NCBI GenBank assembly: GCA_965222615.1 | Contig: CBDCUI010000008.1 | Span: 96,001-160,000 of the forward strand | DNA: 64,000 nt | Reading direction: 5' to 3' | Source of the DNA: Gammaproteobacteria bacterium | GTDB lineage: Bacteria; Pseudomonadota; Gammaproteobacteria; UBA4575 | Shown here: in pieces, positions 1 through 64,000 of the stretch | Layout: each line of letters starts with the position of its first letter | How positions within the stretch are numbered: position 1 is the first letter of the stretch | The notes under the pieces: generated by a model | What the model was told of the DNA's origin: nothing | Database searches by the model: none | What the model saw: the letters and a program-made list of their open reading frames with translations, nothing else | Position numbers and translations under genes: made by a program

Positions 1-54
1 CAGTAATAGACGAGCTGTTTTTATACAGTATTTCCTTAAGAGAGTTGGACTTTT

Positions 55-642
55 ATGGAGAGCGTGGTGACATTTTCAGCACAGCATGCTGGTTTCACCC
101 TGATCGAATTAATGATTGTCGTTGTAGTATTGGCAATCTTTGTCGTAGTAGGTGTACCCAGTTTTCAAAACTTGATTGACGATAATCGTTTGGTAACACA
201 AGCGAATCGCTTAGTCATGTCTTTACAATTCGCACGTTCTGAAGCTCTTAAATTACGTACCACAGTATCAGTATGTAGGTCAGCAGATGGCGCAAGTTGT
301 GTAAATGATGGCGCACAAACCTGGGAAACTGGTTGGATTGTTTTTGTTGACGATAATCAGAACAGCTTAGCGGATGCAACGGATGGAAATGGCAATTTAG
401 ATGGTGGAGAAGCAACCATTATTCAAGCAGTCGGTGCTTTGAGTGTTGGTAATACGTTAAGAGCTGCTGCACCGATGAATAGGCACGTTACTTATTTACC
501 TTCGGGTTTACAAGATGCAGCGCAAGGTGATTTCCGACTCTGTAGTGGAATTAATCCCGATATAAATCGAGGAAGACAAATTTCCGTTTCGCCAACAGGT
601 CGTGTGCAAACAGCTAAAGGCGGACTAGCAGCATGTCCATAA
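55..642 (+). CDS. fimT: Type IV minor pilin, FimT/FimU (GspH-like)
   Basis: Prepilin motif G|FTLIELMIVVVVLAI, ARSEA and W..GWIVFVD motifs; first gene of the minor-pilin cluster. Confidence 0.88.
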   Translation: MESVVTFSAQHAGFTLIELMIVVVVLAIFVVVGVPSFQNLIDDNRLVTQANRLVMSLQFARSEALKLRTTVSVCRSADGASCVNDGAQTWETGWIVFVDDNQNSLADATDGNGNLDGGEATIIQAVGALSVGNTLRAAAPMNRHVTYLPSGLQDAAQGDFRLCSGINPDINRGRQISVSPTGRVQTAKGGLAACP

Positions 643-662
643 CTGGAATTTATTAACAGATT

Positions 663-1283
663 ATGAATCACGTTAAATTCAACGACAGTACGAGCACATG
701 TTTTGCTAACAAAAACATGTTGGGTTTGTCGTTGATTGAAATTTTAGTGACAGTACTAGTGCTATCGATTGGCTTGCTAGGTATAGCGGGAATGCAGGCC
801 TTTGGCATGCGTTATAACCATGACTCTTATGCACGTAGTCAAGCCACTACGATTGCCAATGAATTAATTGAAAGAATGCACGCCAATCCGGATGCGGTGA
901 GTAATGGTGATTATGAAGATGCAGATACGGCGTTAAATGGTGGTGCCAATTGCACCAATCTAGGCGATCCGTCTAATCCCGCTAATCCAGCACCTGCTTG
1001 TACTAGGACAAATGTTTGCACTGTCACTGAGCTTGCACAAGTTGACGTGTTTCGAATGGTATGTGGGCAATTTCTCGCAGGTCCCAATACATTGATCGGT
1101 GGAGTAACAAATTTACTCCCAAATGGAAGGCTTGCAATTACCTGTACCGATGCCGATGCGGGTGACGGCATTGCCTGTACCGGTGATAACACACGAATTA
1201 TTACGATTAGTTGGCAAGATCCAGATGACAAGGGAAATGTTAATTCCACTTTGCAAGTACAAATTAATGCAAGATTTTTATAA
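663..1283 (+). CDS. pilV: Type IV pilus modification protein PilV
   Basis: G|LSLIEILVTVLVLSIGLLGIAGMQ...RSQAT..A.ELIERMHAN; operon position. Confidence 0.92.
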   Translation: MNHVKFNDSTSTCFANKNMLGLSLIEILVTVLVLSIGLLGIAGMQAFGMRYNHDSYARSQATTIANELIERMHANPDAVSNGDYEDADTALNGGANCTNLGDPSNPANPAPACTRTNVCTVTELAQVDVFRMVCGQFLAGPNTLIGGVTNLLPNGRLAITCTDADAGDGIACTGDNTRIITISWQDPDDKGNVNSTLQVQINARFL

Positions 1284-1289
1284 AAGATT

Positions 1290-2003
1290 ATGAATGTATA
1301 TACGAAACAACATGGTCTGTCTTTAGTAGAACTAATGGTTGCTTTGGCATTGTCATTAGTTGTACTACTGATTACGACAGGAATGTATGTTAGTAATAAA
1401 CAAACTTATCGATTTCTAGATCAATATAGTTTGATACAAGAAAATGGTCGTTTTGCCATTTTCTTTTTACGCGAAAATATTTTACAAGCGGGGTACCCGC
1501 GTCAAGCAAATGTAAATGCGTTTCCTACTTTGCCTGTAAATAATGCTATCACAGCAGGTAGTGACAGCATCATTGTACAGTTTCGATCGACGGCGGATTG
1601 TGTTAATGCACCGACGCCATTGGTCCCTCCGATTACTGGAGATCCAACAGCAACTAATAGTTTTCAGATTGTCAATGGCCGTTTGCAATGTAATGGCCAA
1701 GACTTAGTAGACGGAATTCAAAATATGCAAGTGCAGTATGGGGTAGATACTGACAATGATGGTATAGCCAACTCCTACGCAGATTCTGATCAGGTGCAGG
1801 CGGGCATTGCAGGTGTATCATGGAATGAAGTAGTTTCGGTGCGAATAGCCATATTGGTACAAGGGCAAGCCAATACTCTCGATCAGGCACAAGCAATTAC
1901 TTATAACTTGCTTGACCAATCGACTCAGATTACTGACACCACACCGCGACGTGTATTCACTACCACTATTCCTTTACGTAACCGAAACAAGTCAATTATT
2001 TAG
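1290..2003 (+). CDS. pilW: Type IV minor pilin PilW
   Basis: G|LSLVELMVAL, QENGRFA, LVDGIQNMQVQYGVD, VVSVRIAIL and TTTIPLRN motifs. Confidence 0.92.
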   Translation: MNVYTKQHGLSLVELMVALALSLVVLLITTGMYVSNKQTYRFLDQYSLIQENGRFAIFFLRENILQAGYPRQANVNAFPTLPVNNAITAGSDSIIVQFRSTADCVNAPTPLVPPITGDPTATNSFQIVNGRLQCNGQDLVDGIQNMQVQYGVDTDNDGIANSYADSDQVQAGIAGVSWNEVVSVRIAILVQGQANTLDQAQAITYNLLDQSTQITDTTPRRVFTTTIPLRNRNKSII

Positions 2004-2016
2004 TGAGGCTGAAGAT

Positions 2017-2538
2017 ATGAACACACATCAACAACAGCGTGGATTTGTATTAGTCGTTGGTTTATTGATGCTATTGGTAATTACCATTGTAGGAGTTACT
2101 GCAATGAGTGGCACGACTTCCAATGAGCGTATGACTGCGAACAATCAGTTTCAAACCTTAAGTTTTCAAGCTGCAGAATCTGCGATTCACGATGTGTTTA
2201 ATCCGACTGCAGTCACGCCATCCATTAATGCATATACGGCTACAACGCCTCCTGGATCATTAGCCGCATCTACTAATTATGACGTGAATGTGAGTGGTGG
2301 CAATAATGTAGCAGTAACGGCTGATTCAGATATTCAGTTTTGTGGTGAAGAACAGTCAGTGGGGTTTCAATATTGCAATGGCTTAGATCCATGTAATTTA
2401 GACCGTGTATATGATGTTGAGGGAACCGGTACGGTTGCCACATTAGGTACACAAGAGCGGCATTTACGTCGAGGTGCACAGTTTATTACAGGCATAGGTA
2501 TAAAATTTGATACAACTGTTTGTCAACAAGTGCAGTAG
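2017..2538 (+). CDS. pilX: Type IV minor pilin PilX
   Basis: QQRG|FVLVVGLLMLLVITIVG (no Glu5, typical of PilX) and FQAAESA; start moved to ATG 2017 after GAGG to avoid overlapping pilW. Confidence 0.9.
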   Translation: MNTHQQQRGFVLVVGLLMLLVITIVGVTAMSGTTSNERMTANNQFQTLSFQAAESAIHDVFNPTAVTPSINAYTATTPPGSLAASTNYDVNVSGGNNVAVTADSDIQFCGEEQSVGFQYCNGLDPCNLDRVYDVEGTGTVATLGTQERHLRRGAQFITGIGIKFDTTVCQQVQ

Positions 2539-2585
2539 ACCGAAAAGGAATTTAGTTTAATTTAAATAGTAAAGAGTTGGAAATT

Positions 2586-5500
2586 ATGAAAACACTATTA
2601 AGGAAGTTTAGTTTAAGTCTTTCAATATCATCACTGATATTTATCTCTAGTTTTACGCAAGGACTAGCAGACGATATTGAAATTTATAATCGTACACAAA
2701 CAATACCCAATGTATTATTTGTAATTGATGCATCAGGCAGCATGAATGACCCTGCGGGTAGCGGTGGGTCATCTCGTTTAGATGTTGTTAAAAGTGCTTT
2801 TGGCAGCATATTAAGCCAACCATACTCATTATTGAATGTAGGATTTATGGATTTTAGAAGCTGGACGGGTAGCGGTGTCGATTTGCCGGTTGCCGATGTA
2901 AATCAACTTGCTAATAATGTTGAGCCTGGAGTGACTAGTTCGACTGAGACTTACGCAGAGCTACTAACACGTAGCACAAATGCGCTAAGTGCAAGTGGTG
3001 ATACTCCTACAGTAGAAGCTCTATATGAAGCAGCTTTATATTTTCGTGGTGCCGAACCACATGAAGGGGATCGTGATGACCCACACACAAGTTGGAACAA
3101 TTCAACTGCCAAATATCAGGGAGGTCATTGGACTTCTGCGGGTCTACGCACCTATGAAAACGGAACCATCGTTACTCAAAACGGATGGTGGTGTTTAAAT
3201 GAGCCGTGGTTTTCTGGTTCAGATTATGGCGAGTGTGGCAGCCAGTCTATAGATACTTCAACCTGTGAAAATTATACAGATCAGCGTTGTACTGGCTCAT
3301 ATGTCTGTAATGGTGGAACCACCTCAGAAGGGAATTGTCCAGGGGGTTGGACGTGTTCTGGAAGTTTAATCAGTGAAACACATGAGCGTTGTAGGCTTAT
3401 TGAGCAACGTTTGGTAGGTTCAAACTATGTAACGCCCATTCAGTCAGCTTGTACGGAAAATTACATTGTGTTGTTGTCCGATGGCATTCCAACTGAAGAT
3501 GATTATTGGACTGATCAAGGTATTAAAACGCTGACTGGAAAATCTACCTGTGATGATTTGGGTGCACTGGGAATTACAGATACAACGATTATAGATAAAG
3601 GTGCATGTGGCGTTGATTTATTAAAGTATTTAAACACAGTAGATCAAAGCTCAAGTACTGCTGGTACCAATCAACCAGGTAATCAGTTTATCACTACTCA
3701 CACCATTGGTTTTCAGCTTGGTGCAACTTCAGAAGGTAAAAAATATTTAGATGAGTTAGCCAAAGCTGGTGGGGGTAATTTTTATAATGCAGGTGATCCA
3801 TCTTCTTTGGTAACCGCTTTACAAAACATCGTTGGGAGTATCGCACAAAAACCTCGTACGATTGCACGCGTGGCTAACACACTGGATTTAAGTAACCTTT
3901 CACAAAGTCGCAATGAGCTTTACATGCCATTGTTTACTCCAGAGCCTAATCAACCGCGTTGGCCAGGAAATTTAAAGGGTTATATGTTGGACCCTATAAG
4001 TTTTTCAGTTGGTTTAGATGGTAACGCAACATTTTTAGCAAACGGAGATTTTAATTCTGCAACACGCAGCTTTTGGTCTATTACTGCAGATGGTGGTAAT
4101 GTTGGTGCTGGTGGAGCAGCAGGCCAACTCAATCCAGGTACAAGAACTGTAAAAACAGATGATGGGCCTGGAACATCACGTAGCTTTCAAGACTTATCTT
4201 CATCAAATACTACTTTGACAAGTGATCCAGCATTATTTGGATTACCGGGCACAACCTCTACAGCTGCTATGCAAGCTCATATCGAGTGGGCACGAGGTGT
4301 AGATGTCGACGATGAAGATGGTGATGGCAGCAACACCGATGCACGCAATTTTATCGGTGATGCCTTACACACGAATCCAATTGTTGCTAACTATGATGGT
4401 TCATATACTGATCCGGCATTAGGCGGCCCCATCGATCGAGTTGTGTATTTCATGACAAACGAAGGCTTTGTGCATGCGATTAATGTAACCGGTAATACAT
4501 CGACAAGTGGGGGTACAGAATTGTTTGCCTACATGCCTAGTGAGTTGTTAGACAACATAGATCCATTACGAAGAAATGTTGGTGGAGATCCAAAAGTGTA
4601 TGGTTTAGACGGGCCACTCACATTACATCAAGTGGGTGGACTCATTAATGTTAGTGGGCCTAAATATTTATACTTTGGTATGCGTCGTGGCGGCATGAAT
4701 TATTACGCCTTAAATGTAACAGACCCGACGAGCCCCTCCCTCATGTGGGTAATCGAGGGTGGTAGTGGCGATTTCCAAGAAATGGGTCAATCTTGGTCTA
4801 AGCCAATTACTGCTAAGGTGAGACACGATGGCATGGATAAATTAGCGTTGGTAATCGGTGGTGGTTATGACACCACGCAAGATTCAGCCGCCACATACAC
4901 TGCAGACACAAAAGGGCGCGCAGTGTATATCGTAGATGCGGAGACTGGCCAGAAACTTTGGTCTGTAGGTACGAATTCGATCTCAAATCCGAGTCCGGAT
5001 TTACATGATTTAAAACTAGCAATGGAGAATGGTATCGCGGGAGATGTATCCGTAATCGATCTCAATAACGATAAGGTAGCCGACCGACTTTACTTTGGTG
5101 ATACAGGTGGACATGTTTGGCGAGTAGATTTTCATGGTGATTTGAAAACAGGTTCAGCTGGTCCATCTAACGACTATTCAGGTTATTTATTTGCAGATCT
5201 GAATGGTAGTGCAGTGAATGACAATCGACGTTTCTTCACACGACCAGTTGTTGCTTTGACTACCAATGGTAAGTTGGCAGTTACATTTGGTTCTGGCCAT
5301 CGATCGCATCCATTAGATCCAGCAGTTGAGGATCGTTTTTATACTATCTATGATCCAAACATCAATGCTGCACCAAGTAGCCCACCCAGTGCAGTTACTG
5401 AAAGTAATTTGCAAAATATTACTAATTTCACAACGGGCTATACAGATACTTCGAAGACGGGTTGGTTAATACAACTGGGGACAGGTGAAAAAGTATTTAA

Positions 5501-5813
5501 TGAAGCTACGATTGCTAATAGCCAAGTCTTTTTTACAACGTACTTCCCACCTGCAACGATTTGTAACAACGATCCAAATGGCGCCCACTTTTTCGTAGTA
5601 GATCTTGAAGGTAGGGCCACCCAAGATCTTGACGGCAACCCTGGAAACGGTCATGAAGCGTATGTCACGATTAATACTCACGGTATACTTCCAGGTATTG
5701 AATTGATCCATACTAACAAAGAGACAGTAGGTGTATTTCCTCCAGAAAAGAAAAAAATATTGCCGAAAGGTGGGCTTAGAGATCGCTTCTGGACTAATAC
5801 TCCTCCTCCATAA
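2586..5813 (+). CDS. pilY1: Type IV pilus tip adhesin PilY1 (vWA domain, Cys-rich insert, beta-propeller)
   Basis: Signal peptide, DDIEIY, vWA MIDAS DASGSM, LLSDG, YFGMRRGG, GQSWSKP, Ca-binding-type loop DLNNDKVAD, FGSG. Confidence 0.93.
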   Translation: MKTLLRKFSLSLSISSLIFISSFTQGLADDIEIYNRTQTIPNVLFVIDASGSMNDPAGSGGSSRLDVVKSAFGSILSQPYSLLNVGFMDFRSWTGSGVDLPVADVNQLANNVEPGVTSSTETYAELLTRSTNALSASGDTPTVEALYEAALYFRGAEPHEGDRDDPHTSWNNSTAKYQGGHWTSAGLRTYENGTIVTQNGWWCLNEPWFSGSDYGECGSQSIDTSTCENYTDQRCTGSYVCNGGTTSEGNCPGGWTCSGSLISETHERCRLIEQRLVGSNYVTPIQSACTENYIVLLSDGIPTEDDYWTDQGIKTLTGKSTCDDLGALGITDTTIIDKGACGVDLLKYLNTVDQSSSTAGTNQPGNQFITTHTIGFQLGATSEGKKYLDELAKAGGGNFYNAGDPSSLVTALQNIVGSIAQKPRTIARVANTLDLSNLSQSRNELYMPLFTPEPNQPRWPGNLKGYMLDPISFSVGLDGNATFLANGDFNSATRSFWSITADGGNVGAGGAAGQLNPGTRTVKTDDGPGTSRSFQDLSSSNTTLTSDPALFGLPGTTSTAAMQAHIEWARGVDVDDEDGDGSNTDARNFIGDALHTNPIVANYDGSYTDPALGGPIDRVVYFMTNEGFVHAINVTGNTSTSGGTELFAYMPSELLDNIDPLRRNVGGDPKVYGLDGPLTLHQVGGLINVSGPKYLYFGMRRGGMNYYALNVTDPTSPSLMWVIEGGSGDFQEMGQSWSKPITAKVRHDGMDKLALVIGGGYDTTQDSAATYTADTKGRAVYIVDAETGQKLWSVGTNSISNPSPDLHDLKLAMENGIAGDVSVIDLNNDKVADRLYFGDTGGHVWRVDFHGDLKTGSAGPSNDYSGYLFADLNGSAVNDNRRFFTRPVVALTTNGKLAVTFGSGHRSHPLDPAVEDRFYTIYDPNINAAPSSPPSAVTESNLQNITNFTTGYTDTSKTGWLIQLGTGEKVFNEATIANSQVFFTTYFPPATICNNDPNGAHFFVVDLEGRATQDLDGNPGNGHEAYVTINTHGILPGIELIHTNKETVGVFPPEKKKILPKGGLRDRFWTNTPPP

Positions 5814-5833
5814 GTATAGATTTATACCTAAAC

Positions 5834-5865
5834 AAAAAACGCCGCAGTTATTGCGGCGTTTTTTT
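5834..5865. terminator. Bidirectional intrinsic terminator
   Basis: aaaaaacgccgca-gttat-tgcggcgttttttt between convergent genes. Confidence 0.9.
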
Positions 5866-5885
5866 ATGCGAGCTTGAAAACCAGA

Positions 5886-6542
5886 TTAATTATATTTTTT
5901 GGCATATTCTTCATAAGAGCCATGAAAACCCTGATGCTCTTCTTTATTAAATGGGGTTTCTTCAGAGTTAGATAGAGGTGTTTGTTTACCGTCGCCAAAT
6001 TTTGCAAGATAACCATCAATCGAACCATGATAGGCATCACTATCACTTTTGTCTGAACTTGAAGATTTCCTTTCAGCTTTTGTTGTGTACTCCTCCATCG
6101 TCATGGAAGAAGCCGAAGCATGACCTGATGATGCTTGTTTAGTTGATGCTGTTTGCGTGCTTTGTCCAAGGTAGTCTTCAATTGAGCCTGAGAATCCTTG
6201 ATGATCTTTGACAGCAGCTTCTAGTTGCTTATTACGCTTTGTCGTTAATTGTGCAAGATAATCGTCGATTGAACCTGAGAAGCCCTTATGGTTAGTACTA
6301 TTATCTTTAGCTGTAGTTTTGTTACTAGATTTTTTTTCAGTAGATTGAGTCGATTGTTTGGCTTGGTAATTGGACGACTTGTTAGTCGTTGGAGATGTAT
6401 CGTTACTAGCTTGTTTGTTTGCAGTAGTTTTAGTGGGTTCTTGACTTTGTCTACTGCAGCCATTGATAAAAAATGCGGCTAGTACCGCAAGGATTACGAT
6501 CCCGACTAAAGGCCAAAAATATTTTTCATGTAGTGCGGCCAT
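5886..6542 (-). CDS. Hypothetical membrane-anchored protein or lipoprotein with repeated GF[SH]GS[IY][DE][DE]Y motifs
   Basis: N-terminal hydrophobic helix ending INGC, S/T/K-rich linkers, four motif copies; GAGG RBS. Confidence 0.75.
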   Translation of the reverse strand: MAALHEKYFWPLVGIVILAVLAAFFINGCSRQSQEPTKTTANKQASNDTSPTTNKSSNYQAKQSTQSTEKKSSNKTTAKDNSTNHKGFSGSIDDYLAQLTTKRNKQLEAAVKDHQGFSGSIEDYLGQSTQTASTKQASSGHASASSMTMEEYTTKAERKSSSSDKSDSDAYHGSIDGYLAKFGDGKQTPLSNSEETPFNKEEHQGFHGSYEEYAKKYN

Positions 6543-6682
6543 TGTAGTTACCTCGTTATGGTTTTAGGTAATAATTATTATGAGCTATTTTACGTAATTG
6601 TAGATCTTTATGCATGTGATCGATAGCTTATGCCTTAAAATTATTCTAGTTATTTATACATGCAATCATTAAAAAAAATGAA

Positions 6683-7753
6683 ATGACACGTCAGATCATA
6701 CATATTGACATGGATGCATTCTATGCTGCGGTGGAACAAAGAGATTTTCCACAATATCGCAATAAACCCTTGATCGTGGGTGGAGATCCCGCCGCTCGTG
6801 GTGTGGTGGCAACCTGCAGTTACGAGGCGCGAAAATTCGGTATTCATTCGGCCATGCCTTGTGCCCATGCCTTACGTTTGTGCCCACAAGCCATATTTGT
6901 GCGACCGCGATTTGAAATCTATCGCCAAATTTCACAACAAATACGCCAAATTATGTACCGTTATACAAATGTAATAGAGCCACTATCACTAGATGAAGCC
7001 TATCTTGATGTGACTCAATGTAAACGCCGTGTAGGTTCCCCCACATTAATCGCTAAAACTATAAAAACAGAAATATTTGAACGTACACGATTAAGCGCAT
7101 CGGCAGGAATTTCCTACAATAAATTTTTGGCTAAAATCGCCTCGGATTTGGATAAGCCTGATGGGCTTACCTTGATCACGGAAAAACAAGGGCCAGATTT
7201 TGTAAAACAATTACCCATTGATAAGTTTTATGGAATCGGTCCCGCGATCGCAGCCAAAATGCAAAATTTAGGGATCTACACAGGTGAGGATTTATTGGCT
7301 TGGTCCATAGAAGAACTGAAACCCTTTTTTGGGAAAGCCAGTCACTACTATTATTACGCGGCACGCGGCATCGATGAGCGTGAGGTACAAAGCCATCGCG
7401 AGCGTAAATCCATTGGTTCTGAAAAAACTTTTCACGAGGACATAGTGGACCCCAACGTTATGTTGACTAAATTGCAGCATCTAGCTGGTGAGGTGTGGGA
7501 AGAGATGCAGGTAAAAGAAGTTACGGCTAAAACCGTTACTGTCAAAGTAAAGTTTGATAACTTTGTGCAGGTGACCCGCGCCAAGTCAGTGAGTCATAAC
7601 ATTACTTCATTGGAAAATATTACTGCGCATTTACAGGAATTGCTGACTAAAGCAGAGGTGCACAACCGACGCGTACGCTTATTAGGGGTGACAGTGTCTA
7701 ATTTGGAAGCCCTAAAAAGTTTAAAAAAGGAGCAACAATTAAGTCTGCTTTAG
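6683..7753 (+). CDS. dinB: DNA polymerase IV
   Basis: HIDMDAFYAAVE, SYEARKFG, SLDEAYLD, NKFLAKIASD..KPDG, RLLGV. Confidence 0.97.
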   Translation: MTRQIIHIDMDAFYAAVEQRDFPQYRNKPLIVGGDPAARGVVATCSYEARKFGIHSAMPCAHALRLCPQAIFVRPRFEIYRQISQQIRQIMYRYTNVIEPLSLDEAYLDVTQCKRRVGSPTLIAKTIKTEIFERTRLSASAGISYNKFLAKIASDLDKPDGLTLITEKQGPDFVKQLPIDKFYGIGPAIAAKMQNLGIYTGEDLLAWSIEELKPFFGKASHYYYYAARGIDEREVQSHRERKSIGSEKTFHEDIVDPNVMLTKLQHLAGEVWEEMQVKEVTAKTVTVKVKFDNFVQVTRAKSVSHNITSLENITAHLQELLTKAEVHNRRVRLLGVTVSNLEALKSLKKEQQLSLL

Positions 7754-7993
7754 GATCCAATTTAAACCATATACCATATAAAAATCCCCATTATTTTGTT
7801 CGAACTAAAGCACTTTATATGATTGAATTTACACAAACTAAATCCCTTATATTTTATAGTCTTATTTCTCAATTTTTGGTATGGCAGTTGAGTTGTAGAG
7901 TGCGAAACCTTGTAGTAATGTCTACTTAAAAGGAAGTGACTATTTAGCAAGTCATATCACACGCTCTATATCATAGAGTTGCGGAGGAAACCT

Positions 7994-10288
7994 ATGCAGA
8001 CCGACAAGATTAAAGCGCCCAAAGGGCATTCCGTTCACCACGTTACATGTCCCCATGATTGTCCAGACTCATGTTCGATGTTAGTTACGCGAGATGATGA
8101 GACAGGTAAGGCGGTACGTGTACAAGGGGATCCTACCCATCCTATCACTCGTGGATACTTATGTAATAAGGTGAATCACTATCTTGATCTGGTTTATAAC
8201 GAAAATCGTGTGCTGTACCCACACAAACGTGTTGGACCCAAAGGCCCTGGCGCAAAGTTCGAACGTATCACTTGGGATGAGGCCTTAGATACGATTACCG
8301 ACAATTTCAAAAGTGTAATCGCAGAATACGGCAGCGAGGCCGTACAACCATATTCATACTCCGGCACCATGGGCATGGTGGGCTATTGGACCATGGATTA
8401 TCGCTTTTGGAACAAGATGCAAGCGGCAGGATTGATTCAATCGATCTGCATTTATGCGGCAATGTGGGCCGATTTACATACATACGGGCTTGCACATCCC
8501 AATATGTCTGTACATGAAGCCGCCGAAGAAGCGGATCTTATGATTTTGTGGGGTGCCAACCTTGTCAGTACGGGCGTACACGCCATTCCATTTATTCGTG
8601 AAGCTAAAGAGCGTGGTATGAAATTGATCGTCATCGATCCACGAGTAACTCGCACTACCATGATGGCGGATTGGCATATTCAACCTAAGCCTGGAACCGA
8701 TGCCGCACTGGCATTGGGTATGATGAAAGTGATTGTGGATAATAATCTACACGATCTTGATTTTCTAAAAGAACAAACTAATGGTTGGGAAGCGCTATTG
8801 GAGACCAAACTTCCTGATTATCCACTCGATAAAGTTTCTAAGATTACCGGGGTACCGGCTGCAGAAATTGAAAAGCTCGCATTGGAATATGCCTCTACCA
8901 AGAAATCATGTATTCGCGCAAACTACGGATTAAATCGTCACCAGAACGCCGGCCAAATGTGCAGAGCGGTTTTAATTCTTCCATGTATAACCGGAGCTTT
9001 GCGTGAACCATGTGGTGGTGCAAGTTTTGGCACCTTGAATGAGATGTGGTTTCGTTGTATGAGCGATGCATTGCATCGTCCTGATCTAGGAGAACGCAAG
9101 CGCGCCATCAATATGGTACAAATTGGTCGAGCCCTTGCGGATGACATCGATGCCGATGGCAATAAAATGGATCCACCAATTAAGAGTATTTTCATTTACA
9201 ACTCGGATCCCGCCAATTGTGCGCCGAACACAAACAATGTGCGTAAAGGTTTAATGCGCGATGATCTATTTGTAGCAGTGCATGAGACCATGTGGACCGA
9301 CACTTGCCAGTACGCCGATATTGTAATCCCTGCCGACACCCAGTTGGAACGTATGGATATGGTCGCAACTTATGGCAATTGGTATTTCACTATGAATGAG
9401 CCTGTCATCGAGCCGCTTGGGGAAAGCGTTCGAAACTCAGAGTTATTTCGAATGTTAGCGCAGAAGATGGGTTATGTTGAAGAAGGTGATAATGCCTTTA
9501 CACAAACCGATGAAGAAATTATTCGTGACATTTTATGTGATGAAGGTAAGTCTAATTTATTGATGGAAGGTATTAAGTACGAGGATTTCGAAAATAAGGG
9601 TTTTGTTCGTGCTAATACGGGTACGGATAGCAGAGATTTCATGAAGAATGGTTGGCCAACCCCTTCAGGAAAAATTGATATTTGGTGCGAAGCCTTAAAA
9701 GAGGAGGGTGTTGATCCTTTACCTACTTATGTACCGGAAATTGAAGGTCAAGAAGATCCTAAACGTGAGAAATACCCACTACAGATTTTAAGTAGTGCAT
9801 CGCATTACTTTATTGGAGATTCGTTTCAAACCGTGCCACGTTTACAGGCGATGATGTCCAGACCGACAGTAGAATTAAATCCAAATGAAGCCAAGGCTCG
9901 CGGGATTGAAGATGGTGACCTATGTCGTTTATACAATGATCGTGGGGAAACTTACGCCTATGCAGTGATAATTGATGGTCTTTTAGATGGTATTTGTTCT
10001 ACGCAAAAACAATTTAAGGGAAGTAATACACCTAGTGGCGTTAATGTAAATGCATTAAATACGGAAATGTTAACGGATTTTGGAACCAGCCCAACTTTTT
10101 ACTCAGTACTTTGTGAAATTGAAAAAGCCAGTGACGAAATGCGTAAACAAACATTGTTAAAAGAATGGGGTGGCAAAGAGGGCTACATCAAAAAGTGGCG
10201 GGAAGATCCACTTAACCAGGAAGTTAAAGCAAGTGATGATGAAATATTGGCATTTGCTGAGGAAAAACATCCTGGAATATTCAGTTAA
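7994..10288 (+). CDS. Cytoplasmic bis-MGD molybdopterin oxidoreductase (DMSO reductase superfamily, CPHDCPD-type)
   Basis: N-terminal 4Fe-4S motif CPHDCPDSC...CNK, WGAN, DPR.T.T, PGTDAALA, YADIVIPA, TPSGK; no signal peptide; GGAGG RBS before ATG 7994. Confidence 0.9.
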   Translation: MQTDKIKAPKGHSVHHVTCPHDCPDSCSMLVTRDDETGKAVRVQGDPTHPITRGYLCNKVNHYLDLVYNENRVLYPHKRVGPKGPGAKFERITWDEALDTITDNFKSVIAEYGSEAVQPYSYSGTMGMVGYWTMDYRFWNKMQAAGLIQSICIYAAMWADLHTYGLAHPNMSVHEAAEEADLMILWGANLVSTGVHAIPFIREAKERGMKLIVIDPRVTRTTMMADWHIQPKPGTDAALALGMMKVIVDNNLHDLDFLKEQTNGWEALLETKLPDYPLDKVSKITGVPAAEIEKLALEYASTKKSCIRANYGLNRHQNAGQMCRAVLILPCITGALREPCGGASFGTLNEMWFRCMSDALHRPDLGERKRAINMVQIGRALADDIDADGNKMDPPIKSIFIYNSDPANCAPNTNNVRKGLMRDDLFVAVHETMWTDTCQYADIVIPADTQLERMDMVATYGNWYFTMNEPVIEPLGESVRNSELFRMLAQKMGYVEEGDNAFTQTDEEIIRDILCDEGKSNLLMEGIKYEDFENKGFVRANTGTDSRDFMKNGWPTPSGKIDIWCEALKEEGVDPLPTYVPEIEGQEDPKREKYPLQILSSASHYFIGDSFQTVPRLQAMMSRPTVELNPNEAKARGIEDGDLCRLYNDRGETYAYAVIIDGLLDGICSTQKQFKGSNTPSGVNVNALNTEMLTDFGTSPTFYSVLCEIEKASDEMRKQTLLKEWGGKEGYIKKWREDPLNQEVKASDDEILAFAEEKHPGIFS

Positions 10289-10329
10289 GGGTCACACTTA
10301 AAGGCTAAGAAGAGAGGAGAAAAAAACAA

Positions 10330-11457
10330 ATGGCCACAGCACAAAAAAACTTTCATGATCCGTTTGATTACTACATAAGAAAGCTACCAGAACCAGAACG
10401 AGATATTCAAAGAAAGCGTGTCACAGTCAACAATGGCATTATAAAAAGTATCGATAAGCTAACTTATGACACCTTTAAAGTAGTAATTCAATGTGGTGAA
10501 GATGCACCACAAATAGTTTTTAAAGCAGGTCAATACGCGACAATCACAGTACCAGGCTGTAGAAGGCCGCGTTCGTATTCAATTGCCAAGGCACCTGAAA
10601 ATGAAAATCCTAATGAACATACGTTTTTTATTCGTTTAGTGCATGGTGGTAAGCTCTCTAGTTGGATTGCAGGTGATGATCGTGAAGGAGAACATGTAAA
10701 AATATCTGGCCCGCTTGGTAATTTTTCATTGGATCCTTCTGATAAAACCATGGTGTGTATCGCAGGTGGAAGTGGAATGAGTGCGATCAACGCAATTGTT
10801 GAGCATGCCTGTAATTTACAACTTGAACGTGATTGTTATTTCTTTTATGGCGCTAGAACTCAAGCGGATCTCTACCTGCAAGAGGAAATGCAAGATATAC
10901 AAAGACAGTGGAATAAAAATTCCACGTTTACATTCATACCCGTGCTATCAGAAGAAGCAGAAGATAGTGATTGGGATGGTCCTCGTGGGTTTGTTACAGA
11001 TCATTTTAAAGAGGAATATCTAAACAAAGGCGTAGTTTCTGTTAAGAACATTAAAGCGTATTTTTGTGGACCGCCACCAATGATCGATCTTGGGGTTGAG
11101 GCATTAAAAGAAGCGGGGCTTGACGATAGTGATATTTATTATGATAAATTCGAAGATGCCAGATCACCTGCACCTGTAGTTGACAATACGAAGTGTGTTT
11201 TGTGTGATGAGTGCTTGCTGGTTAAACCTGTTCCAAATTGTTTGGTGGAAGCTACAAATTTTAAAACTAATGGTGGTGGAGAAATCACGAGCTTCGATCG
11301 TGTAACACCTGCACAGACTTCAGGTCTCTACTACAACTCGTTGTTTATTGATGAGAATGAATGTATTCGATGTTATGCATGTGTCGATGCTTGCCCTCAT
11401 GATGCGATTTCTGCTGACTATGCTAAAACGCCTAGAACGCTAAGAAAATATAGTTAG
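10330..11457 (+). CDS. FAD/NAD(P)H-binding FNR-family reductase with C-terminal 4Fe-4S dicluster domain
   Basis: RSYSIA, GKLS, AGGSG, FYGAR, CGPPPM; C-terminal CVLCDEC and CIRCYACVDACP. Confidence 0.88.
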   Translation: MATAQKNFHDPFDYYIRKLPEPERDIQRKRVTVNNGIIKSIDKLTYDTFKVVIQCGEDAPQIVFKAGQYATITVPGCRRPRSYSIAKAPENENPNEHTFFIRLVHGGKLSSWIAGDDREGEHVKISGPLGNFSLDPSDKTMVCIAGGSGMSAINAIVEHACNLQLERDCYFFYGARTQADLYLQEEMQDIQRQWNKNSTFTFIPVLSEEAEDSDWDGPRGFVTDHFKEEYLNKGVVSVKNIKAYFCGPPPMIDLGVEALKEAGLDDSDIYYDKFEDARSPAPVVDNTKCVLCDECLLVKPVPNCLVEATNFKTNGGGEITSFDRVTPAQTSGLYYNSLFIDENECIRCYACVDACPHDAISADYAKTPRTLRKYS

Positions 11458-11524
11458 TGAACATATCGCAAGAGGCGCATAGCAAATACCTTCAATAAAA
11501 ATATTTATAATTTGGATAAAAAAT

Positions 11525-11559
11525 AAAGCTGCTGTTGGAATTTCAAGAGCAGCTTTTTT
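11525..11559 (+). terminator. Intrinsic terminator of the Mo-enzyme/reductase operon
   Basis: aaagctgct...agcagctttttt hairpin with T tract. Confidence 0.75.
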
Positions 11560-11648
11560 GTTATAAGGGTTTAATAAAGAATGGATAGCTTGGTGCAGAC
11601 AAGTGTCTAATAATATATACACTTTTATAATTGGCTGGAGTTTTGAGT

Positions 11649-12692
11649 ATGAATTTGAAAATCACATGGTCGGCATTCATTTCTATAGTGCTTATGTCTT
11701 TTTTGATGTATTCAAGTGAAATAAAAATTAGCCAAGCGGCTTCATCTACCCAAAAAGTTCATACGCCAGTTGTTGAAGAAATTGGAGAACTTACAGATGA
11801 AGAACTTCTTAAGTTACAAGATGAATTAAATAAGCCTAAAAAGGAGTCAGGCAAATTCACCGAAGGCGTATTGTGGAAAATAGAAAAAAATAAGGAGTTT
11901 ATAGGTTACTTGTTTGGCACGATTCACATGAATGATAAGAGAGTAAATGAGATTCGCAAGAGCATAATGGGGATATTTGATGAGATGAATAGCTTCGCCA
12001 TGGAGTCTTTTCCTAGTGATCATTACTGGAATCCCTATCATGGTGGTCAAATGATTAAGGGTGATATGACTTTACCAAAAGGGCAAACTTTAGAGCAGTT
12101 GATTGGTAAGGATCTATATAAAAGGGTTGAAGAAGTATTGCTGAATTTGGGTTTAGATCAAGACACAATTTTACATATGAAACCCTGGGCTGCGATGCGG
12201 AGCTTTGCCGTTAAAGCGGAAAATACCGAAGATTTAATTTTGGATTATGAGCTGTTAGATCGTGCGGCTTCACAAAGGAAAGAACTTTACCAAGTTGAAA
12301 GCATAGAAGAATTTTTAGTTACTTTTTATGCAATGCCTCAGGACGTACAAATAAAACTACTTGAATTTACGGTTAATAGCTATGACAAAATGAGAAATAC
12401 GATTAATATGATGCTTGAGGCCTATTTGGAAGAAGATTTGTCTAAGATGTATGAAATCAGTACTAATTTTATTCCTGATAAACCAGAAAACGAACGTTAT
12501 CGACAAACGTATCTAAAACATGTTGTCAAAGATAGAAACATTGTTATGGAGCACTATATGCGTAAACCGATGCGGGAAAAAAAGACGTTTATTGCTGTAG
12601 GCGCACTGCATCTTTATGGCGATCAAGGTATTTTGGCGTTAATGGAACAAGATGGTTACCAAGTTACACGAGTGCCATTGGATAAAATCTAA
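11649..12692 (+). CDS. TraB/GumN family protein
   Basis: LWKIEK..YLFGTIH, KPW, RN..M, FIAVGALHL motifs; signal peptide. Confidence 0.88.
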   Translation: MNLKITWSAFISIVLMSFLMYSSEIKISQAASSTQKVHTPVVEEIGELTDEELLKLQDELNKPKKESGKFTEGVLWKIEKNKEFIGYLFGTIHMNDKRVNEIRKSIMGIFDEMNSFAMESFPSDHYWNPYHGGQMIKGDMTLPKGQTLEQLIGKDLYKRVEEVLLNLGLDQDTILHMKPWAAMRSFAVKAENTEDLILDYELLDRAASQRKELYQVESIEEFLVTFYAMPQDVQIKLLEFTVNSYDKMRNTINMMLEAYLEEDLSKMYEISTNFIPDKPENERYRQTYLKHVVKDRNIVMEHYMRKPMREKKTFIAVGALHLYGDQGILALMEQDGYQVTRVPLDKI

Positions 12693-12717
12693 ACTCAACT
12701 GCTAACTATAGAATGAG

Positions 12718-13353
12718 ATGAGCTGCATAAAAAATGCAATTTTTCTTTTATTACTATATGTAATTATTTGTACTAGTGTGTATGCAGAAGATGATGTAGA
12801 GGATGTTCGATATGTAACAGATGAGCTGGAAATCACTTTACATCGCAATATGAGCTTGAGTAGTGAGATTATCACTCAACTTAAGAGTGGTACTCCTGTA
12901 CGAGTGTTAAAAACTAAACGTGATGAAGGCTATGTATTAGTTGCTACTAAGAATGAAAAAGTTGGTTGGACGTTAGAAAGTTATTTGATTAATGAACCTG
13001 CAGGTCGTGAACAGTATCAAACTTTAAAAAAAGAATATGATAAAATAAAAACTGAATTTGACACTCAGCTTGCACAACGCACAGAAAAACTTACAAAAGA
13101 GGTTGAGAGACTAAAGCGAATTTCAAAATTGCCATTAGAATTGCAAGAAGAAAATCAACGACTAAAAGAAACACTACAACAAGAACGTGCTGAGGTTGAA
13201 AGTATTAAACAAGAAAACCGTGAGTTTAAATCTATACACATGGATCGGCAGTGGCTTATTACGGGTGCAGTAATAGCACTTGGAAGTTTAATACTTGGGT
13301 TAATTATTACTAAGATTCCTTGGAGAAAACGCAAGAGTTGGGGAGAAATTTAA
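12718..13353 (+). CDS. SH3 domain protein, YgiM/TIGR04211 type
   Basis: Signal peptide, RYVTDEL, SH3b GW, coiled coil, C-terminal TM followed by RKRKSW. Confidence 0.85.
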   Translation: MSCIKNAIFLLLLYVIICTSVYAEDDVEDVRYVTDELEITLHRNMSLSSEIITQLKSGTPVRVLKTKRDEGYVLVATKNEKVGWTLESYLINEPAGREQYQTLKKEYDKIKTEFDTQLAQRTEKLTKEVERLKRISKLPLELQEENQRLKETLQQERAEVESIKQENREFKSIHMDRQWLITGAVIALGSLILGLIITKIPWRKRKSWGEI

Positions 13354-13354
13354 A

Positions 13355-13509
13355 AAGGCAACTCAAAATGTATCTAGTGCGTTGATACTACGCTGCAAAA
13401 CTTTCTCAAATGCTCATGTACTATCGTGTACACCCCGCTTCTCGAAAGTTTCGCGCCTTGTCCCTAGTCTAACTAATAAGGGTACTATCTACTATTTTGA
13501 GATATCTTT
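13355..13509. repeat. MITE-like palindromic intergenic element
   Basis: Imperfect terminal IRs (aaaggcaactcaaaatgta / tactattttgagatatcttt); core is the reverse complement of the core of the 33465-33610 element. Confidence 0.6.
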
Positions 13510-13532
13510 TTAATAATATATCCTAGAGTTTT

Positions 13533-14204
13533 TTATATATCCTCCATAATGGCATTCAGTGTTTTAGCCTGATCAATCATTGGTCCTAATGAAGAGATGT
13601 CGGGTACTGACTGTACTCGGTTTTGTATTTGATTTGCTTCGGCCAAGGTATGGTACAAACGTTCAGAATCTTGCTGTGCTAAATCCTGTACCGAATCTAT
13701 TCCTGCATATACCATCAACTCAGAAATCTGCCCTTCTATTCCAGAGATACGCATGAGGTCACACATACTGGCCCATTTGCGTACTACAAAATCTTCTATA
13801 CCTACTTTTTCTGCCACTTGAATGCGTCCCTCTAGATTGCAGCATTTTTCCAATAATTCTTGGGTAGTGGTTATGCCCATTTCACGTATCGATTTGCCAT
13901 AAGACGCACCGATACCTTCTACCTCTTCGATGGGATAAGCTATTGATTCTGTTGGGGTTATTACTTCAGCTAGTGGTTCTGCAATGGTCGCTGTTGTAAT
14001 GGGTGTTTCGGCTGTTGTGCTAGAGAGCTTGCGTTGTAGATCGTCACGTTCACTTTCAATTTTAGCTAACTTGGCCTGCCAACCTTTATCTAATTCAGCA
14101 AGCTCATCTCGGTAGAATAATTTTTTTAACAACCAACCTACAATTGCGCCAATGAGTGCTGCGAGCAATAAACAAAACCACATTTGTTGAATTAAATAAC
14201 TCAT
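13533..14204 (-). CDS. Membrane-anchored DUF4332 (HhH) domain protein
   Basis: N-terminal TM; IEEVEGIG..Y, LLE, W...CDLMRISGI...SEL...AGIDSV.DLA; overlaps the upstream gene by 4 nt. Confidence 0.8.
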   Translation of the reverse strand: MSYLIQQMWFCLLLAALIGAIVGWLLKKLFYRDELAELDKGWQAKLAKIESERDDLQRKLSSTTAETPITTATIAEPLAEVITPTESIAYPIEEVEGIGASYGKSIREMGITTTQELLEKCCNLEGRIQVAEKVGIEDFVVRKWASMCDLMRISGIEGQISELMVYAGIDSVQDLAQQDSERLYHTLAEANQIQNRVQSVPDISSLGPMIDQAKTLNAIMEDI

Positions 14205-15049
14205 GGTTGAAGCCCCTTTACTTTAAATTCAATTCTTCTATTTTTTGCTAAGCCTTCTTCAGTTTCATTGTCAGCAATCGGTTGCGATTCACCATAACCT
14301 ACTGCAGTTAATTGAGAGGAATCGATGCCTTTGCTTACTAGATAAGATAATACTGCGGATGCACGTTCTTGGCTTAGGCGTAGATTGTATTCGTCCTTAC
14401 CCCGTGAGTCTGTATGCCCACCAATCTCGATTTCAGCATCTGGGCATTGTTTAGTAACTTCTACTAAGTCATTGAGCAAATTGTAACTAGATGTCTCAAT
14501 CTCAGCGCTATTGGTCGCAAAGTGAATTTTATTTGTGCTAAGTAATAAGTCGAAGTCTTGTTGGCAAGTGTATTCTGGTAACGGCTCTAATTTAGGTGTC
14601 GCCAGTACCGTTTCTGGTTGTTCAATTGGCAACTCTTCAACTGTTGAGGGCTCTTCTATTATTGGTAGTTCTTCAACAGTAGGAGGTTCTTCTATTATGG
14701 GTGGTTCCTCACTAGTCGTCATAGGTTCTGGTTGTTCGATTACTTCTTCGTCAGGATCTGACTTCGGTATTACTACAACGAGTCGGTTATTAACAGTACG
14801 TACACCATATACATTCTTAACTAATTTCCCCGCCCGTTTTCTTATCTTGTTACTTGCGACTTTACCGGTGAGTGCTACATCGCGGCCATCGATAGATACA
14901 TTTATATCTTTAAGACCTTCTATCGCCAGCGATGCAACCGTGCGTGTTTGAACGTCGTTTTGAATTTCGGTGCGATGTTGATAGATGCAAAAATAACCAA
15001 GAATTGCTAGTAGAGTTAAACCTAGCAATATGATTAAACCTTTACTCAT
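14201..15049 (-). CDS. BON + OmpA-like peptidoglycan-binding membrane protein
   Basis: TM, BON (GRDVALTG..V.GVRTVNN), Glu/Pro linker, OmpA C-terminal domain (GHTDSRG...N..LSQERA..V; NRRIEF). Confidence 0.9.
   Translation of the reverse strand: MSKGLIILLGLTLLAILGYFCIYQHRTEIQNDVQTRTVASLAIEGLKDINVSIDGRDVALTGKVASNKIRKRAGKLVKNVYGVRTVNNRLVVVIPKSDPDEEVIEQPEPMTTSEEPPIIEEPPTVEELPIIEEPSTVEELPIEQPETVLATPKLEPLPEYTCQQDFDLLLSTNKIHFATNSAEIETSSYNLLNDLVEVTKQCPDAEIEIGGHTDSRGKDEYNLRLSQERASAVLSYLVSKGIDSSQLTAVGYGESQPIADNETEEGLAKNRRIEFKVKGLQP
14622..14710 (-). repeat. Degenerate 18/36-bp coding tandem repeat (EEPPII/EEPPTV/EELPII/EEPSTV/EELPIE)
   Basis: Hexapeptide periodicity in the linker between the BON and OmpA domains. 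Confidence 0.75.
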
Positions 15050-15273
15050 CCAACTCCTCCATTACTATTTTTGAAGTATTGTTTTGTAATGTGCACACTG
15101 TAATATTAATCGTTGCAGTGCTAACTTAATATGATGAGCATTTAAATTGTGCTAAGGCTAACCTAATCACATGCTGCTTGCAATAGTGAAATATTGTTAC
15201 AATTTTGTATTAAAAGAGTTTTCTATATTAAATTGTAATAGTAATGACTGTATATAAAAGTTGTTATCGTTTG

Positions 15274-15489
15274 TTAAGTTAGTCTTTCGTAATTAGGAAA
15301 TGTACAAAATAGAATATCTTCTCCAAAATATACTCGTGGAAATATGCTTTGGGGAAGCCACTCTTTTTTCATCTTAACTTTTTCCATTCTACGTTTCGAC
15401 TTATTATTTTTTCGATGTACACAACCTTTAAATAGCAAAGGGTGATTGTATAATGGATTACGTCTGCACAATTTTGCTTTTTTACTCAT
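15274..15489 (-). CDS. Small basic protein, candidate ArfA-like ribosome-rescue factor
   Basis: AGGAGG RBS; 71 aa, K/R-rich core NPLYNHPLLFKG.VHRK; long hairpin within the 3' CDS (15311-15364). Function is inferred. Confidence 0.65.
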   Translation of the reverse strand: MSKKAKLCRRNPLYNHPLLFKGCVHRKNNKSKRRMEKVKMKKEWLPQSIFPRVYFGEDILFCTFPNYERLT

Positions 15490-15505
15490 ATTGACCTCCT
15501 ATCTG

Positions 15506-15742
15506 TTAACTAATTTGAGTTACTTTGCTAAAAGTACCTTCTTGAATAGCTTTATTGATGTATTCCATAAAAAAGATGGTTTTATCCTCTGCTTTCAATA
15601 CATTATCTTCGATATCATTCAATGGCACAGGAAAACTGTATAGCATTTCACTATAAGGTACAGGCACAGCATAGTACGCTACACCTTGCTGGTAACGTAA
15701 AAATTTTGCTTTAGCATTACTGATTATATTGTTAGCTTTCAT
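15506..15742 (-). CDS. Small hypothetical protein (FPVP...ED motif family), paralog 2
   Basis: TAGGTGA RBS; shares F...G..[WY]Y...FPVP...ED....YI with the adjacent ORF. Confidence 0.8.
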   Translation of the reverse strand: MKANNIISNAKAKFLRYQQGVAYYAVPVPYSEMLYSFPVPLNDIEDNVLKAEDKTIFFMEYINKAIQEGTFSKVTQIS

Positions 15743-15780
15743 AGTTCACCTATATAAAACTTCGTATTTAAACAATAAAA

Positions 15781-15999
15781 TTATGCTGCCTTAGCTTTAT
15801 CCAGTTTTTCGGCGTGAGCTTTGATGTATGGATAAAAGCGTTTAGCGCGGTCTTCATTTAAGAAAACCGACTGCCCTGATCCCTTAATTGGTACAGGAAA
15901 TTTAAAACCGCTATCCGTGCGGTACCACAATTTTCCAGACAAGAAAAACATGAAGCGCACGCTTTCATTGTCATTTATGATTTTTTCTAAATTTTTCAT
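15781..15999 (-). CDS. Small hypothetical protein (FPVP...ED motif family), paralog 1
   Basis: TAGGTGA RBS; GKLWYRTDSGFKFPVP...FLNEDRA..FY.YI. Confidence 0.82.
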   Translation of the reverse strand: MKNLEKIINDNESVRFMFFLSGKLWYRTDSGFKFPVPIKGSGQSVFLNEDRAKRFYPYIKAHAEKLDKAKAA

Positions 16000-16081
16000 G
16001 TTGTCACCTATTTAAAAATTGTCCTCTAGTTGGGTCTGTTATATGTGATAAATCGCTAATCTAATAAAATCATTGGGCATG

Positions 16082-16115
16082 AAAAAACCCCGGTGCTCAC
16101 GCTACCGGGGTTTTT
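16082..16115 (-). terminator. Attenuator terminator (3:4 hairpin) in the 5' leader
   Basis: mRNA AAAAACCCCGGU-AGCGUGAGC-ACCGGGGUUUUUU lies upstream of the small-gene operon, not after a known gene. Confidence 0.85.
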
Positions 16116-16151
16116 GATTTAGTCCGGAAGGTGAGCTACGACCTTCCGGTA
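16082..16151 (-). promoter_or_regulatory. Transcription attenuator with mutually exclusive hairpins
   Basis: 1:2 CCGGAAGGU/ACCUUCCGG; 2:3 GCUCACCUUCCGG pairs with CCGGUAGCGUGAGC; 3:4 is the terminator. Confidence 0.75.
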
Positions 16152-16165
16152 TATGGAAAGTCTCG

Positions 16166-16315
16166 CTACAGGATGCTTTTTACCTGCCCAAATATATGCC
16201 TTAGTAAATAGATCGGGCTACAGAGCATCTTGCTACTTGTGCGCATAAACACCACGGTGTTAGCCCATGATAGGGCCCCTGTGCGCAATCTTGTTTTTTG
16301 CATAAAAATATTCAT
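16166..16315 (-). CDS. Putative leader peptide, 49 aa (MNIFMQKTRLRTGALSWANTVVFMRTSSKMLCSPIYLLRHIFGQVKSIL)
   Basis: Manually translated ORF between the promoter and the attenuator; ends in UAG-C about 15 nt before segment 1; alternative ATG at 16303. Confidence 0.5.
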   Translation of the reverse strand: MNIFMQKTRLRTGALSWANTVVFMRTSSKMLCSPIYLLRHIFGQVKSIL

Positions 16316-16352
16316 CGGCGGCGAACTATACTCTTATAAAAATGAATTGCAA
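16316..16352 (-). promoter_or_regulatory. Sigma70-type promoter with GC-rich discriminator
   Basis: TTGCAA-16 nt-TATAGT followed by TCGCCGCCG on the minus strand. Confidence 0.6.
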
Positions 16353-16486
16353 TATTGAATGTAAAAGCTTATTCAAAAAAAATGGCCGTTTATCAGCATT
16401 TTTAACAAGATTTTTTCACGAATCCAACGAATTCGTCTATTGCATAATAGGGTTGGAACAGGCAAACGAGAATTAGTTCCAGTATG

Positions 16487-16978
16487 CTACTGAATAAATT
16501 CCCAGCGCTTATAGCGGATATACTGATGCATTAACTTATAACCCTCTCGAGTTTCATCTGCAGCTTGTTGACTAACGGTTTGCCAAGCAACTTCATTAGC
16601 ATGAGGGAGATTTTTTTTAAGGGCAGTAAGAAACCCAAGATCCTCATTAATTTGGTTGGTGTCTAGATGAGTTTTGTTTTCTGATGTGTAAGTAAGGGTG
16701 CTATTAGAAAAACTACTTTCATTTAGCTTAAAAACCAGTGAAAATGGATTATTGTGAATAGTAGTGAAGTTAAATTCATAGGCCTTACTAAAAGGGGCCC
16801 TCCCAAAAAAGACCGAGGCGTGATTTAACTTTGATTTAGCGATGTTGTTGCCAATTTTTTTATGACTGGCGCTCGAAGCGGTTTGTTCTAGGTGAGAACA
16901 GTTACTAAAGAGCAAGATTGCCGCTAAAACAAAAATAAGCCTTTGAAGAACATATACCTTCATGTAAAACACCTCCAA
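16487..16978 (-). CDS. Hypothetical lipoprotein
   Basis: Hydrophobic N-terminus ending LFSNC; GGAGG precedes the internal ATG (MKVY), so the true start may be 16963. Confidence 0.6.
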   Translation of the reverse strand: MEVFYMKVYVLQRLIFVLAAILLFSNCSHLEQTASSASHKKIGNNIAKSKLNHASVFFGRAPFSKAYEFNFTTIHNNPFSLVFKLNESSFSNSTLTYTSENKTHLDTNQINEDLGFLTALKKNLPHANEVAWQTVSQQAADETREGYKLMHQYIRYKRWEFIQ

Positions 16979-17108
16979 CCGATACTCCAGTGTAAGCCAC
17001 TGTAAAATAAGTGAGCTGATAGGGACGTTAGAAAGCGGTAATTTACAGACAGATGGTGAGGAACCCTACGGTAAGTATGTAAATCTATGATTAATATATA
17101 TGAATTTA

Positions 17109-17969
17109 TTAAGGGATACTCGTGACAGCATAATCTTTTACATATTTTGGTAATGGTTTTTTCTCTCCACTATGCAGTTTTTCTAGCTCTGTAAATATAC
17201 GAATACGGTCTTCTGTAGATGGATGTGTGTTTAAAAAATTTGGTATTTTGGAAGAACCTATAGCTTCATTTTGAATGGATTGAAAAAATTCTGCGGCACC
17301 TGAGGCATGCCCGTAGTATTTTAGCAGTAAATCCGTCGCGGTCTCGTCGGCCGAAGCTTCTTGGTTACGACTGAACGCTAAATTTGCGATGGATGCAGTT
17401 GGACCAAGAAATTGTTGCACAAAATCACTACCATCTGCCCCAACTAAAGCAAGTAAAAATAAGCCGACCACAATGCTTCTACCGGTACTGCGTAAAGGAT
17501 GCCTTTCATAATGATGTGCCATTTCATGTGCTAGCACCATACTGAGTCCATTCTCAGATTCTACTGATTGTAGTAATCCTCTAGTTACTACAATGTGTCC
17601 GCCTGGGACTGCAAAAGCATTTGCATCGTCAAGCGCCGTTACCGCTACAGTAAATTGGTGTTTTGAAAAATTATCTTCAGTGACACTATGCAGTTGATTC
17701 ACTAGTGTTTGCAAATAATGCTGAACTTTTTCTCCCTCAGCACTACTATCAGAAGGAAAAGGCATTATATATACTTTTTCTTTTCCAAATAGAGATTGCT
17801 CATATTCAATTGGAATGTACCCAACCAAATGATCTGCAGCAAACCCAAGAATTATTACTGCTATTAAAACTAACCCAATTGTCCCTGCTGTTAAAATGAA
17901 AAAAGGTTTTAATGGATGTTCAGGGGTTACATTAATTCCTTCTGGAGGTTGAACAGGGGTATATTTCAC
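17109..17969 (-). CDS. M48 family zinc metallopeptidase
   Basis: NAFAVPGG, HEMAH, FSR.QE..AD, THP...RI. Confidence 0.92.
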   Translation of the reverse strand: MKYTPVQPPEGINVTPEHPLKPFFILTAGTIGLVLIAVIILGFAADHLVGYIPIEYEQSLFGKEKVYIMPFPSDSSAEGEKVQHYLQTLVNQLHSVTEDNFSKHQFTVAVTALDDANAFAVPGGHIVVTRGLLQSVESENGLSMVLAHEMAHHYERHPLRSTGRSIVVGLFLLALVGADGSDFVQQFLGPTASIANLAFSRNQEASADETATDLLLKYYGHASGAAEFFQSIQNEAIGSSKIPNFLNTHPSTEDRIRIFTELEKLHSGEKKPLPKYVKDYAVTSIP

Positions 17970-18433
17970 TACAAATTATTTTCAATAGAAACAGCTGTAC
18001 CATAAGCAAGAACTTCTACTGCACCTACACTATTTCTACGTCGGCTGTTTTTACTTATAGATGAAGTTTCTACGCGAGCATTCATAACAACAAATGCACT
18101 AGAAAGTTGTGCTTGTTCTTTCATGCGCAGTAATGCTTCTCTGCGTGCGCGATCTAGTAGTGATTCATAAGGCGTGATTTTGCCACCGAATAACATTTTT
18201 AGAGAAGCCACGAATTTTTTAAAGAAGTCAATCGATATCACTACATTCCCGCTCACCAGCTCGGTATGTAAACGATTGTGCTTTATCAAAGGTGGAGTTT
18301 TTAATGTAACAATAGGAATATCTAAAGTAGCTTTTTCTCTTTCAATAATAGATTTGAAATGCCTTTTTTCAGCTCGTTGACCAAAGATATAGCCAAGAGC
18401 AAGTAAGGTTAGCAGTACGCCTAATTCAGTCAT
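17969..18433 (-). CDS. YbjQ/UPF0145 family protein with N-terminal TM
   Basis: LV.GNVVIS.D.FK, GG....YESLLDRARREA..RM, EVLAYGTAV. Confidence 0.85.
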   Translation of the reverse strand: MTELGVLLTLLALGYIFGQRAEKRHFKSIIEREKATLDIPIVTLKTPPLIKHNRLHTELVSGNVVISIDFFKKFVASLKMLFGGKITPYESLLDRARREALLRMKEQAQLSSAFVVMNARVETSSISKNSRRRNSVGAVEVLAYGTAVSIENNL

Positions 18434-18747
18434 GACTCAAGTTTTACTGCTGTTCCGTAGGCATATAATTCTGCAGCGCCTTGTGCTACTGAGGACGTGC
18501 TATATCTAACATTGACAATCGCATTTGCACCCATTGCCTTTGCTTGTGCAACCATTCGATCAGTAGCTTCTTTTCTGGATTCGGCCAACAATTCCGTATA
18601 GGCACCGAGCTCGCCTCCAAAAATATTTTTCAACCCAGCAAGAAAATCCTTGCCAACATGTTTCGCACGAATGGTGTTGCCTTGTACTAAGCCAAAATGC
18701 TGGATAATTTTTCTACCTGGCACTTGTTCTAAGTTTGAAATCAGCAT
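18430..18747 (-). CDS. YbjQ/UPF0145 family protein
   Basis: GLVQGNTIRAKHVGKDFLAGLKNIFGGEL..YT.LL..R..A..RM; AYGTAV. Confidence 0.92.
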   Translation of the reverse strand: MLISNLEQVPGRKIIQHFGLVQGNTIRAKHVGKDFLAGLKNIFGGELGAYTELLAESRKEATDRMVAQAKAMGANAIVNVRYSTSSVAQGAAELYAYGTAVKLES

Positions 18748-19015
18748 GAAACCTCCTAAATAAATAAATAGGTGATTAAGTGTATTTTCAGGTCAAGCAT
18801 CCGAAATTTTGATAAACATCACAATTCACAATTAGTTACCGGAATAATGTCAAGGTTATAATAGTAGTATTATGTGACACAGTTATCTATATAAGCTAGC
18901 ATATGTATAAGTTATACCTTCGATCTTGCTTTGTAGGCCAATTAGTCTGTGTCGATATGTTTATAGAACGATGGTCTGATATTCTGGTCTACAATAGTAG
19001 CAGGGAGCAAATACT

Positions 19016-19279
19016 ATGAAAAAGCGCTTATCTTTATTCCTTATTTGTATGGGATTAATTGTTGTAAATCCAATAGGATATTTGGGTGCTGCTGGTCTTA
19101 CAGCAGAGCAACTTGAACAACAAATACAACTAAGTCATATGCTTGGTCAAATTACTTTGGAAGAACAAAACTATCGCATACAGAAGGTCAGGACTTTAGG
19201 TGTGGATGGGTATTACAAATGGCTCCGTAGCGAAGGTGCTTCTGCTAAAACTTCTGCATCAAATAATCGTTCCAGATAA
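19016..19279 (+). CDS. Small exported hypothetical protein
   Basis: GGGAG RBS; signal-peptide-like N-terminus. Confidence 0.6.
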   Translation: MKKRLSLFLICMGLIVVNPIGYLGAAGLTAEQLEQQIQLSHMLGQITLEEQNYRIQKVRTLGVDGYYKWLRSEGASAKTSASNNRSR

Positions 19280-19541
19280 TAGTCAGATGTTTGGTATCGG
19301 TAAGGTACAGTGAAATTGCACACTAAGACCGCTTAGTTTCCATTCCCCTCATCAAAGCCTGATACATGCCAGGCTTCATGTAATTTCTATGGTTAACCTC
19401 AGAAGCTACTCCAGCTTGATCGTAATTAACTAAATAAAAAAGCATATTGGTTTTTTTCCATGAAATAAGGCTAAATATGTAACATTGTTTATCAATATGT
19501 CCTGTGAGGCATTAAATTAGCTAAAAATATAAATTTGAGCT

Positions 19542-19976
19542 ATGCCACAAACCCGAATATCCGAGCAATTACGGCGCCACGCAGTAGCTATTATTAGTTT
19601 AGTTGTGGCTTTAACTAGTTTGGCCTACAACACATATCGAAATGAATTAACCGAGGCAAATCGAACTGTGCGTCAAGCAGGTTTCGAAATGATTTCTGAG
19701 TTATCAGAGCTTCAACAAGTTATGTTGTTTGCCCGTTATAACCAAGAAGATAAACGAGGCGATACTACTGTAGGTTGGTCTCATGTACTATCTCTACGAG
19801 ATCTTAGTTTGGCAATGCCAAATAACATACAAAAAAAAGCTAATAATTTTTATAAAGTATGGCAAGAAAATAATGCAGAAATTGCTGCAACAAATTCAAC
19901 TGCATATAACACAATAGATAAAGAGATTGATGATTTGAAAGCTGAAATTTTAAAGGTCGTATCAGCCTTGCGTTGA
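19542..19976 (+). CDS. Hypothetical membrane-anchored helical protein
   Basis: TM AVAIISLVVALTSLAYNTYRNE followed by a helical domain. Confidence 0.75.
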   Translation: MPQTRISEQLRRHAVAIISLVVALTSLAYNTYRNELTEANRTVRQAGFEMISELSELQQVMLFARYNQEDKRGDTTVGWSHVLSLRDLSLAMPNNIQKKANNFYKVWQENNAEIAATNSTAYNTIDKEIDDLKAEILKVVSALR

Positions 19977-20369
19977 TTTAATTAGTGGTTCAGCAAAAAA
20001 GCTAAAGCAACTAAGCTAACTACTGTAATTATAAAGATGGTTAATAAAATACGTAAAATAATTGGAATTAAAAAATGGAAGCGATCGGCAAAAGGATTAA
20101 ATGAGATCATGAAGTTTGCAAATTCCTTATTAATGGATTTGATTGAAGTATCATACAGCTAAAGTATCACATTCACATAAATGACTTTGAAAAAAAGAGC
20201 AAATGGTCTAGAAATGTTGATCAACAGGATGAGCGCAAGTGATTTTCAGTATTCAATGTGGTTAAACAGTAACTTACAAAGTAAAAACTGAAAGATATAT
20301 TGTATGGGGGCTAGTTGAATATTTGACAAATATATTTAAATTCGTAACTAATTTAAGACTTAGTTAAAA

Positions 20370-20404
20370 AACGCAACGAGTTATCAATATAACTCGTTGC
20401 GCTT
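20370..20404 (-). terminator. Likely terminator hairpin after the YegP-family gene
   Basis: gcaacgagtta-tcaata-taactcgttgc perfect stem with an adjacent A run. Confidence 0.7.
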
Positions 20405-20424
20405 GTCTTAGTATTAGATCAAGG

Positions 20425-20757
20425 CTAGCAAAGATCATCAATTTTTGCTGAGCCAGCATGCCTGCCTACACTTGTAATGCCATTTTCCATGCTTTTTACG
20501 GAATTATACATTTCACTTTTGCCAATAGCTTGGTGATTTTTAGCTTTGAGAACGAAGTAAGATTTACCATTCCTGGAAGATTTTCTTTCAAATTGTTTAC
20601 TTGCCCTCCCATTTTTCTTTACGCTCGCAATGCCATTTTTACAACTGCGTTTTTCTTTATAGCCCTCACTCGCCAAAATGATTTCACCGTTTGACGCCTT
20701 TAATCGAAAACGAAATTCACCTCTTTTGTCTTTAAATATCTCGAATTTTCCTGCCAT
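20425..20757 (-). CDS. YegP family protein (tandem DUF1508)
   Basis: GEFRFRLKASNGEIILASEGY and YFVLKAKNHQAIGKSEMY repeats. Confidence 0.92.
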   Translation of the reverse strand: MAGKFEIFKDKRGEFRFRLKASNGEIILASEGYKEKRSCKNGIASVKKNGRASKQFERKSSRNGKSYFVLKAKNHQAIGKSEMYNSVKSMENGITSVGRHAGSAKIDDLC

Positions 20758-20951
20758 TTCCGCCTCCGTATCAGAGAAAAGAATTTATAGATTATTAAGC
20801 ACGTACAAGTATAACCACATGTATCGTCTTCGTGCAAAAAAATGCAAGCTCAGATGATTGATGAATTTTCAATGTCAGTTTTAACCGATATGGATGCTTT
20901 GTTGTTGTATGATTAATTGCGTCAGTACTGCTAGTTAAATCATATAGTTTC

Positions 20952-21935
20952 ATGATTAAACAAATGTCAATTATTTTGATTTGGACGGTGTGTGTAGTGG
21001 TTCTGCATCACCTCATAGACCCTTCTACTAAGTTAAGTTTGTTTATTCTAGTGGCAGGTCTTATGCTATGGATGAGATTTAGAGAGATTGATGTTGTTAA
21101 TCTCTTGCCTCCTATTTTATTGATCGGTTTACTGGCATGGTTGACCATTATACAGCCAAAAAATGATCGAAATTGGTGGCCGGAAACCTCTATATTGCCG
21201 AGTATTAAGATAGAGGAACACCAAGTAACGATAGAAAAATTTCGCAATTTCCATTGGCAAGGCCTTAAAGAATCCAATCCCAACTGGGAAACTCGTAGCT
21301 ATAATTTAGCTAATCTTGATAGTCTTGACCTCGTTGTTGAGCCTTTTAGAGATTCGAGGTTTATGGCACATACCATGTTAGTGTTTGGATTTGGGTCCCA
21401 AGGTTACGTGGTGGTATCCGTAGAGGCAAGAAAAGAACAACAGGAAGAATACGGTATACTGGCCGGGGCATTACGTCAGTTTGAACTTATTTATATATTT
21501 GGGGATGAAAGAGATCTGTTTGTTCAAAGGGCAGTACATCGGAATTCTGAGCTATATTTATATCCAATTAAAGCAAACAGAAGTTTTATAGTTAATCTGT
21601 TTGAAGATTTGGCAAAATCTGCAAATGGTTTGCACCAACAAGCAAAGTTTTACCGCACAATTCGGGATAATTGCACCACCACACTTGTCAAGCACATCGA
21701 TCGACACTACGATGATAAGATTGGTTTTCGTTATGAAGTTTTATTCCCTGCACAGGCGGGAAAATTATTATATGACCTTGGTAAAATGGATACGACTCTA
21801 GCATTTGAAAAAGTAAAATCCATGGCAAGGATTGATGAATTAGTCAGAAAGTATATAGATGAACCTAATTTTTCCACGATAATTCGAGCCCAGTCAACAG
21901 ATCCATACAAAACTGCCAGCAGTGCTGCTTCTTGA
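20952..21935 (+). CDS. DUF4105 (Lnb N-terminal-like) domain membrane protein
   Basis: RNF.W, AHTML.FGF, SVEARKE, Y.T..DNCTT motifs. Confidence 0.85.
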   Translation: MIKQMSIILIWTVCVVVLHHLIDPSTKLSLFILVAGLMLWMRFREIDVVNLLPPILLIGLLAWLTIIQPKNDRNWWPETSILPSIKIEEHQVTIEKFRNFHWQGLKESNPNWETRSYNLANLDSLDLVVEPFRDSRFMAHTMLVFGFGSQGYVVVSVEARKEQQEEYGILAGALRQFELIYIFGDERDLFVQRAVHRNSELYLYPIKANRSFIVNLFEDLAKSANGLHQQAKFYRTIRDNCTTTLVKHIDRHYDDKIGFRYEVLFPAQAGKLLYDLGKMDTTLAFEKVKSMARIDELVRKYIDEPNFSTIIRAQSTDPYKTASSAAS

Positions 21936-22010
21936 TAATATAGCTACTCTGTCTGCTTAATATATAATCTATAATAAATGTATAACTAAAAAATCCGTAA
22001 AAAATAAACT

Positions 22011-23168
22011 ATGAAAAAAGTTGTTATTGCTCCAGATTCTTTCAAGGGCAATCTTACTTCTCTTGAAGTAGCGATCTGCATTGAAAAAGGTATTAAACGC
22101 GTATTGCCAAAAATTAAATGCATAAAAGTACCCATGGCAGATGGTGGAGAGGGTACCGTACAATCTATGGTAGATGCGGCAAAAGGCAAGATCGTTAAGA
22201 AACGAGTCAAAGGGCCTGCTGGAAAATTAGTGACTGCTCAATATGGTTGGATCGCTAGCAATAAAACTGCAGTGATCGAAATGGCAGAAGCCTCTGGTTT
22301 ACCCTTGGTAAATGGGCGCGAAAAGAATCCACTTAAGACAACTACTTATGGCACGGGCCAATTGATACTTGATGCCATAAATCGAGGAACAAACAAGATC
22401 ATTATTGGTATTGGTGGTTCAGCAACCAATGATGGCGGGGTAGGTATGGCACAAGCCCTGGGTGTGAAGTTCTTAAACGCAAATGGACGAGTCATTCAAG
22501 AATTGGGATCAGGAGGGATGCTATCTAAAATACAAAGTATAGATATCTCAAATTTGGATGGCAGAGTACGGAATACAAATATCGTGGTTGCTTGTGATGT
22601 AGAGAATCCACTTTTTGGTAAAAAAGGTGCTGCCTATGTGTTTGGACCACAAAAAGGCGCAACACCGAAAATGGTTGAAACACTGGATGCCAATTTAAAG
22701 CGCCTTAGTAAATTGTTGAAGCGTGATCTTAAAAAAGATGTAGGGCGAATGCCTGGTGCAGGTGCAGCAGGGGGTTTGGGTGCAGGATTGGTAGCATTTG
22801 CTGGTGCAAAGCTAGAAAGTGGCATTGATATTGTATTAGAGGCCACGCAGCTAAGTAAGTATATAAAAGGTGCTGATCTGGTAATTACAGGAGAAGGTAA
22901 AATTGACTTTCAAACTGCGTTTGGAAAAACCCCTGCTGGGGTAGCTAAAGCAGCAAAACAACACAAGGTACCCGTAATTGCAATTGGTGGGGCATTGGCA
23001 GATGATGCGCAGAAAGTATTTGCACATGGAATTGATGGTCTTGAAAGTGCATCTGCAAAAGATATGTCACTAGAAGAAGCTATAGGAAATTCACGAGCTT
23101 ATATAGAAAATGCCGCTGAGCGAGCAGTTCGAATTATACTGATTGGAAAAAAGATATATAAAAAGTAA
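22011..23168 (+). CDS. Glycerate kinase (GlxK/GarK family)
   Basis: APDSFKG, PMADGGEGT, GGSATNDGG, GAAGGLG, TGEG.ID.QT..GK. Confidence 0.96.
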   Translation: MKKVVIAPDSFKGNLTSLEVAICIEKGIKRVLPKIKCIKVPMADGGEGTVQSMVDAAKGKIVKKRVKGPAGKLVTAQYGWIASNKTAVIEMAEASGLPLVNGREKNPLKTTTYGTGQLILDAINRGTNKIIIGIGGSATNDGGVGMAQALGVKFLNANGRVIQELGSGGMLSKIQSIDISNLDGRVRNTNIVVACDVENPLFGKKGAAYVFGPQKGATPKMVETLDANLKRLSKLLKRDLKKDVGRMPGAGAAGGLGAGLVAFAGAKLESGIDIVLEATQLSKYIKGADLVITGEGKIDFQTAFGKTPAGVAKAAKQHKVPVIAIGGALADDAQKVFAHGIDGLESASAKDMSLEEAIGNSRAYIENAAERAVRIILIGKKIYKK

Positions 23169-23231
23169 TTTTTTCGGCTACTTGATCTAACTAGGGGGTA
23201 CAGCAATTTATTTTATTGCCAAGTGAACAAG

Positions 23232-23612
23232 TTAATCGGCAAAGCTAAATTGTTGATGTTCAAAGGTGTCTTTAGGCAAGCCGCGTAATTTAATAAATTC
23301 TTGTCTAAAGGCTTGTTTAGCCTTAATGAGATGATTGTCACACTCGACAGAACTTATCTCATATTCAAAATTTTCACAATTAATGGGCGGGGTATATTGC
23401 TTTATAAAAGCCTTCTCAAATTCTTCAGATAAGCGTTGTTGTATAACTTTTTCTTGCTCTAGATGTTTTGTATTTGCATGTAAGAGCAGATTTTCAGGAC
23501 TTGTGTTGGTTTCTTTTGAAAATAGAGAATACGTTGCAATGAGTATTCCAAAAGCTAGTGATACTGATAGGGCTTTCTTTATCAGGGGGTTAAACATGTG
23601 GTTAGCATGCAA
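23232..23612 (-). CDS. Hypothetical membrane-anchored protein
   Basis: N-terminal TM; Y.PP..C...VEC.N motif. Confidence 0.6.
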   Translation of the reverse strand: MHANHMFNPLIKKALSVSLAFGILIATYSLFSKETNTSPENLLLHANTKHLEQEKVIQQRLSEEFEKAFIKQYTPPINCENFEYEISSVECDNHLIKAKQAFRQEFIKLRGLPKDTFEHQQFSFAD

Positions 23613-23741
23613 TACATCCCTGCATGCTAATCACAGTACCCGATGAATGGGCAGTGTTGGCTTAGTAATGGATAACCACATAACAAAGTATTTACTATGG
23701 AAAGAATCTAACCTCATATAAAAACTAGAACATACTTATTA

Positions 23742-24560
23742 TTAAGGTGTTATTTCAATCGGAGTGCCATTTTTCACTAGATCCCAAATCTCGTCCATGT
23801 CTTCATTATTGACTGCAATGCACCCGTCGGTCCAATCGAATAGCTTGAGAATCCTCCAAGCCCAGCCTATGCCATTAGGTTGTCCATGAATCATAATTTC
23901 ACCTCCAGGGTCAAAACCTGCCTCAAGCGCTTTTTTCTTATCTTCATTATTGGGGTAGGAAATATGAATAGACTTGTAAAACTTACTGTTCTCATTTCTA
24001 TTGTCTAGGAGGTATAGTCCCTCAGGTGTGCGTTCATCGCCTTGCTTTTGTTTGTGTCCCAGCGGATTGGCGCCGAGGCTTACATCATAAGTGCGATAGG
24101 TTTTTCCATTTTTTATTAGGCGTAGCTTGCGTTCGCTTTTTTTAAGTAATACCGAATCGGCAGTGAGTAAATTGACTAATTTAGATACTTCTTTCCCTTT
24201 GTCGTAGCTTCTTTCGCCCCATTGTTCTCCACGTGCATTAAAGTACTTCCATAACCCGTGTTTTTCCCCATTGAGATATTTGCCGGATATATGCATATAT
24301 CCACCATCCCAAGCTTGCCAAATCCCATGTTTAGTTTCATTTTTTTCACAAAATATAGCGATTCCAAGCTTACTCCAGACTTCACGCTTTTCAAATGAGC
24401 CTTCTTCGCATTGTAAAGAGTGATTCGCTAATGCATTTTTGGTTTTGTTGTATTCGTGCTCCATCATCCAACCTATCCATAATGGACTGGTAAGTAGTAA
24501 TAGTAGAGCAACCGTGATTAGTAGTGCTGTAGATACACCAAGAAACTTCTTTAATTGCAT
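23742..24560 (-). CDS. YkuD-family L,D-transpeptidase with N-terminal MORN-like repeats
   Basis: GD.RTPEG.Y, ISYPN, IMIHG...WTDGCIAV; N-terminal KHG.W repeats. Confidence 0.88.
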   Translation of the reverse strand: MQLKKFLGVSTALLITVALLLLLTSPLWIGWMMEHEYNKTKNALANHSLQCEEGSFEKREVWSKLGIAIFCEKNETKHGIWQAWDGGYMHISGKYLNGEKHGLWKYFNARGEQWGERSYDKGKEVSKLVNLLTADSVLLKKSERKLRLIKNGKTYRTYDVSLGANPLGHKQKQGDERTPEGLYLLDNRNENSKFYKSIHISYPNNEDKKKALEAGFDPGGEIMIHGQPNGIGWAWRILKLFDWTDGCIAVNNEDMDEIWDLVKNGTPIEITP

Positions 24561-24767
24561 GTGGTTTAAACTATTTCCTAGCTCATCCGATTAACGAGTT
24601 TAATTAATCATGTATTGCTATAGTACAGTAAGGATAAATTGGATAGAAATAACGTTTTCGATTAAAACATGTAAAAAATAAGTGATTTATCCTTTAACAG
24701 TAATCATTACGGTTAGTTTATACTATAGAAAAAAAATGTAAGTCTTCAATCACAAATTTTTAGAAAA

Positions 24768-24968
24768 ATGAATAAAACACTTATTATTATTGGCGCGGCA
24801 ATTATTATTATTGGATTACTTTGGCCTGTCATCACCAAAATGCCATTTGGTAGATTGCCAGGAGATATAGCAATCAAGAAAGAAGGGTTTCAGCTGTACT
24901 TTCCAGTTACAACGATGATTATTATAAGTGTTGTCGTGTCGCTGCTTTTATGGTTTTTTAAAAAGTAA
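24768..24968 (+). CDS. DUF2905 family small membrane protein
   Basis: GRLPGDI......YFP.TT.II.S motif. Confidence 0.9.
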   Translation: MNKTLIIIGAAIIIIGLLWPVITKMPFGRLPGDIAIKKEGFQLYFPVTTMIIISVVVSLLLWFFKK

Positions 24969-25005
24969 TTTAATAAGTAACTAATATGTACGTATACACT
25001 TTTTG

Positions 25006-26133
25006 TTAATATCTTGCTCGTTCCAGAACATAAATATTAAATCGTTTAGTATCCTTTTTATGATAATAAAGCAATCTGCCATCACCAGTGATGGCGGGAG
25101 CTTCTGAAAACCCGTTAATTGCTTCGAGTAAAACCGGTTTTCTAAAAGGTGAATTTTTATCTGGCCTACTGGTGTAGTAAGTAGCAAAATTTGCCCCGTT
25201 CTCTAAATTTAAGCGCGTGAAAAATAGCTCGAGTTCATCTGTTGATATCGAGGCAGCATATTCCAGGCTTTTTGTATTTATATGTTTGAAAATTTCTTTG
25301 GAATTTTGATCGATTACAAATTTTCCATTTTGCAGATATGCTGTAAAGAAATGTGATTCCTTTGGCCAAGCTTGGCCACTGAATAAAGTTTGTGTTGCAT
25401 ATATACTAGATCCGTCTGCGCTAATCTCGATATCCATATTCAGCCAGCCCGGTTTATGCAGAGATAATTCAGGTATTGGGGTAATGTTAACTACTTCGCC
25501 ATTGATAAATTTTCCTCTATATACAGTGGTGTAGCCATTATCTTTGCCATAGTAGGCGGTAGATACATAATAGAAATTTCCATGAACATCCATAGTGGGC
25601 ACACCGTCAACGCTATTTGTGTTAATACCTTTAACTTCTCCCATAAACTGAAATGTAGTGTCATCAATACGTATCGCATAGTAAATATCTTTATCAGTTT
25701 TTGGTGTATCCGTTTTTTCGCTATTGAAGAAAAGGATGTTTCCATCTCGTGAAATAAAAGGTTCCATTGCGTTATACGGGTTGTTAATAATGTGCACACG
25801 CCTTGGATTGACAAATGCTCCATTTCCAGGAGAAGGTGAATTTAGTTTTTCAAAGTCTGATAGAATTTCGTTTAGTAAAGCATTTGCTAGTTTTATTTTG
25901 CCATTATCCGCTAATACCTTGACTTGTTTCATTTTTGGTACAACATTTGATACGTCTTTATTGTTAGCAACAGCAATTTTTAATTGCTGTTCTGCTGCAG
26001 TCGCTTTCATTTTGAGAGTTGTGACTTCTTCAGGAGTAGAACCTCCTATGCAAGAGTTACCCACAAGCATATAAATAAACAAAGTAGTAAATAGAGCTTT
26101 GCCGCTGATTAAAAACTGTCTAAATAAATTCAT
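25006..26133 (-). CDS. Exported PD40/TolB-like beta-propeller protein
   Basis: EPFISRDG..LFF, ISADG, AASIS.DELELFFTR and EAPAI.DG repeats; signal with Cys. Confidence 0.75.
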   Translation of the reverse strand: MNLFRQFLISGKALFTTLFIYMLVGNSCIGGSTPEEVTTLKMKATAAEQQLKIAVANNKDVSNVVPKMKQVKVLADNGKIKLANALLNEILSDFEKLNSPSPGNGAFVNPRRVHIINNPYNAMEPFISRDGNILFFNSEKTDTPKTDKDIYYAIRIDDTTFQFMGEVKGINTNSVDGVPTMDVHGNFYYVSTAYYGKDNGYTTVYRGKFINGEVVNITPIPELSLHKPGWLNMDIEISADGSSIYATQTLFSGQAWPKESHFFTAYLQNGKFVIDQNSKEIFKHINTKSLEYAASISTDELELFFTRLNLENGANFATYYTSRPDKNSPFRKPVLLEAINGFSEAPAITGDGRLLYYHKKDTKRFNIYVLERARY

Positions 26134-26515
26134 TGTTTATCCCCTAGATTTCATCAATTAAAAAATGCATCCCAGATTGTATGTGCATTTTTAATAGAGA
26201 GGTGTGTTTGTGCTTTAATCATGAAGAAACACCATTGACAATATTGCTACCCATAGTAAACCTTTAATTTTAGATGGTATATGCGTAGTAATTGTCCCCA
26301 TCCGTTTTGCGTTAGTGTAGCCTAACCTCGAATGGTTAACTTAGATTTCAGTTAGTTAACAAATGTGTTGCCGATAAAACTACTGATTACAGCGATGAAT
26401 AGTCATACTATGAAAATGTTTGCAATTTTTCCGTATAAAATTTAATTAATATAATTTTATTAAATCGTGAAGTATTATTTTCAAAAATTATTTAAGGGTA
26501 GGGTATTGCTAGTAC

Positions 26516-28969
26516 TTAGCTAGCAAATTTCAATATGTCGCTTTGCGAAGGGTCACGGTTTAAAACTTCGTTCAGAGTCATTGGGCTACTTATTGCATAG
26601 CCTTGGACATAATCTATACCAATATCTTCTAAGGTATGTAAGATCTCTTCAGATTCCACATATTCTGCAATAGTTTGGATACGCATTAGCTTGGCTATTT
26701 TGTGTAATGAGTAAACCATTTCGTAATCAATAGGATTAGTATCAATCTCACGTATAAAGATGCCATCAATTTTGACGAAATCTACTGGCAAGTGCTTAAG
26801 AATTTCAAATGAAGAGAAACCGGTTCCGAAATCGTCAAGAGCGAATTTGCACCCAAGTTTACGCAGGCGCGTTATAAAGTTATTGGCTTCAGGTAAATTG
26901 GAGACGGCAACTGTTTCTGTAACTTCAAAGCAAATTTTTTCAGCCGGTACAGCACAATTTTCAAATTCTGAAATAACAAATTTTAAAAATTGAGGTTCAC
27001 ATAATGTAGCAGCAGATATATTTATAGATAACATTTTTATTTTTTCATACAGCTCACTGTGTTCGCTTAATTTTTTAATACATGCTTTAAATACCCAACG
27101 GTCAATCTTGTTTATTAGATTATAACGTTCAGCTGTCGGTAAAAATCTATTTGGTGTAATAAGAGAATTGTTTTCATTAAACATGCGAATAAGGATTTCA
27201 TAATGATCCCATTCTTTTGTGTTTTTTGGTGTAGTGATTGGCTGAAACAACAATGTGAACTCATCATTTTCTAAGGCATGATTAATATGAACATACGATC
27301 GCGAATCTGAGCGCTGATGATTCATTTCGGTATCATCCAGACTATAGATGCGTATTTGGCTGGTATTAGAACGTTTTACTGCGCGGCAAGCATTATCTGC
27401 AGTTTGCAAGATTTTATCTACATTGCTAGTTTTTGCATCAATTGCAACAAGCCCTAAGCTTGCTCCTACTTTAAAGACGCTATCATTCCAACGAAATGAA
27501 AATTTCTCAATATTCGTTTGTATTTTGTCTGCAACTTGTTTAGCTTCGTCAATCGAAATATTTTCTAATAAAATTGCAAATTCATCTCCGCCTAGACGTG
27601 CAACATAATCGTCCTTACGTACGGCTTGTCTCATAACATTACCTATTTGGCGTAATAAATTATCGCCAGCATTGTGTCCACAGGTATCGTTTATTACTTT
27701 GAAGCGATCGAGATCGATATAACACAACACATGCGCTCCACGCGTTTCTTCGCACGATTTAACAATTTTATCAAGATGTATTTCAAATGCCCTACGGTTT
27801 TTCAAGTTTGTTAATGAGTCATGGCTAGCGTGATAAGTTAACCTGTCTTCTGTCCAAGTACGTTTGATTGCCGCGCCAATTATTGCCGCAACTGTTTTTA
27901 GAACGTCAACTTCTTCAGATTTCCAGTCTCGATTTCTTCGACATTCGTCAAAGCATATAAATCCCCACCATTCTGAGCCAACAAATATAGGTACAGCTAT
28001 TAATGACTGTATATTTATTGATGCTAATATTTTTTGCTCATCTTTTGGGAAGGCATCAATGCTGCCAAATACCACATTACCTGCAGCTAGGCTACTTTCC
28101 CATCTTTGTAGATTCAGTTGACGATATGAAATAGAGAGGGTGTCATATTCATATTCAGGCGCACTAGAGGAAGACCATCTAAATCTAGAATGTGTAGTAT
28201 TGTATTTGAGGTTCTCATCCTGTGAATTCTCGAAAATTTGTATACGACTGACGTCAATGGCGTTACCTAAATTATCTAAAAGTTCAGGTATAGCTAGTTC
28301 CCAAGAGTCTTCAAGTAATCTTTCTGAAGTATCAGCAATAACACGAAGTATATTTTTTTGCTTATTTATTTCTTTATTTTTATCCTGTTCAGTAATAACG
28401 CTTATAAAATTTTTGCTAATAATACGGTTAAGCTTAAATACACTGCCCAGCATATATAAAAGGAACAGTGACAGCCCAAGCGCTATATCCCTATGCGCTT
28501 CACTGTAAAATGAAAAGTATAAAATAATCGGTAGCATTGCAGATGCAGAGAAACTAAAGTATGCAATTTTTAAAACAGAATATAATCCTATAGCACCTGC
28601 AACAATAGCGCATACCCATAGTGTGTTTACTCCCATGTAAACTAAGTTATCCAGCGGAACTAAATAAAGAACGGAAAATCCCCACAGAAGCCCAGAAGTG
28701 GCAAGACCTATATACAACAAAGCGAGCCAGGTGAAGGAGTTAAGCGCAATGTCGGGGTATTTTTTGTAATAAAGGATGTGCAAGAAGCGTATACCGCTTA
28801 CCAGGACTACAGCTGTAAACCAGGTGATAAGTCTATGAGCTGGTGAGATTCCCCATAAAAGTAAAAGCAAAGGCAAGGTAGCTAAAGTAGTGGCTGCAAT
28901 ACCTGAGGTTGTCTGTTGTATTAACAGTTTTAGCTTTGCTGCACGTAGTGACTGCTGAATATCTTCCAT
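26516..28969 (-). CDS. Membrane-bound GAF-GGDEF-EAL diguanylate cyclase/phosphodiesterase
   Basis: About five TMs, GAF (WWGFICFDEC), ARLGGDEF, EIL(EAL) motif, DDFGTG, QGY. Confidence 0.93.
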   Translation of the reverse strand: MEDIQQSLRAAKLKLLIQQTTSGIAATTLATLPLLLLLWGISPAHRLITWFTAVVLVSGIRFLHILYYKKYPDIALNSFTWLALLYIGLATSGLLWGFSVLYLVPLDNLVYMGVNTLWVCAIVAGAIGLYSVLKIAYFSFSASAMLPIILYFSFYSEAHRDIALGLSLFLLYMLGSVFKLNRIISKNFISVITEQDKNKEINKQKNILRVIADTSERLLEDSWELAIPELLDNLGNAIDVSRIQIFENSQDENLKYNTTHSRFRWSSSSAPEYEYDTLSISYRQLNLQRWESSLAAGNVVFGSIDAFPKDEQKILASINIQSLIAVPIFVGSEWWGFICFDECRRNRDWKSEEVDVLKTVAAIIGAAIKRTWTEDRLTYHASHDSLTNLKNRRAFEIHLDKIVKSCEETRGAHVLCYIDLDRFKVINDTCGHNAGDNLLRQIGNVMRQAVRKDDYVARLGGDEFAILLENISIDEAKQVADKIQTNIEKFSFRWNDSVFKVGASLGLVAIDAKTSNVDKILQTADNACRAVKRSNTSQIRIYSLDDTEMNHQRSDSRSYVHINHALENDEFTLLFQPITTPKNTKEWDHYEILIRMFNENNSLITPNRFLPTAERYNLINKIDRWVFKACIKKLSEHSELYEKIKMLSINISAATLCEPQFLKFVISEFENCAVPAEKICFEVTETVAVSNLPEANNFITRLRKLGCKFALDDFGTGFSSFEILKHLPVDFVKIDGIFIREIDTNPIDYEMVYSLHKIAKLMRIQTIAEYVESEEILHTLEDIGIDYVQGYAISSPMTLNEVLNRDPSQSDILKFAS

Positions 28970-29228
28970 GACGAATAAATGTGATGCAGAGATTTCTTAT
29001 TAGAGTCAATTGCAAGTGTAAATTTCTATAACTGCATGACTTTACACGGTTTTTTAGTCTCGCAGTGTTTATATAGATAAATGCTCGGAGATATCGGATG
29101 AAGCGCAAAAAATAACGAGTTTAGGAGGATTGACCCTTGTCATTAACAACTATTTATTTTATTTGTTTGGTCCTATAAAGAACCTAGTCTATTAATAAGC
29201 TAAATAGGTATTCGAGAATGAAGTAAGG

Positions 29229-30458
29229 TTATCGATTCATTTTAATTCTACTTAATATATTAGTTGCAACCATGCCTATGATGGCAAAGAAAGTGAGCAG
29301 CAAGAAAAAATTCTGATGGCCTTGTACGCCTGGCGTTGCATCGAGCAAGCGGCCTGCGATGGGGTAGAAAAAAATATCTGGTGTGAAGCCAATTATAGAA
29401 ATTAGACCTACAGCTGTGCCTGTTATGGGGGCAGCAATACTAGTTTCTTCTAATAATGCAAAGTAGATACCACGGATTGCAAATACTGCAACAAATGTAA
29501 TAATCAGGTTGAGATAAATGATGTAGAGTAATGAGGTAGATGGAGATAATAAGGCAAGCACGCCATAGCTTATGATTAATAGTAGAAAAGAAATTTTGAT
29601 AACTTTGCTAGCTAAGAACTCATCTGCAAGAAAACCTGCAGCAATTGCTGCTATAGGACGAAGATAAGCAGCAATGGAAGTAAATTGTGCGGATTCTACT
29701 TCATTCATGCCTAGTATCTCGACTGCATAGAGCGCATAGTTATCAAGACCTTTATAGCCACTGTAAGCACAAATGACGATAATGGCCTGTAACCAAACAA
29801 CACGTTGGCGCCATACCTTACCTATGCCGAATAATGGTGATGTAGTGGATTTTAATGGTTGATCATGATGGTTTGGTATTAACCACCAGACTAATATAGC
29901 TGCTAAAAAAGTCATTACACTATAAGTATAAATAACCGCAGCTAATGCTTGACTACGTTGTAACTCTGAAGCGCTTTCTATTTCGCTGGGTAACAACATA
30001 CCGAATATAAGCACAGTAATTGAAGCAGCACTTGCTGCGACCAATCCTCGGCCGCCATCAAGAAAACCAAAGGCACGCCCTTGCAGTAATCTACCACCCC
30101 ATTCTCGCGTAGCACGAATTAAAGCCGCCCAAAATAATAAAATTGAAGTAATCCCCCAATAGGCAAACAACATCGACAAACCTAATTGATTTGGAAACTG
30201 TGCCATATATAGGCCACCTATTGTGGTGGCTAACAATGACAGCGCAAGTAAGGTTCGTGCTGAAAAATGATCAGCAATTACGCCACCGGGAAAATACGAT
30301 AGCATTGCAGTAATTCCATATATTGCAAAGATATCTCCAAGTGTGGCGTTAGAAAGATTAAATACATCGAGTACAGTTGGGCGATAAAAACGCGCTACAT
30401 GAAATGGTAGACTGAATATCATCTCGCCAGCAAGAACTAGGCAAAAGATTATCATCAA
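29229..30458 (-). CDS. MFS transporter
   Basis: About 12 TMs, motif A-like PGGVIADHFSAR; start may lie at ATT 30479. Confidence 0.9.
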   Translation of the reverse strand: MMIIFCLVLAGEMIFSLPFHVARFYRPTVLDVFNLSNATLGDIFAIYGITAMLSYFPGGVIADHFSARTLLALSLLATTIGGLYMAQFPNQLGLSMLFAYWGITSILLFWAALIRATREWGGRLLQGRAFGFLDGGRGLVAASAASITVLIFGMLLPSEIESASELQRSQALAAVIYTYSVMTFLAAILVWWLIPNHHDQPLKSTTSPLFGIGKVWRQRVVWLQAIIVICAYSGYKGLDNYALYAVEILGMNEVESAQFTSIAAYLRPIAAIAAGFLADEFLASKVIKISFLLLIISYGVLALLSPSTSLLYIIYLNLIITFVAVFAIRGIYFALLEETSIAAPITGTAVGLISIIGFTPDIFFYPIAGRLLDATPGVQGHQNFFLLLTFFAIIGMVATNILSRIKMNR

Positions 30459-30818
30459 CCGATGTTTGTTTTGATTAATGTTTAACTCCCAGTTAGAAGT
30501 TTTTGCTTTTCAAAGTTCAAGCTATAGTTTAGTGATGATCCTAGCTAATCAATAGCGAATATCTATATTTTATTGGGCATATTGTCATTACGAAGATAGC
30601 TTGATTTGCTTGTCAAGCTTAGCGTTTAGACGGTTTTTAGTACTAATGCATCTTAAGTTATTCTCTTATCGATAGTTTTTAAACTTAACCACTAATCTCA
30701 TATATCTATCCGTTTAGTATTGAAGCTAAAGCGTTTCATATTTTTTACACATTTTTTGCGACTTAGATTCTATTAGTTTTGTCAAACTAACAAGTACCAA
30801 AACATGGAGAACGGTATT

Positions 30819-31139
30819 ATGAATAAGATTAAACTTATTGGGCCTATAGTGGTTGGGTTGGCTACATTAATACTTTCTGCCCAATCACATGCAGATAGCA
30901 GAGTGTTTGGCAACCTGGGCATTGAGGATGCACCTTGGAGCATTCTTATTGGTTACAATGATTATGGCAGACATTACTACGAGCCACGTCGTGTAGAGCA
31001 TCACCATTATTACCATAAACCACGTCATAAGTATCGTAAACATAAACGACATCATAAAAGACATCATCGTGGCCATGCTTATGGTCACTATAAACACCGA
31101 CCATATAACTATTCTCGTAGAACTTATTGCCCTTATTAA
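30819..31139 (+). CDS. Small exported His/Arg/Lys/Tyr-rich protein
   Basis: Signal peptide SHA-DS; His-rich basic tail. Confidence 0.7.
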   Translation: MNKIKLIGPIVVGLATLILSAQSHADSRVFGNLGIEDAPWSILIGYNDYGRHYYEPRRVEHHHYYHKPRHKYRKHKRHHKRHHRGHAYGHYKHRPYNYSRRTYCPY

Positions 31140-31159
31140 TTCAGAGTAGAAACGAAGTC

Positions 31160-31189
31160 AGCGCCATCTTTTTGGATGGCGCTATTTTT
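31160..31189 (+). terminator. Intrinsic terminator
   Basis: agcgccatc-tttttg-gatggcgct-attttt. Confidence 0.8.
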
Positions 31190-31274
31190 ATAAGCAGGGA
31201 AGCTTAGTTCATGTGCACGATAAAAATTCCTATCGTGTTTGCACTGAGTTTAGAGAGAGGCTAGTAAAAATACT

Positions 31275-31871
31275 TCAAGCTGCCTTATTAATATTATAAT
31301 CACGTAATGAATTTAATACTGCAGATTTGATTTCTGGCACTGCATAAATTTGCCTAGCAGTTATTCTTATTAATGGAAAGCTTGCGCTTTCACATGCTTC
31401 ATTTAAAAATTTATCGCGCTTAGCTCTAGTGGCGCGATCATGACTACTATCATCTAGTTCTATTGCAGCGATAATCTCAAATTGATTGGGGCTACAAAGC
31501 ACAAAATCAAAATGTTTTGCAGAGATCTTATTAAATGCACTTTGCCACGCGCTTTTACTTAACCCTTTTGCTGGCCGCAAAATATCAGCAACACGTACTT
31601 TTGTAAGGATAAAGAATTGATCACCAAGGCCTTGCAGTAACACCCTGTAGAAAGTTTGTTCGGTTTTGGAAAGAATAAAGCGATTACTGCGATAAGAGAT
31701 TACTGGGAGATCTGACAATGGTAGATTTGCACTGGGTTCAAGTCTTGTAGCGTTAGAGATTGTTCTTTTGCCTAGCTTAATTTCAGCTTTTTTAGCACGT
31801 TGCTTAGCAATTAGTTTAATCAATATTGCGCCAAGTAGCGCCAATGCACCGATTACATATCCTTCCATCAC
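31275..31871 (-). CDS. DUF2726 domain protein
   Basis: LS..E..FY..L, KVRVAD, KHFDFVLC, IELDDSSH, RD.F. Confidence 0.9.
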   Translation of the reverse strand: MMEGYVIGALALLGAILIKLIAKQRAKKAEIKLGKRTISNATRLEPSANLPLSDLPVISYRSNRFILSKTEQTFYRVLLQGLGDQFFILTKVRVADILRPAKGLSKSAWQSAFNKISAKHFDFVLCSPNQFEIIAAIELDDSSHDRATRAKRDKFLNEACESASFPLIRITARQIYAVPEIKSAVLNSLRDYNINKAA

Positions 31872-31979
31872 AAACCTCGACTCTTCTCGAAGCGAATATA
31901 TTGCTTCAGATCAGAAAAGCACAGAGAGATTTTCTGATAACTGTTTGCGTAATGGGGCTGAATGGCGAAAGTCAGTAAA

Positions 31980-33446
31980 TTAAGCTACCGGGGCAGGAAG
32001 ATCGGAACTTCCCATTAAATATTCATCCACTCCGCGTGCGGCACTGCGGCCCTCAGCAATGGCCCAGACAATTAGACTTTGGCCGCGATGCATATCACCA
32101 GCAGTAAACACACCTTCAATATTGGTCATCCAATTTTGATCGCGTACTACATTACCGCGATTATCTAATTCGACATTTAATTGTTCCAACATTCCAGGCT
32201 TTTCTGGGCCAAGAAAGCCCATCGCCAATAGCACTAAATCACAAGGTAATGTTTCATTGCTACCTGGAACTTCTTCTAGGGTTAAGCGTCCGCCATTGAC
32301 TGTAGCGCGCCCGTCAACATTAACCATCTCGACTCGCACCAATTCTAAGCCTTTAACATTTCCAGCTTCATCGCCAATGAAGCGTTTGGTGGATACAGAA
32401 TAACAGCGTTCAACGCCTTCCTCGTGAGCGGATGCAGTACGGAAAATGCGTGGCCACTCGGGCCATGGATTATCTTCTGCACGTGTTGTGGGAGGTTTCG
32501 GCATGATTTCCAATTGATGTATCGATAGCGCGCCTTGACGGTTAGCAGTACCTAAACAATCGGCGCCCGTGTCACCGCCACCAATGATGACTACGTGCTT
32601 GTCTTCAGCAGTAATAAAGTTTTCCGGCCTAGCATCACCTTCGCAAATTTTATTTTGCATGGGTAAATATTCTATCGCCTGATGAATGCCTTTTAACTCC
32701 CTACCTTCGACTGGTAAATCTCTTGGTTGGCAAGCTCCACCTGTCAAAACCAATGCGTCGAAATTATCGCGGAGATCTTCAACAGCAATATTTTCTCCTA
32801 CATGTGCATTGGTTTTAAACTGTACACCTTCAGCCTGCATTTGTTCCAGGCGCCGATCTAATACACGTTTTTCCATTTTGAACTCAGGAATTCCATAACG
32901 CAGCAAGCCACCGATACGATTGGCACGTTCAAATACAGTAACTTCATGACCAGCGCGTGCAAGTTGTTGAGCCGCAGCTAAACCGGCAGGACCGGAACCA
33001 ATAACGGCGACCTTCTTGCCAGTTTTGCTACTGGCTATCTGTGGCTGCACCCAGCCATTTTCCCAAGCCTTATCAATAATCGTAAGTTCAACACCTTTGA
33101 TGGTGACTGGGTCATCATTAATGCCTAACACACATGAGCCTTCGCATGGTGCAGGGCACAGTGTGCCTGTGAATTCTGGAAAGTTATTGGTAGCATGCAG
33201 TCTTTTGATGGCGTCTTGCCACTGATCTCGATATACCAAGTCGTTCCAATCAGGAATTAAATTACCTAATGGACAACCTTCGTGACAAAATGGAATACCG
33301 CAGTCCATGCAACGCGCGGCTTGATCTTTTAAAGGATCAATTTGCCATGGCGCCATCACTTGATTCCAATCACGAATGCGTTCTTCGATAGGACGGTATG
33401 GCTGTTTGGCGCGTGTATACTCCATGAAGCCAGTGATTTTAGCCAT
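31980..33446 (-). CDS. gltD: Glutamate synthase small subunit
   Basis: RCMDCGIPFCH.GCP, NNFPEFTG.LCPAPCE, GSGPAGL, GGGDTGADC, RGQSLIVWAI.EGR. Confidence 0.97.
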   Translation of the reverse strand: MAKITGFMEYTRAKQPYRPIEERIRDWNQVMAPWQIDPLKDQAARCMDCGIPFCHEGCPLGNLIPDWNDLVYRDQWQDAIKRLHATNNFPEFTGTLCPAPCEGSCVLGINDDPVTIKGVELTIIDKAWENGWVQPQIASSKTGKKVAVIGSGPAGLAAAQQLARAGHEVTVFERANRIGGLLRYGIPEFKMEKRVLDRRLEQMQAEGVQFKTNAHVGENIAVEDLRDNFDALVLTGGACQPRDLPVEGRELKGIHQAIEYLPMQNKICEGDARPENFITAEDKHVVIIGGGDTGADCLGTANRQGALSIHQLEIMPKPPTTRAEDNPWPEWPRIFRTASAHEEGVERCYSVSTKRFIGDEAGNVKGLELVRVEMVNVDGRATVNGGRLTLEEVPGSNETLPCDLVLLAMGFLGPEKPGMLEQLNVELDNRGNVVRDQNWMTNIEGVFTAGDMHRGQSLIVWAIAEGRSAARGVDEYLMGSSDLPAPVA

Positions 33447-33464
33447 ATCCTAACTCCTTATTAT

Positions 33465-33610
33465 GGGAGCTCTGATTTATTAATGAAATGCCTGAGATTA
33501 GGCAAAAAGATTTTGAAAAAACGGAGTGTATAGAGGAATACATGAGTATTTTGAAAAATCTTTACTAATTTATCTTTTTTTGGGACATATCAGAATAAAT
33601 CAGAGTTTCC
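33465..33610. mobile_element. MITE-like element between gltB and gltD
   Basis: TIRs GGGAGCTCTGATTTAT / ATAAATCAGAGTTTCC (14/16 match, extending inward); internal palindromic core; no ORF. Confidence 0.65.
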
Positions 33611-33614
33611 ATAG

Positions 33615-36600
33615 TTATCCGTGTGCGGCTTCCATTACGGCTTCATCTACCGAAGTACCTTCAGCTTCTGCTTTTTTAATTGCAGCAAGTACGCGTTTGT
33701 AATCCTTAGGCATCACTTTTATAAATTTTGCTAAGTGATTTTTCCAGTCATCTAAAATATTTTTAGCAACGGTACTCTTAGTGTATTCGACATGTTTCGT
33801 GAGTAAAATTTTTATAGTTTTTATATCTTCTTCATCAGGTTCGTCCAAATCTACCATGTCTGTATTGCATTGAATCTCAAAGTTTTCTTTCTCAGCTAAT
33901 ACGTAAGCTATGCCGCCCGACATGCCAGCCGCAAAGTTACGACCCGTCGGTCCTATTACAACAACACGACCTCCAGTCATGTATTCACAGCCGTGATCAC
34001 CAACACCTTCTACTACGGCACTCACACCACTGTTACGCACACAAAAACGTTCGCCAGCGATGCCTCGAATGTAGGCTTCACCCGAAGTTGCGCCATACAA
34101 CAACACATTACCAACAATAATATTTTCTTCCGCAACAAAAGTTGAAGGACGTGGTGGATACACAATGATTTTGCCACCAGAAAGTCCTTTGCCTAAGTAA
34201 TCATTCGCATCACCTTCTAAGGTCAAAGTTACTCCCTTCGGTACAAAGGCACCAAAACTCATGCCTGCAGAACCATTAAAGTGCACACGAATGGTGTCTT
34301 CCGGTAAACCTTCCGCACCGTAACGTTTAGTGATGTGGTGTCCTAGAATTGTACCTACAGTACGGTTGGTGTTTTGTATTGGCAAAATAATGTCTACGGG
34401 TTTGCTGCCCTCGATAGCGTCTTTGCAAAGAGGTATTAATGTCGTTACGTCTAAAGATTTATCTAGGCCATGGTCTTGTTCTGTAGCGCAGTACATTTCT
34501 GTACCCATAATATTTTCTGGCTTGTGTAAAATACTACTGAAATCTAAACCGCGCGCTTTCCAGTGATCGACTGCAGGGGTTACATCCAATTTTTCAACAT
34601 GTCCGATCATTTCATCCATCGTGCGGTAGCCTAGTTGTGCCATGTACTCACGCACCTCTTCGGCGATAAACTTAAAAAAGTTTTCAACAAATTCAGGTTG
34701 ACCACCAAATTTTTTTGTCAATTCTGGATTTTGTGTTGCCACACCTACTGGGCAAGTATTCAGATGACATACACGCATCATAATGCAGCCCATTACCACT
34801 AAAGGCGCTGTGGAAAATCCAAACTCTTCTGCACCTAATAATGCCGCAACGATGACGTCACGACCGGTTTTCAATTGACCGTCCGTTTGTACTACGATGC
34901 GATCACGTAAACCGTTTTGTATGAGTACTTGTTGTGTTTCCGCAAGACCAAGTTCCCATGGAAGACCAGCATGTTTTAAAGAGCTCATTGGTGAGGCACC
35001 GGTGCCGCCATCGTACCCAGAAATCAATACAACATCGGAATGCGCCTTGGCGACCCCTGCGGCTACAGTACCGACACCGACTTCGGCCACCAGTTTTACA
35101 TGTATACGTGCATCAGGATTTGAATTTTTTAAGTCATGAATCAGTTGCGCTAAATCCTCAATGGAATAAATATCGTGATGTGGTGGAGGTGATATGAGCC
35201 CAACACCAGGTGTGGAGCCGCGTACTTTAGCGATCCAAGGGTATACCTTGGTACCAGGAAGCTGTCCACCTTCACCAGGTTTTGCGCCTTGTGCCATCTT
35301 GATTTGTATATCGTCGGCATTTACTAAGTATTCGCTGGTGACACCAAAACGACCTGATGCAACTTGTTTAATTGCGCTCCTGCGTAAGTCACCGTTGTCA
35401 TCTGCAACATAACGATCAGGATCTTCACCACCTTCGCCGGTATTTGATTTACCACCAATACGATTCATCGCAATCGCTAAGGTTTCGTGTGCTTGTTTAC
35501 TGATAGACCCATAGGACATAGCGCCGGTTGAAAAGCGTTTCATTATATTTTCAATTGGTTCGACTTCTTCGATGGGGATCGGCTGTTTAGCCATTTTAAA
35601 TTCAAACAATCCACGTAAAGTGGCACGGTGTTCATTTTGATTGTTTACCTTGTCGGTATACTCTTTAAAAATATTGAACTGACCTGTACGCGTAGAGTGT
35701 TGTAATTTAAAAACGGTTTCAGGATTAAACAAATGGTATTCGCCATCACGACGCCATTGATATTCACCACCCCATTCCAAATCTGGTCGCTTGCTTGGAC
35801 GATCAGGAAAGGCATTGTGATGACGAATGCTTGTCTCTTGAGCAATTTCTTTTAAGCCAATGCCACCAATTCGTGAAGCCGTCCAAGTGAAGTATTGATC
35901 AACAAACTCTTTGTTCAAACCTATGGCTTCAAAGATTTGTGCGCCACGATAAGACTGTACAGTAGAGATACCCATCTTCGACATGGTTTTCGTCAGGCCT
36001 TTATTTATTGCTTTTATAAAGTTTTTAACAGCCTTCTCATGCTGCATTTCAGGTAAGTGACCTTTACCAATCATGTCTCCAAGCGATTCAAATGCAAGAT
36101 AGGGATTTACGGCGCAAATACCATAACCAATCAATACCGCGAAATGATGTACTTCACGTGGCTCGCCTGATTCAAGAATCAACCCCACTTTGGTACGTGC
36201 ACCGGTACGAATTAAATGATGATGTACACCTGCAGTGGCTAATAATGCCGGGATGGCTGCTAGTTCTTGAGTGATACCACGGTCTGAAAGAATGATATTG
36301 GTGTAGCCCTCATCAATTGCAGTATCAACCTGAGTACAAACTTTTTGCAAGGCTTGGTCTAAACCTGGCCCACCTTCGGAAACAGGATAAAGAATAGAAA
36401 TTGTTTTGGTTTTTAGTCCTGTCAGATTTACATCGCGTATGCGAGCGAGTTCATCATTGCTGAGTACTGGTGAAGGTATTTTAATTTGTCGACAACTCTC
36501 AGGTGTAGGGTTTAACAAATTTTTCTCAGGCCCAACCGTAGTTGCCACTTGTGTCACTAATTCTTCTCGAATGCCGTCTAGTGGAGGATTAGTGACTTGT

Positions 36601-38180
36601 GCAAATAATTGTTTGAAGTAGTCATATAGTAGTCGAGAGCGATTCGATAATACCGCCAAGGCTGCATCAGTTCCCATAGAACCTGTTGGCTCCATGCCAT
36701 TGGCTGCCATCGGTGCCATTAAAACTTTTAAGTCCTCATGGGTGTAGCCAAACGCTTGTTGGCGTTGCAACAGGGTTTCTTTATCTGAGCCATGAATTTG
36801 TTTGGGATTAGGCAAGTTTTCAATGGCAACCAGATTTTCTTTTAACCATTCGGCATACGGGTGTTCTTCAACAAATTCTTTTTTAATCTCTTCATCGTCA
36901 ATAATACGGCCCTGTTTGGTGTCTACCATAAAGATACGCCCGGGATGCAAGCGATCTTTAATCAATACATTTTCCGGTGCAATATCAAGCACACCTACCT
37001 CAGAGGCCATGACCACCATGTCATCTTTAGTGACATAATAGCGGGAAGGTCTTAAACCATTTCGATCTAACACAGCACCGATTACTTCGCCGTCCGTGAA
37101 TGCAATCGATGCTGGACCATCCCAGGGTTCCATTAAGCAGGCGTGATATTCATAAAATGCTTTACGTGTTGCATCCATTGTTTCATGGCCACTCCATGCT
37201 TCAGGAATCATCATTAAAATTGCATGCTGTAAGGGTCGGCCACTCATATGCAAAAATTCCATCGCATTATCAAAAGTAGCAGAATCACTGCCGCCTTCAA
37301 TCACTATTGGGAAAAGTTTTTGCAGATCATCATCACTGAATAGTTCGGATTTGCATAATGATTCACGTGCATGCATCCAGTTAGTGTTACCGCGAACCGT
37401 ATTGATTTCTCCGTTATGACAGAGATATCTAAACGGTTGTGCTAAATCCCAGGAAGGAAAGGTATTAGTTGAAAAACGTTGGTGTACTAAAGCAAGAGCA
37501 GATTCAAAATCTGACTCCGAGATGTCTGGAAACATCGGTTCAAACTGGGAACCAGTCAGCATGCCTTTGTATACACATGTGCGGTATGAAAGAGATGGGA
37601 TATAAAACTTATTTTTTTCTGATAAATCAGAATTTAAAATAATATGCTCTATACGTTTACGAATAATATAGAGTTTACGTTCAAAAACCGCTGCATCTTT
37701 TATGTCACTATTGCGGCCAATAAAAATTTGTTTAAAGTGTGGTTCACCAGCTTGCGCCATAGATCCTAAAGGTGAATCATCAGTTGGAACATCACGCCAT
37801 CCTAAAACCTGCTGTCCTTCTTCCTCAACAATTTGGTTGAATTGATCAATGCAGTTTTGTTGCTGTGCGGCATCATTAGGCAGGAACACCATGCCTGCAC
37901 CGTAGTGTCCATATTCAGGCAACGCTATATTTAGTTCATGGCAGATACGCGTGAAGAATTTATGTGGCATTTGAATAAGCATGCCCACGCCATCACCGGT
38001 GTTTTCTTCACAACCACATGCGCCACGGTGAATCAGGTTTTTTAAGATGGTTACCGCATTTTCAACTATTTGGTGTGATTGACGTCCTTTGATGTCAACA
38101 ACAAAGCCTACTCCACAGGCATCATGTTCATAACATGGATCGTATAGACCTTGGGATGACGGGATATTGTTTATTCTCAT
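33615..38180 (-). CDS. gltB: Glutamate synthase large subunit
   Basis: EHDA|[49 protein letters not shown]-terminal domain. Confidence 0.98.
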
Positions 38181-38815
38181 ACTCGATTCAAGACAAATTA
38201 TTATTCTTACTATATTAAGGGTTTTACACGTTAATCTATCTACTACTAAAAGAAGGTAAATAGTAAAAAAATAAATCTACATGAGTATATTGCCATAGAA
38301 AAACACTGACTTATCTCATGATGTCCATGCAAAGGGCCGCGAATTATAAAGCAGACAAAGGATCAGGACTATTATCCTTAATTATGGTGTGTTTATTTAT
38401 TATGTAAAATGATTATGATACAAGTCACTAATTCTGTAATGAAATGCACAGCACAGCAAGCGAAACGTCGCAATAATAAAGGATTAGAACAGCCGTATGG
38501 CATAAAAGAGTTGGTTTCTAAGGGACGCTATACCTGTAGAAAGCAAGGATATTTTTCAAGGAGGGACATCTCACATGAAGCAAAAAAACCATTTGCATTC
38601 AAATCGATCTGCGCCAGATCTTTCTAGACCTGCCGTATTTGTGAACAATTCTCAAAAAAAGAATAAACCAGAAAACCAAACAGCGACAAAAGAAAAGCTA
38701 TCGCAAAAATAAATTCAAAACACTGGGTCCAAGAGATCGCTAGACCTAGTGCTAGCAATAATTTTATTATTTCCTTGCTAAGCAAATTGATGCATTAGCA
38801 TAAATCAGAGCTTTG

Positions 38816-39004
38816 TTAGGCGTTGGCAAGGTACAGTGCCACTAAAATAAGCAATACTGCAGATCCTTGCAGGATAGTACGTGCCCACATGAACTTCTCA
38901 CTGGCGTCCTTGTCTAGTGAACCTCCAATCCCCATTGATAATAGGCCCAAGCCTAGCGCAGCAATGGTTGCAAGTAATGCCAGAACTATAATTATATTTA
39001 ACAT
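38816..39004 (-). CDS. HIG1-like twin-transmembrane small protein
   Basis: Two TMs with M..GG..D...S.K.M.AR...QG; GGGAGG RBS. Confidence 0.8.
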   Translation of the reverse strand: MLNIIIVLALLATIAALGLGLLSMGIGGSLDKDASEKFMWARTILQGSAVLLILVALYLANA

Positions 39005-39076
39005 TGTTGTTTTCCTCCCTAACAACAGTGAGTAAATTATGCCATGCTATAAATGACAAACCAAATACGGATACTT

Positions 39077-39529
39077 TTAATACAAACCAGGAATAAATCG
39101 TTTAGTTTGTTGTTGATATGTTGAATAACCAACAAACTTATTGCTTAACAAGGTTTCTTCAGTATTTGCCTTGCAAATTACTGCCAAAATCACCATGGCC
39201 AGTCCAATAAAATTTAATTCATGATAATTGAATAAAGCAATACCCCCCATCATTAGGATCAAACTCACATACATCGGATGGCGCACATATCGATAGGGGC
39301 CTGAAGTAATTAATCTTGCTTGCGGTTTCGGTTCAGGATATACGCTGAAATTACCAATCTGATTATAAAATAGTGTAGTAATTCCCAATATTATTCCTAG
39401 CGCACACAAGATAAGCCAATAAAAGCTGCCAGAATTTTTTAGGCCGACGGGAATACAACTCAATGCAATTCCACTCATTTGAATAAATACTAGTATATGG
39501 CTTGTAAGCGGATGCTTATAAATTGACAT
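39077..39529 (-). CDS. Isoprenylcysteine carboxylmethyltransferase-family membrane protein
   Basis: LITSGPYRYVRHPMY, EE..L...F..Y..Y....RFIP. Confidence 0.9.
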   Translation of the reverse strand: MSIYKHPLTSHILVFIQMSGIALSCIPVGLKNSGSFYWLILCALGIILGITTLFYNQIGNFSVYPEPKPQARLITSGPYRYVRHPMYVSLILMMGGIALFNYHELNFIGLAMVILAVICKANTEETLLSNKFVGYSTYQQQTKRFIPGLY

Positions 39530-39565
39530 ATAACTCGTAAAGAAAGATTAAATTTATGAACACGA

Positions 39566-40393
39566 CTAAGCATCAAGAATATTGATTACTTCATTGTTTG
39601 TATGAACAGACTCTTGATGCATTGATTCAAAATCAAATAATTCAGTATCAAGCAAGTGACTAGTGGTAATATTTTGCATAGAACGAAATATATTACGAAT
39701 ACGATCTGGGGATTGTTGGTCCCATTCAGTTAACATTTCTTTAATGCGATTTCGTTCCAAATTTGGTTTAGAACCACACAAGTTGCAGGGGATGATTGGA
39801 AAAGCACATCTTTTTGCATAGTTTGCGATGTCTTTTTCCCGACAGTACACTAAGGGACGAATCACAATATTTCGTTGATCATCGCTAACTAATTTTGGTG
39901 GCATAGTTTTGAGTCTTGAACCATGAAACATGTTTAAAAACATCGTTTCAACCAAATCATCCATATGGTGGCCTAGTGCAATTTTATTTGTATCTAGTTC
40001 TTGGGCCACGTTGTACAGTATTCCACGGCGTAATCGAGAACATAGCGAGCAAGTGGTTTTATCTGGTGCTATTTTTTCTTTAACAATACTATAAGTGTCA
40101 CGTTCGATAATGCGGTAATCCACACCAAGTTTTTCTAGATAGCTTGGTAAAATGTATTTTGGAAACCCAGGTTGCTTTTGATCGAGATTGACAACAACCA
40201 AATCAAATCTAACCGGTGCAACTGGCTGCAACCCCATTAACATGTCTAGTAAAGTATAAGAATCTTTGCCTCCAGAAAGGCATACCATGACTCGATCGCC
40301 ATCTTCGATCATATGGTAATCGCTAATTGCCTTGCCAGTCTGGCGTCTTAACTGCTTCTGAAGCTTAGTAAATCTTTGTGAATGTTGAGTCAT
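39566..40393 (-). CDS. ttcA: tRNA 2-thiocytidine(32) synthetase
   Basis: SGGKDS PP-loop, [25 protein letters not shown]. Confidence 0.96.
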
Positions 40394-40438
40394 GTATTAG
40401 TGTGGTTACTAAATTTTTAAAGCACTACTTTACGCTAT

Positions 40439-40747
40439 ATTTACGCAAACAATAAAGCTCTGTAAGGTTATAAAACAGGAGCTTTCCCGGAAGGATCTAT
40501 CATAATATTTGATTTATTAGCCGCTACTATATAAGGCAATGCCATTGTTGAAAATACAAGAAAAATGCTTGGTGTTATGGAAAAAGACTCAAAACGATTT
40601 GCAGATACTACTGGTTGGAGTTTCGAAGGTTTTGTGGCGGGTGAATCAGAAAATAGAACAGTTGGAAAAAATTACAAAGATGCATGTTTTGTATGTCACA
40701 CAGCACAAAAAGATAATGACTATGTATTTAGTACGTGGAGAGAATAA
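40439..40747 (+). pseudogene. Cytochrome P460/c'-beta family pseudogene (N-terminally truncated, two in-frame stops)
   Basis: Frame reads IYANNKAL*GYKTGAFPEGSIIIFDLL...*...GVMEKD...GW.FEGF...CFVCH...DYVFS; TAA at 40463 and 40532. Confidence 0.8.
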
Positions 40748-40753
40748 TCTACA

Positions 40754-41455
40754 TTAACCTTCACCTTCACCGTCTTGTTTTGTGTCGTTATCTATTTTAT
40801 TCCATGCATCTCCAATAACAGGATCTTCTGTATCTTCATTTTCCCATTCATAGTGTTTAACCGCAGGAGCAGGGTCGCGTTTACGTAACAAAATTGCGCA
40901 AAGTACACCTAAGCCTGCTCCCCAGAGATGAGTCTCAAACGAAATTCCAACTTGATGTGGGAAAATTCCCCAGATCATCGTGCCATATAAGAAGAAAACT
41001 AATAATGACAATGCAATCGCAAGACGATCACGACGAAAAATTCCCACAATAAAAATAAAAAACATAAACCCATAGGTAAGACCGCTTGCACCAAAATGTA
41101 ATACGGGTCGTGCCGTAAACCACACACCTAAACCGGTGCCTAACCAGATGATAAGTACAACAATCCACCATGAACGTGGGTAGCCGAATATTAATGCTGT
41201 CCCCAATATAAGTAATGCAGGGGTATTTGATAACAAATGTTCAAATGAACCATGTATTAATGGTGCTGCAACAACGCCTACAAGCCCTTGGGTGCTGCTT
41301 GGATTAACACCTAGAGCCCATAAATTAAAGCCTGTAATATTGCTGACAATTTTAATTATCCATAAAAGTGCCGCGAAAATTAGCACGATTAGAAACGACC
41401 GTTTTAGACGAATAGGATCATATGAGGATGGAAGGTTACTGCGAGCACTAAGCAT
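40754..41455 (-). CDS. Rhomboid family intramembrane serine protease
   Basis: APLIHG..HL.SN, GASG, IS.E.HL.G. Confidence 0.92.
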   Translation of the reverse strand: MLSARSNLPSSYDPIRLKRSFLIVLIFAALLWIIKIVSNITGFNLWALGVNPSSTQGLVGVVAAPLIHGSFEHLLSNTPALLILGTALIFGYPRSWWIVVLIIWLGTGLGVWFTARPVLHFGASGLTYGFMFFIFIVGIFRRDRLAIALSLLVFFLYGTMIWGIFPHQVGISFETHLWGAGLGVLCAILLRKRDPAPAVKHYEWENEDTEDPVIGDAWNKIDNDTKQDGEGEG

Positions 41456-41515
41456 ATGAAGACAATACCTGCTTTAGGAAGCATAAATATGACAGATCTA
41501 TAGTAGTCTGCAAAC

Positions 41516-41550
41516 AAAAAAGCCCCACATCGGAATGTGAGGCTTTTTTT
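41516..41550. terminator. Intrinsic terminator
   Basis: aaaaaagccccacat-cgga-atgtgaggcttttttt. Confidence 0.8.
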
Positions 41551-41567
41551 AGAGTATTTAAAGTGGG

Positions 41568-41891
41568 TTAATACAAATCAGAGACTAGATCATCTGCTTT
41601 GGCGGCGTGCTCAACTTTCTCGCATGACCAGCCCCAAGATTCTTGTTTTTCGACAAATTCTCTGGCTTTGTTTTCGCAATAACCGGCTTCGCTTTGGGCT
41701 GTCCACAGCGTTTGTACACCTTCACCTTTGTCATATTGAACTTCACAAGGTAGATGTTCTTCAGCGTTTTTATATAAAACACTAATGACTCTTTTCGCAT
41801 CACCATGGTTGCAGACATATTTTTCGCCAGCAAAACCTGTGACACAATAAAATAAGAATACACAAAATAATAAGACTGAATGGAATCGCAT
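41568..41891 (-). CDS. Small exported Cys-containing hypothetical protein
   Basis: Signal peptide; C...R.I.V.Y....PC.V.Y.K...LW.A...GYC..KA..FV.K...GW.C; AAGGA RBS before MRFH. Confidence 0.75.
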   Translation of the reverse strand: MRFHSVLLFCVFLFYCVTGFAGEKYVCNHGDAKRVISVLYKNAEEHLPCEVQYDKGEGVQTLWTAQSEAGYCENKAREFVEKQESWGWSCEKVEHAAKADDLVSDLY

Positions 41892-42159
41892 AATTACATC
41901 CTTATATTCCATTAAACATACACATATTGTCACGCTATGCGGGGAGTCATACCAGGGTAATACCTGCCGTTCATGCGAAACAAATAAACCATTTGAATAG
42001 TTTATTTTTTTATGACCGAGATTAGATTATTCAAGACCGATAACTGGTTGATGTTGATCGAGTATCGGTATCAGGTTGTGTGATCAAAAACGACTTAACT
42101 AAAAATAAATGAGTTGTTTGCTAAAATTAAAGGCTTTGTCAATAATGTTTGAAACGCAC

Positions 42160-44073
42160 TTATATATAAAACTTTTTATGTAATCTGCGCGCCTGAGCAG
42201 GCCAATTATCACGAGCAATACGACCACGATAACTTCCAAGTTTGCTATCTATTAGCTCGATATCTTTGCGGTTTAATCCTGCGATCTGTTCAAAATGGTA
42301 AATACCAAGACGGTGTAATTTACGTTCCAATTTGGGGCCTACACCAGTGATAAGTTGTAAATCATCTAGATCGCCAGTTGGACGTTTCATTCCCAAAGGT
42401 TTTATTTTTGTGCGGCGAGTGGCTGGCTTTTTATTGGTTTTATTGTTTTGTTTTTTAGTATAGGTTCCACCACGCATTAAAATGCGTGCCTGTTCAATCC
42501 ATTTGTCACGATCGATACGACCCTTGAATTTAAGCATGTTATCAACGGCAGCAACATCTTTACGTGTGAATCCCGCAATTTGTTCAAAGTAATAAATGCC
42601 ACATTTGTTTAAAGTCTTTTCCAGTACTATGCCCACTCCCGATATGAGCTTGAGATCATCGGGTTTTCGACTTGGTTTATTTAAACCATAGGGCTTCATT
42701 TTGCGTTTTTTAGGCGCACTTTTAATAGTCTCGCGTTCTTTTGGCTCATGTATAGCAGCTATTGGTACTACTTTTTTAGCTTCTTGTAGTTGTTTTTCGA
42801 GATCATTAATTTTTTGGTCCCGTCTACGGAGATCATCTCTTAGCGGGTTGTTTTGTTGCTGGGCTTGGAATAATTGCTTTTCAACATTTGTAATCCTTTC
42901 GTTTCGTCTATCTATAGAGGCTTCTAGAGACGTAATTTGTCCTTGCAGCGTGCCGAGCTCATTTTCTAGTGAGGAGATTCTGTTGTCTTTTATTCGAATG
43001 TCTTCTTCCAAGGAGGGGACACGTTTATTTGCATCTTCTAACCTATCTTGTAGGCCACGCATGAATGTTTGAGAGTTCGTTGTTTCGGCTTCTAGTGACT
43101 GAAATTTTTTGCGCTGGTTCTCCAAGGTTTGCTTTAATTCGATTATCTCATGATCACGCTTCTCTAGATTAGAGCGAAGTAAAATCATTTCTGCTGATTG
43201 TTGTTGTAACGCAGCTAAATTTTGTTTATGTGTTTTTATTTCATTTTCAAGAGGTATCAGCCTTGACTTAGCAGTTTCAAGCTCAGCCTGCAATGATTTT
43301 TGTTTAGCATTGCTACTTTCAAATTCTTTTTTTAAGTTAGTAAATAATAAAGCTTGGTTATTAAATTCCTTATCACGTGTAGTTAGTTGTGTTTGTAGGT
43401 TTTCAAGCTCTTTGTTTAAGGCATGATTACGCTCAGTACTTTGCTGAAGCTGCAGCTTCAATTCACTAGTTTCGACATGTTCTTTACGTACTGAACTTAT
43501 CTTTTTGTCGCGGCTTTCCAATTCTTGGTGAAGGGAACGATTAAGCTCTAATGTAGTTTTGAGTTGAGATTTCAAATCATCAATTACAGTAGGTGTTTTA
43601 CGTAATGCAACGATTTCATCTTCACGTTTCCCTAGCTCAATATTGAGTAGGTTATTGCGTTCAGTTATTTTACCAAGCAGGGCCTTTAATTCATCTGTTT
43701 CAGAAGGCTTCCGGCGTGTTTGTTCAATGAACTCAGCTTGTTTTTTAGAATGCTCGATGGCAATACTTAGCTTGGTTTTTAAGTCATCACGGTTGGCTTT
43801 CAGCGTCTCAAATTGATTACGTAATGATTCCAATTTATCTTCCAATAGTTCTACTTGAGAAGTACTAGAGCTTAGATCACTTTCTTCTAAAGTATCCGCT
43901 TGCATTCGATATGGCTGAAAATCCTGGCTTATATCTTCGTAATGTACATATTCATTAGTATTTTGTGCAATAGCTTGCTTTCTAAAATTGTTCCAAATAT
44001 ACCAAATTAATAAAAGCCCCAATAACAAAGAGAAACTAACGTAAATTAAATTTTGGGATACGAGATAGGACAT
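42160..44073 (-). CDS. TM + long coiled coil + two COG3743-type HhH domains
   Basis: DDLKLISGVG..LE..LN..GIY.FEQIA and DDLQLITGVGPKLE..L..LGIYHFEQIA; heptad-rich middle. Confidence 0.85.
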   Translation of the reverse strand: MSYLVSQNLIYVSFSLLLGLLLIWYIWNNFRKQAIAQNTNEYVHYEDISQDFQPYRMQADTLEESDLSSSTSQVELLEDKLESLRNQFETLKANRDDLKTKLSIAIEHSKKQAEFIEQTRRKPSETDELKALLGKITERNNLLNIELGKREDEIVALRKTPTVIDDLKSQLKTTLELNRSLHQELESRDKKISSVRKEHVETSELKLQLQQSTERNHALNKELENLQTQLTTRDKEFNNQALLFTNLKKEFESSNAKQKSLQAELETAKSRLIPLENEIKTHKQNLAALQQQSAEMILLRSNLEKRDHEIIELKQTLENQRKKFQSLEAETTNSQTFMRGLQDRLEDANKRVPSLEEDIRIKDNRISSLENELGTLQGQITSLEASIDRRNERITNVEKQLFQAQQQNNPLRDDLRRRDQKINDLEKQLQEAKKVVPIAAIHEPKERETIKSAPKKRKMKPYGLNKPSRKPDDLKLISGVGIVLEKTLNKCGIYYFEQIAGFTRKDVAAVDNMLKFKGRIDRDKWIEQARILMRGGTYTKKQNNKTNKKPATRRTKIKPLGMKRPTGDLDDLQLITGVGPKLERKLHRLGIYHFEQIAGLNRKDIELIDSKLGSYRGRIARDNWPAQARRLHKKFYI

Positions 44074-44797
44074 TAATAATTTCCCTTGCTAGATAAAAAT
44101 GGTGGGTTACGAAAAGGTTTCATTTATCAATTATAACGTAAGCTGTCATAAATTTGTCATGCTACAAACATTAATTTGTATTTTTTTATCATAAAGTATT
44201 TACACGTTAGTTGGCACTAAATGAAAAACGAATTGTTCAAAAATTGTTCGTTGGTTGAGTTGTAATCAATTGTGCAGGTTCGAATTCATGGTAGCGAATA
44301 TTTTTTTATGAAACTAAACTCACGCACCAATGACTTAGCATTAATTCCTAATGTAGTTCGGCAAGCTTCTATCTTGCTTTCATTTATATAATAGAAAAAT
44401 ATTCATCAACTGGAAAAAATTCGTAACGTAAACGTAAAAAAATCTTCATGGCTTGGTAAAACTGTTTACACAGAAACGACCTACCCTATCGTTTTTGCTA
44501 GAAATAACCAGAAAGATGAGAAGCGCATGTCCAACATTTACCGCAATGATCATGATAATGATATTTGTAACCAATCGGGGGATCGACCATTTGCTCTGGT
44601 CATAGTTTTATTACCTATGCATAGAAAAATCACAGTGGTTTAGTAGACTTCCTACCTGTGGCGCTAGCAGATTCAGATGGTTGTTTATTTATTCAAACAG
44701 ATGGTGGTATTGTTGGCTCCTAAGTCCCGTGATTACTACAATATAAATATAACTATAGTATCTTCGAAGTAAAAGCCTTGCATGTGTCGGAGTTTTT

Positions 44798-45157
44798 TTA
44801 TGATGCAGTAGCAGACCACACTGCATATTCATTTCCGTTTGGATCACTAAAGTGAAAGCGACGTCCCCCTGGAAAAGTGAATATTGGTTTAAGTATTAAA
44901 CCTCCTGCACTTTCTATTTTAGTTTGTGTCTCTTCCAATGAGTTGCTGTAGAAAACAATTAGTGCGGCACCGTTATTTGTAGAAGAAAATTTATCTGATT
45001 TAAAAAAACCTCCATCAATACCTTGATTTGTAAAGGCTGTATAGTCCGGGCCGTAATCAGTAAAAGACCAGTTAAATATGGTTGTGAAGAATGTTTTTGT
45101 CGCTTCTATATCTTTAGCAGGAAATTCCACGTAGTCAATTTTTTCATGTACATTCAT
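44798..45157 (-). CDS. VOC/glyoxalase family protein
   Basis: KIDYVEFPA.D...TK.FF, DYGPDY, FPGGRRFHF.DP.GNE. Confidence 0.92.
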   Translation of the reverse strand: MNVHEKIDYVEFPAKDIEATKTFFTTIFNWSFTDYGPDYTAFTNQGIDGGFFKSDKFSSTNNGAALIVFYSNSLEETQTKIESAGGLILKPIFTFPGGRRFHFSDPNGNEYAVWSATAS

Positions 45158-45566
45158 AAAGTTTTCCCATTTCTTTTACAGAGCATTGAATGAGCCTTTC
45201 TAATATTCTTAAATCGATGTCAGCCAGATTTTTTATGTATAGGCAGGAAACACTGGTTTTATGTTTACCAATCTTTTTCAGCAAAGATTTATATTTAGAG
45301 AAGCCGGGTATAATGTAAATGGTCAAATTTTGTTTGCGGGGCGAAAACCCGGTTACGAACCAATCACCTTCGCGTCCTGATTTATATATATAGTGGTATT
45401 TTCCAAAACCAATAATACTATCTCCCCACATTTTGGCACGCTTGCCAGTAATTTTCCGCATCATTGAATACAACAGTTTGCAATCATCACGTCGGGATTT
45501 ATTTTCAATGGACTTGATAAATGCCGTAACACTTGCCGTGGTAGGTTTTGTTTTTAGCTCTACCAT
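45144..45566 (-). CDS. DUF1801 domain protein
   Basis: MWG.SIIGFG.YHY.Y.SGREGDW...GFSPRK, GKHK...SCLYI. Confidence 0.92.
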   Translation of the reverse strand: MVELKTKPTTASVTAFIKSIENKSRRDDCKLLYSMMRKITGKRAKMWGDSIIGFGKYHYIYKSGREGDWFVTGFSPRKQNLTIYIIPGFSKYKSLLKKIGKHKTSVSCLYIKNLADIDLRILERLIQCSVKEMGKLYECT

Positions 45567-45585
45567 ATATTTACGCTTTAAAAAT

Positions 45586-45619
45586 AAAAAAGGCTCTGTC
45601 TAATATAACAGAGCCTTTT
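45586..45619. terminator. Intrinsic terminator
   Basis: aaaaaggctctgt-ctaatata-acagagccttttt. Confidence 0.85.
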
Positions 45620-45665
45620 TATTTTAGTAGCTTAAAGTTTAGGTCATTAGAGAATTATAAATTGA

Positions 45666-47360
45666 CTACTCCCCTCCCTCACTTAATATTTGAAATAGGG
45701 CACCTAAATTTATCGTGCCGTGTGTATCTGGAGATTGAATACCTTGTAAGTCATTAGGGTCTCCTTCATTCAAGTTTGAAGCCGTATCATCGGGAGGGAA
45801 TAACACTAATGTCTGTAGAAAAGCGAGAATTTTTTGTTGACGATTATCGCCAAGACGCACGTAGGCATTTCTTGACTCAATGGCTTCACCACCGTGGCGC
45901 CTGATTACTGCATCTAAATTGATGCTACGGCCGTCGTGACCATATGGTGCAGTAGAACCCACACCCCAGAGTGGTTCAGTTACAAATTCTTTTACAACTG
46001 TTCCATCAAATTCACGTTCGTGAAATGCAGGTCCTAAGTCATGACGCTTTAAGTCAGAAAAGAAATTTTTAACTACAAACTTTTCCCCAGTTGGTAGAAG
46101 TTTTGGAAATTCGCTTCCATCATTTTCTGGAGTAAATAAAGTAGTAGCTGTCGCAAACAAATCATTAAAAATGCCTTTTCTCGGGTTATACACCGTTTCA
46201 ACGTCAGCGACTCGTCTATCAGTTTTAATAGTTAAATTTGGTTTGTGGCACGTAGTGCAACCAATTTTTTCCATTAGCACACGACCTTGTCTTGCTTTTT
46301 GCGTAACTTTATATCGTCCTGGCTTAAAGTAATTTAGTAAATAAAACTCCATGTGATCAACCAGTGCTGGATCGATTTCATTTACTATTCCATCATTATC
46401 TGCGTCTCCACTTGCATCACACACTGGAGGACGCTCAAACTCATCTAGTTCTGGGTCATATGCAAACCCAGCGGGACTAGTAGCGGCTTGAGGATTATCT
46501 GGATCAGTAACTGCACACAACACGGGATCCCATGCCTGCAAACCCATTTCATCTTTAAATGCACCAATGACAAATTCACGAATCGAAACCGTGCCGCCTT
46601 GATGAAAGAATGGGCGTATACGCAGATCAGCATTAACGCCATCAACTTCAGAAGTATCAACTGAACCATTTGGGCAGGCCGTGATAAATCCAAATGACAC
46701 ATGTTTTGCACGTAATGGAGAGGTTACACAACGATTTCGATTAGCTGCCGCATTAAGAGCTTTGGACCGTGTATCACGCAATCGCTCTGTCATTTCTTCC
46801 GCAAGCTGCTCGACTAGTCCTAAACCAAACAAATGTGGTGCATCTCGGCTATCGGGTCGAGTATTTACATCGCCTCCAAAGCCTGCAGATCCTCTTGGAC
46901 GTCCATGACAGGCTGCACAACTATCTGTAAGCCCTGCGCCCAATGCGCGATTTTGTGTGATATCACCCGTGGACATAAAATTGACACGTGGACCTACGCC
47001 CTCATCGGCAGAAAACTTACGTTGAAAAAGTTGTCGCCCACGACGAATTGATCTTGCAGGATCACGCTTAATTAAATAAACAGCAGAACCGGGTGTATTT
47101 TCATCCCCGTGCCCAGCGCCAATTTGTTCATCCAGTCGTTTTGCAATACAGCCCCCAGGCGCATTTATTGTACCCACAACCTTGTCACAAGGTACTAATT
47201 CTGCATGTACGTTTTGGGTCAATAATAAACCCACAAGCAATGCAGAAGTTATAGCAAAGTAACTTGTAAAAGCTTTGAAGATTAAAGTAGGTAAATATTT
47301 AAAACTATTTTCAGAAAAAACTGGATGATGAATTCGTCTGATACAATTGACTAAGTTCAT
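45666..47360 (-). CDS. Exported di-heme oxidoreductase family protein (DHOR/DUF1111-like)
   Basis: Two CxxCH (CAACH, CTTCH), PHLFGLGL, SDLKRHDLG, T.PLWG...PYGHDGR...I.RHGGEA. Confidence 0.85.
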   Translation of the reverse strand: MNLVNCIRRIHHPVFSENSFKYLPTLIFKAFTSYFAITSALLVGLLLTQNVHAELVPCDKVVGTINAPGGCIAKRLDEQIGAGHGDENTPGSAVYLIKRDPARSIRRGRQLFQRKFSADEGVGPRVNFMSTGDITQNRALGAGLTDSCAACHGRPRGSAGFGGDVNTRPDSRDAPHLFGLGLVEQLAEEMTERLRDTRSKALNAAANRNRCVTSPLRAKHVSFGFITACPNGSVDTSEVDGVNADLRIRPFFHQGGTVSIREFVIGAFKDEMGLQAWDPVLCAVTDPDNPQAATSPAGFAYDPELDEFERPPVCDASGDADNDGIVNEIDPALVDHMEFYLLNYFKPGRYKVTQKARQGRVLMEKIGCTTCHKPNLTIKTDRRVADVETVYNPRKGIFNDLFATATTLFTPENDGSEFPKLLPTGEKFVVKNFFSDLKRHDLGPAFHEREFDGTVVKEFVTEPLWGVGSTAPYGHDGRSINLDAVIRRHGGEAIESRNAYVRLGDNRQQKILAFLQTLVLFPPDDTASNLNEGDPNDLQGIQSPDTHGTINLGALFQILSEGGE

Positions 47361-47824
47361 GCTCCCCCTCCCTAAATGAAAGTTGTCGTCATAAACACAT
47401 ACTGCTGTAACTACTGATTTAAGAATTTAATAAAATATTAGTTAATGATTAGTTAAAATTATTTTTTATATTCTCAAGCAGTTATATTGTTTTTTTATGG
47501 TTATTAATTTTTATATGTCTTTAAACATATTTTATCAGCGTAAACAAAGCTATCGTAATTATTCAAATTTAGTCAAGCAATAATTAGTATGTAGTAACAC
47601 CCTCTAATTAGTAACTTACATAGGTGTAATTAAAGTCTTTGTGTAACGAACTAAAAAATAGTGATTTTTATAATTTTTATAAATACAAGTGAATGTAATT
47701 CTAATTGTTAATTAATGTAAATCTAAATTACTTAGTATGTTTAAGAGTTAGTTGATGCAAAGTTTTAATAGAAAATTAATGGTTATTGAAAACTAATAAC
47801 AATTAGGTGTTGCTATGTTTTCAG

Positions 47825-48478
47825 TTATACATGTTTTAGTTTTTTAAGTTGATTATTGGCCCATCTTTTCCAATCTTTCGATATCTTATCTACTTTAAGT
47901 ATACGTTCAATTTCCGCATGATCTTTTGTGTAGATACGAAACACATCACGAACACTGAGATCATGATCAGGTCTTTCAATTACGTTGATCTTATCTCCAC
48001 AGCCGATATCACCTTCTTTAATAATTCGAAGATAAGAACCGGGTCGCAAAGCTTGAGTGAATTTTCGTGGAAAGGTTTTGTCATTCATGCGTACGCCCAA
48101 TCGCCAGCAAGGAATACGTGGTTCGGAAACTTCAAGTACGGTATTACCAACTTCCCAGCGTTCTCCCACCAGGGCATCGTTTACTTCAATACCTTGTGTT
48201 GTAATGTTTTCACCAAACTCGCCATATACAAGTGCACGACCGACTTGTTGTCCCCACCACAATAGGTCTTCACTCGCATAGGCATAGATTGCCTTATCAT
48301 AACCTCCATGAGCTTTACGGTCCGCTTGATCATCGCCATCCATATTTACGCCTCTAGCCATAACTCGACCTAAAATAGGAGTTTTCCAAATCGCACTTTT
48401 GGCAATGCGCCCCTTGTATTCAAATTCCTTAGGGGTGCCGACATTCACTGAAACAATTTTCGCAATAGTGTTTTTCAT
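47825..48478 (-). CDS. MOSC domain protein (YiiM-like)
   Basis: GDDQAD...HGG..KA.Y, FGEN.T, PR.PC..L, G.YLR....G.I. Confidence 0.92.
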   Translation of the reverse strand: MKNTIAKIVSVNVGTPKEFEYKGRIAKSAIWKTPILGRVMARGVNMDGDDQADRKAHGGYDKAIYAYASEDLLWWGQQVGRALVYGEFGENITTQGIEVNDALVGERWEVGNTVLEVSEPRIPCWRLGVRMNDKTFPRKFTQALRPGSYLRIIKEGDIGCGDKINVIERPDHDLSVRDVFRIYTKDHAEIERILKVDKISKDWKRWANNQLKKLKHV

Positions 48479-48579
48479 AGATGTTTATTTTACGCCTTCA
48501 CAGATTTGCAGATGTAGTCCAATTTTCATGTGCAAGGAGTATCATCCTAATTAGCCTGGTTGCTAGCAGGAGTAGAACA

Positions 48580-49959
48580 ATGAATAAAAAGTACGATGCC
48601 ATCGTAATTGGTGCAGGGCAGGCAGGGCCCTCATTAGCTGCACGTCTTACCTCAGAAGGATTAAAAACTTCCATTATTGAACGCCATTTATTTGGTGGCA
48701 CTTGTGTTAATACAGGTTGTATCCCCACCAAAACATTGGTTGCCAGTGCACGCGCTGCGCATATGGCGCATCGAGGTAATGATTTCGGAGTGAACATCAC
48801 TGGTGACATACACGTTGATATGAAGAAGGTAAAAGAACGTAAAGATGGGGTAGTACAACAGTCTAATCAAGGCGTGACGGGTTGGATGAAAAATATGGAA
48901 AACCTGGATGTGTATGAAGGTCATGCACGGTTTGAAAGTTCAAATATAGTTACCGTGAACGAAAATCTATTAGAGGCTGAAAAAATATTTATCAATGTCG
49001 GTGCGCGAGCACGTGTTCCAAAGATGGATGGCTTGAATGATATTGATTACTTTACCAACTCCAGCATCATGGACGTGGACTATCTACCCGAACACCTTAT
49101 CATTATAGGGGGTAGTTACATTGGTTTGGAGTTTGCTCAAATGTATCGACGTTTTGGCAGTGCAGTCACAGTAGTTGAAATGGCGAATCGATTGATTCCT
49201 AGGGAGGATCCAGATATTTCTCAAGCTGTGTTAGAGATTCTTGAAAACGAAGGTGTAGAAATAAGATTGAATGCAGAATGTATAAGCTTTGCAAAGGGAC
49301 AAAACAATATTGCAGTAAAGGTAAGCTGTAACGAAGAAATGCAAGAGTCGATGGGCAGTCATGTGTTACTGGCCGTTGGGCGGGTTCCCAATACGCATGA
49401 CTTAGGTTTGGATAAAGCGGGTGTAGAGGTCAATCAATTTGGCATGATTGAAGTAGACGACGAGCTTAAAACCAATGTTCCAGGTATTTGGGCCATGGGT
49501 GAATGTAATGGGAAAGGGGCATTCACTCACACCTCGTATAACGATTATGAAATCGTTGCGGATAATTTATTTGCTACAAAAAAACGACGCGTCAGTGACC
49601 GCATTCTATGCTATGGCTTATTTATTGATCCACCGCTTGGGCGCGTAGGTTTAACTGAGGCCCAAGTACGTGAATCGGGAAACAAGGCATTGATTGGGAA
49701 AATGCCCATGTCACGCATTGGTCGCGCGAAAGAGCGCAGTGAAACACAGGGCTTTATGAAAGTCGTGATTGATACAGAAACCGAACAAATACTAGGAGCT
49801 GCTATTTTGGGCATAGGAGGGGATGAAATCATTCATTTATTTATTGACAATATGTATGCCAATAAGCCCTATCACGTCATTAAAAATGCAGTGCATGTAC
49901 ATCCAACAGTTTCAGAATTAATCCCTACGATGTTGCAGAATTTAAACCCGCTTGAATGA
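48580..49959 (+). CDS. Class I pyridine nucleotide-disulfide oxidoreductase (MerA/RclA-like, no C-terminal CC)
   Basis: GAGQAG, GGTCVNTGCIPTK, GGSYIGLE, HPTVSE; AGGAG RBS before ATG 48580. Confidence 0.9.
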   Translation: MNKKYDAIVIGAGQAGPSLAARLTSEGLKTSIIERHLFGGTCVNTGCIPTKTLVASARAAHMAHRGNDFGVNITGDIHVDMKKVKERKDGVVQQSNQGVTGWMKNMENLDVYEGHARFESSNIVTVNENLLEAEKIFINVGARARVPKMDGLNDIDYFTNSSIMDVDYLPEHLIIIGGSYIGLEFAQMYRRFGSAVTVVEMANRLIPREDPDISQAVLEILENEGVEIRLNAECISFAKGQNNIAVKVSCNEEMQESMGSHVLLAVGRVPNTHDLGLDKAGVEVNQFGMIEVDDELKTNVPGIWAMGECNGKGAFTHTSYNDYEIVADNLFATKKRRVSDRILCYGLFIDPPLGRVGLTEAQVRESGNKALIGKMPMSRIGRAKERSETQGFMKVVIDTETEQILGAAILGIGGDEIIHLFIDNMYANKPYHVIKNAVHVHPTVSELIPTMLQNLNPLE

Positions 49960-49974
49960 TGCAAATCTCAAAAA

Positions 49975-51051
49975 TTATTTGGTTTGTAAATTTTCGGAGT
50001 AGGGTAATCTTTCCATTAAATAACAAAGACAGTCCTGACGGATAATGGTTTCATCTAATGTGATCATCGCTGGCATCATAGATTTAGAAAGCATAATGTG
50101 TTGGTCGTCTATATAAAATAAATGTTCACCAACCTCTTCATCATCGTCATTATAGGCAAATAAGCGAGCATTATTGTTTGACTGAATAGTGCCAAAACAA
50201 GTATTCGCAGGGATTTCAGAAAAATTCATTCTGTCTAGCTCTTTATTAAATAGAATATCAACATTTTTGTCTGAGAAACTAAACGAAACATCACTTGGAA
50301 TTTTAACGCGTGCAATGGTATGAAATAGATTTATGTCTTGTGGTAAAACGGGATCATTCGAAATCTCTTGCATATGTAAAATTGCTTCTACATATCCCAA
50401 GGCGTGTATGATTCCGCTAGCAGAATCAGATTTACCGCATTCCAGTGTTACTGCAGGACACAGTTTGCTAAATGCCATAGATTGTACACCTTTTGGCGCT
50501 AAAAAATATACGACGGTGGGCCCAAACAAGGAAGCCATACGTAAAAATTGGTTTTCCAGTTTATTGATACAAGCATAATGTGGGTTTAAGCCAGTGTTGT
50601 TGTGTATATCAATGCTTGCGAACAGATTTCTAGTTTTCATTTCATTCACAATATCTTGCATTAATATAGTTTCTTGTGAAAACGGTGCAATGGTTCCTGG
50701 CCAAATGCGATTGTAATCAGGTTGATTGTCTAAAAACCGCTTGCTAAAGCGTGCTGCTTGGGTATTACCGAAATAAATAGATACAGAACGTGGTAATGTT
50801 GAATGCCGGTATTTTTTTAATAATTCTTGAATTACATAAAATCCAGTGTTCTCATTGCCATGCAATAATATGCTAATGAATACCGTCTCTGGTTTCTTTC
50901 CTGGTAAATGTAATAAGGTGTGTCCAGGAAATAAGGTATATAGCTCTTCACAGCCGATTTCTAATAGCTGTTGTGGGTAATTCTCTACTTGTTGTAGTTC
51001 TAAGCTATTCAATGTAATTATTCTTGTGTTGGAGTAAGCTCGGTACTCCAA
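49975..51051 (-). CDS. M14 metallopeptidase (succinylglutamate desuccinylase/aspartoacylase-like)
   Basis: HGNE, DYNRIW, DIHNNTG.NPHY, TLECG; the true start may be somewhat downstream. Confidence 0.85.
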   Translation of the reverse strand: MEYRAYSNTRIITLNSLELQQVENYPQQLLEIGCEELYTLFPGHTLLHLPGKKPETVFISILLHGNENTGFYVIQELLKKYRHSTLPRSVSIYFGNTQAARFSKRFLDNQPDYNRIWPGTIAPFSQETILMQDIVNEMKTRNLFASIDIHNNTGLNPHYACINKLENQFLRMASLFGPTVVYFLAPKGVQSMAFSKLCPAVTLECGKSDSASGIIHALGYVEAILHMQEISNDPVLPQDINLFHTIARVKIPSDVSFSFSDKNVDILFNKELDRMNFSEIPANTCFGTIQSNNNARLFAYNDDDEEVGEHLFYIDDQHIMLSKSMMPAMITLDETIIRQDCLCYLMERLPYSENLQTK

Positions 51052-52460
51052 GTATGAACGGGTTCTCCGCTTTGTTGAAGCCGTTGATACGCTTGAGTTA
51101 ATTCCGTCATATCACATTGATGTCTAGCAACGTAGTTGCGTTGCCAATTTGCCCCGGTTTGTTGCGTTTCAATGCGCGCAGCAATGATAGACATAAATTT
51201 TTCAATGTCAGTGGATGAGATTTTTAACAGCGCCAAGCCTTGCTTGGCTTGTGGCAATAAAGTATCACGTAACAGCTCGACAGGCGCCATCTGTTTACCA
51301 AACCAATGAATAGGATGTTCAAAACTGTGTACAGCTGCAGAATAAAAATTAGCTTTTACCTCATCAAATGTTGGTAGGGCATGATTGTTTTTAAATTGTT
51401 GGGCCCAATAATGTTGTAAGCCATAAAAAAATGCAGCGTTTGCGAGCATATCAATAACTGTTGGACCTGCAGAAATTGCACGGTGCTCTATTCTTATATG
51501 TGGTTGCCCCGCATTATCAAAGCCCAATAATGGTCGATTCCAACGCCAAATCGTACCGTTATGTAAACGCAAGTGTGCAAGGGTGCCATCATCATTTTCA
51601 ACAGTAGGCAACAAGATATAAAATGCTTCGAGATTTTCTTGAAAACATTCTATTATTGAATCATGCGCGAACCCACTTCCAAAACTTACTCGTTTGAAAG
51701 GCGCATTTGGGTTTGCCGTATCGATAGATTGTTCAAACAAAGGAATTCTGGTTTCACTCCATAAGTTCTTTCCAAACACATAAGGGGAGTTTGCGGTAAT
51801 AACTACTAATGGTGCCGAAATCATCAATGCGGCATTGTAATAGTAATGTGCGTGTTGAGCCGGGACTTGAGTATGTATTTGAAAAGATGTAGTAGAGGCC
51901 TCTAACATCACATTGTGACTACGTACATCAAGCAGCTCATGGCCTTGAATATATAAATGTACAGGTTTGCCACCACGCCGCGCCATGATCTGGTCATTTA
52001 AAGCTCGATATCGCTTCATGTCAGACATGGATTGCGCATTAAGATCGGCTAACTTTAGAGTTGGTAATGTGCCAATCATCAATAACGAAGTTGGGTCATT
52101 CAATTTTTTGGCAACATTCTCAGCATTACTCCATGTAGTTAGCATTTCTTCGTAAAAATCAGAAAATACAGAAGTAGTTAAATTACGCGGGACATTGTTA
52201 AACTCAAGATTAAAGCGTGCTAATTCAGGTGAAGCTAATGGATTATTAAATCGTTCTAAGAACTCTTTGTTTACAGGAGCTGGTGCTAAAGATCTACTCA
52301 ATAACCAACTTTCAATCTCAAAACCGCCAACGAGCTTGTTATTTGCTAAAACACCTTGTTCAAACCACGCAATTAACTTGTTGGTTTCGTCCTCTAGATA
52401 GGATTGAAACTGCTCAAAATCTTTTTTAGCAAAAAAGGTCTTTTCAATTTCCTGTCCCAT
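51018..52460 (-). CDS. Glutamate-cysteine ligase-like (GCS2) carboxylate-amine ligase
   Basis: MGQEI, GFEIE, EL.RFN.E.N, TTSFQIH, ANSP...G..LW.ETRIPLFEQ, HNGTIWRWNRP, RIEHR. Confidence 0.88.
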   Translation of the reverse strand: MGQEIEKTFFAKKDFEQFQSYLEDETNKLIAWFEQGVLANNKLVGGFEIESWLLSRSLAPAPVNKEFLERFNNPLASPELARFNLEFNNVPRNLTTSVFSDFYEEMLTTWSNAENVAKKLNDPTSLLMIGTLPTLKLADLNAQSMSDMKRYRALNDQIMARRGGKPVHLYIQGHELLDVRSHNVMLEASTTSFQIHTQVPAQHAHYYYNAALMISAPLVVITANSPYVFGKNLWSETRIPLFEQSIDTANPNAPFKRVSFGSGFAHDSIIECFQENLEAFYILLPTVENDDGTLAHLRLHNGTIWRWNRPLLGFDNAGQPHIRIEHRAISAGPTVIDMLANAAFFYGLQHYWAQQFKNNHALPTFDEVKANFYSAAVHSFEHPIHWFGKQMAPVELLRDTLLPQAKQGLALLKISSTDIEKFMSIIAARIETQQTGANWQRNYVARHQCDMTELTQAYQRLQQSGEPVHTWSTELTPTQE

Positions 52461-52793
52461 GCTTGCCTATGCTACCAGATACGATAACAACACCAAAAAA
52501 TGTAACTTGATTTAAGTCAAATGAACCCAGAGTTTTAAAACGTATATTTTTAGTACCAGCATGGTCTGTTCTCGCAGAGACCAAAAGAGCAAAAAAGCTC
52601 TAATATCATTTTTATTTCTTTTACAAAAAAAACTTATTACCAGAATATAAAAACTATGCATTCATTGCTGTTTTTCATGCTTTAGTAAACTTATAAATTC
52701 TGTATTTCGTGAAGCAATTCTAGCTCTGTTTGATTTTGCAGATTTATAATTGAGTTAATATATTAAATTAATAAAATGACGGCGGGAGCAATG

Positions 52794-53255
52794 ATGCATA
52801 CCAATAAGCTGTTAATAACAATGATTTTTATAGCTCTTGTTTCGCCTTGTATGGCTGATGAAATAGAACTGCATCTAACCTCATATCATTATAGTCGTAG
52901 TCAAGATCTCAACGAATCTAATTTTGGAACAGGTTACAACTACAAGTTAAGCCCAAAAACTTATGCTATTGCTGGTGCATTTAACAATTCGTATGACAAA
53001 CTGTCAGTGTATGTTGGTACAAAATGGCTACCGATTCAAAAAAAATTTTTTAAAGCAGGATTTGTAACAGGCCTAGTGACGGGCTACGAAGATGATACCG
53101 ATGCAAATGAAGTACAGCCGATGCTCATCCCTGAAGTACAATTTAATTATAAGCGATACTATATTGTGTCTAGAATCATTCCAGACTTTGGCGACAATTC
53201 ATCTACGGCAGTAACATTTTCTGTCGGGTTTGTTTTGTACAATGAAATACAATAG
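52794..53255 (+). CDS. Exported protein, probable small outer-membrane beta-barrel
   Basis: Signal peptide; SYHY...NE.N.G.G, G.F.NSY...S.Y.G, G.VTGY. Confidence 0.65.
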   Translation: MHTNKLLITMIFIALVSPCMADEIELHLTSYHYSRSQDLNESNFGTGYNYKLSPKTYAIAGAFNNSYDKLSVYVGTKWLPIQKKFFKAGFVTGLVTGYEDDTDANEVQPMLIPEVQFNYKRYYIVSRIIPDFGDNSSTAVTFSVGFVLYNEIQ

Positions 53256-53257
53256 AG

Positions 53258-54898
53258 TCAATGAAACGACTGATGGAACATAGGTCCAAATTTAAGCTGT
53301 GTCTCTTTCCAGTCTAAAGCCGGATCAAAACTGTCAGGTGTCGCCATTTTCCAAAATTCTCGATAACCTGGTTGATCGGTACCTTCCAACAGTTCACCAG
53401 GTTGCAAAAAATTATAAATACGATCCGCAGTTCGAATAGTTGTGGGACTTAAGCGGTAGCAAATATTTCTAGGGCATAATTCAGTTGGGTGATAGAGGCC
53501 TGCCGAGGCAACCATTTCACCCAGTGCCCATACCGTATGGTGATGAAAGTTAACGACTCGTTTAGCCTTCTCATCCACAACGATACCGCGCTGACGTTTG
53601 GGATCTTGCGTAGCAATTCCGGTAGGACAATGATCCGTGTGGCATCTCTGCGATTGCACACAACCTAACGCAAACATAAATCCACGTGCTGAATTGCACC
53701 AGTCTGCACCTAAAGCCATATTAATGGCCATGCCAAAGCCCGTAATAATTTGACCGCTAGCACCGATCTTAACTCTCTCGCGAAGATTAACTCCGACCAA
53801 TGCATTGTGCGTGAATAACAATCCTTCACGAAGAGGGGTGCCGACATGATCAGAAAATTCTAAAGGTGCCGCACCGGTGCCCCCTTCTGCACCATCCACA
53901 ACAATAAAGTCCGGATAAATGTTTGTTTCTAACATCGCTTTACAAATGGCTAGAAACTCAAAGCGTTCACCGATACAGAGTTTAAATCCAGTTGGTTTGC
54001 CACCGGATAGCTCGCGTAGTTTTGTAATGAACTCCAGTAACTCGATAGGCGTGGTGAATGCAGAATGAAAGGGTGGTGAGATGCAGTCTTGATATGTCGG
54101 AACTTTGCGAGTGGCAGCGATTTCGGGCGTTACTTTTTCGCCTGGTAGCATGCCACCTTTACCGGGTTTGGCGCCCTGAGAAAGTTTTATTTCAATCATT
54201 TTGACTTGCTCGAGGACGGCTTGCTCAGCAAAAAGTGATTCATCAAATTGGCCATCATCCGTACAACAACCAAAATAACCTGTGCCGATTTCCCAAATTA
54301 AATCACCACCATGTTTTTTATGATATTCACTGATACCCCCTTCGCCGGTGTCATGTGCAAATTTTCCAAGATATGCGCCTTTATTCAGGGCTTCGATAGC
54401 GTTAGCACCGATTGAGCCAAAACTCATCGCAGAAATATTAAACACAGATGACGAGTAGGGTTGGCTGCACTGTTCGTTACCGATAAGTACTCGATATAGT
54501 TCTTTATCATAAAGTTTAGCCGTGATGGAATGGTTGACCCAACGATAATCATCTGAATAGGCATCAATCTCAGTGCCAAAGGGTTTTATCCCACCTTCTT
54601 GTTTAGCACGCTCATACACTACAGTACGGTCATCGCGGTTAAATGGACGGCCATCGGTATTACTTTCGACTAAATATTGATGAATTTGAGGGCGAATTTT
54701 TTCGAATAACCAACGAAAATGCCCAATAATAGGGTAGTTACGTAACAGATTATGTTTTTGTTGTAGAAGATCTCGAATACCTAGTAAGACTAACGGCAAA
54801 ATGATTAGCAAGCCAAAACCAAACTTAGAGTTAATCGCGATTAACGCAAAATTAACAATTGTTGCAATTATTACAAATATAAAAAAAGCGTAATGCAT
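53258..54898 (-). CDS. FMN-binding glutamate synthase family protein (stand-alone, membrane-anchored)
   Basis: NISAMSFGS, TGEGG, KLSQGAKPG, DGAEGGTGAAP, CVQSQRCH..CPTG. Confidence 0.92.
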   Translation of the reverse strand: MHYAFFIFVIIATIVNFALIAINSKFGFGLLIILPLVLLGIRDLLQQKHNLLRNYPIIGHFRWLFEKIRPQIHQYLVESNTDGRPFNRDDRTVVYERAKQEGGIKPFGTEIDAYSDDYRWVNHSITAKLYDKELYRVLIGNEQCSQPYSSSVFNISAMSFGSIGANAIEALNKGAYLGKFAHDTGEGGISEYHKKHGGDLIWEIGTGYFGCCTDDGQFDESLFAEQAVLEQVKMIEIKLSQGAKPGKGGMLPGEKVTPEIAATRKVPTYQDCISPPFHSAFTTPIELLEFITKLRELSGGKPTGFKLCIGERFEFLAICKAMLETNIYPDFIVVDGAEGGTGAAPLEFSDHVGTPLREGLLFTHNALVGVNLRERVKIGASGQIITGFGMAINMALGADWCNSARGFMFALGCVQSQRCHTDHCPTGIATQDPKRQRGIVVDEKAKRVVNFHHHTVWALGEMVASAGLYHPTELCPRNICYRLSPTTIRTADRIYNFLQPGELLEGTDQPGYREFWKMATPDSFDPALDWKETQLKFGPMFHQSFH

Positions 54899-54969
54899 GC
54901 AAAAATAACAAACCGTACAAGAATTTACTTCTTATACTACTCTATATGTTATTCCAAAGTTATGTGCTT

Positions 54970-56484
54970 TTATTGAATGGTGCTATCACGCACTAATGCT
55001 TGAGCTTGTTCTATCCATTTATCGCGATCAATGCGTCCCTTGAAATTCAGCATATCATTTACGGCTGCTACATCTTGGCGTGTAAATCCAGCAATTTGCT
55101 CAAAATAATAAATGCCACAATTATTTAACATCCTCTCAAGAGACTCACCCACACCAGAAATGAGTTTCAAATCATCCGGCTTACGTGTTGGTTTTTCTAA
55201 GCCATAGGCTTGCATCTTACCATCCGTAGGTTCAGTTTTTATTAATGGTTTTTCCGAAGTTTCACGTATCGGCATTGCGACTACCTTCTTAGCGTCGTGC
55301 AAAAGTTCCTCAAGTTCATGAATCCGAGTATTTTGTGCGGTAAGGCTGTCACGCAGTGGGGTAATTTGGTGTTTGGCTTTATTCAGCACTTGCTCAAGTG
55401 AGGTAACATTATTATCACGTTGTTTTAAAGTAGCTTCTAAAGATTCAATTCGTTTTTGCTGTGCACTGATGCTGTCTTTAAGTGAAGTTATTTTGCTGTC
55501 TCGTAAACGAATGTTATTTTCTAATGAGGGGATAGAGTTATTGGCTTCTTCAAGCTTACCTTGTAAATTTTGCATCAGAGAGTGTGCTTCTTTAATCTCT
55601 GCCTGAAGAGACGGAATACGCTGACGTTCTTGCTCTAATATTTGATTAAGGTCAATATTTTGTTTTTCACGATTCTCAAGCTCAGAATTTAGTTCACTTA
55701 ATTGCTCGTCCTGAGTCTGAATCTCATTTTCTAAGGCTGCAACACGACCTTTTTCATTCTCAATTTGCTGTTGTAATGTTATTTCTACTTGTGCAAGTTT
55801 TTTAATATGTTCCTCGAGCTGGCTAATTTTGTTGTTAGAGCTGGTTAAGTCATTTTGGATCGTTTTTAATTCGGCACCTCGGCAGTCAAAGTCTTTTTGC
55901 AAAGTAATAAAAGATGAAACTTGAGCTTCATATTCTTTATTACGAGTAGCAAACATTCTACGCTGGTTTTCAATCTCTTTGTTAAGCTGGCGATTTTTTT
56001 GGTCAGCTTGTTCAAATTGTGTTTCTAGTTCCTTTTGTTCAGATATTTCTACACGTAGTGCATTAATTTCCTGATTGCGTTCTTCAAGATCTTTATTTAA
56101 TGAAGCATTAATTTTTGTAATGTCTTCAAGCTGTATTTTCAATTCATCTGCATTAAAAGTTTCTTCCAGTAATACCTCAATTTCATCTCTATGCTTTTGT
56201 AACTTGACGTTAAGCAAATTATTTCGTTCGGTGGCTTTGCCTAAGAAAAACTTCAATTCATCAATTTCTAAGAGCTCGCCCTTAAGTTGTTCGATTAGCT
56301 TAGCTTGTTCATTTGAAAAGTTAACGGCAGCAGCAAGCTTGGCTTGTAATTCGTCACTTACGTTACTAGCTTCATCAAAATCAGACCGCAACGCATCTAG
56401 CTCAAGTTTAGGGATTTTCAATTCCTGTTCACTTTCCGTAGTGTCAACTTGTGTATCAGTGGGTGGGTGATCAAGAGTGGACAT
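54970..56484 (-). CDS. Long coiled-coil protein with C-terminal COG3743-type HhH domain
   Basis: Heptad-rich; KPDDLKLISGVG..LE..LN.CGIYYFEQIA...FKGRIDRDKWIEQA; paralog of 42160-44073. Confidence 0.85.
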   Translation of the reverse strand: MSTLDHPPTDTQVDTTESEQELKIPKLELDALRSDFDEASNVSDELQAKLAAAVNFSNEQAKLIEQLKGELLEIDELKFFLGKATERNNLLNVKLQKHRDEIEVLLEETFNADELKIQLEDITKINASLNKDLEERNQEINALRVEISEQKELETQFEQADQKNRQLNKEIENQRRMFATRNKEYEAQVSSFITLQKDFDCRGAELKTIQNDLTSSNNKISQLEEHIKKLAQVEITLQQQIENEKGRVAALENEIQTQDEQLSELNSELENREKQNIDLNQILEQERQRIPSLQAEIKEAHSLMQNLQGKLEEANNSIPSLENNIRLRDSKITSLKDSISAQQKRIESLEATLKQRDNNVTSLEQVLNKAKHQITPLRDSLTAQNTRIHELEELLHDAKKVVAMPIRETSEKPLIKTEPTDGKMQAYGLEKPTRKPDDLKLISGVGESLERMLNNCGIYYFEQIAGFTRQDVAAVNDMLNFKGRIDRDKWIEQAQALVRDSTIQ

Positions 56485-56680
56485 GAATATTTTCTCCCTT
56501 AGAATAATATCGATGAGGCTTGTTTCATGAGTATTACCGCTTTATGACTTAGAGCATAGACAGCCACTATTCTGTCACAGCGCGAATTGTAGTATATCTA
56601 GCGGTAAGTTTTAACCAATTTACCCAGCTTAGATCCATAATGATCAATAAACGAGGTCTTTATACATATATTCCCGTTTT

Positions 56681-57343
56681 TTAACCAATTTCAATCAAAT
56701 GATCAGGTAGTTCGTTTTTGTCTTTCTCAGGCACTGAGGGAAAATGTTGGCGTAACAATGTTCCGGCCTGCTCAATAGCAGAAAGGTAACCTTGTTTGAT
56801 CGCGCCCTTTTTTACATAACTTATAAAGTTGTCAATGAGAGACTGCCAGGTATTTTTTTCAACCGCGTCATTAATATTTTTATCGGCTAAAATTTCTACA
56901 TAATGCTCAGCAACCGATACGAACAATAAAATGCCAGTGCGTTCATCTTTTGTATGTAAGCCCTGTACATAAAACTGTTCGTGTGCAAGGCGCCGTGCAC
57001 GGGCATGTCGAATAGTTTTAGGGATTAACTTCATTTTTAACCAAGGCCAGCGAAACAATAAGGCAAAAAAGCAAAAAACGATGACTTGTATTTGGTAAAT
57101 ACTTAAGTGCAACTGTTTGCTCAGATAGATTAGTGGAAAATCATTCAAGAAATGAAATTGATAATGTAAAAGGTGCAATATATAAGGAGTAATCAAGGCC
57201 AGTAAGGCCGCCCAAAGAGTTGGGATGTAATAATAATTATCACTTGCGTGAGTAATCACTGTAACAAGTTCACCCGTGGTATGTATTTCTTGCTCACGGA
57301 TGGCTTCGCGTATTTCTTGTCTGTCGGCTTCACTTAGATGCAT
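56681..57343 (-). CDS. TPM-domain membrane protein
   Basis: E..T.GELV.VI..SD.Y, RTGILLFVS.AE.YVEILAD, NELPD; start reassigned to MHLSE. Confidence 0.88.
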   Translation of the reverse strand: MHLSEADRQEIREAIREQEIHTTGELVTVITHASDNYYYIPTLWAALLALITPYILHLLHYQFHFLNDFPLIYLSKQLHLSIYQIQVIVFCFFALLFRWPWLKMKLIPKTIRHARARRLAHEQFYVQGLHTKDERTGILLFVSVAEHYVEILADKNINDAVEKNTWQSLIDNFISYVKKGAIKQGYLSAIEQAGTLLRQHFPSVPEKDKNELPDHLIEIG

Positions 57344-57347
57344 TGCG

Positions 57348-58238
57348 TTACCATCCTCCTGAAGCGCCACCGCCACCAAAGGAACCACCACCACCGCCAA
57401 AGCCACCGCCGCCAAAACCTCCGCCACCGAAACCACCAGGGAAATACACACCTCCGTTGCCACTGCCGAGACCTCCGCCACCGCCACCGCGGCTGAACAT
57501 GCTAATCAAAAACATCACCGCGAAAACGCCTAGGCTAATCATAATAGAAGTGGTAATCGCCCACGCTAATAATCCAAAAAATCCGCTAATCGATAAGCTC
57601 CTAAATAAATTGCCTCGAGTCCGTGAAGAAAATAGCTCACCAATAAAAATTAGCGGAATAAAGAGAGGAAACAGTGTGAAGATAGAACTACCGCCACCGG
57701 ATTTCTTGCGCGATTTTCTAAAAGTGTTGTACTCATTGGGCTCTTGTTGTAATGCTAATAGCATGGCTTCGATGCCGCGTTTAGCGCCGGTATCAAAGTC
57801 TTTAATTTTAAGCCATGGGACAATATCATTATTAATGATATAGCTGCTTAACGCATCGGTAAGCGTACCTTCAAGTCCATAACCTACTTCGATCCGTACC
57901 TTGCGTTCATTCGGGGCAATAATCAGCAAGGCGCCGTTATCGTGTTCCGCCTGTCCAATGCCCCAATGCCTGCCTAGCTGATAACCATAATCATCAATGG
58001 CATATCCATCTAAAGACTTCAGCGTAACCACCACAATCTGGTTACTGGTTTCTGTCTCATGCGCTTTGAGCAAAGCTTTGAGCTCAACTTCGGTAGTTGC
58101 AGACAAAATATTGGCTTGATCTACTACCCTGTCGGTTAAGACAGGAAACTGCGGTGCTGCTAAAACATCAGCGACAAACAGGCTGGCAAGGAGCAACCCT
58201 GTAACAGGCCAAGAAGGTGCTCGCAAAAATTGCGACAT
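57348..58238 (-). CDS. TPM-domain protein (YgcG-like) with Gly-rich tail
   Basis: RVVDQA, WGIG....DNG.LL, RIEVGYGLEG.LTD, GGGG.FGGGGASGGW. Confidence 0.93.
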   Translation of the reverse strand: MSQFLRAPSWPVTGLLLASLFVADVLAAPQFPVLTDRVVDQANILSATTEVELKALLKAHETETSNQIVVVTLKSLDGYAIDDYGYQLGRHWGIGQAEHDNGALLIIAPNERKVRIEVGYGLEGTLTDALSSYIINNDIVPWLKIKDFDTGAKRGIEAMLLALQQEPNEYNTFRKSRKKSGGGSSIFTLFPLFIPLIFIGELFSSRTRGNLFRSLSISGFFGLLAWAITTSIMISLGVFAVMFLISMFSRGGGGGGLGSGNGGVYFPGGFGGGGFGGGGFGGGGGSFGGGGASGGW

Positions 58239-58256
58239 GTAAATTAAACTTGAAAC

Positions 58257-58877
58257 TTAGTTGCTCTCCAGCTCAACTTTCGGTGCGGTAGAGAAATCTA
58301 CTTCAGGAGTTTCTTGTACCGATTCCGGTGCAGTGAAGTTCTCTTTGGGCTCGGAGTCAGAATACAATAAAGCTCGCCACCATCTACCCGGAATGGTACG
58401 CAACTCGGTGTTGTAACGTTGTACGGATTGAATATAGTCACGTCTGGCTACAGCAATTCTATTTTCTGCGCCTTCAAGTTGAGACTGTAAGGTTAAAAAG
58501 TTCTGATTAGATTTGAGATCGGGATAACGTTCCACTACGACCATCAAGCGTGATAAAGCCGAACTCAGTGCATCTTGATTGGCTTGAAACTGCTTAAAGG
58601 CTTCTGGGTTGGATAATATATCTTTAGGTAATTGTGTTTGGGTGGCTTTAGCACGTGCCTCAATCACGGAAGTTAAAACATCTTTTTCTTGTGCGGCAAA
58701 GCCTTTTACGGTTTCAACTAAATTCGGGATTAAATCCGCGCGACGTTTGTATTGGTTTAATACTTCACTCCATGCTGCATCAGCGGCTTCGTCAAAAGTA
58801 GGTATATTGTTTATTCCACAGCTGGCAAGCAAAAAACAAAAAATGGCAGCTATAGAGGTACGGTATGCTCGACGCAT
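58257..58877 (-). CDS. lemA: LemA family protein
   Basis: W.EVLNQYKRRADLIPNLVETVKG, ERYPDLKS.QNF, ENRIAVARRDY. Confidence 0.95.
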   Translation of the reverse strand: MRRAYRTSIAAIFCFLLASCGINNIPTFDEAADAAWSEVLNQYKRRADLIPNLVETVKGFAAQEKDVLTSVIEARAKATQTQLPKDILSNPEAFKQFQANQDALSSALSRLMVVVERYPDLKSNQNFLTLQSQLEGAENRIAVARRDYIQSVQRYNTELRTIPGRWWRALLYSDSEPKENFTAPESVQETPEVDFSTAPKVELESN

Positions 58878-59110
58878 GATTCGACTCCTGTGTATATATA
58901 ATTTTTATTGAAACTATAGACTATTCATAACACCAATCAAAGTTTGAAAACATCCAAAATCAAGCACTTAGCTATTAATTGCCTTATATGTAACAAAGCT
59001 AATCGAACAAAAAATATACAGCCGTGGAGTTCATTAAAACTAATCAAATTACCTCATTCTCTGATCTAGGCATGGGTTTTCGAGTATGAATTTCGAACTT
59101 TAAAAAGGCT

Positions 59111-60079
59111 ATGATTTTTGATGTGAAAGATAAAAAAATCTTAATTACAGGTGCTGCCGGTCAAATTGGCTCTGAATTAACCGAGTTGCTACGCAACCAA
59201 TACGGCAATGAGAATGTAGTTGCCGCCATCTATAGCAAATCGATGAGAGCTGCATCGATAGCCGAGCCTTTTTGTAAGCTTGATATTAGAGATCAAAATT
59301 CATTAGAAGAAGTTGTTAAACAATATCAAGCCGACACCATTTTTCATTTGGCTTCATTACTTTCAGCAAAAGCAGAAGAAAATCCGCAACTCGCGTGGGA
59401 AATAAATATAAATGGCTTAATCAATGTGTTGGAAGTCGCGCGTGAAAATAATTGTGCGGTATTTTTTCCAAGTTCAATCGGTGCATTTGGTCCGACAACA
59501 CCGCGAGATAACACTCCGCAAATCACTATTCAACGTCCTAATTCAATCTATGGAATCAGTAAACTAAGTGGTGAATTACTGTGTGATTATTACTACAAGC
59601 GCTATGCAGTAGATACTCGCGGCTTACGCTATCCAGGTATTATTTCTTATCAAGCCCTGCCGGGAGGCGGCACCACGGATTATGCGGTGCACATGTTTTA
59701 TGCCGCCTTACAAGATCAACGTTATGATTGCTATCTAAAACCTGACACCAAACTTGACATGATGTACATGCCCGATGCGCTGCATGCCGCAGTAAATCTC
59801 ATGCAAGCGGATAGCAAAAAACTACTACATCGCAATGCCTATAATGTAACGGCGATGAGTTTTACTCCGCAAGAACTTGCGCAGGCAATACAAACCCATA
59901 TCCCCGAATTTGAAATCAATTATAAAATTGACTCGATACGCCAAACCATTGCGGATTCGTGGCCCAACTATATGGATGACAGTGCTGCTCGCCAAGAATG
60001 GGGTTGGAGACCAAGCTATACACTCTCGACTATGGTGAAAGACATGCTGCTGCAACTGGCTAAAAAATTAGATCAATAG
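59111..60079 (+). CDS. tdh: L-threonine 3-dehydrogenase (extended SDR type)
   Basis: GAAGQIG, LSA.AE, PSSIGAFG, YGISK, PGGGTTDYAV, MMYMPD, IADSWP; adjacent to kbl. Confidence 0.9.
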   Translation: MIFDVKDKKILITGAAGQIGSELTELLRNQYGNENVVAAIYSKSMRAASIAEPFCKLDIRDQNSLEEVVKQYQADTIFHLASLLSAKAEENPQLAWEININGLINVLEVARENNCAVFFPSSIGAFGPTTPRDNTPQITIQRPNSIYGISKLSGELLCDYYYKRYAVDTRGLRYPGIISYQALPGGGTTDYAVHMFYAALQDQRYDCYLKPDTKLDMMYMPDALHAAVNLMQADSKKLLHRNAYNVTAMSFTPQELAQAIQTHIPEFEINYKIDSIRQTIADSWPNYMDDSAARQEWGWRPSYTLSTMVKDMLLQLAKKLDQ

Positions 60080-60091
60080 ATGGAGTAATCC

Positions 60092-61309
60092 ATGGCACTT
60101 GAAAAAATAACACCAAAGCTAAGCCAGCATATCGAGCAATTAAAAAGCCAGGGAATCTCAAAAGGTCAAGAAAAAATAGTTATCGGTAAACAAGCCGCAA
60201 AAGCTGGCTATAGTGAACGTTATCTATTACAGGGCTACCCAGACCGTCCATTTTTAAGAATGAATTCCAATTCTTATTTGGGATTTGCGAATCATGCAAA
60301 AATCATCGCAGCCGAAAGTGAAGCGGCAGAACAATTTGGCACCGGGCCCGGCGCAGTACGCTTTATCAGTGGCACCTATCAAGCCCACATCGATTTAGAA
60401 ACCCGACTTGCAGAATTTCACAAACGCGAGGCCTGCATGATTATGAGTTCAGCCTATGCCACCGTAATAGGCGTGTTGCCACAGTTTATAGATAAAGACA
60501 CCTTGGTAATTAGTGATGCGCTCAATCATAACTGCATAATCAACGCCATACGTTTATCGGGCACGGGTAACAAGGCCATCTATCCGCATCTGGACCTGCA
60601 AGCATTAAATACCATTTTGGAAGCTAACCCAGGCAAAGCGAATCGTGCTTGTGTAATTACCGATGGCATTTTCAGTATGCGTGGAGATCATGCACCTTTA
60701 GATGAAATCAAAGCCATCTGCGCACGCCATGAACAATTCTATGCAGAAGGTGTAATTCTCATGGTGGATGATTCACATGGTGTAGGTGCGTTTGGAAATC
60801 ATGGACGCGGCACCGAAGAATACACTCAAGCTCAAGCCGATATCCTCATCGCCACGCTAGGCAAGGCCTTTGGCGTGAATGGCGGTTATATCGTATCGAA
60901 TAAAACCGTAATCGATTATTTAAAGGAAACCGCACCTTTATATATCTACTCCAACCCCATTACCCCAGCCGAGGCGGCCGCCACATTACAAGCGATAGAT
61001 GTTCTGGATAGTGCCGAAGGCGAAAAGTTACTCGCAAACCTACGCAGTCTCACTGCAAAGTTACGCGAGGGCTTAGTTAAACAAGGATTTGAAACCATCG
61101 CTAGCGAACACCCCATCGTGCCGATATTAATTCGCGATACGAAAAAAACTTCGGCTTTGGTGGAGCATCTATTTGAGAATAATATTTTGGCAACGGGTCT
61201 TAATTATCCGGTAGTGCCTAAAGGCGAAGAAGAAATCAGACTGCAAGTCGCGGCAAATCACACCGATAAAGACATCGATTACATATTAAATGTATTAAAG
61301 CAGTTTTAA
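60092..61309 (+). CDS. kbl: 2-amino-3-ketobutyrate CoA ligase (glycine C-acetyltransferase)
   Basis: SNSYLG, VRFISGT, DDSHG, TLGKA.G, YPVVPKG...IR.Q; operon with tdh. Confidence 0.88.
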   Translation: MALEKITPKLSQHIEQLKSQGISKGQEKIVIGKQAAKAGYSERYLLQGYPDRPFLRMNSNSYLGFANHAKIIAAESEAAEQFGTGPGAVRFISGTYQAHIDLETRLAEFHKREACMIMSSAYATVIGVLPQFIDKDTLVISDALNHNCIINAIRLSGTGNKAIYPHLDLQALNTILEANPGKANRACVITDGIFSMRGDHAPLDEIKAICARHEQFYAEGVILMVDDSHGVGAFGNHGRGTEEYTQAQADILIATLGKAFGVNGGYIVSNKTVIDYLKETAPLYIYSNPITPAEAAATLQAIDVLDSAEGEKLLANLRSLTAKLREGLVKQGFETIASEHPIVPILIRDTKKTSALVEHLFENNILATGLNYPVVPKGEEEIRLQVAANHTDKDIDYILNVLKQF

Positions 61310-61371
61310 GGTAACCAATAGATGCAATATAAAACCGTCTTTGTTCTTAATTATTCAAACTAAGTGCTGAT

Positions 61372-62304
61372 TTACAAAACCGGTGCAAAATTTACAACGG
61401 TAGTTTTACCTGCAACTACTGGCGCATTGGTTGGCATAACAAATTCAATCATGTCGTCCACTTCAGGATCTTCCTTTGAAGCTTGACAAGTATATGCAAC
61501 GGTATAGTCACCTTGCTCAATAAAACCAGCCGTGTATTTATACATGCCATCCATTGGATCCAATGTTACATTTGCCGTACTAATGGGATCAGGTTCTATA
61601 GCATCAATGTCATCGGGCATTACATCAAAGCCACTATAGACATACACAACATCATCTTGCGCTTCAGAATTCGTACAATCTGCATCCATCACCAAAGCAG
61701 GATCCACCGTACCGGATATAGAACCTACCATCTCGTTTTTAACCAGTCTTAAGGTTGGGCGCAGTCGATAGTCTGGGAAACCTTGAGGGTTGTTGACAGA
61801 TTTCGCTAAATCAAAGTCAATGGTGTAAAAAGTTGAGTTATCTTGCTCAACATCAAAAGGAGTATTGATTTTTAAACCCGACTGAGCACCACCAGGGACA
61901 TACAGGGAAAAACGGCTGTCGTCATTTAAAATGATATAAGAGTCTTGATCATTGCCGCGTTCTGCTAACACAGATAACCGTACCCATTGGTATCTCCCAG
62001 CAGTAACGGTTGCCTCATTGAGCAACGAATCAAATTCGTTACCTTGCAGTTGTAATAAGTCAATGGTTTTTACCTCATCGAACGTAAAGTTGGTACGTTC
62101 ACCATTGGCATGTTGAATCTCCATGCCATCAAATGACACCACTACATTTTTTGCATTAGCAACTGGTGAATCAGTTATGGCAAAACTTACTTGGCCGGTG
62201 CCAGGACCACTGCTGGACGAACTACCTCCGCCTCCACAGGCAATGAACGTAAAACAAGAAAGTAAAATAAAAAAGCTGCACGCCAGGGAAGTACAATTAC
62301 GCAT
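61372..62304 (-). CDS. DUF4382 domain lipoprotein
   Basis: IAC-GGGGSSS lipobox, ITDSP, IDLL.LQG, SGLK, DFDL.KS, L.P.LRL. Confidence 0.85.
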   Translation of the reverse strand: MRNCTSLACSFFILLSCFTFIACGGGGSSSSSGPGTGQVSFAITDSPVANAKNVVVSFDGMEIQHANGERTNFTFDEVKTIDLLQLQGNEFDSLLNEATVTAGRYQWVRLSVLAERGNDQDSYIILNDDSRFSLYVPGGAQSGLKINTPFDVEQDNSTFYTIDFDLAKSVNNPQGFPDYRLRPTLRLVKNEMVGSISGTVDPALVMDADCTNSEAQDDVVYVYSGFDVMPDDIDAIEPDPISTANVTLDPMDGMYKYTAGFIEQGDYTVAYTCQASKEDPEVDDMIEFVMPTNAPVVAGKTTVVNFAPVL

Positions 62305-62494
62305 TTTTCCAACTCCAAAAATATAGTATTGACCAAGTCAAACCCAACAAATTTAAATGTTATTTAGTTGTTTTTATGATTTAGCAGGCAAAAGGATAGG
62401 TACTAAGAGTTCATATAATCTCGGTTCTGGAGAAATGGTATAAATAAGGCGATTAGCGGGTATTTCTAATCACCTATTAATAGTGCTGATGAAT

Positions 62495-63457
62495 CTACTG
62501 AAATTGAATTTGTGACCAAGTAGAGTTGATTACAGTATTTGTAATTGAATCACCATCCGTATCTACATCAATCGTGACTAATTGATCGGGCATAATCGAA
62601 ACCTCGGCATTTGAGTGTTTGCCTGAGATACTAATCCTGCCATTTTCTGGTGAGTGCAGATCGACAAAATATTCATCCAAGCTTAACAGCTCCATTCCAG
62701 AGATTGAATTTGCTTCAGTGTTTGCATGTATTGTTCCATTTTGGGTGTCACTGAGAATTTTTAATGAATTTACGCTTAATGTGTAACTCGATGGCATAAC
62801 CGCTAGATTGATAGATTGAGAAATATCGATATCAGAGAGGACGTTTTCAGATCCGTTGTCTATCGATAGCGAGTCACTGTTGATAGCAGCCTTCAATTCA
62901 GCCGATGTTGCATCAAACTCAATGGTAATTATCATGTCACTATCGACAGTAAATGCCTCACTTCCTGTATTAAGTTTTAGAGAGTCGGCTTTAACGTTAA
63001 TTGAGTATAGCCAGTCAGTCCCGCTATCAAATCTTCCGATATCAATTCCCTTGGTATCCAGCAAAGATATTGTTAAATCACCGTTAACAATTACATTATC
63101 TACAGAGCAATTGATATAACTAAGTAATAAATTGTTTTTAATCGAAATCTTATTAGCATTATTTGTATTGATTGAAACCATGCCACCAACATTCGCGCAA
63201 GTATAGCGAGATGGAGTAAGTGCATTAAAGCTATCGATATATTTCGATGATTGACTTGCAACATCAGCAATCAAGAGAGTTTGTGTTAAAGATTCTACAG
63301 TCTCAATACTTGTGGTTTCTGCATTGCTAACAACAATGACTACTTCATCATCGTCGTCGTCATCATCACTACTAAAACTGCTACTAAAAGAACACCGACT
63401 ACCCGTAAGCAGTGACAAGACTAAGCATGCAAAGATAAAGATCTTAATCGTTTCCAT
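62495..63457 (-). CDS. Hypothetical exported protein or lipoprotein with poly-Asp tract
   Basis: Signal LLTGSRC, Ser/Asp run, C..GG and NC motifs, C-terminal D.DGD...W. Confidence 0.7.
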   Translation of the reverse strand: METIKIFIFACLVLSLLTGSRCSFSSSFSSDDDDDDDEVVIVVSNAETTSIETVESLTQTLLIADVASQSSKYIDSFNALTPSRYTCANVGGMVSINTNNANKISIKNNLLLSYINCSVDNVIVNGDLTISLLDTKGIDIGRFDSGTDWLYSINVKADSLKLNTGSEAFTVDSDMIITIEFDATSAELKAAINSDSLSIDNGSENVLSDIDISQSINLAVMPSSYTLSVNSLKILSDTQNGTIHANTEANSISGMELLSLDEYFVDLHSPENGRISISGKHSNAEVSIMPDQLVTIDVDTDGDSITNTVINSTWSQIQFQ

Positions 63458-63627
63458 CCAACCCTCGATTCAATTTAGTGATTGAAATAGCTGAATTGAG
63501 CCTACTATTGTAACCAAGTCTTAGTTTTTATAACCACACAGTATGTAAAGGCTCTAGCCTTTTTTCCTTTTTTAACTGATTTTGGTATACCCTAAGGCAG
63601 ATAGAGATAAATAAAGAAGCATTCACG

Positions 63628-64000
63628 ATGACAAAGGATTTTCAAGGATCACCCCAAGCGTGGCAAAGAATCACTGAGCCACTGGAAAGAATCGACGCTA
63701 AGTTAGAAAAATTTGCCAATGAGAAAGATTTACCCTTGGGCAAGATTACCAAGAACTGGCCAAATCGAGAATTTCGTTGGACTTACCAAATAGAAAGGCT
63801 AATTGAGATTTATCTTGAGGATGAGAAAGAACTTACCTGGTCGCTGTGGATCTGTGCCTATCAATATGCAAACAGTTTGCAGTTAACAAAAAAGAAAATA
63901 ATTCTTAAAGGTATCTCAATTGAAGAATTAAATATGCAATTAGAAAATGCCCTTGAAGATGCGTATAAAAAAGTCATGAGTTGGAGTAAAGGCAGTTTAA
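63628..64000 (+). CDS. Hypothetical protein, truncated at the window edge
   Basis: Open frame MTKDFQGSPQAWQRITEPLERID...NWPNREFRW... with no stop before 64000. Confidence 0.7.
   Translation, partial: MTKDFQGSPQAWQRITEPLERIDAKLEKFANEKDLPLGKITKNWPNREFRWTYQIERLIEIYLEDEKELTWSLWICAYQYANSLQLTKKKIILKGISIEELNMQLENALEDAYKKVMSWSKGSL

Follow-up and report, generated by a model that had tools for sequence, protein, structure and literature searches.

A small-gene operon kept in one lineage of uncultured Gammaproteobacteria appears to be switched on only when protein synthesis falters

The window, that is, the whole stretch of 64,000 nucleotides analysed here, carries on its minus strand a locus which, read 5′ to 3′, starts with a promoter and a leader ORF of 49 codons, continues with an attenuator whose end is at 16082, and then has three genes, A, B and C, for proteins of 72, 78 and 71 aa, respectively. 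The initial annotation had proposed this arrangement of minus-strand elements, and each of them was found where it had been placed. In detail, the parts of the locus are:

16325..16352, minus strand: sigma-70-type promoter, with -35 TTGCAA at 16352..16347, a 16-nt spacer and -10 TATAGT at 16330..16325
16166..16315, minus strand: leader ORF of 49 codons, with an ATG start and the stop TAG at 16168..16166
16082..16161, minus strand: attenuator hairpins, the 3′ end being a T-run
16155..16161, minus strand: segment 1, ACTTTCC, starting 5 nt past the leader stop and pairing with segment 2
16141..16149, minus strand: segment 2, CCGGAAGGT, with segment 1 or segment 3 as its partner
16124..16136, minus strand: segment 3, GCTCACCTTCCGG, forming the anti-antiterminator with segment 2 and the antiterminator with segment 4
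16082..16110, minus strand: intrinsic terminator, made of segment 4, CCCCGGTAGCGTGAGC, at 16110..16095, segment 5, ACCGGGG, at 16094..16088 and the T-run at 16087..16082
16022..16034, minus strand: conserved motif CCCAACTAGAGGA, between the terminator and the ribosome-binding site of A
15781..15999, minus strand: gene A, 72 aa, a member of phrog_20427 and the best conserved gene of the locus
15506..15742, minus strand: gene B, 78 aa, a paralog of A, also phrog_20427
15274..15489, minus strand: gene C, 71 aa, basic, from a widespread unnamed family, with its core in residues 1-50
15310..15365, minus strand: 25-bp hairpin over codons 42-60 of C, its 5′ foot rich in A and its 3′ foot rich in U

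Leader, attenuator and gene A were found together in 23 out of 56 genomes and in 7 out of 11 genera, all belonging to one family of uncultured Gammaproteobacteria. Among these 23 loci C was present in 22 and B in 16, and the homologous loci shared the order leader, A, (B), C. The initial annotation had called for a search for homologs with a conserved leader, attenuator and gene order, and all three proved to be conserved. Its gene content held for this locus, where A, B and C are all present, but not throughout the lineage, since B was missing from seven of the 23 loci and C from one. The leader RNA was matched in 12 of 24 other genomes of the same family. All 20 loci from the contig database came from MAGs; 19 of these were labelled Gammaproteobacteria, Thiotrichales or Pseudomonadota, and one bin was labelled “uncultured Mycobacterium sp.”. 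Median identity was 84% for A and 70.5% for the core of C, compared with 36% and 52% for the flanking genes, and the chromosomal neighbourhood was alike in 7 genera. One genome retained the leader and A without C, which suggests that A is the main cargo of the attenuator.

The C family was detected in 36 of 401 genomes of the class and had 382 representatives at E up to 0.001. Its core carries the motif RRNPLxNHPLLxKGGxHxKxNKSKRR...KKEW, and K21, G22, H25, K30 and R33, all within KGGxHxKxNKSKRR, were invariant. No Pfam or NCBIfam family matched C. Neither C itself nor 27 members of its family (at E up to 10) matched the ArfA family PF03889, and a BLASTP comparison of C with E. coli ArfA gave E 11. 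When the C alignment was compared with a 12-sequence ArfA alignment using hhalign, the probability was 0.3% (E 0.24); the sole segment aligned, KGGvHrKtnKSkR with KGSYxRKxKHxxR, was without significance. Against PDB chains, where chains of E. coli ArfA are present, the single query and the profile (E up to 10) gave chance-level matches only, the profile finding one chain, bL32c, at E 1.3. A complex prediction for residues 1-52 of C with the RF2 of this genome, run without controls, scored 0.01 and speaks neither for binding nor against it.

Of 28 distant loci outside the lineage, six had RtcB encoded immediately upstream of the C-family gene, and two more had it at a distance of 1.1 kb on the upstream side. 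The rtcB gene of this genome is found on a different contig from C and is not linked to it. The linkage to rtcB, for which a check had been suggested, applies to the wider C family and not to the genome at hand. One query with the 318-aa RtcB-associated ORF did not detect it in this genome, and a literature search returned no paper on an RtcB-linked small basic protein or on this operon. The genome has tmRNA, and its RF-1-domain genes are those of RF1 and RF2 only; the genome search gave no ArfA match over the cut-off and no ArfB. Across the class, C and ArfB did not show a complementary distribution, as ArfB was present in 17 of 36 C-positive genomes and in 194 of 400 overall. Within the family, most genomes without the module also lacked ArfB.

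The intragenic hairpin that the initial annotation had noted in this basic gene was borne out by covariation, with compensatory changes in 12 of its 25 pairs over 21 loci and with none of 500 shuffles reaching the observed value on any of five measures. The stop codon of C lies 33 nt past the hairpin. Of 22 loci, 19 had the stop past the hairpin; the other three had it in the apical loop, and because of these three loci the C tail seems to be dispensable as protein. Among distant members of the family, 20 of 27 loci had structure (z below -2) in the 100 nt that start 20 codons past KGG, compared with 3 of 27 for an upstream control, and several of these members showed, by eye, a GC stem and a U-run well before the stop. 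The arrangement of the C gene, in structure and position, supports in silico a construction on the non-stop design of arfA and brfA. The hairpin in the 3′ part of C would end or cut the mRNA ahead of the C stop, giving a non-stop message, and tmRNA would tag the C made from this message for degradation as long as trans-translation was not saturated, as for arfA and brfA. We suggest that C itself would bind the ribosome as a rescue or repair factor, an analog and not a homolog of ArfA, with its basic KGGxHxK...KSKRR core probing the empty mRNA channel.

By eye, no other structure resembling a terminator was seen from C up to the next gene, and the hairpin may simply be the operon terminator. 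It would then overlap a dispensable C tail, and C would be a small basic protein of an ordinary kind that associates with RNA or the ribosome, such as a helper of RtcB, neither gated by non-stop messages nor acting as a rescue factor. The stops within the loop in 3 of 22 loci fit such an arrangement, as do the lack of homology between C and ArfA and the lack of anticorrelation between C and ArfB, and the linkage to RtcB would suit an RNA-repair cofactor equally well. However, 19 of 22 loci and many distant relatives kept the frame open across the hairpin and for as much as 135 nt past it, protein conservation in C stopped where the hairpin began, and the same layout recurred in unrelated sequence contexts, such as that of L028. 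We regard the plain terminator as a possible but rather doubtful explanation and favour the non-stop design.

At the other end of the operon, the promoter hexamers matched the consensus at 9 of 12 positions. The scan gave 5 promoter-like sites, compared with 6.6 in shuffles, and the match is not significant by itself. Both the -35 and -10 hexamers were conserved in homologous upstream regions across genera, and it is this conservation, not the scan score, that gives the promoter call its weight; the promoter stretch (query 20-86) was retained at 82-85% identity in other genera. The ATG of the leader ORF lies only 9-10 nt past the -10 box, without a Shine-Dalgarno sequence, and owing to this short distance the leader is near-leaderless. 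Such a regulatory leader ORF would be a rare example even if C is no rescue factor.

A leader ORF of 36-56 codons was open in 23 of 23 AT-rich homologous loci, so that a conserved leader, on which the initial reading had depended, was found throughout. The encoded peptides begin with M-x-x-F-M/I-Q-Q. Counted over all leaders, ATG occurred 83 times in frame and 10 and 11 times in the other two frames. The distance from the leader stop to segment 2 (17-23 nt) and to the terminator (55-60 nt) was maintained in all 21 correctly parsed loci. Together, the open frame, the in-frame ATG excess and the fixed stop-to-hairpin spacing support in silico that the leader ORF is translated.

Methionine made up 8.8% of leader residues, compared with 2.3% in the long ORFs of the window (3.85-fold), and Cys was enriched 2.46-fold; every leader had internal Met codons, between 1 and 7 of them. 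The binomial p-value for the Met enrichment overstates the case, since the sequences are related. The attenuator had been proposed to sense something other than an amino acid. This claim is weakened by the in-frame enrichment of Met and Cys, although the genes under control are, as had been argued, not biosynthetic. Because the Met enrichment is in frame, an amino-acid input has to be kept in consideration. The leader could be a classical sensor of the supply of methionyl-tRNA (perhaps cysteinyl-tRNA), or of formyl-Met or one-carbon status, and not of general translation stress. Such a sensor would be in keeping with the frame-specific excess of Met codons in every leader, and Fmt and FolD are among the factors in the model of mexXY regulation through armZ given in the available passages of PMC13041342. 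It is less easily reconciled with Met codons that are scattered and never consecutive, with a last Met whose distance from the stop ranges from 0 to 40 codons, with genes that are not biosynthetic, or with an enrichment whose p-value is inflated by the kinship of the leaders. We consider it unlikely that this is the main signal, and prefer general translation failure as the input.

The initial annotation had spoken of a three-way attenuator. An attenuator is present, but it consists of five segments that can form four alternative helices instead of three. The upper stem of the terminator is capped by a GTGA tetraloop. The terminator scan did not flag the terminator at 16082..16110; by our reading it was missed as its apical part exceeds the loop limit of the scan. 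The 248-nt leader RNA folded better than shuffled sequences (z -3.17), with one of 200 shuffles as good. Across the loci, pairing was retained at 89.9% in helix 2:3, at 88.3% in helix 3:4 (with one compensatory change) and at 94.7% in the terminator, where an upper-stem pair changed from CG to UA in three sequences. Nearly every sequence allowed all four helices. The combination of 2:3 and the terminator had 92.3% of cells paired and that of 1:2 and 3:4 had 83.9%, compared with 30-55% in slid-partner controls, the range given for 1:2 and 3:4 being 34-55%. Covariation was thin, with two pairs per tested structure changing on both sides and most columns invariant. It is weak because the sequence is nearly invariant, and the main grounds for the four-helix model are thermodynamics and conservation. 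In an Rfam search of 14000..18000 (E up to 1) nothing matched at the gathering score; the only match was His_leader, with 25.5 bits against the required 49 (E 0.36), which spanned the two 3′ hairpins. The attenuator RNA is new and is not in Rfam.

Before segment 5 is transcribed, the predicted MFE structure of the nascent RNA was 1:2 plus 3:4 in 23 of 23 loci, and that of the full-length RNA contained the terminator in every locus. When segment 1 was masked, the predicted MFE structure was often still 3:4 rather than 2:3, so that termination would need kinetic control. From this anatomy, transcription from the promoter at 16352..16325 would give an mRNA starting a few bases before the leader AUG. 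A ribosome reaching the leader stop while RNA polymerase is still in the attenuator would cover segment 1, letting 2:3 pair; the terminator 4:5 would then form, and transcription would stop at 16082. With ribosomes that are slow or stalled on the leader, or that never start on it, 1:2 would pair, 3:4 would form as antiterminator and the polymerase would read through into A, B and C.

The element could also act mainly as a stand-alone, trans-acting small RNA of 235 nt, possibly with a second function through its Met-rich peptide, with A, B and C transcribed separately. In favour of this are a promoter of its own, a strong terminator and a thermodynamic ground state that is the terminated form, and the loops and stems of its hairpins scarcely vary from genus to genus, a constancy beyond the need of a plain hairpin; trans-acting small RNAs and leader peptides derived from attenuators are known from rnTrpL/peTrpL, as described in part of PMC7968998. 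Yet in all 23 loci the element shared the strand of A and preceded it by 49-121 nt, and its core hairpin motif occurred once in the 3.1-Mb genome. The promoter scan gave no minus-strand promoter-like site between 16082 and the ribosome-binding site of A, and the spacer between terminator and A was variable in length and sequence except for the motif CCCAACTAGAGGA, recognised by eye in about 20 of 23 upstream regions. A stand-alone small RNA as the main role, with A to C transcribed separately, seems quite improbable, and we retain the attenuator as the main function.

The roles of small RNA and attenuator are mutually compatible.

With the fixed spacing between the leader stop and alternative helices at one end, and a covarying hairpin before the C stop at the other, the two stacked translation-sensing switches proposed at the outset are supported in silico, and with them regulation at two points.

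Genes A and B had been described as paralogs with identical ribosome-binding sites, and this description stands. Both are preceded by TAGGTGA, they are weak paralogs (BLASTP E 3e-5, 26% identity), and both matched the profile of phrog_20427, A at E 9.7e-15 over residues 1-68 of 72 and B at E 5.1e-9. This is a phage family with no function assigned. Homologs of A were found with tblastn in 21 jumbo-phage records, at 32-39% identity, and in two phage genera the homolog lay inside a tRNA gene cluster. Among 400 scored Gammaproteobacteria genomes the A/B family occurred in three, all of them from the family studied here. Three of the 16 matches to B were truncated or had a stop; judged from these sequences and from the loci without it, B is dispensable in part of the lineage. 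No A- or B-like gene was found at E up to 1 beside the 28 distant C-family genes, and a search of two jumbo-phage records containing an A homolog with the C profile gave no match at E up to 1. PADLOC gave no match for A, B or C.

The AF2 model of A (pLDDT 80.4) has the predicted order helix, three strands, helix. Foldseek found no match to it in the PDB at E up to 0.001. With VIA-align the best Z was 4.0, and many S1-domain rows had Z 3.0-3.8, below the tool's own noise guide. Against BFVD the best match was an uncharacterised marine phage protein (E 7.4e-3), and a protein atlas gave no feature scoring above 0.75, the value for an unnamed cluster. A dsRBD fold, an idea that came from the helix-three strands-helix order, was rejected, as no dsRBD was found among the best 50 Foldseek and best 50 VIA-align rows.

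We suggest that A, with its paralog B, would be the primary cargo of the attenuator, probably binding RNA or the ribosome and of phage-related origin. The roles given to A and to C are the least certain steps of the proposed mechanism. That the genes form a domesticated phage or toxin-antitoxin-like cassette with no part in translation quality control, as their small size, close packing, match to a phage family with jumbo-phage homologs and restriction within the class to this family might suggest, is highly improbable in view of the same chromosomal neighbourhood over 7 genera, the strong purifying selection, the lack of PADLOC matches, the absence of mobile-element genes from the loci examined and the homolog within a tRNA gene cluster in two phage genera, which points towards translation.

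The explanation that we propose for the whole locus is a conserved, lineage-specific operon whose output would be gated twice by the state of translation, with C analogous to ArfA; on this explanation as a whole our judgement is evenly balanced. The interpretation given initially survives in its two stacked switches, in silico, and in the linkage to rtcB, for the C family outside the lineage, and is weakened in its claim of a non-amino-acid input. A bolder proposal would count the C family, with its motif RNPxxxxPLLxKGGxHxK and its wide occurrence in Gammaproteobacteria, as a fourth class of ribosome-rescue proteins that recruit release factors and arose independently of the others. It would be ancestrally coupled to RtcB and here re-wired behind a near-leaderless, Met-rich leader that measures global translation, and it would work with a highly constrained, ribosome- or tRNA-binding A, shared with jumbo-phage tRNA islands, in a three-part sensor-effector module for translation collapse. 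We think it unlikely that this proposal holds in full.

Reviews, including the available parts of PMC8012679, consider it probable that there are further small rescue factors, unrelated in sequence, which are difficult to detect through homology. The present locus offers a search by gene architecture, namely by a covarying hairpin before the stop, by RtcB linkage among relatives and by a switch upstream that is expected to respond to translation failure. If C is a rescue factor, it would fill an apparent gap in a lineage with tmRNA in which neither ArfA nor ArfB was found, and the family that it would define occurs in about 9% of the Gammaproteobacteria sampled. Should C have another function, the locus still provides the new attenuator RNA, and a very strongly conserved small protein, A, shared with the tRNA islands of jumbo phages.

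PrfH pairs with RtcB, and the C family resembles the PrfH-RtcB2 modules in placing a small gene of rescue type (for C, a candidate role) beside RtcB in many Gammaproteobacteria. PrfH rescues damaged ribosomes, according to part of PMC12829566. Unlike PrfH, C is not a homolog of release factors, and in this genome it is unlinked to rtcB.

The closest parallel for C is arfA (PF03889) of E. coli and other beta- and gammaproteobacteria. In the available passages of PMC8012679, arfA is a 72-codon ORF whose stem-loop gives a non-stop mRNA through termination or RNase III cleavage, and brfA is regulated by trans-translation in the same way. C likewise has an ORF of about 70 codons encoding a small basic protein, protein conservation that ends at about residue 50, a stem-loop within the ORF ahead of the stop and a product predicted to be controlled by tmRNA; tmRNA and RF2 are present in this genome, as in the arfA system. 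C differs from ArfA in lacking sequence or profile similarity, with KGGxHxK...KSKRR instead of KGKGS, in its position in an operon with two other genes behind a leader-peptide attenuator, and in the RtcB linkage of its family elsewhere. BrfA of Bacillus subtilis and ArfT of Francisella are precedents for small release-factor-dependent rescue proteins with no sequence kinship to ArfA (described in parts of PMC8012679 and PMC6299226), and C is set beside them by published descriptions only. As given in passages of these two papers, ArfT has about 40 aa and a KGKGS-like stretch, and according to PMC6299226 arfT is without an intragenic terminator. Burroughs and Aravind assigned ArfT to a broad family of repeated charged helices (part of PMC6514570); C had no Pfam match at all, and a link between C and this ArfT-like family is conceivable.

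The attenuator resembles those of the trpL, hisL and pheL type in that a leader ORF of biased codon content is followed by hairpins predicted to exclude one another and by an intrinsic terminator ahead of the genes. It differs from them in the lack of a regulatory codon run and of biosynthetic genes downstream, and at zero translation read-through is predicted here, whereas the trpL, hisL and pheL type terminates. A nearer precedent is PA5471.1-armZ of Pseudomonas aeruginosa. The RNA and peptide of the two systems are unrelated and the cargo genes are different; the leader here, unlike PA5471.1, has 36-56 codons, is near-leaderless and Met-rich, and is followed by five segments with an extra helix. 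In the parts of PMC13041342 that describe PA5471.1-armZ, full translation of the leader leads to the terminator, deletion of the leader or an amber codon in it raises ArmZ, and ribosome stalling causes read-through into a gene that responds to ribosome-targeting stress. The same default-on logic, in which complete translation of the leader leads to the terminator, is predicted for the present operon.

A reading of the minus strand over positions 14800..16800, together with the ORF listing, bore out the anatomy described in the initial annotation, in which a promoter, a leader ORF and hairpins precede three small genes (A, B and C). The elements are as follows.

16352..16325, minus strand: promoter-like TTGCAA-16-TATAGT (promoter scan)
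16315..16166, minus strand: leader ORF of 49 codons (ORF listing)
to 16082, minus strand: two GC-rich hairpins, the second with TTTTTT ending at 16082 (sequence reading of 14800..16800)
15999..15781, minus strand: gene A, 72 aa (ORF listing)
15742..15506, minus strand: gene B, 78 aa (ORF listing)
15489..15274, minus strand: gene C, 71 aa, basic (ORF listing)

A and B have the same ribosome-binding site, TAGGTGA, and B is a weak paralog of A (BLASTP E 3e-5). None of the four ORFs (leader, A, B and C) had a match in Pfam or NCBIfam. The promoter scan returned 5 promoter-like sites compared with 6.6 in shuffles and is not significant by itself, and the terminator at 16110..16082 was not picked up by the terminator scan. 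No report of the operon or of an RtcB-linked small basic protein was found in the literature searched, whose supplements may list ArfT-like families.

Of 24 further genomes from this family of uncultured Gammaproteobacteria, 12 had detectable leader DNA, compared with none of 16 genomes from other families. Gene A was found in 23 of the 56 family genomes, in 7 of 11 genera, with 78-96% identity. In these 23 loci tblastn recovered A 23 times, C 22 times and B 16 times, three of the B copies being truncated or stop-containing. One locus (L030, genome G010) kept the promoter, leader, attenuator and A, with both B and C absent and a convergent gene soon after A. A scan of one genome per species yielded 20 operon loci, every one from a MAG; 19 were titled Gammaproteobacteria, Thiotrichales or Pseudomonadota, and one bin was titled 'uncultured Mycobacterium sp.'. 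Median identity to the window proteins was highest for A (84%), followed by the C core (70.5%) and B (62.5%); for the flanking genes it was 52% (downstream BON-OmpA gene) and 36% (upstream lipoprotein gene). The operon is real and, since it is conserved across the family loci and the identities of A and C exceed those of the flanking genes, it is under unusually strong constraint. The original observation is confirmed, far beyond chance.

Three further features were seen around the operon. In many relatives an extra 114-aa ORF, ending ...RIRRACEKKFR, lies between the lipoprotein gene and the operon promoter (L004/L011 1131-1475, and others); no counterpart was seen by eye among the window ORFs. 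A GATAAACGG-like motif at 16386-16394 (minus strand), about 35 nt upstream of the -35 element, recurs in the loci of many relatives and could be a regulator site or, in those relatives, belong to the final part of the upstream gene. Between C and the BON-OmpA gene, at about 15196-15238 (minus strand), there is an AT-rich inverted repeat, TTACAATTT...AAATTGTAA, which may serve the downstream gene as an operator.

Each of the 23 loci carries a leader ORF, 36-56 codons long; 18 were found in a first pass and the other five in a second. The distance from the -10 hexamer to the leader ATG was 9 nt in 20 of the 21 correctly parsed loci and 10 nt in one, and the two mis-parsed loci had the same spacing in a separate print-out. 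The leader ORF has no Shine-Dalgarno sequence. Since transcription usually starts 6-8 nt downstream of the -10 box and the ATG follows at 9-10 nt, the leader mRNA should be fully or almost leaderless. Conservation at the N-terminus gives the pattern M-x-x-F-(M/I/T)-Q-Q. The leader frame holds 83 ATG triplets, the other frames 10 and 11, and Met made up 8.8% of leader residues versus 2.3% in the long ORFs of the window (binomial p 6e-27, which overstates the enrichment because the leader sequences are related). Cys was enriched 2.5-fold against the same ORFs. The frame-specific ATG count and the Met and Cys enrichment therefore indicate, at the level of sequence, that the leader ORF is read in the Met-rich frame. 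Its codon content may tune what the leader senses.

The leader RNA was more stably folded than shuffles (z -3.17), and the only Rfam match, His_leader across the two hairpins, stayed below threshold at 25.5 bits (gathering score 49). The attenuator consists of five segments that can form four helices. Helix 1:2 pairs ACTTTCC with GGAAGGT, helix 2:3 pairs CCGGAAGGT with ACCTTCCGG, helix 3:4 pairs GCTCAC-CTTCCGG with CCGGTAG-C-GTGAGC, and helix 4:5 is the terminator, capped by a GTGA tetraloop. In an alignment of 23 sequences, the structure 2:3 + 4:5 was 92.3% paired and the structure 1:2 + 3:4 was 83.9% paired, compared with 30-55% in slid-partner controls. Covariation was sparse, the majority of columns never varying. 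An upper terminator pair changed from CG to UA in 3 sequences, and helix 3:4 was supported by one compensatory change and broken in two sequences. As an argument rather than a test, this near-invariance fits nucleotides that are held by two alternative partners. The core hairpin motif occurs only once in the genome, and thus the attenuator is not a repeated element.

Nascent RNA lacking segment 5 folded as 1:2 + 3:4 in 23 of 23 loci, and the minimum free energy (MFE) structure of the full-length leader RNA always contained the terminator. When segment 1 was removed, 3:4 often still beat 2:3 thermodynamically, so in this folding model the off state must be kinetic, with 2:3 forming first since segment 3 would emerge earlier than segment 4. 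The leader stop lies 17-23 nt ahead of segment 2 and 55-60 nt ahead of the terminator in all 21 correctly parsed loci. A ribosome with a stop codon in its A site shields about a dozen downstream nucleotides, and segment 1 begins 5 nt past the stop; a ribosome terminating there would therefore mask segment 1. Full translation of the leader in step with polymerase would lead to termination, and a ribosome stalled, slow or absent on the leader would lead to read-through.

Two other elements of the leader region were recorded. The motif CCCAACTAGAGGA (16022-16034, minus strand), between the terminator and the ribosome-binding site of A, is kept in about 20 of 23 loci as judged by eye, while the length of the remaining spacer ranges between 49 and 121 nt. 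The motif might serve as a standby, processing or protein-binding site; no partner sequence was found for it. In the whole-leader MFE structure the 5′ end, UUCGC (16320-16316), pairs with GCGAG at and just past the leader stop (16166-16162, both minus strand), and the corresponding GUUCGC and GCGAAC in locus L014 are fully complementary by eye. Such a pairing might act as a helix that closes the leader.

In an alignment of 27 C sequences, P17, L18, L19, K21, G22, H25, K30, R33, K41 and E43 were invariant. Conservation fades past KKEW, at about residue 44, exactly where a 25-bp hairpin (codons 42-60) begins. Its folding energies ranged from -12 to -35.5 kcal/mol (21 loci), 12 of the 25 pairs showed compensatory changes, and 0 of 500 shuffles matched the observed values on any of five measures. 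In locus L028 the helix was retained with a wholly different sequence. The 5′ foot of the hairpin is A-rich and its 3′ foot U-rich, and the hairpin is, by eye, the sole terminator-like element at the operon end. The C stop lies past the hairpin in 19 of 22 loci; in the remaining 3 it falls within the apical loop, at an identical alignment column. Because the hairpin precedes the stop in most loci, termination or duplex cleavage there would leave most C transcripts without a stop codon.

Out of 1.84 billion, 382 representatives matched the C profile at E up to 0.001, 66 of these at E up to 1e-10; the profile also matched 36 of 401 sampled Gammaproteobacteria (a count that includes the unpublished genome G362). 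Ten distant members belonged to no Pfam or NCBIfam family; the distant members share the core RNP(V/L)xxxPLLxKGGxHxK. Of 27 distant loci, 20 showed structure (z below -2 relative to mononucleotide shuffles) in the 100 nt starting 20 codons past KGG, versus 3 of 27 for an upstream control stretch. A best-hairpin scan of 28 distant loci, run without a control, placed the stop after the hairpin in 16 (two of these having the hairpin within the conserved core), within the hairpin in 10 and ahead of it in 2. A GC stem with a U-run well ahead of the stop was seen by eye in six (L080, L081, L082, L087, L095 and L096).

In 6 of the 28 distant loci the C-family gene is preceded on its own strand, at 25-101 nt, by an RtcB-like ORF; two further loci have one about 1.1 kb upstream (together L073, L078, L080, L082, L084, L085, L087 and L088). 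One member was identified by Pfam (E 4.8e-129) and the remainder by BLASTP clustering. In 6 of 28 the gene is immediately preceded by an ORF of 315-349 aa that matched no Pfam family (L083, L086, L087, L088, L090 and L092). RtcB and/or this ORF with a C-family gene looks like a recurrent RtcB module. The suggested rtcB linkage thus holds for the C family in some distant loci but not in the genome studied here, whose single rtcB (L099) is on a different contig from C and has no C-like gene alongside. Ahead of it on the same strand are a 58-aa ORF, with a Cys-rich motif that we take to resemble SEC-C, and a 356-aa ORF. No A/B-like gene adjoined any of the 28 distant C genes.

C was rejected as an ArfA homolog, since BLASTP against E. 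coli ArfA gave E 11, the profile-profile comparison with a 12-sequence ArfA alignment gave a probability of 0.3%, and no C member matched PF03889. The sole stretch aligned in that comparison, at this probability, was KGGvHrKtnKSkR with KGSYxRKxKHxxR. The likeness between C and ArfA is one of gene design and composition.

The genome encodes a single tmRNA (tag ANDDNYALAA); its RF-1-domain genes are exactly two, RF1 and RF2, and no ArfA scored above the cut-off. Within the family, no ArfB-sized match was found in any module-bearing genome; two genomes of a module-free genus (G055 and G058) had one. Across the class, 194 of 400 genomes carry ArfB (NF006718), as do 17 of 36 C-positive genomes, tallies that include the unpublished G362, G350, G196 and G094. 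ArfA was found in 2 of 201 genomes, neither C-positive. E. coli has both arfA and arfB annotated (NC_000913). Because C and ArfB were not complementary across the class, these distributions appear neutral on a rescue role, neither supporting nor excluding it.

A word-based search returned just 35 close clusters, each either unnamed or labelled 'hypothetical', and the A/B profile matched 3 of 400 class genomes, all three from the family. Both A (E 9.7e-15) and B (E 5.1e-9) matched phrog_20427, to which the phage homologs at L101 2501-2728, L105 3001-3222 and L104 2992-3228 belong. By tblastn, 21 jumbo-phage records of 340-460 kb had 32-39% identity to A. The homologs in Serratia phage BF and Cronobacter phage GAP32 lie within a tRNA cluster, starting 20 nt past tRNA-Arg, and that in Xanthomonas phage XacN1 is three genes from a GatB-like ORF annotated as glutamyl-tRNA amidotransferase. 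Nothing telling was found near the homolog in Ralstonia phage RsoM2USA. The GAP32 record notes a similar protein in Acidithiobacillus ferrooxidans.

The AF2 model of A had a pLDDT of 80.4 (53-66 for the other four models), with a helix at 4-10, strands at 13-20, 23-28 and 33-37, and a helix at 52-71. Foldseek against PDB found none at E up to 0.001, and VIA-align gave a best Z of 4.0 with many S1-domain rows at about 3, below the tool's noise guide. As A is basic, extremely conserved and the sole gene always kept behind the attenuator, we infer an RNA- or ribosome-directed role, the weakest link in this account. The A protein of most loci has the C-terminus ...KAKAA, B often ends in ...KEAA, and the tmRNA tag ends in ...YALAA. 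Speculatively, by analogy with ClpXP degrons, the terminal Ala-Ala might make A and B substrates of the protease acting on tagged proteins.

The initial annotation proposed two stacked translation-sensing switches gating a rescue or repair system. Comparative anatomy gives good support to the predicted regulation, which combines a ribosome-dependent attenuator with an arfA-style non-stop gate. The rescue or repair function is one we infer by reasoning from how the genes are designed, from the association of the C family with RtcB and from the lack of ArfA and ArfB in the genome; it is weakened by the lack of ArfA homology and of ArfB complementarity and by the unassigned role of A.

The attenuator would follow the same logic as PA5471.1-armZ, with leader completion giving termination and its loss giving read-through; in that system, leader deletion or an amber codon leads to de-repression (PMC13041342). 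Although sequence homology is absent, C resembles arfA in its hairpin-before-stop design and composition. As described, arfA has 72 codons and a stem-loop subject to RNase III cleavage or premature termination, giving a mature protein of 52-55 residues, and BrfA is also under trans-translation control (PMC8012679, PMC6299226).

Follow-up and report, generated by a model that had tools for sequence, protein, structure and literature searches.

The window analysed here is a stretch of 64,000 nucleotides from a gammaproteobacterial genome, and on its minus strand lies an open reading frame (15274–15489) that begins with ATG, translates into 71 amino acids and ends with TAA. We propose that the functional product comprises only approximately the first 43–51 of these residues. 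The frame is preceded by a Shine-Dalgarno sequence, AGGAGG (15495–15500, minus strand), located five bases 5' of the ATG, and a GGAG-type site is found before the start codon in 10 relatives. Small open reading frames upstream of the gene are conserved only within its taxonomic family; elsewhere, synteny reveals no linkage between them and the gene. Among sequencing runs, the locus was found in five DNA runs and in no RNA run.

The encoded protein has two dissimilar parts. Residues 1–43 are strongly basic, with lysine or arginine at 10 of the 18 positions from 26 to 43 in the translation, whereas the final 28 residues are hydrophobic and aromatic. A sequence-only reading of this stretch had described a K/R-rich core and a compositionally different tail, and the composition agrees with this description. 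Within the basic portion, codons R10–L19 (15433–15462, minus strand) carry a conserved N-terminal motif, R-N-x-L-x-x-x-P-L-L, in which P17 is invariant in 46 as well as in 135 aligned members of the protein family. By analogy with known factors, this motif is proposed to contact a release factor and the decoding centre. Codons G22–E43 (15361–15426, minus strand) contain a G-x-x-H motif and then a K/R-rich tail, with K21, G22, H25 and R33 conserved, and this segment is proposed to act as a probe of the mRNA channel. AlphaFold2 predicts a helix at residues 29–55 and coil for the P-L-L motif, with a mean pLDDT of 75 and a pLDDT of 96 over residues 31–40. By composition and predicted helix alone, the C-terminal segment is positively charged and could fill the mRNA tunnel.

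A long RNA hairpin (15311–15364, minus strand) starts at the third base of codon K42 and ends at the second base of codon L60. The 5' arm (15340–15364) ends with F50, the loop (15336–15339) has the sequence CCAC, and the 3' arm (15311–15335) begins with R52; the arms are defined by folding and covariation, and the loop by folding and the alignment of relatives. The structure has a 4-nt loop and a stem of 25 positions, of which 22 pair and three are 1×1 mismatches; this is the imperfect stem of about 22 bp that had been read from the letters at these same coordinates. The short U run that had been noted past the stem was also found, as the U-rich stretch AUUUUGU directly 3' of it. Together with non-conserved hydrophobic tail codons and the stop codon, this stretch occupies 15274–15310 (minus strand), where no constraint is seen at the protein level and where the tails of relatives vary in both length and sequence. 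This hairpin, with its three mismatches, is among the weakest of the family.

The hairpin alone has a folding energy of −16.7 kcal/mol. Placed in a 91-nt context the value is −20.3 kcal/mol (z = −3.29), a stability that none of 200 dinucleotide shuffles reached. A consensus terminator scan, which requires short GC-rich stems, gives no call at the hairpin, and Rfam has no match for the hairpin region and two weak sub-threshold matches elsewhere. Since the surrounding 3-kb locus contains 301 other windows of 70 nt, 20 of which are at least as stable as the hairpin, the single copy is unexceptional in this AT-rich locus, and the case therefore rests on comparison.

The protein family and its hairpin

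No Pfam or NCBIfam model matches the 71-aa protein even at E ≤ 10. A word-indexed search returned 8 close proteins, a genome search found the gene in 11 of 41 relatives, all of one taxonomic family, and a scan of species genomes yielded 34 loci, all in Gammaproteobacteria MAGs with labels that include Thiotrichales, Thiodiazotropha, Chromatiales, Methylococcales, Thiohalomonas, Competibacteraceae and Nevskiales. When a profile of 46 members was compared with 90% clusters, 548 proteins were recovered, every named one of which is 'hypothetical' or 'uncharacterized', and a Pfam domain is absent from all 120 matches listed of the 548. The same profile matches at least 1260 representatives of 50%-identity clusters, 288 of them at E ≤ 1e-10. 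None of 135 family representatives matches ArfA (at E ≤ 0.01), KGG, DUF7230 or another meaningful Pfam or NCBIfam model, and profile searches of all PDB chains gave chance-level rows only (Dp-1, E 1.8; eL15, E 7.4). The nearest clusters in the ESM Atlas are 'hypothetical'. An identity with DUF7230 (ESM Atlas, score 0.81) was considered and rejected: no member matches, and PF23876, a model that gave no match in the controls either, was found in 0 of 5 family-positive genomes. We found no description of the family in the open-access texts, which come without supplementary files such as the ArfT-like list of PMC6514570. A system of this kind is known, and the family itself is new to the databases that were searched.

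Four positions, P17, K21, H25 and R33, do not vary throughout the broad family, and R10, N11, L18 and G22 hardly do. Invariant columns in the close clade run from R10 through E43, with none beyond. The amino-acid sequence is kept across AT-rich and GC-rich genomes that use different codons. A distant branch of the family carries acidic extensions.

The hairpin is conserved and covarying. Each locus of the K-K-E-W-type subfamily was folded independently (41 distinct loci, with L081 and L088, which have no anchor motif, and L086, which is too short, left out). In 36 of the 41, a helix of 16–33 bp begins 22.7–27.7 codons past the invariant P17, a five-codon window just past the conserved core. 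As a control, 492 random 240-nt segments of the same loci contained a helix of at least 16 pairs in 81 cases, and in the equivalent 16-nt window in 4. The automatic longest-helix picker took another helix in L011, L035 and L051. Inspection outside the automatic count showed the hairpin to be present at the conserved position in L035 and L051 also; L011 has a short hairpin only, and none is clear in L008 or L055.

From clade to clade the stem sequences are unrelated, being AU-rich here and GC-rich elsewhere, and the amino acids that they encode are unrelated too. Among 12 close relatives, 86.3% of cells pair, compared with 39–59% when the partner is slid. Both sides have changed in 9 of the 25 pairs, and the observed covariation score was reached by 0 of 500 shuffles. 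In L009, E-W-L-P-Q...V-Y-F-G-E is replaced by E-H-Y-Q-Q...V-C-F-A-D and the stem is still perfect. The register of the stem foot is fixed to the protein core and not to the stop codon. Ranked by MFE, the hairpin window comes first within its locus in only 16 of the 41 loci; this ranking is a weak test in AT-rich genomes, and position and covariation were therefore used instead. The acidic-tailed distant branch has an intrinsic-terminator-like site within the coding sequence in 8 of 19 loci, and further such sites were also seen. Termination of this sort is the second route that has been reported for arfA and brfA (PMC8012679). A stem-loop or terminator within the coding sequence, around or upstream of the stop codon, is kept among homologs, as in ArfA-type regulation.

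When 12 close relatives were compared in 66 pairs, the differences per codon per pair separated the regions of the gene. The core (R10–E43) shows 0.318 synonymous and 0.235 non-synonymous differences, the hairpin codons 0.095 and 0.426, and the tail 0.047 and 0.916. Because of these rates, we place the end of protein constraint at the hairpin foot and take the constraint within the hairpin to act on nucleotides. Purifying selection acts on the core as a protein, and the tail is free of protein-level constraint. That homologs should keep the hairpin and not the tail sequence had been named beforehand as a check, and this is the pattern found in the 36 of 41 loci and in the non-synonymous rate of the tail. 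Of 36 loci, 12 have the stop codon within the hairpin and 24 have it further on, and in L008 and L010, one of which belongs to the same genus, the protein ends naturally at 51 aa. Judged from these sequences, the tail is dispensable.

Comparison with ArfA and other rescue systems

The stem-loop of arfA leads to premature termination or RNase III cleavage, and hence to a non-stop mRNA (PMC8012679). ArfA is a factor of E. coli and of other Gamma- and Betaproteobacteria. ArfA genes were retrieved with the Pfam model (PF03889), and 23 loci entered the hairpin analysis. These have a long stem-loop past the conserved core; the stop codon falls in the loop or 3' arm at 9 of them and past the whole hairpin at 10. 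Measured from the F25-equivalent, the hairpin foot lies at a median distance of 24.0 codons; four loci in which the picker chose another helix (L103, L107, L109 and L110) are retained in this median and in the range. For the new family, the distance from the L19-equivalent to the hairpin foot has a median of 23.3 codons and a range of 20.7–25.7 (n = 36 of 41, with L008, L011, L035, L051 and L055 left out). Compared at the sequence level, the gene layout matches that of real arfA genes, and the earlier description of the hairpin as arfA-like and intragenic is upheld by this agreement with the 23 loci.

The two kinds of gene are alike in having an open reading frame of about 70 aa with a core of about 45–55 aa, and a hydrophobic P-L-[F/L] motif followed by a K/R-rich tail, which is predicted to be helical here. 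Both also have a long stem-loop within the coding sequence about 24 codons past P-L-[F/L], and a stop codon that falls in the loop or else follows a tail that is not conserved and is partly hydrophobic. Each is a stand-alone gene in genomes with tmRNA, SmpB, RF2 and RNase III. In contrast, the new family lacks the K-G-K-G-S-Y block that is invariant in 25 ArfA sequences, as had been remarked of the KGKGS motif from this one protein. It has an invariant set of its own (P17, K21, H25 and R33), with K-G-[G/C]-x-H elsewhere in the layout, and its N-terminal region before the motif is shorter.

When full alignments were compared with ArfA by hhalign, the probability was 0.25% (E 0.24) over 7 columns. 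The use of 247 trimmed cores gave 2.1% (E 0.023) over the same 7 columns, and global mode gave nothing. The sole columns paired are x-x-H-P-L-L-[F/R] with x-x-D-P-L-F-R of ArfA. A 'loose echo' of ArfA had been heard in the protein, and HPLL/DPLF is indeed the one stretch that hhalign pairs; however, the pairing is not significant by either E value. In the close clade L13, P17, L18 and L19 do not vary, and their spacing is that of L19, P23, L24 and F25 in E. coli ArfA. Of those ArfA residues, P23 packs against A1492/A1493, and the other three make up the patch through which the RF2 switch loop is bound at W319 (PMC5378476). The pocket for F25 consists of V198 and F217 (PMC6299226). The RF2 of this genome retains the equivalents of V198, F217 and W319, and its RF1 has A, A and S there. 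A complex prediction with the genome's RF2 and residues 1–50 scored 0.01 against a mark of 0.32 and is given no weight in either direction.

The P-L-L parallel stands at the motif level and permits deep homology and convergence alike. Homology to ArfA is not detectable, and by sequence the protein is not an ArfA. Because the hhalign pairing with ArfA is not significant, 'independently evolved or too diverged to tell' would fit better than 'divergent ArfA'. The sequence-only reading had offered a divergent or independently evolved factor, of which the former, taken as a divergent ArfA, fits less and the latter, widened to include divergence too great to tell, is retained.

The systems known in the literature that we drew upon are ArfA, ArfB, ArfT, BrfA, PrfH and RQC. 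BrfA of Bacillus subtilis is encoded by a 72-aa open reading frame with a rho-independent terminator before the stop codon, its active protein is made from non-stop mRNA, and it is described as repressed by trans-translation and dependent on RF2 (PMC8012679). Terminator-like sites within the coding sequence are found in the acidic-tailed branch of the new family as well. BrfA differs in being confined to the Bacillus group, and it is set beside the new family by description. The PDB presumably includes a BrfA chain, and the PDB profile searches made here found nothing related.

ArfT of Francisella tularensis is described as basic and very small, and as bringing release factors to non-stop ribosomes (PMC6299226). 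Its K-K-G-G-S-T-N-K-K (PMC6299226) resembles the [R/K]-K-G-G-x-H-x-K of the new family, ArfT being known here by description. In contrast, the ArfT mRNA is reportedly not controlled by truncation, according to the account in PMC6299226. Burroughs and Aravind assigned ArfT to a wider GsiB/LEA-type family (PMC6514570). The KGG model (PF10685) gave 0 matches in this genome at E ≤ 0.1, with E. coli, B. subtilis and Caulobacter as positive controls, and no family member matches it. We take PF10685 to be the GsiB-type repeat of PMC6514570, with which references 102–104 of PMC6514570 appear consistent.

The C-terminal tails of ArfB and SmpB are described as positively charged and helical and as sensing the empty mRNA channel (PMC6514570, PMC6299226), and the basic helix predicted here at residues 29–55 would resemble them. 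However, the tail here comes without a catalytic or tRNA-mimic domain, and a release-factor partner would be needed. An ArfB-type RF-1/GGQ catalytic domain was looked for, and the 71-aa protein has no Pfam match of any kind.

Rescue genes and their distribution

The genome is 99.8% complete and contains SmpB, tmRNA (231 bits), RF1, RF2 and RNase III (rnc). Pfam ArfA was found in 0 of 41 related genomes, including this one, with a positive control in E. coli. The two RF-1 domains of this genome are RF1 and RF2, and a third is not found. An ArfA or ArfB-like gene was found in 0 of 25 genomes of the same taxonomic family. By these searches, this genome and its relatives are without any known backup factor. 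All Proteobacteria studied so far, as PMC11633108 reports, need either trans-translation or a backup factor.

The gene is present in 23 of 56 genomes of the taxonomic family, and its presence follows genera, being found in all 15 genomes of one and in 0 of 13 of another. The other 33 genomes lack the gene, and the 14 of these that were also checked for ArfA and ArfB lack both. Because these 14 have neither the gene nor ArfA nor ArfB, the lineage is not strictly in need of a backup factor.

A class-wide sample of 400 genomes was drawn evenly by taxonomic family. It contains the new family in 32 genomes and ArfA in 5, with none shared. An ArfA-rich order of 81 genomes has ArfA in 22 and the new family in 10, and its 31 taxonomic families have ArfA in 11 and the new family in 6, again with none shared. 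ArfA and the new family thus occur together in 0 of the 481 genome entries searched for both. This exclusivity is weak (p ~0.03 by genome and ~0.05 by taxonomic family), with relatives that are not independent. No anti-correlation with ArfB-like genes was found, at least three RF-1 domains being present in 13 of 32 family-positive genomes versus 200 of 400 overall (hand count), and ArfA co-occurs with ArfB-like genes in 3 of 5. Four genomes flagged as unpublished (G063, G165, G319 and G331) enter only the denominators and the 200 of 400; none is ArfA- or family-positive. The new family may be commoner than ArfA among environmental Gammaproteobacteria, as suggested by the 32 versus 5 of 400 genomes and the at least 1260 clusters.

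Proposed function and alternative explanations

By analogy with ArfA, we consider it fairly probable that the gene encodes a backup ('alternative') rescue factor that is made from non-stop mRNA and is both active and controlled as ArfA is. The long stem-loop just past the conserved core would be cut by RNase III or, in other clades of the family, would act as a transcription terminator, and the cut or terminated message would be left without a stop codon. While tmRNA–SmpB is working, trans-translation would rescue the ribosomes at the broken end, and the peptide would be tagged and degraded. When trans-translation is saturated, a truncated peptide of approximately 43–51 residues would build up. 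Its K/R-rich helical tail (residues ~26–45) would probe the empty mRNA channel of a non-stop ribosome, and the conserved L-x-x-x-P-L-L-x-K-G-x-x-H would be positioned at the decoding centre and recruit a release factor, most likely RF2. The release factor would then hydrolyse the peptidyl-tRNA without a stop codon. We infer the truncation of the mRNA, control by tmRNA, binding to the ribosome, and the recruitment and identity of the release factor. Cleavage by RNase III is favoured in this clade because the genome has rnc, the stems are AU-rich and 20–30 bp long, and the scan calls no terminator. Transcription termination is favoured for the acidic-tailed branch.

Three other explanations bear on the same observations. 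The protein could be a small basic ribosome- or RNA-binding protein with another job, such as in stress, hibernation or assembly, that keeps the gating by a truncated message and does not recruit a release factor. A K/R-rich protein with a long predicted helix fits many RNA binders, homology to any rescue factor was not found, the acidic extensions of the distant branch are unlike ArfA, and ArfB-like genes accompany the family at the background rate. Nevertheless, we regard this explanation as unlikely. In the literature that we drew upon, the rescue factors ArfA and BrfA are the only proteins said to come from messages that are obligately non-stop (PMC8012679); the motif and the hairpin are spaced as in ArfA to within one codon; the conserved P-L-L aligns with the ArfA contact residues P23-L24-F25; and ArfA and this family occur together in 0 of the genomes searched.

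Were the full-length 71-aa protein the product, the hairpin would be an ordinary mRNA element, such as a 3' stabilising stem, a terminator, or a site of RNase III turnover or autoregulation, with no link to tmRNA. Stem-loops at 3' ends are common in short genes, there is a U-rich stretch 3' of this hairpin, and the stop codon falls within the hairpin in 12 of 36 loci, so that a terminator overlapping the stop is possible there. However, in the other 24 loci the frame crosses the hairpin into tails of variable length, with a non-synonymous rate of 0.916 per codon per pair. Furthermore, the stem foot is fixed relative to the core and not to the stop, and stems of 16–33 bp that are AU-rich in this clade are unlike the short GC-rich stems that the terminator scan requires, and the scan makes no call at this site. 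An ordinary element is, in our judgement, decidedly improbable. It is harder still to credit that the locus encodes no protein and is a structured RNA with an incidental open reading frame, an explanation to which the shortness of the gene, the lack of any family annotation and the strong RNA structure would lend themselves. Genomes rich in AT and genomes rich in GC encode the conserved amino acids with different codons, the core has more synonymous than non-synonymous differences, a Shine-Dalgarno sequence stands at the right distance in 10 relatives, at least 1260 representative clusters match the protein profile, and Rfam has no match for the region. We regard that explanation as very remote.

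Returning to the rescue factor made from non-stop mRNA, a further possibility, which we put forward only tentatively and do not expect to prove the case, is that the family is an independent invention. It would then add to ArfA, ArfT and BrfA a fourth lineage, unrelated to them, of rescue peptides that recruit release factors, and would have converged on autoregulation through non-stop mRNA, a P-L-[L/F] contact and a spacing of 24 codons between the motif and the break. On the same tentative footing, its acidic-tailed branch may combine this tmRNA-gated expression with a different ribosome-directed activity.

If the gene does encode such a rescue factor, the family would fill part of the gap in backup factors, and it would be a recurrent design to express a backup factor from an mRNA whose own translation has to be rescued. 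It would also suggest a genomic rule by which rescue factors may be recognised, namely a small, basic, conserved core, a covarying in-frame hairpin at a fixed distance from it, and an unconstrained tail. The finding would likewise bear on the bypass of trans-translation inhibitors in bacteria that seemingly have no backup.

Distant and shortened members of the focal family

Some relatives of the focal protein, the 71-aa candidate ribosome-rescue factor, form a distant branch in other Gammaproteobacteria (loci L071-L091 and L119-L125) with an R-N-P-V-A-R-S-P-L-L-R-K-G-G-A-H type of sequence and acidic C-terminal extensions. A short, GC-rich hairpin followed by a U-run is located within the coding sequence in eight of 19 loci of this branch, and more examples are found beyond that scan. 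The acidic-tailed branch may represent a subfamily with a distinct function, employing the same non-stop logic as proposed for the focal gene, where the message ends inside the coding sequence before the stop codon.

Two loci encode focal-family proteins that are naturally only 51 aa long, L010 (genome G001, from the same genus as the window) and L008 (genome G016). The hairpin is kept in L010 and carries a TAA codon in its loop; in L008 a TGA is present at the matching position and the hairpin is degraded. Here the regulation may have been lost.

The record for locus L030, which carries the gene, is titled as an uncultured Mycobacterium MAG, and the gene there has the same neighbours as in the gammaproteobacterial family; the Mycobacterium bin label is probably wrong. 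Shortly after the end of the gene in L051, approximately 49 codons past the invariant proline (P17) used as the anchor, there is a GC-rich palindrome of 33 pairs that contains repeated units and looks like a REP-type element.

Neighbours of the focal gene

Directly upstream of the focal gene is a small ORF of 78 aa (window 15506-15742, minus strand), which is preceded by another of 72 aa (window 15781-15999, minus strand). Comparison of neighbourhoods shows that their order is kept across the taxonomic family of the host genome, where the 72-aa ORF has 78-96% identity, whereas neither was found next to distant focal-family members. Neither has a match in Pfam or NCBIfam. They appear to be paralogues of one another; both carry an F-x-F-P-V-P pattern and, later, F/Y-x-x-Y-I-x-K-A. 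At window 16079-16182 (minus strand) the His operon leader model of Rfam gives a weak match that stays below threshold (25.5 bits, where the gathering score is 49; E 0.13) and is probably due to chance.

Downstream, and kept there in relatives, is a gene for a 282-aa OmpA-C-like protein (window 14201-15049, minus strand). The protein has a membrane segment at its N terminus and a linker that is long, acidic and made of proline/glutamate-rich repeats.

An ArfB-like protein below the model cut-off

Locus L118 (G029:C25) encodes a stand-alone RF-1/GGQ protein of 143 aa with a basic tail. The NCBIfam model for ArfB has a cut-off of 100 bits, and this protein reaches just 46.6; it is an ArfB-like variant under the curated threshold. 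Surveys of ArfB that rely on this model may therefore undercount.
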